Of a stretch of DNA of 12,841 nt, positions 1 to 12,841 are shown piece after piece; position 1 is the stretch's first letter; every line of letters begins with the position of its first letter. Where the stretch lies: NCBI GenBank assembly GCA_042217695.1, contig JBDGSE010000034.1:1-12841 (forward strand). The letters are read 5' to 3'. The stretch is from Candidatus Nanohaloarchaea archaeon (GTDB taxonomy: Archaea; Nanohalarchaeota; Nanosalinia; Nanosalinales; Nanosalinaceae). The position numbers were made by a program, and so were the translations under genes. Below the pieces are notes generated by a model, which was given only the letters and a program-made list of their open reading frames with translations, did no database searches and was not told the origin of the DNA.

Positions 1-50
1 CCGTCCGTACCGCCCCGGGGTACGATGATAGTCCACTACACTACCCCGCC
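1..50 (-). tRNA. tRNA-Pro (anticodon GGG), 5' part only; 3' end lies beyond the window edge
   Basis: Reverse complement reads GGCGGGG TA GTGT AGTGGACTA TCAT C GTACC CCGGGGC GGTAC GGAC GG: 7-nt acceptor strand, U8-A9, D-arm with A14/G15/G18G19, perfect 5-bp anticodon stem, 7-nt loop with central GGG and G37. Position 33 is C rather than U. Confidence 0.75.
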
Positions 51-180
51 AAACGGAGATCCGTTTGAGCGATCAAGCCGCGCAAGGCGGCTTCCGGGCC
101 GAGAAAACCTCCCGGTTTTCGACCCCGTCAACTCGTTACGCTGAGTTGACACGCAAGAAGGCATTCAAACAGAATGCCTT
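51..180. repeat. Array of five adjacent short inverted repeats abutting the tRNA-Pro 5' end
   Basis: AAACGG/CCGTTT (51-66), AAGCCGC/GCGGCTT (75-93), GAAAACC/GGTTTTC (103-120), GTCAACTC/GAGTTGAC (127-150), AAGGCATTC/GAATGCCTT (158-180); all perfect stems of 6-9 bp. Confidence 0.85.
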
Positions 181-275
181 TCGGAACCTGGGGGACTGTA
201 GATGTTTTGACCGGAAAGATTCTTTAGTGTTTGTCGCGGGCAAGTTTTACTTTTCGGTCTCTACAACTGAAAAAC

Positions 276-656
276 GTGAGAATCCTTTACATCTGCACCG
301 GCAACAGTTTCCGTTCTCCCGTGGCAGAGGCGCTGACAAGGAAGTTCCGGCCAGGACTGGAGGTGGAGTCCGCCGGTACTGATGCCGCGGAGGGTGTCGC
401 GGAGAACGCGGAGGAACTACTTGAAAGAGATAACGCGAGAAGGTTTGTTAAACCGGAGCCGGACCAGCTGTCTGAAAGGGCGGTGGAGGAGGCCGACGTT
501 GTAGTATGCATGACTGACCGCCACTACACCTACCTGCGGGAGAACTTTTCTGTCGATGTTGAGACCAGGATCTGGCGTATCGAGGACCCGATAGACCCCG
601 GTGTTGAACCAGAGGAGGCCTATCGAAGGATAAAGTCAAAGGTAAAGATGCTGTAA
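276..656 (+). CDS. Low-molecular-weight phosphatase family protein (LMW-PTP/ArsC fold)
   Basis: P-loop CX5R motif ILYICTGNSFRS, ESAGT motif, general-acid IEDP. Start moved to in-frame GTG at 276 (MRILYIC), about 30 nt after TTTTAC at 245-250. Confidence 0.9.
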   Translation: MRILYICTGNSFRSPVAEALTRKFRPGLEVESAGTDAAEGVAENAEELLERDNARRFVKPEPDQLSERAVEEADVVVCMTDRHYTYLRENFSVDVETRIWRIEDPIDPGVEPEEAYRRIKSKVKML

Positions 657-687
657 AGTTTTCAGTTTAACTGTTCAAAGAGACATT

Positions 688-1335
688 ATGCTGGAAGAGT
701 CCGATCTTGAGGAGCTCAGGTCGCGCCTGAAAAACGAGTTCTCCGGTTACCGGGAGCTGGCGGGAGGTAAAAACTACAGGTACCACCACCTTGTCGCGGT
801 CCACCGCTACGTGAAAGCGCTCATGGAAAAAGAAGAGCTTGAGCGGGAAGAGTTTGACGAACGCGTGGTCGAGGTGGCAGCGCTTTTCCACGACATCGGA
901 AGAAAAGAGGATATCGAGGACGGCTACATGGACCCGTTTGAAGGCCATGAAGGCCATGCCGGGACAGGTGAGGAACTGGTAGCGGAGTACGTTGAGGACT
1001 TTCTAACCGCGGAACAGCTTGAGAAAGTGGAGAGGGTCATCGGCAACCATCATTCGGCCCCGGAGACCGTCGAGGGAAAGATACTGCAGGACGCGGACCG
1101 TCTCGGGAAGTTCGGAACCTGGGATATCTGGCGTATGATACATTACGGTTCGGAGAAGGAACGGGAGATGCCGGAGATGTTCGAGTACTTCTGGGACACC
1201 GCGATGCAGCGCTACCACGACGAGCTCCCTGAATTCCACTTCGAGGTCTCGAGGAGAGTGGCGAAAGAGAGGATGATACGTTACCAGGATACCATGAAAC
1301 GGATAGAGGAGGAGTACTTCGGCGACGACATCTAG
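688..1335 (+). CDS. HD-domain metal-dependent phosphohydrolase
   Basis: H..V (RYHHLVAV), AALFHDIG, HEGH, NHH and LQDADR motifs in canonical HD order; acidic composition. Confidence 0.9.
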   Translation: MLEESDLEELRSRLKNEFSGYRELAGGKNYRYHHLVAVHRYVKALMEKEELEREEFDERVVEVAALFHDIGRKEDIEDGYMDPFEGHEGHAGTGEELVAEYVEDFLTAEQLEKVERVIGNHHSAPETVEGKILQDADRLGKFGTWDIWRMIHYGSEKEREMPEMFEYFWDTAMQRYHDELPEFHFEVSRRVAKERMIRYQDTMKRIEEEYFGDDI

Positions 1336-3209
1336 ATCCGGGACTTACCCGGAGGCAACGCCCTTATGATATAGTCAAGGTCCAGGTCGTATCCCTGTTC
1401 CGAGAGCTTTTCCCGTATCTTCTTCGCCACTTCCGACTTTTTGTCTCGGCCCTGCTTTACCTCTACGGAGGCAGGACAGTTCTCCTCTACCGCGGAAGGA
1501 GGACCGGCCATAGGGACATACGTGGATTCCAGTTCGTAGGGCCCGATGGCGGCCTCCGCGGAGACGTTTCTTATGTATTCTCTTTCTCCCCTTATCACGA
1601 AGGCTCCTTTACCCACGAATTCTCCGGATTCGGGGTTCTTGGTGACCTGTTCCGGGTCGACGTAGTATGTCGAGGCGGAGGCTATCCCGCGTTTCCAGAC
1701 GCTGGAGAACGTTACTGCAAATTTTGCGGCCTCTTCAAGTGTTGATTCGGGGGCGTCCTGACCCTCCTTTATGACCACGGAGGGGGCCGCGTCGAAATCC
1801 GCGTGGAGATACAGGTCTCCGGAGTTCATGTGCTTCTTCACGAGCATCTCGTTGGTCTGTGAGTCCCTCCCTGCTAACACGAGAAAACCATCCGAGGAAT
1901 AGAACCAGCGGTATTTCTCAAACCATTTCTTGTCGCGTTTCCTGGACTTGTCCTCCATCGCCTCAGTGTCGATCTCCTCGGGTTCAAGTTCTTCGAGTTT
2001 TTCTCTGGTCCGGCCCATCGCCTCTCTAACGCTCTCCATCTTGGACTCGGACTGTTTTGCCTTGTCGTAGTACCGGGAGGCGATGGCTTCCAGGTCGTCT
2101 TCCAGGGTCAGCTTGATGTTCTTGTCCTCGACCGGAACGGAGGCGAATTCTTCGCGCTCGTTCACACTGTTGACAGGAGAATCGCTCTCCTCTATCTTCT
2201 CTGCCACTTGTTTCCAGCCGTGTTCCTCCACGGCCTCTTTCAGGTCGTCCTGTATGGCCTTTAAACGGCTGTAATCTCTGTATATCAGTTCCGCCTTCTC
2301 GCGGTTCTCGTCGGAGGACTTCTTCAGGCCTTCAAGCTTTCTTTCCTGCTGCTCCAGCTGTCTCTCCAGCCCCTGTTTTTTCTCCTGGTAGGCCTCCTCC
2401 CTTTTCTCCTCTCTTTTCCGGGATTTTTTCCTGTAGTAGTACTCGTCCAGTGCCTCGGAAAAGGTCTCGAAATCCTCTCTGTCGTGACCGGAATAGGTCT
2501 CCAGTGGGAAGGGAGCAGCCATGACAGGTTCCTGGTCGAGGTAGAGTACTGGTTCTGGTTCCTCTGCGGCATGGAACAGTTCCCTGACCGCCTCCCTGAC
2601 CCTGTCCTTTTCCTCCGCGGAAAGCTCCTCTGTACTCGACTCTTTATCCACGTCGGCCCGGGCACATACCTCTTCTGCATAGGTTCCCCCCAGGCTTGCA
2701 TCGGCCGCCAGTTTTCTCACCAGTTCGCCTTCATCCAGGAGTTCGAAGATATCGGCCTCCCGGGGGTCTTCCGCCGGTTCCGGGTACTCGTAGTCCTCTC
2801 CCACTCTTATGGTGCGGTCCGCCCATTCCTCTTCGCGCAGCGCACCGATGATTCTGTCGTCGTCGAGGAGAACAAAATTGCCCTTACCGAATATCTCTGC
2901 TATGAGGGTTTTATCTCCGGACTCGATGACGAGTATCCGGTCGAAGCCTCTCTGTTCTATGCTGTCGACCTTTCCCAGGTGTTTCCGGAGTTCCATGCAG
3001 AAACCCGGGGGTCTCTCCGGGTTGTCGCGCTTGTACTTTGATATAAAGGCACGATCAGTCCCAAGGATAAGTCTCTTCTTTTCGTCGCCTGGAACGTATA
3101 TCTCCAGCGTGAGTTCCTCGCCTCTCTGGTATACTTTCTGGACGAAGCCTTCCTCTAGTTCGGAGAACTCCTCCATCAGTGTCGATAGCTCCAGGCTGGT
3201 CAGTTCCAT
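1332..3209 (-). CDS. rqcH: Ribosome quality-control factor Rqc2/RqcH (NEMF/NFACT family)
   Basis: NFACT-N signatures (PPGFCMELRKHL, QRGFDRIL, EIFGKGN), HhH (LGGTYAEEVC), coiled coil, NFACT-R (KWFEKYRWFYSSDGFLVLAGRDSQTNE, LYLHAD), ESGEFVGKGAFVIRGER. Confidence 0.93.
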   Translation of the reverse strand: MELTSLELSTLMEEFSELEEGFVQKVYQRGEELTLEIYVPGDEKKRLILGTDRAFISKYKRDNPERPPGFCMELRKHLGKVDSIEQRGFDRILVIESGDKTLIAEIFGKGNFVLLDDDRIIGALREEEWADRTIRVGEDYEYPEPAEDPREADIFELLDEGELVRKLAADASLGGTYAEEVCARADVDKESSTEELSAEEKDRVREAVRELFHAAEEPEPVLYLDQEPVMAAPFPLETYSGHDREDFETFSEALDEYYYRKKSRKREEKREEAYQEKKQGLERQLEQQERKLEGLKKSSDENREKAELIYRDYSRLKAIQDDLKEAVEEHGWKQVAEKIEESDSPVNSVNEREEFASVPVEDKNIKLTLEDDLEAIASRYYDKAKQSESKMESVREAMGRTREKLEELEPEEIDTEAMEDKSRKRDKKWFEKYRWFYSSDGFLVLAGRDSQTNEMLVKKHMNSGDLYLHADFDAAPSVVIKEGQDAPESTLEEAAKFAVTFSSVWKRGIASASTYYVDPEQVTKNPESGEFVGKGAFVIRGEREYIRNVSAEAAIGPYELESTYVPMAGPPSAVEENCPASVEVKQGRDKKSEVAKKIREKLSEQGYDLDLDYIIRALPPGKSRI

Positions 3210-3244
3210 GGAAGGTTCTTGTACGGTGAATTACAAAAAAGGAG

Positions 3245-3781
3245 TCATTCAAACATGTCGACGCCTTCCTGCTCTGCGTCACGTCCGGCCTGTTCGTTCT
3301 CGAACTGGCGCTTGAACTCGTCCACGGATTCCAGGTCGAAGTAGTCCAGGAAATGGTCCGTCACGTCCAGTATCGCGGTTCTGCCGTCCTTCTCCTTGGA
3401 GAGGAATCCACGGTTCACCAGTTCTTTCACGTGTTGATAGGCGCGGTTGCCCCGGATCTCGACTATGTCGGCCTGTTCCACCGGCGCGTTGTAGGCGATG
3501 AGTGAAAGCGTGCGTAACTGGCCCTCGTTCAGGTCCTGGTGGGGGGCCAGGTGGGAGACGTGTTCCAGGTGAGGTTTCTTCACCTTCAGTTCGTAACCTT
3601 CTCCGGTCTCTATGAGTTCGAGTCCTCGGTGTTCTTCCTCCAGCATCTCCTGGAACTCCTCTATAAGCATGTCGACGTAGCCCATGCTTCCAAGGTTCAG
3701 GATATCGGCGATTTCTTCCCTGTCGACCGGGTCCTCTGCCAGGTAGAGCGCGGCTTCGAGTCGCGCTTTTTTTCCTTCCAC
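3245..3781 (-). CDS. scpB: SMC-ScpAB complex subunit ScpB (kite)
   Basis: LEAALY, LRTLSLIAYNAPVEQADIVEIRG, HVKELVNRGFL, VTDHFLDYFDL are typical ScpB motifs; GTG start preceded by SD-like GGTGAGG; follows scpA. Confidence 0.95.
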   Translation of the reverse strand: MEGKKARLEAALYLAEDPVDREEIADILNLGSMGYVDMLIEEFQEMLEEEHRGLELIETGEGYELKVKKPHLEHVSHLAPHQDLNEGQLRTLSLIAYNAPVEQADIVEIRGNRAYQHVKELVNRGFLSKEKDGRTAILDVTDHFLDYFDLESVDEFKRQFENEQAGRDAEQEGVDMFE

Positions 3782-3853
3782 CGGGCTATCGCCTCACCGG
3801 GTTGCGTTCCAGATCTGTCTGGAAGCCGGTCTTGGGGTTTGGAAAGGTATTCA

Positions 3854-4567
3854 TCAGTTGGGTACCTCCTCGTCCTCTGGTTTGACCTTCAGCTGGCCGA
3901 GGAACTCTTCCTGTATCAGCTGGACTTTTTCATCGTTTTCAAGGTGTAGTATGTGTTTGAATTTCTCGAGTTTCTCCTCGTTGTCCCCGGTCTCTATCAG
4001 GTGATCGAAGTCGACTTTTTCACGGGTCTCCGATGATACAAGGTTCTTGATCCGTCCGAACAGGGAGTTCAGCTTCTCGGTCAGGTCTTTCTCATCCATC
4101 TCGAAGTGCTGGTCTATCTCCTCACGCATCTCCTGCCTTTCTTCACGGCGTTCCTTGACTTCCATAGCGGATTCCAGGGAGTCTTTAAGCTCGTCCAGAC
4201 TTACCCTGCGTTTAGGCCGCGGCTTTACAGGCATATCGAGTTCGGGACCCATATCCAGGTCTGGGTCTCTCTCGTAGCCTCCGGCTTCCTCTTCTATCGG
4301 TTCCTCGAAATCCATCGGGTTCTCTTCTTCCTCGGTTTCCTCCTCGAGGTAGAGTGCGCGGGCCTTCATGTTGAGCAACGCCGCGGCGATGCGGATGGCT
4401 CTCGCCGGAACCGATAGATCGTACTCCTGCATCTCGCTCAGGTATTCTCTGTAGCGGTCTGTGAGAACTATTATGTCTATACTTTCGGGGTCCATGTCAG
4501 CGGTGAGTATGTCTATGGTCTCCTCCCAGGGTTGCTCCGCCAGCATCTTCACGTCGTACTCTTCCAT
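3854..4567 (-). CDS. scpA: SMC-ScpAB complex kleisin ScpA
   Basis: MDPESIDIIVLTDRY, AAALLNMKARAL, RRVSLDELKDSL and C-terminal winged helix FKHILHLENDEKVQLIQEEFLG; adjacent to scpB and near smc. Confidence 0.92.
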   Translation of the reverse strand: MEEYDVKMLAEQPWEETIDILTADMDPESIDIIVLTDRYREYLSEMQEYDLSVPARAIRIAAALLNMKARALYLEEETEEEENPMDFEEPIEEEAGGYERDPDLDMGPELDMPVKPRPKRRVSLDELKDSLESAMEVKERREERQEMREEIDQHFEMDEKDLTEKLNSLFGRIKNLVSSETREKVDFDHLIETGDNEEKLEKFKHILHLENDEKVQLIQEEFLGQLKVKPEDEEVPN

Positions 4568-4618
4568 AGTCGGCCCTCATAATCCCAACCCCCCGTAAAA
4601 CCGATTTGTGCGTCACAC

Positions 4619-4652
4619 TATTTAATTATAGGGTGCGGCCCGGCTTTATTAA
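4619..4652. promoter_or_regulatory. Divergent TATA-like boxes for scpA (- strand) and the PsiE-like pair (+ strand)
   Basis: TATTTAATTATA (4619-4630) upstream of scpA on the - strand; TTTATTAA (4645-4652) 21-28 nt before ATG 4673, consistent with a leaderless archaeal transcript. Confidence 0.55.
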
Positions 4653-4672
4653 CGGGTAGGAACTATTTTTTT

Positions 4673-5191
4673 ATGATGGCGGAAGCCGAGGAGAAGATAC
4701 AGGAGGTCGCAGAGAAGAACGAGGGAGATCCCAGCCGCCTTGAGACCTCACTTGCCCTGAAAGCCGACAGACTGATGGATATACTCCAGCTGTTCGTTGT
4801 ATATCTCCTTGTGGTGCTGTTCGGCATAGGAGTCTACGATCTGGGTGTCAAACTCTTTAGTTTCGTTGTCACAGGTAAGATAGTGAATCCTGCGAACGTT
4901 GTGGCGATTCTTGACACCGCATTACTCCTTTTCCTGGTTGTGGAGGTATTCAGGACGTCCGTGGCGCATCTGGAGGATAAGAAGGTGCTGCCGCTGGTGA
5001 TCGATGTGGCCATAATAGGCGTGGTGCGGAGCCTGATAACCTTCCGCGTGGGAGAGTATTCGCAGCCCGTTGACGCGTTACTGGCCTCGTCCTCCTATGC
5101 ATTGACGCTCGTGGTCCTTATTGGAGGGTACTACATTGTACACCGCCAGGAGAGAAAGCCCCTGGACAACCATCCGCCGGAAGAAAGATGA
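4673..5191 (+). CDS. Phosphate-starvation-inducible PsiE-like membrane protein
   Basis: Four hydrophobic segments; LLLFLVVEVFRT and VAIIGVVRSLI match the PsiE-like family pattern (E in TM2, R after TM3). Confidence 0.75.
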   Translation: MMAEAEEKIQEVAEKNEGDPSRLETSLALKADRLMDILQLFVVYLLVVLFGIGVYDLGVKLFSFVVTGKIVNPANVVAILDTALLLFLVVEVFRTSVAHLEDKKVLPLVIDVAIIGVVRSLITFRVGEYSQPVDALLASSSYALTLVVLIGGYYIVHRQERKPLDNHPPEER

Positions 5192-5607
5192 CTGACGAGA
5201 GAGTACGTGAACTGGCCCGGAAGGCAGACCAGTTGAGAGAGTACATTGAACTTGTACTGTCGTTCCTGATTCTTTTGACATTCGTCACGGCGGTTTACTC
5301 GCTTGCCTACAACCTGAGACTGTTTATCGGGGGAGAACGCAGTGTTGCAGCGGTTATATCTTTCCTCAGTACTGTGCTTCTGCTAGGTATCCTGTCGGAC
5401 GTATACGGCCTGACCGTTGACGAGTTGCTTGATAGAAGGACTCTAAACGGTTTCATGTCGCTGCTGATAATCGCCACGTCTATCGGGGTACTTGAGGACT
5501 GGATAGGTTCTCTCGGAGCCCTTAATCCTGTACAGATGCTGGTTTACTCCTCGCTGTTCTCCGGCATGTTGCTGCTGGGTTTCGTGGGTTTCCACGTGAC
5601 TCGTTAA
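5188..5607 (+). CDS. Four-TM membrane protein, divergent paralogue of the upstream PsiE-like gene
   Basis: ATGA overlap with the upstream stop; aligns by eye to it (LARKADQLREYIELVL vs LALKADRLMDILQLFV; LSTVLLL vs LDTALLL; LLDRRTL vs LEDKKVL). Confidence 0.7.
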   Translation: MTDERVRELARKADQLREYIELVLSFLILLTFVTAVYSLAYNLRLFIGGERSVAAVISFLSTVLLLGILSDVYGLTVDELLDRRTLNGFMSLLIIATSIGVLEDWIGSLGALNPVQMLVYSSLFSGMLLLGFVGFHVTR

Positions 5608-8129
5608 TTATCCAGCTCGATACTCCTCATCTTGGAGACTCCTTCACGCATCGATACGCCGTAGGCGCGTTCTGCGTGCCTTACCGTGATATCGTTGTGT
5701 GAGATCACGATGAACTGGTTCTCCTCGGCGTAGTCCTTCAAAAGCTCGGAGAGTTTCTTCGAGTTTGTCTCGTCCAGTGCGGCGTCTATCTCGTCCATTA
5801 TGTAGAAAGGAGATTCCTCGTACTCCAGTATCGCGAAGACGAACGCGATGGCGGTCATAGTCTTCTCTCCACCGCTCAACGCATCGATTATATGTGGGTC
5901 CTTCCCTGGCGGCGCGGCCCTGATCTTCAGTCCTTTCTCGATATCGTCGTCTTCTAGGACCAGCTCACCTTCTCCACCGTCGAACAGTTTCTCGAATATC
6001 CGGGAGAAGCTATCCTTTATCTCTTCCAGGGTATCCATGAACCTCTCGCGTTTCTCCTGTTCGATCTCCTCTATCCAGTCCTCTATCTCCAGTTTCTCCT
6101 GTCTTATCTCGGAGAGCTTTTCCTTGAACTCGTCGAACTCCTCCTTCTTCTCCTTGTACTCATCGATGGCACGCATGTTGACCGGCCCCATCGAGTTCTG
6201 CTTCTTCACGATCTTCCGCTTCTTCTTTTTCAGTTCTTCAGGGGAGGATTCCAGACCTGTCAGCTCGTCTTCGTCGTAATCGTAATCCTCCAGGTCGTCT
6301 TTCACGTTTTTCAGCTCGGATTTCAGATTGGCTTTCTTGCTGCCGACCTCGTCGACCTTGGTCTTCAGCTTCTGCATCTCCGAGTACTTCTCCTGTCTCT
6401 CATCCCGGAGATCCTGCAGATCTTCACGTATCTGTTTCTTCTCTTCCTTCAGTTCCTCGTCTGTCTCCATCTCCTCCTCTTTCCGTTCCTTCATCTTCTT
6501 CAGTTCGGCTATGTCCTTCTGGAGTTCCTCGATTTCCTGCTCGACCTCTTTCTTCTCCTCCTTCTTTTTCTGCGGGTCCAGGCTGGAACTCGAGGAAGAG
6601 GAAGAGTTGCGCGACTTTTTCTTCTTGCCGCCGGACATAGCTCCGCCCCGGGACATAACGTCTCCGTCAAGCGTTACCACCCGGACGCCGTCGATGTCCT
6701 TCACAGAGTCCAGGTCCTCCGCCACCAGCGTGTCGGAGAAGACGTAGTTCACCGCGATGTCGTACTTCGGGTCGTTGTCCACCAGTTCCGCGGCGTAGTC
6801 GATAACCCCTTTACGTTTCTTTGCCATCTTTGACTTGGCGGACCGTGACCTGTCCTTTATCTTGTCCAGCGGCAGGAAACGGGCTCTCCCTATGTTCTCC
6901 CTCTTCAGGTAGTTTATCGCCTCGATAGAGGTATCCTTGTCTTCTACAACGACGTCGTTCATGTGGCCGCCCGCCGCGGTCTCTATCGCGACCTGAAACC
7001 GGCTTTCGTGCGAGATCAGGTCCTGGAAGACCCCGTTTATACTGTCGTTTTCAAGCGACAGCACCGCGTCGACAGCCTTTGAACCTGTGCTCCTGCGCTC
7101 CTGCATCTTCTCGAGTTCCTCTATGGTTTCCTCCAGGTCCTCCAGCTTGTCGCGTTTGTTCTCTATCTTGCCTTCCTTCTTCTCTATACGGTTCTCGAGG
7201 TGTTCGATGTCGTTGTTGCCGCCCTGTTTCTCCTCGATCTCTTCTATACGGTCCTGTTTCTCGTCTATCTCCTGGTCTATCTCTTCCAGCTCTTTTTCAT
7301 ACTCCTCGATCCTCTCCTTGTTTTCCGAGACGTCCGTGTTGATGTTCGCAAGCCGGTTGCTCAGGGCACGTTTCCGGACCTCAAGGATCGATGCCTGCAG
7401 TTTCTCCTTTCTCTCCTCCAGTTCCCGGTATTTTAACGCGAGCTCCTTGTCCTCCTTCAGTTTCTCCAGGTACTGCTTCTTTTCATCGAGAAGTATCTCC
7501 TGTTCCTGGAGTTTCTGTTCTACCTCCTCCAGTTCTTCCTCTGCTTCTTCCTTCTTCTCGTCGAACTCTGCGACCCCGGAGAGCTCGTCTATAACCTTTC
7601 TCCTCTCCACGTCGCTCTGCTCCACTATCTCTGTTACACGACCCTGTCTCACGAAGTGGTATCCCTCCGGGTCGATGTTGGCCTTCCGGCAGATCTCGTC
7701 GATCTTCTTGCGTTTACAGTTCGAGCCCTGGAACTTGTAGATCGAGGAACCCGCCCGTGTTATCTTCCTGGCGACTGTTATCTCGTCCGCTTCTTCCTCA
7801 TCTTCCAGGAACTCGTCAAATATCCCGGAGGTGTTGTCCAGATAGACCGTTACCTTTGCGTAGTCGGCGGGCTTCCTGTTCTCCCCGCCGTTGAATATCA
7901 GTTGTTCAAGTCTCTCCGCCCTGAGTTTTGAGGACCTCCTCCCGAAGACAAAGCTTACTCCGTCAAGGATGTTCGACTTGCCGTTCCCGTTCTCGCCGAC
8001 TATCGCGGTGAGACCCTTGTAAAACGGTATAGAAGTCTTTCTCTGGAACGATTTGAAACCCTTGAAGGTGACCTTGTTTATCTTGGTCTCTGAGGGTTGC
8101 GCTTCCTGTTTCTGTTCAGTCTCCAACAT
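5604..8129 (-). CDS. smc: Chromosome segregation protein Smc, short-armed (841 aa)
   Basis: FKGFKSF, Walker A GENGNGKS, Q-loop VRQG, hinge (INYLKRENIGRARFLPL, RVVTLDGDVMSRGGAMSGG), MGPVNMRAIDEY, signature LSGGEK, Walker B/D-loop IMDEIDAALD, H-switch ISH. Confidence 0.95.
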   Translation of the reverse strand: MLETEQKQEAQPSETKINKVTFKGFKSFQRKTSIPFYKGLTAIVGENGNGKSNILDGVSFVFGRRSSKLRAERLEQLIFNGGENRKPADYAKVTVYLDNTSGIFDEFLEDEEEADEITVARKITRAGSSIYKFQGSNCKRKKIDEICRKANIDPEGYHFVRQGRVTEIVEQSDVERRKVIDELSGVAEFDEKKEEAEEELEEVEQKLQEQEILLDEKKQYLEKLKEDKELALKYRELEERKEKLQASILEVRKRALSNRLANINTDVSENKERIEEYEKELEEIDQEIDEKQDRIEEIEEKQGGNNDIEHLENRIEKKEGKIENKRDKLEDLEETIEELEKMQERRSTGSKAVDAVLSLENDSINGVFQDLISHESRFQVAIETAAGGHMNDVVVEDKDTSIEAINYLKRENIGRARFLPLDKIKDRSRSAKSKMAKKRKGVIDYAAELVDNDPKYDIAVNYVFSDTLVAEDLDSVKDIDGVRVVTLDGDVMSRGGAMSGGKKKKSRNSSSSSSSSLDPQKKKEEKKEVEQEIEELQKDIAELKKMKERKEEEMETDEELKEEKKQIREDLQDLRDERQEKYSEMQKLKTKVDEVGSKKANLKSELKNVKDDLEDYDYDEDELTGLESSPEELKKKKRKIVKKQNSMGPVNMRAIDEYKEKKEEFDEFKEKLSEIRQEKLEIEDWIEEIEQEKRERFMDTLEEIKDSFSRIFEKLFDGGEGELVLEDDDIEKGLKIRAAPPGKDPHIIDALSGGEKTMTAIAFVFAILEYEESPFYIMDEIDAALDETNSKKLSELLKDYAEENQFIVISHNDITVRHAERAYGVSMREGVSKMRSIELDN

Positions 8130-8153
8130 CTAGCATACATTTATCTGGCAGGA

Positions 8154-8160
8154 TTAAAAA
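8154..8160 (-). promoter_or_regulatory. TATA-like box of smc (leaderless transcript)
   Basis: TTTTTAA on the - strand, 25-31 nt upstream of the smc ATG at 8129. Confidence 0.5.
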
Positions 8161-8191
8161 TCACTTGGAAACGGGAAAGAAAAAGAGGGTG

Positions 8192-9502
8192 TTAAGGCGT
8201 CAACCTGTCCGGAGTCCGTGGGAACAGGATGGCCTCTTTGATGTTGTCCAGGTCTGCTATCTGCTTCACCAGCCGGTCGATTCCCAGACCGTACCCGCCG
8301 TGGGGAGGCATGCCGAACTTGAAAGCCTCCAGGTAGAACTCGAAGTTCTCCGGGTCGGCGCCCTGTTCCTTCAGCTTCCTCATCAACGTCTCGAAGTCGT
8401 GCTCTCTCTGACCTCCAGAGGCGAGTTCCAGACCCTTGTAGATCAGATCGTAGCGCCTGGACTGCACGTCGTCCCCGGGTTCCGCACCCTTGTAGTAGAA
8501 CTTCTCGTTGGGGTACCCGACGACGAAGAACGCAGGGTGTCCCTCTTCCTCGAAGTACTCCCCCAGGAGTCTCTCGCCCTTGGTGTCGAGGTCGTCGTCC
8601 TCCTCGGGGACATGGTCGAACTCCTGTTTCAGAAGTTCTCTTGCCCGTTCAAAACTTATACGCGGGAAGTCCTCCTCAGGTACTTCCAGGTCGACGTCCA
8701 TTACATCAAGTTCTTCCGCGGCACGCTCCTGGAGCTTTTCCAGTGTGTACCGCAGGGATTCCTCCTGGACATCCATCACGTCGTTGTGGTCGTCGATGAA
8801 TGCGAGTTCTACGTCGAACATGGAGATCTCGGAGACGTGCCGAGAGGTGGCGAACTCCTCCGCCCGGAACGCGGTACCTGTCTCATAGACCTTGTCGAAT
8901 CCGGCGGCCATCAGCATCTGCTTGTACAGCTGTGGGGACTGTGAAAGGAAAGCTTCCTCGCCGTAGTAAACCACCGGGAACAGTTCAGCGCCTCCCTCGG
9001 CGCCGCCTTTCGAGATCAGCGGGGTCTGTATCCGGATGAATTCCTCCTGGTCGAACCATTCCTCCATCGCCTCCACGATGTGTGACTTCATTGAGAAAAT
9101 GGCGTGGATTTCAGGCTTCCTCAGGTCCATGAACCGGTTGTCCAGCCGGGTGGAAAGGTCGGAGTCGATATCCTTTGATACGTCCATGGGCAGAGGAGAC
9201 TCAGCCTCGCTTACAATCTCCAGTTTTTCCGGCATTATTTCGCGGTCTCCAGGTGCCTGATCGGTCTTCTTTACTTTTCCCTTGACATACACGACGTCCT
9301 CCTTCCCGATGTCCTGTGCATTATTGAAGAGATCCTCGTTCTCGTCCTCCTTGAATGTTACTTGGATTTGGCCTTTTCTGTCGCGAAGGATGACAAAGGT
9401 GAGCCCGCCGAGGTCCCGTATCTCGTGGACCCATCCCGCCACGGAGACATCTTCGCCGTCCATGTCGGGAGTGATTCTGTGCGTGTATGTTCTGTCCATC
9501 AT
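8192..9502 (-). CDS. aspS: Aspartate--tRNA ligase, archaeal type, probably non-discriminating (Asp/Asn)
   Basis: OB fold [38 protein letters not shown], motif 2 [18 protein letters not shown], motif 3 [17 protein letters not shown]. Start placed at ATG 9502 (or 9499) instead of TTG 9511. Confidence 0.96.
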
Positions 9503-9547
9503 TTTGACCAACAGAATACGTTACAGGCTCTATTTTTTTATGAGCTT

Positions 9548-10117
9548 CTACAGAGTCGAGAAAACTATCGCCGCGGCTAACACCGGAACCAGGAATCCGA
9601 GCGCCACCTGGACTGGGGTGTGGTGGTCCAGTTTTATCCGCGACCATCCAACCGCCGCTGCAGCTATACCTGTCGCGAGCCCGGCCACAGGTTCAACACT
9701 GTAAATCATCGATGTGGCCCCGGCTATAACGCCGGCGTGGAGACTTATCTTCGTCCTGAGGTTTACAACCGCTCCTGCCAGACCTGCGATAATCCCTGTT
9801 TCCATACTCTCCAGAAGTATGGCGGGGCCTCCCAGATGCTCGAGCAGAACTATAGCCCCGGCCATACATAGCAGCCCGAAGAGGTAGAGCCGGTTCCGTG
9901 GCGCCCGCTCATCCGTGTCGAGCCCTCGATAACGCTCCAGGTAACTGACTGTCAAAAGCAAGGGGAGCACTACCGCTGCGGCTGTAACCGAGACCCATTT
10001 CAACGCCGCAGGGAACGGGTGCCCCGAGAGCGCAAGTATGATAAGGCCTGCAGGCACCGGGACAGCGAGAGGATGCAGAACAGTAGAGAAAAACGCCGCC
10101 ACTCTATCCCGATTCAT
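9548..10117 (-). CDS. PAP2-superfamily-like membrane protein
   Basis: Multiple TM segments; KISLHAG (C2-like) and WSRIKLDHHTPVQV (C3 SRx5Hx3Q). Start chosen at ATG 10117 because an AT-rich box lies about 25 nt upstream; ATG 10162 is the alternative. Confidence 0.75.
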   Translation of the reverse strand: MNRDRVAAFFSTVLHPLAVPVPAGLIILALSGHPFPAALKWVSVTAAAVVLPLLLTVSYLERYRGLDTDERAPRNRLYLFGLLCMAGAIVLLEHLGGPAILLESMETGIIAGLAGAVVNLRTKISLHAGVIAGATSMIYSVEPVAGLATGIAAAAVGWSRIKLDHHTPVQVALGFLVPVLAAAIVFSTL

Positions 10118-10201
10118 AAACCCTGTTTTGTCCACGGGTTTTAATTCTTGAGGGGCAGCCATTTAACTCTCCGGAGTTCCAGAGAAATTAGACTGTTTTA
10201 C

Positions 10202-10269
10202 GGTGATGATGAGGACAGACATCGTCTGACTGGGAAACCAGGGTGATGACAGGTGAACACCTCTGAACC
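10202..10269 (+). ncRNA. Box C/D guide sRNA (2'-O-methylation guide)
   Basis: Box C ATGATGA (10206-10212), D' CTGA (10226-10229), C' GTGATGA (10243-10249), D CTGA (10263-10266); two 13-nt spacers; terminal stem GGT/ACC and internal CTGG-GAAA-CCAG stem give two canonical K-turns; intergenic, followed by a T-tract. Confidence 0.88.
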
Positions 10270-10272
10270 CTG

Positions 10273-10277
10273 TTTTT
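10273..10277 (+). terminator. Oligo-T terminator of the C/D sRNA
   Basis: TTTTT immediately after the terminal stem. Confidence 0.5.
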
Positions 10278-10320
10278 CGGTTCCGGTTATTTTTAATAAG
10301 CGGGAGACCGATTCTTAGTT

Positions 10321-10659
10321 ATGGCCACGGAAGAGGATCAACTTTACGTCAAGCTGGAAGGATACGAACACCTGCTGGACAATCTGGACAGGATAGAGAT
10401 GATAATGGAGAGCATAGAGGAATCGCTGGAAGTGCTCGACGACATAAGGGAACTGAAGACAGACACGCTGGAGACCATTTACGACAACGTCGACCAGCTC
10501 AACCAGAAACTTGACGAAGTCGGTGGAGGGATGCCGCAACTTGAAGAAGGCGACCGCCAGCTATCTGTTTCAGAACCGGAAGATGTTGAGATAGATGACT
10601 CGGTGCAGGAGCTACGGTCGGAACTGGACTCTCTCAGAGACGAGCTTTCGAACGTCTAG
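10321..10659 (+). CDS. Acidic coiled-coil hypothetical protein
   Basis: ATG start with TTTTTAAT box about 25-30 nt upstream; host-like acidic composition; short beta motif LYVKLEGY followed by heptad repeats and a C-terminal heptad segment. Confidence 0.8.
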   Translation: MATEEDQLYVKLEGYEHLLDNLDRIEMIMESIEESLEVLDDIRELKTDTLETIYDNVDQLNQKLDEVGGGMPQLEEGDRQLSVSEPEDVEIDDSVQELRSELDSLRDELSNV

Positions 10660-10865
10660 AGTTCCTCTCTGTCCAGCGAAACCCGCCGGATATCCCGTCC
10701 AAGCAGAGTTTTCCGGTCATTCTCTCTGGCTTTCTCGGCTGCCTCATCGAGTATCGATGCACCCTTCTCCTCCAGCACGTTTTCCAGTACATCCTCCACG
10801 TCCTCATCGGTTTCCAGGTCCTTTACTTCCGCGGCATCCATCAGATCATGTAAGGAGAACTCCAT
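10656..10865 (-). CDS. Divergent acidic archaeal histone-fold protein
   Basis: 69 aa; long helix (EDVEDVLENVLEEKGASILDEAAEKA) followed by RKTLLGRDI, matching the histone L2-alpha3 RKTxxxxD signature; ATG 10865 with TATTAAA (- strand) about 25-30 nt upstream. Confidence 0.72.
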   Translation of the reverse strand: MEFSLHDLMDAAEVKDLETDEDVEDVLENVLEEKGASILDEAAEKARENDRKTLLGRDIRRVSLDREEL

Positions 10866-10974
10866 CGCAGGCAAAAAATCGAGGCCCAGTTTAATAGTTC
10901 TTTCCGACGCAGGTATTAACTATCGCGGCCAGGAGGGGATGCAGGAAAGCCTCTCGGGCCATCGCGGAACAGAT

Positions 10975-11100
10975 GCCGGGGATCGAAACTCTTGCGAGTT
11001 TCTCGATCCCGCCGCTAGACAGACACCAGGGTAGCCAAGTTAACTCTTGCCAACCACGCAAATCGCAGATGTGCTGGAGCTGAAGACCTTAAAGGTCTTC
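10975..11100. repeat. Hairpin array with partial copies of the tRNA-Leu 5' end
   Basis: GCCGGGG at 10975 runs into a GGGATC-GAAACTC/GAGTTTC-GATCCC hairpin (10979-11010); ACCAGGGTAGCCAAGT (11025-11040) is 14/16 identical to tRNA nt 1-16; perfect palindrome GAAGACCT-TAA-AGGTCTTC (11082-11100). Confidence 0.7.
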
Positions 11101-11127
11101 AACCTCGTTAATCCAGTAGGCAAGTAT

Positions 11128-11318
11128 GCCGGGGTAGCCAAGTGGCCAAAGGCGACGGACTCAAGACACCGCTTCCTTGAAGGGGGCGGTCAGAGAAGCA
11201 AGCAATCGCGAGCTTGGATACGCATCTTCCTCTGTGAAGATGCTTGACTGGCTTTCCCGTGGAAAGCTGAGATATCCGTTCCCGCAGGGGTTCGCCGGTT
11301 CAAATCCGGTCCCCGGCA
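11128..11318 (+). tRNA. tRNA-Leu (CAA) with intron at 37/38; CCA not encoded
   Basis: Exon 1 11128-11165 GCCGGGG TA GCC AAGTGGCCAAA GGC G ACGGA CTCAAG; exon 2 11274-11318 A TCCGT long variable arm (CCC GCA GGG) GCCGG TTCAAAT CCGGT CCCCGGC A. Perfect acceptor stem, A73. Confidence 0.95.
11166..11273 (+). other. 108-nt archaeal tRNA intron with BHB-type splice motif
   Basis: Central helix CTCA (11160-11163)/TGAG (11268-11271) with 3-nt segments AG|A and AT|A; cleavage restores the 7-nt loop CTCAAGA. Confidence 0.9.
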
Positions 11319-11377
11319 TTTAACCGGCAACCGAAAATCTCCGATTTTCTAGAGCGGGCTTCTCGCCGAGAAGCCAT

Positions 11378-11399
11378 GGTTCAAATCTCCGCCCCGGCA
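11378..11399 (+). repeat. Degenerate copy of a tRNA-Leu-like 3' end (att-like)
   Basis: GGTTCAAATCTCCGCCCCGGCA vs tRNA 11297-11318 GGTTCAAATCCGGTCCCCGGCA, 18/22 identical, 81 bp downstream. Confidence 0.8.
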
Positions 11400-11558
11400 C
11401 CTTTTTCCTGCGCGAGATTTGTTGTCAGAAGTTCCCTTTCCTGTGAGCTCCGGGCCCGATCCGGAATTGCCCAGGTTTTCTCTGTTCAATGGGCAGAGTG
11501 TGGAGGATTCCACGGTTTCCTGCTAACTTTTAAATTCAGATGTTTCTAAGGGGTACCT

Positions 11559-11882
11559 ATGGCATCTAAAAAGTCAAGATTTGGTGAAGCTCTCGGTAAT
11601 TACAGTCTGGCGGCTATTGCTGGAGGTCTGCTTCTTGCAGTATCTAATGTGTTGCTGGTCTTTGTATTGCCTGGCGTTGCTGCATTAATGACCTCTCTTG
11701 GAGGTAAAGCACTTGCATTGATTGGAGCTCTGGCCTTAGTCCTGGTCTATCTTCTGAAAAACGTGGTCAGGGACGCTCATGACCTAGAGACCGGCCTTGA
11801 AATATTTGCGGCAATCCTGCCCTTTGTAATAAGTCCGGTGCTGGGGGTTGTAATCGGTCTATACCTAGAGAAATTCGGTTGA
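11559..11882 (+). CDS. Small hypothetical membrane protein (3 TM)
   Basis: Three hydrophobic segments; ATG with TTTTAAA box about 25-31 nt upstream; visibly more T-ending codons than the neighbouring housekeeping genes. Confidence 0.7.
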   Translation: MASKKSRFGEALGNYSLAAIAGGLLLAVSNVLLVFVLPGVAALMTSLGGKALALIGALALVLVYLLKNVVRDAHDLETGLEIFAAILPFVISPVLGVVIGLYLEKFG

Positions 11883-11895
11883 CCCAGTTATCTGT

Positions 11896-12249
11896 TCAGA
11901 AACGGATGCTTCTCCTGCGATCCGCCTGTGAGGGCTGTGGGCTCACGATTTCGTAGTCCTGGTCGCGGACTTCTGCGAACTTGCCGCACTGCGGACACCG
12001 GATGTACCCGGAGTGTTCCCCCTGTATCTCCTCTTCGTATCCGCAGCCGCATACCGCCTTCGAGTTCATTCCCTGGATGTCGAGATCCAGGTGTTCGAGA
12101 ATCGTGCCGCGGGTAAAATGGCTGAAGAGCTGCTCGAACTTCTCCGGCTCGCAGAGGTTCTCGTTAACCTTTATCTCTGCTGTACCGTTCGTAGAAAGGG
12201 CGGAGAGATCCGCCATCACGTTTATCAGGGTATTACCGAGCTTCTGCAT
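11896..12249 (-). CDS. HypA-like zinc-ribbon protein (degenerate)
   Basis: HypA-like layout: N-helix, EIKV, EPEKFEQLF..FTRGTILE..DLDI, CGCG..CPQCG zinc site; GAGG SD upstream. N-terminal MHE motif replaced by MQK. Confidence 0.7.
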   Translation of the reverse strand: MQKLGNTLINVMADLSALSTNGTAEIKVNENLCEPEKFEQLFSHFTRGTILEHLDLDIQGMNSKAVCGCGYEEEIQGEHSGYIRCPQCGKFAEVRDQDYEIVSPQPSQADRRRSIRF

Positions 12250-12563
12250 AGTCGCTGTTTCCTCGCGGTCATTTTTCCCCTACCCCTGCAAAACTCCATA
12301 GCATTATTCCATTCAAGAAGCTTTATTTAAGTTTGTGGATGCCGCCGAGAAACACCGGGATTGTTCATCAGCCCGCTGTAAATCTTTTTGACAGGGTTAG
12401 AAATCTCTGGCAGCTACCGGAAAACTCCGAGCTACTTTGAAACGCTTTTGAATGCTCCAGAACTCTTCCCCGAGGTTATAAAGTTATTTCCGTCCTTTGA
12501 TGTGCTTTTAGAGGTTTTTAATCAGGTTTCAGTCCAAAGAAAACGCTGCCCGGTGTTTTACAG

Positions 12564-12730
12564 CTCAAGAAGTCTTGAGTTCAACTCTTTGTCCAGAACC
12601 AAGGAACGAATTTCACGGCTATGCCGGGTCCTGCCCGGCGACCAGCGCAGCTGGTCATTGCGTACTATCAGCGTAACGATAGCGGGGCGTGGATTGTGAA
12701 CGAAACGGCAGTCGATCCGTTTCAGCGATC
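12564..12730. repeat. Hairpin array downstream of tRNA-iMet
   Basis: CTCAAGA/TCTTGAG (12564-12579), GCCGGG/CCCGGC (12623-12639), GACCAGC/GCTGGTC (12640-12656), CTATC/GATAG (12665-12682), GAAACGG/CCGTTTC (12702-12723). Confidence 0.75.
12680..12701 (-). repeat. Direct repeat of the tRNA-iMet 3' end (att-like)
   Basis: + strand TAGCGGGGCGTGGATTGTGAAC vs tRNA 12789-12809 TAGCGGGGCGTGGATT-TGAAC: identical except one inserted G; 109 bp apart. Confidence 0.9.
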
Positions 12731-12788
12731 TTTGAGGCACTTTTTGTAGAACTTATACTTTTTGTGCCGTTTGAACAAAAAGCACAGT

Positions 12789-12841
12789 TAGCGGGGCGTG
12801 GATTTGAACCACGGACCTCCGGGTTATGAGCCCGACGAGCA
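12789..12841 (-). tRNA. Initiator tRNA-Met (CAT), 3' part; 5' end lies beyond the window edge
   Basis: Reverse complement ...TCGGG CTCATAA CCCGG AGGTC CGTGG TTCAAAT CCACG CCCCGCT A: CAT anticodon, three consecutive G-C pairs in the anticodon stem, U72/A73 as in archaeal initiators. Confidence 0.92.

Follow-up and report, generated by a model that had tools for sequence, protein, structure and literature searches.

The window, a stretch of 12,841 nt that makes up one whole contig of a nanohaloarchaeal genome (G000), contains three tRNA genes accompanied by arrays of hairpins (Table 1). An intron-bearing tRNA-Leu had been recognised in a preliminary description of the sequence, and it was confirmed as tRNA-Leu(CAA), extending from 11128 to 11318 with an intron of 108 nt at 11166-11273. 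The genes for tRNA-Pro and initiator tRNA-Met are cut by the contig ends. The protein genes are of a housekeeping character, encoding an LMW phosphatase, an HD protein, NFACT, ScpB/ScpA/SMC, AspRS, and a HypA-like protein. In an Rfam search of the window only tRNA rose above the threshold, and the hairpin arrays matched no curated RNA model. Without intron mode, ARAGORN detected 0/3 of the window tRNAs; the 1070 calls obtained at a lowered threshold were mostly false and were discarded. Positions 10202-10268 hold a C/D-box sRNA-like sequence with a weak Rfam sR1 match (E=0.05).

Table 1. Features of the window; strands are given relative to the window, and R1 is the model of the element head.
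Feature	Position	Strand	Remarks
Source contig C28	whole window		in 757-kb, 44-contig, 83%-complete nanohaloarchaeal genome G000
5' portion of tRNA-Pro (GGG anticodon as read), truncated by contig end	1..49	-	intact orthologs in L395, L411
Element head (H1, 7-nt linker, H2) joining tRNA-Pro +1, antisense strand	48..96	+	model R1, 26 bits; training copy (A2)
Tail-type hairpin GAA...TTC of first Pro-leader element	103..120	+	
Second stacked head, GTTACGC-loop type	127..183	+	model R1, 48 bits; training copy (A2)
Outer Leu leader unit	10973..11010	+	9-nt Leu 5'-end copy (-2 to +7), then H1-like hairpin; model R1 only 13 bits
Copy of tRNA-Leu positions 1-16	11025..11040	+	14/16 identical
D-loop-class insert	11041..11127	+	arm folding back on 5' copy, linker, 10-bp hairpin 11081-11101
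tRNA-Leu(CAA) exon 1, positions 1-37	11128..11165	+	
Predicted intron at 37/38, 108 nt, four hairpins	11166..11273	+	BHB central helix 4/4, no inner h' helix
tRNA-Leu(CAA) exon 2, positions 38-73	11274..11318	+	
Trailer unit B, two hairpins	11319..11379	+	66/74 identical to unit B behind Leu-UAA, C17
tRNA-Leu(UAA) 3'-end copy, not that of host Leu-CAA	11380..11399	+	20/20 vs Leu-UAA on C17
Trailer unit A, decayed	11400..11453	+	also behind Leu-UAA, Arg-UCG, Ser-CGA
Outer iMet trailer unit: GTTACGC-loop head variant and further hairpins	12564..12679	-	
iMet 3'-end copy, positions 58-73	12680..12695	-	16/16
Inner iMet trailer unit, 93 nt, closing with GAA...TTC hairpin beside copy	12696..12788	-	
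3' part of initiator tRNA-Met, cut by contig end	12789..12841	-	full-length identical-type gene in L001

The outer unit of the Leu leader is homologous to the Leu-UAA leader on contig C17. The 10-bp hairpin of the D-loop-class insert belongs to a type that recurs on contigs C6, C12, C17, and C30, and the fold-back arm is also present in the relatives' loci L022 and L039. Behind the gene, the trailer units follow each other in the order B-A, versus A-B behind Leu-UAA on C17. Short copies of tRNA ends had been described 81-109 bp from their originals; the distances stood, at 81, 103, and 109 nt, but the copy behind the Leu gene proved to be the Leu-UAA end instead of the host's own. Judged from its sequence, the focal locus shows what appears to be a cassette transfer between the isoacceptors Leu-CAA and Leu-UAA and not an independent insertion.

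The Pro array described at 51-180 is real, and was refined as the 5' leader of a minus-strand tRNA-Pro gene. The same antisense head accompanies the orthologs in L395 and L411. All three genes have an apparent C33 instead of the usual U, a feature conserved in relatives. Within the window, model R1 gives two matches in the Pro leader, both training copies, and weak ones in the Leu and iMet arrays.

Hairpin density at tRNA genes

In G000, perfect stems of at least 7 bp reach 6.46/kb (55 in 8.5 kb) within 150 nt of tRNA genes; the remaining non-coding DNA has 0.99/kb and ORFs have 0.43/kb. Around the tRNA genes, 54 such stems were counted versus 3.8 +/- 1.7 in 60 dinucleotide shuffles. Perfect stems of at least 6 bp exceed their shuffle means at each locus of the window (P=0.003, 300 shuffles each), with 5 versus 0.27 in the Pro array (51-180), 6 versus 0.75 in the Leu array (10975-11375), and 4 versus 0.27 in the iMet array (12564-12730). 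The packing of hairpins claimed for all three loci is thus borne out, as is their absence from the intergenic regions between protein genes at 4568-4672 and 8130-8191, both of which hold 0 stems of at least 6 bp. Weaker stems were said to extend to 11512 but were not recovered, with 0 stems of at least 6 bp in 11376-11515 and z=-1.5 for 11319-11515. Elsewhere in the genome, G000:C20:2300-2700 is an unexplained intergenic stretch rich in hairpins.

The Leu leader (10249-11153) is reproduced by a contig of sequencing run X1 with 0 differences, and the Leu trailer by contigs of two runs of one study, X1 with 3 differences and X2 with 0. Since contigs of two sequencing runs reproduce leader and trailer, an assembly artefact is unlikely, although X1 is possibly the sample from which the window itself came. 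Other community members carry different introns and leaders at the same tRNA-Leu.

Ten G000 contigs (C1, C22, C27, C28, C30, C31, C32, C34, C36, and C40) terminate in or beside tRNA genes. Because so many contig ends lie there, the arrays are a likely cause of assembly breaks and of low tRNA counts; in practice, assemblies are broken at tRNA genes and tRNAs are missed by annotation. The genome also contains two atypical tRNA-like genes (G000:C20:6948-7025 and C40:57-155), and no RNase P RNA was found in its 83%-complete assembly.

Anatomy of the elements

The arrays very probably represent inserted, non-autonomous elements, and the evidence supports their description as stacks of gene-less, hairpin-ended elements of 50-150 nt at tRNA gene boundaries. 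These elements are likely mobile. One end, the head, consists of a hairpin H1 of the form RAAC...GTTY, a linker of 8-9 nt, and a 9-bp hairpin H2. Model R1 was built from a 28-sequence alignment of this recurring head, in which both sides change in 12/16 pairs. Paired bases fill 92% of cells versus 21-49% for slid partners, with relatedness of the sequences inflating the shuffle control.

At the foot of H1, the two bases 5' of AAC pair with the two bases 3' of GTT in 37/39 and 37/39 heads, while positions 3 and 4 from the foot are complementary in 6/39 and 11/39; the 39 are distinct heads of one sequence type and not all independent events. Where a head abuts a tRNA, the outer base of the foot pair is contributed by the target sequence, being its last base. 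The far end is usually a second hairpin, GAA...TTC, whose junction is less exact (0-11 nt) and lies next to 13-25 nt copied from the end of the host gene. Full heads at each end that share one H2 occur in the double-headed copies L428, L438, L439, and L442, and opposed head pairs in L413 and the C4 intron. Many heads are found without a duplication, and without a tail.

Among 138 tRNA ends, 46 distinct 3' duplications were identified, in which positions 61-73 are identical in 44-46/46. Their left edge spans positions 49 to 61 and lies at 58-59 in 19/46. A TTY-closing hairpin no more than 12 nt from the copy ends 35/46 of the duplication-flanked inserts, compared with 28/3000 random sites (0.9%) and 74/640 sites inside inserts (12%). 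The length distribution of the inserts has clusters near 53-58 and 82-94 nt. In G000, the last 13-22 nt of the gene are repeated once or twice behind about half of the tRNA 3' ends, and a 15-17-nt copy lies clearly upstream of four tRNA 5' ends.

These duplications had been compared with the att scars of tyrosine integrases, a precedent that was not supported. In such a model, mini-circles carrying a tRNA-end attP would be integrated by tyrosine integrases, which are encoded in 43/70 of the genomes compared and many of which adjoin tRNAs. The foreign Leu-UAA end and the permuted order of units A and B in the window would also fit a circle. It is nevertheless a very improbable explanation: the duplicated end normally belongs to the host gene and not to a fixed attP, matching the host gene or a same-ended tRNA in all but one case in G000, and at four different tRNAs unit A closes with the tRNA end of its respective host. 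Furthermore, no head was seen at the junction of tRNA ends adjoining integrases (20 regions fetched and read by eye), and the sites at start codons, at stop codons, and at antisense +1 do not qualify as att sites.

Distribution and target sites

The comparison set comprises 70 genomes of the phylum Nanohaloarchaeota. Heads occur in 40/70 genomes, in 36/49 of the same family, and across 21 genera; model R1 has no match in the remaining 30/70. At E<=0.01 it finds 17 heads in G000, 15 of them at tRNA loci, within 1.1% of the DNA, and two at protein-gene boundaries. The best-scoring 71 of 267 head matches, several training copies among them, were examined in context by eye, and 63 lie at tRNA genes, five at start or stop codons, and three in C/D-box-like RNA. 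The head junctions fall, within 0-3 nt, into four classes, namely position 72/73 (sense), +1 (antisense), the D-loop, and the intron start at 37/38, D-loop-class heads coming after a 5' copy of the tRNA. A pattern scan of metagenomes yielded 37 loci with the same junction classes, about four of which are probably due to chance. A looser two-hairpin descriptor gave many false positives in coding DNA, and a GTDB scan with H2 alone returned mostly bacterial sequences, with three Nanohaloarchaea among the 80 matches listed.

Elements at protein-gene boundaries were seen at G000:C12:9593-9668, C30:20834-20935, C12:12066-12150, and C15:12750-12850; they comprise two antisense arrays directly at start codons, a separate insert that duplicates the first 13 nt of its gene, and another with a 15-nt duplication after a stop codon. 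In L410, L421, and L422, a head directly follows the first guide of a C/D-box-like RNA, the guide being complementary to tRNA-Leu variable-arm sequence. One copy of this RNA has a D-box-like CTGA in the H1 loop.

The strong covariation and conservation of the head, and the persistence of many heads without tail or duplication, could be expected of domesticated RNA or DNA signals that selection keeps for processing, for termination, or as decoys against viral integration. This reading is doubtful in view of the patchy distribution, with 30/70 genomes lacking a head and most Leu-CAA orthologs lacking an intron, and of the occurrence of both orientations; moreover, the foot pair and the acceptor stem would be in competition.

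Another possibility dispenses with a dedicated mobiliser. Repair of nicks in tRNA genes by the host, through fold-back or template switching by a polymerase or primase, would create hairpins, and gene conversion between exons would spread them. Near-perfect stems, a foot that includes target bases, and an arm that folds back on the Leu 5' copy, to which it is complementary, agree with this, as do whole cassettes common to Leu-CAA and Leu-UAA and a 300-nt locus shared by two genera. This locus, Ser-CGA, is 97% identical between L441 (G054:C27) and G000:C4:3455-3753, and consists of the gene, a 134-nt double-headed intron, and the first trailer unit, the match ending at tRNA-derived ends; the identity would reflect either recent horizontal transfer or mis-binning. 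Host repair is still improbable, since fold-back arising de novo would not yield one and the same sequence again and again, and across the 21 genera a single head sequence stands at tRNAs unrelated to each other, at start or stop codons, and in C/D-like RNA.

Taken together, density, module sharing, and empty versus filled alleles support the view, already expressed in the preliminary description, of a non-autonomous, modular hairpin element that repeatedly enters tRNA genes or their surroundings and leaves duplicated ends. Its second precedent, REP-like palindromes spread by HUH transposases, agrees poorly with the data: Y1 is encoded in 4/70 genomes versus heads in 40/70, and the heads of G000 are clustered at tRNA genes and not scattered. 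The tRNA-boundary mini-elements form a real, phylum-wide, and apparently undescribed family, and no published description was found in the literature searched outside subscription journals. The family fits the defining features of no named mobile-element family.

Elements as tRNA introns

In G000, 13/22 tRNA genes with a readable anticodon arm carry introns of 59-144 nt at 37/38, and EndA and RtcB are encoded. The central 4-bp helix of the BHB motif (positions 32-35 with intron -6 to -3) is complete in the window intron. In scripted scoring, 10/13 introns reach 4/4 and 1/13 reaches 3/4; the C2 and C17 introns show 4/4 with a G-U pair, their boundaries having been read by eye. None of the 13 introns examined is accompanied by a duplication. 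The suggestion that the element can also exist as an intron at 37/38 proved apt, splicing being predicted: heads stand at the start of 37/38 introns, and in the focal Leu intron model R1 has no match.

This Leu-CAA intron has no relative elsewhere in G000 and, together with its exons, folds better than 200/200 shuffles. Of 65 pattern matches, 30 were fetched and gave 23 Leu-CAA orthologs, 18/23 of which are intronless and 5/23 of which carry introns of 31-106 nt. These empty and filled alleles accord with the differences between community members at the same tRNA. As ortholog introns are scarce and several have a similar first hairpin or 3' end, the focal intron looks like an older, Leu-specific intron that may later have been enlarged by more hairpins.

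The origin of archaeal tRNA introns is stated to be open, and an Asgard study of October 2026 found no general route (10.64898/2026.10.13.758758). DPANN archaea are described as having L3-loop EndAs and more tRNA disruption (PMC5829648), both of which are consistent with tolerance of introns of this kind. Since the elements sit at gene edges or, as predicted introns, inside genes, they may show how archaeal tRNA introns arise. A single recognisable sequence is met as an intron at 37/38 and also as an insert flanked by a duplication; alleles are empty or filled, and the junctions follow exact rules. Intron gain thereby becomes testable in a phylum of which some members are in culture.

Possible routes of insertion

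The tentatively preferred explanation is that target-primed synthesis copies the elements in, with an RT supplied in trans and, most likely, RNA as the template. The exact, paired head junction, the inexact tail, the variable or absent duplication, and the double heads fit copy-in primed from a 3' end, and resemble target- or twin-primed insertion with template jumping. Template jumping depends on short 3' overhangs (PMC8857657). The coincidence of the insertion sites with tRNA processing ends suggests an RNA template. A free 3' end at a gene boundary would pair by one or two bases with the hairpin foot and prime copying of the element. Joining of the second end would then take place in the T-loop or D-loop of the other strand, so that the intervening 15-21 nt are duplicated. 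An insertion would survive only if one intact gene is left or if it creates a BHB motif that EndA and RtcB, both encoded in G000, can remove. Insertions that return to one fixed site could build up stacks, and recombination between near-identical tRNA exons may move cassettes between isoacceptors, such as Leu-CAA and Leu-UAA, and between lineages.

The distribution of candidate enzymes weighs against this explanation. G000, at 83% completeness, has no match to PF00078, PF01867, PF00589, or PF01797 (RT, Cas1, tyrosine integrase, and Y1, respectively), in keeping with the earlier statement that the window encodes neither integrase nor transposase. Across the 70 genomes, RVT_1 was found in 7, Cas1 above the cut-off in 3, Y1 in 4, and tyrosine integrase in 43. 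No RT was found by PF00078 in 63/70 genomes, including the element-bearing single-contig genome G005. Most of the RTs found belong to DGRs with Avd and A-to-N repeats. In favour of the RT route, DGR-type enzymes occur in 6/70 genomes and account for about 80% of DPANN RTs (PMC8632793). Against it, DGR-bearing genomes have 2-17 heads compared with up to 17 in others, which is not obviously a higher load, and model R1 has no match in the five DGR loci tested. In favour of a DGR link, one locus, L169/L348 (G054:C75), has two tail-type hairpins inserted at the DGR TR end relative to three other DGR loci. The L169 hairpins are most similar to the G000 tRNA arrays, although weakly so (region 42 versus 33 and insert 36 versus 32 in reversed controls). 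Other DGR spacers contain optional hairpins, and the spacer loops of L168, L171, and L175 do not outscore reversed controls.

Two further RT loci were observed. L174 (G067:C29), which we take to be retron-like, encodes a 389-aa RT with two 96-nt hairpin-rich repeats downstream. The 523-aa RT of L172 (G050:C1) is unlike DGR enzymes and possibly represents a defence-type group of which archaeal examples are seldom reported. In addition, a distant viral RT relative was seen.

Several other observations are unfavourable to target-primed reverse transcription. The SRP RNA and 5S rRNA ends of G000 carry no head, the focal Leu intron lacks one, and almost all stem pairs are Watson-Crick, a strand bias of G-U pairs not being clear (G-T 8, A-C 3 in G000). 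The m1A58 methyltransferase TrmI (PF08704) is above the cut-off in 0/70 genomes, and an RT stop at m1A58 was therefore ruled out as the origin of copies starting at 58/59. No autonomous copy, with a head followed by an ORF, was found among the 37 metagenome loci. The alpha-type head has 0 viral matches. A viral donor was likewise rejected, the two matches of the H2 palindrome and the one of the H1 pattern lying in terminator-like or coding contexts with no tRNA; a loose pattern search returned 120 loci, seven with a 4-5-bp stem and none with H2.

Close behind ranks the possibility, rather unlikely in itself, that the same elements are moved as DNA. An integrase or transposase acting in trans would use the terminal hairpins, choose the target base by foot pairing, and make a staggered attack of 15-21 nt on half of a tRNA-shaped DNA, in a casposase- or HUH-like manner. 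Hairpins at both ends (35/46) and the left edge at 58-59, which corresponds to duplications of 15-16 bp, fit this reading equally well; the A. boonei casposase makes duplications of that size at a tRNA-Pro 3' end (PMC5137440). The use of both strands and the Watson-Crick stems also agree with it. The scarcity of Cas1 and Y1, the tail junction of 0-11 nt, the variable duplication length, and the many heads and all 13 introns without a duplication are against it, as is the lack of a head-then-ORF arrangement or a viral match. A casposase- or CRISPR-like array was rejected, with Cas1 at 0 in G000 and above the cut-off in 3/70.

Within the preferred, RT-based explanation, a more specific picture can be put forward with slightly greater reserve. 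The family may be a prokaryotic, SINE-like parasite of tRNA genes whose hairpin RNA would be freed by host processing of pre-tRNA leaders, trailers, and introns, and recopied at tRNA ends by a borrowed RT, for instance of a DPANN DGR, guided by one or two foot pairs. If so, the family would actively supply archaea with new tRNA introns. The foot-pairing rule (37/39) and the two-ended anatomy define substrates for an enzyme search and possibly point to a new site-specific insertion activity.

Comparison with known systems

SINE and non-LTR elements inserted by target priming have one conserved structured end, a variable far end, and a variable duplication. The present family differs in being archaeal, in lacking poly(A), and in that no partner RT-endonuclease was found. 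It is similar in its non-autonomy, its conserved structured end with variable far end and duplication, the 1-2-base homology at the junction, and its double-headed copies.

Haloquadratum PATEs and IS200/IS605 derivatives are small gene-less elements with near-terminal palindromes (PMC3119063). The present family shares small size, lack of genes, and near-terminal palindromes with these and with REP/BIME sequences, and occurrence in hypersaline archaea with the PATEs. Unlike PATEs, IS605, and REP, the family has long duplications (46 at 138 tRNA ends) and targets tRNA boundaries, with Y1 in only 4/70 genomes. To our knowledge, IS605-type elements make no target duplication.

The A. boonei casposase generates a duplication of about 15 bp at the tRNA-Pro 3' end, next to the T-loop (PMC5137440). 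A duplication of this size at a tRNA 3' end beside the T-loop is also made here. In contrast to the casposon, there is no Cas1 in G000, the duplication is variable or absent (left edge 49-61), the tail gap is 0-11 nt, linear TIRs are lacking, and several target classes are used by gene-less elements of 50-150 nt.

In Caldiarchaeum, a tRNA-Thr 5' fragment with a 1.87-kb insertion is described (PMC3293823). Such cases and pNOB8-type integrase islands resemble the elements in the tRNA end duplicated around an insertion and in the tie to intron gain, and differ from these 30-fold smaller inserts, which have no recombinase gene and carry host-specific copies at many tRNAs.

In the Thermoproteales, related BHB introns occur in different tRNA genes (Fujishima et al. 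2010, as summarised in 10.64898/2026.10.13.758758). The nanohaloarchaeal elements resemble these transposed introns in that related sequences are found across tRNA genes and at BHB sites. They differ in that they also lie between genes, where they are flanked by duplicated gene ends and use both strands, and in that they occur at the boundaries of protein genes.
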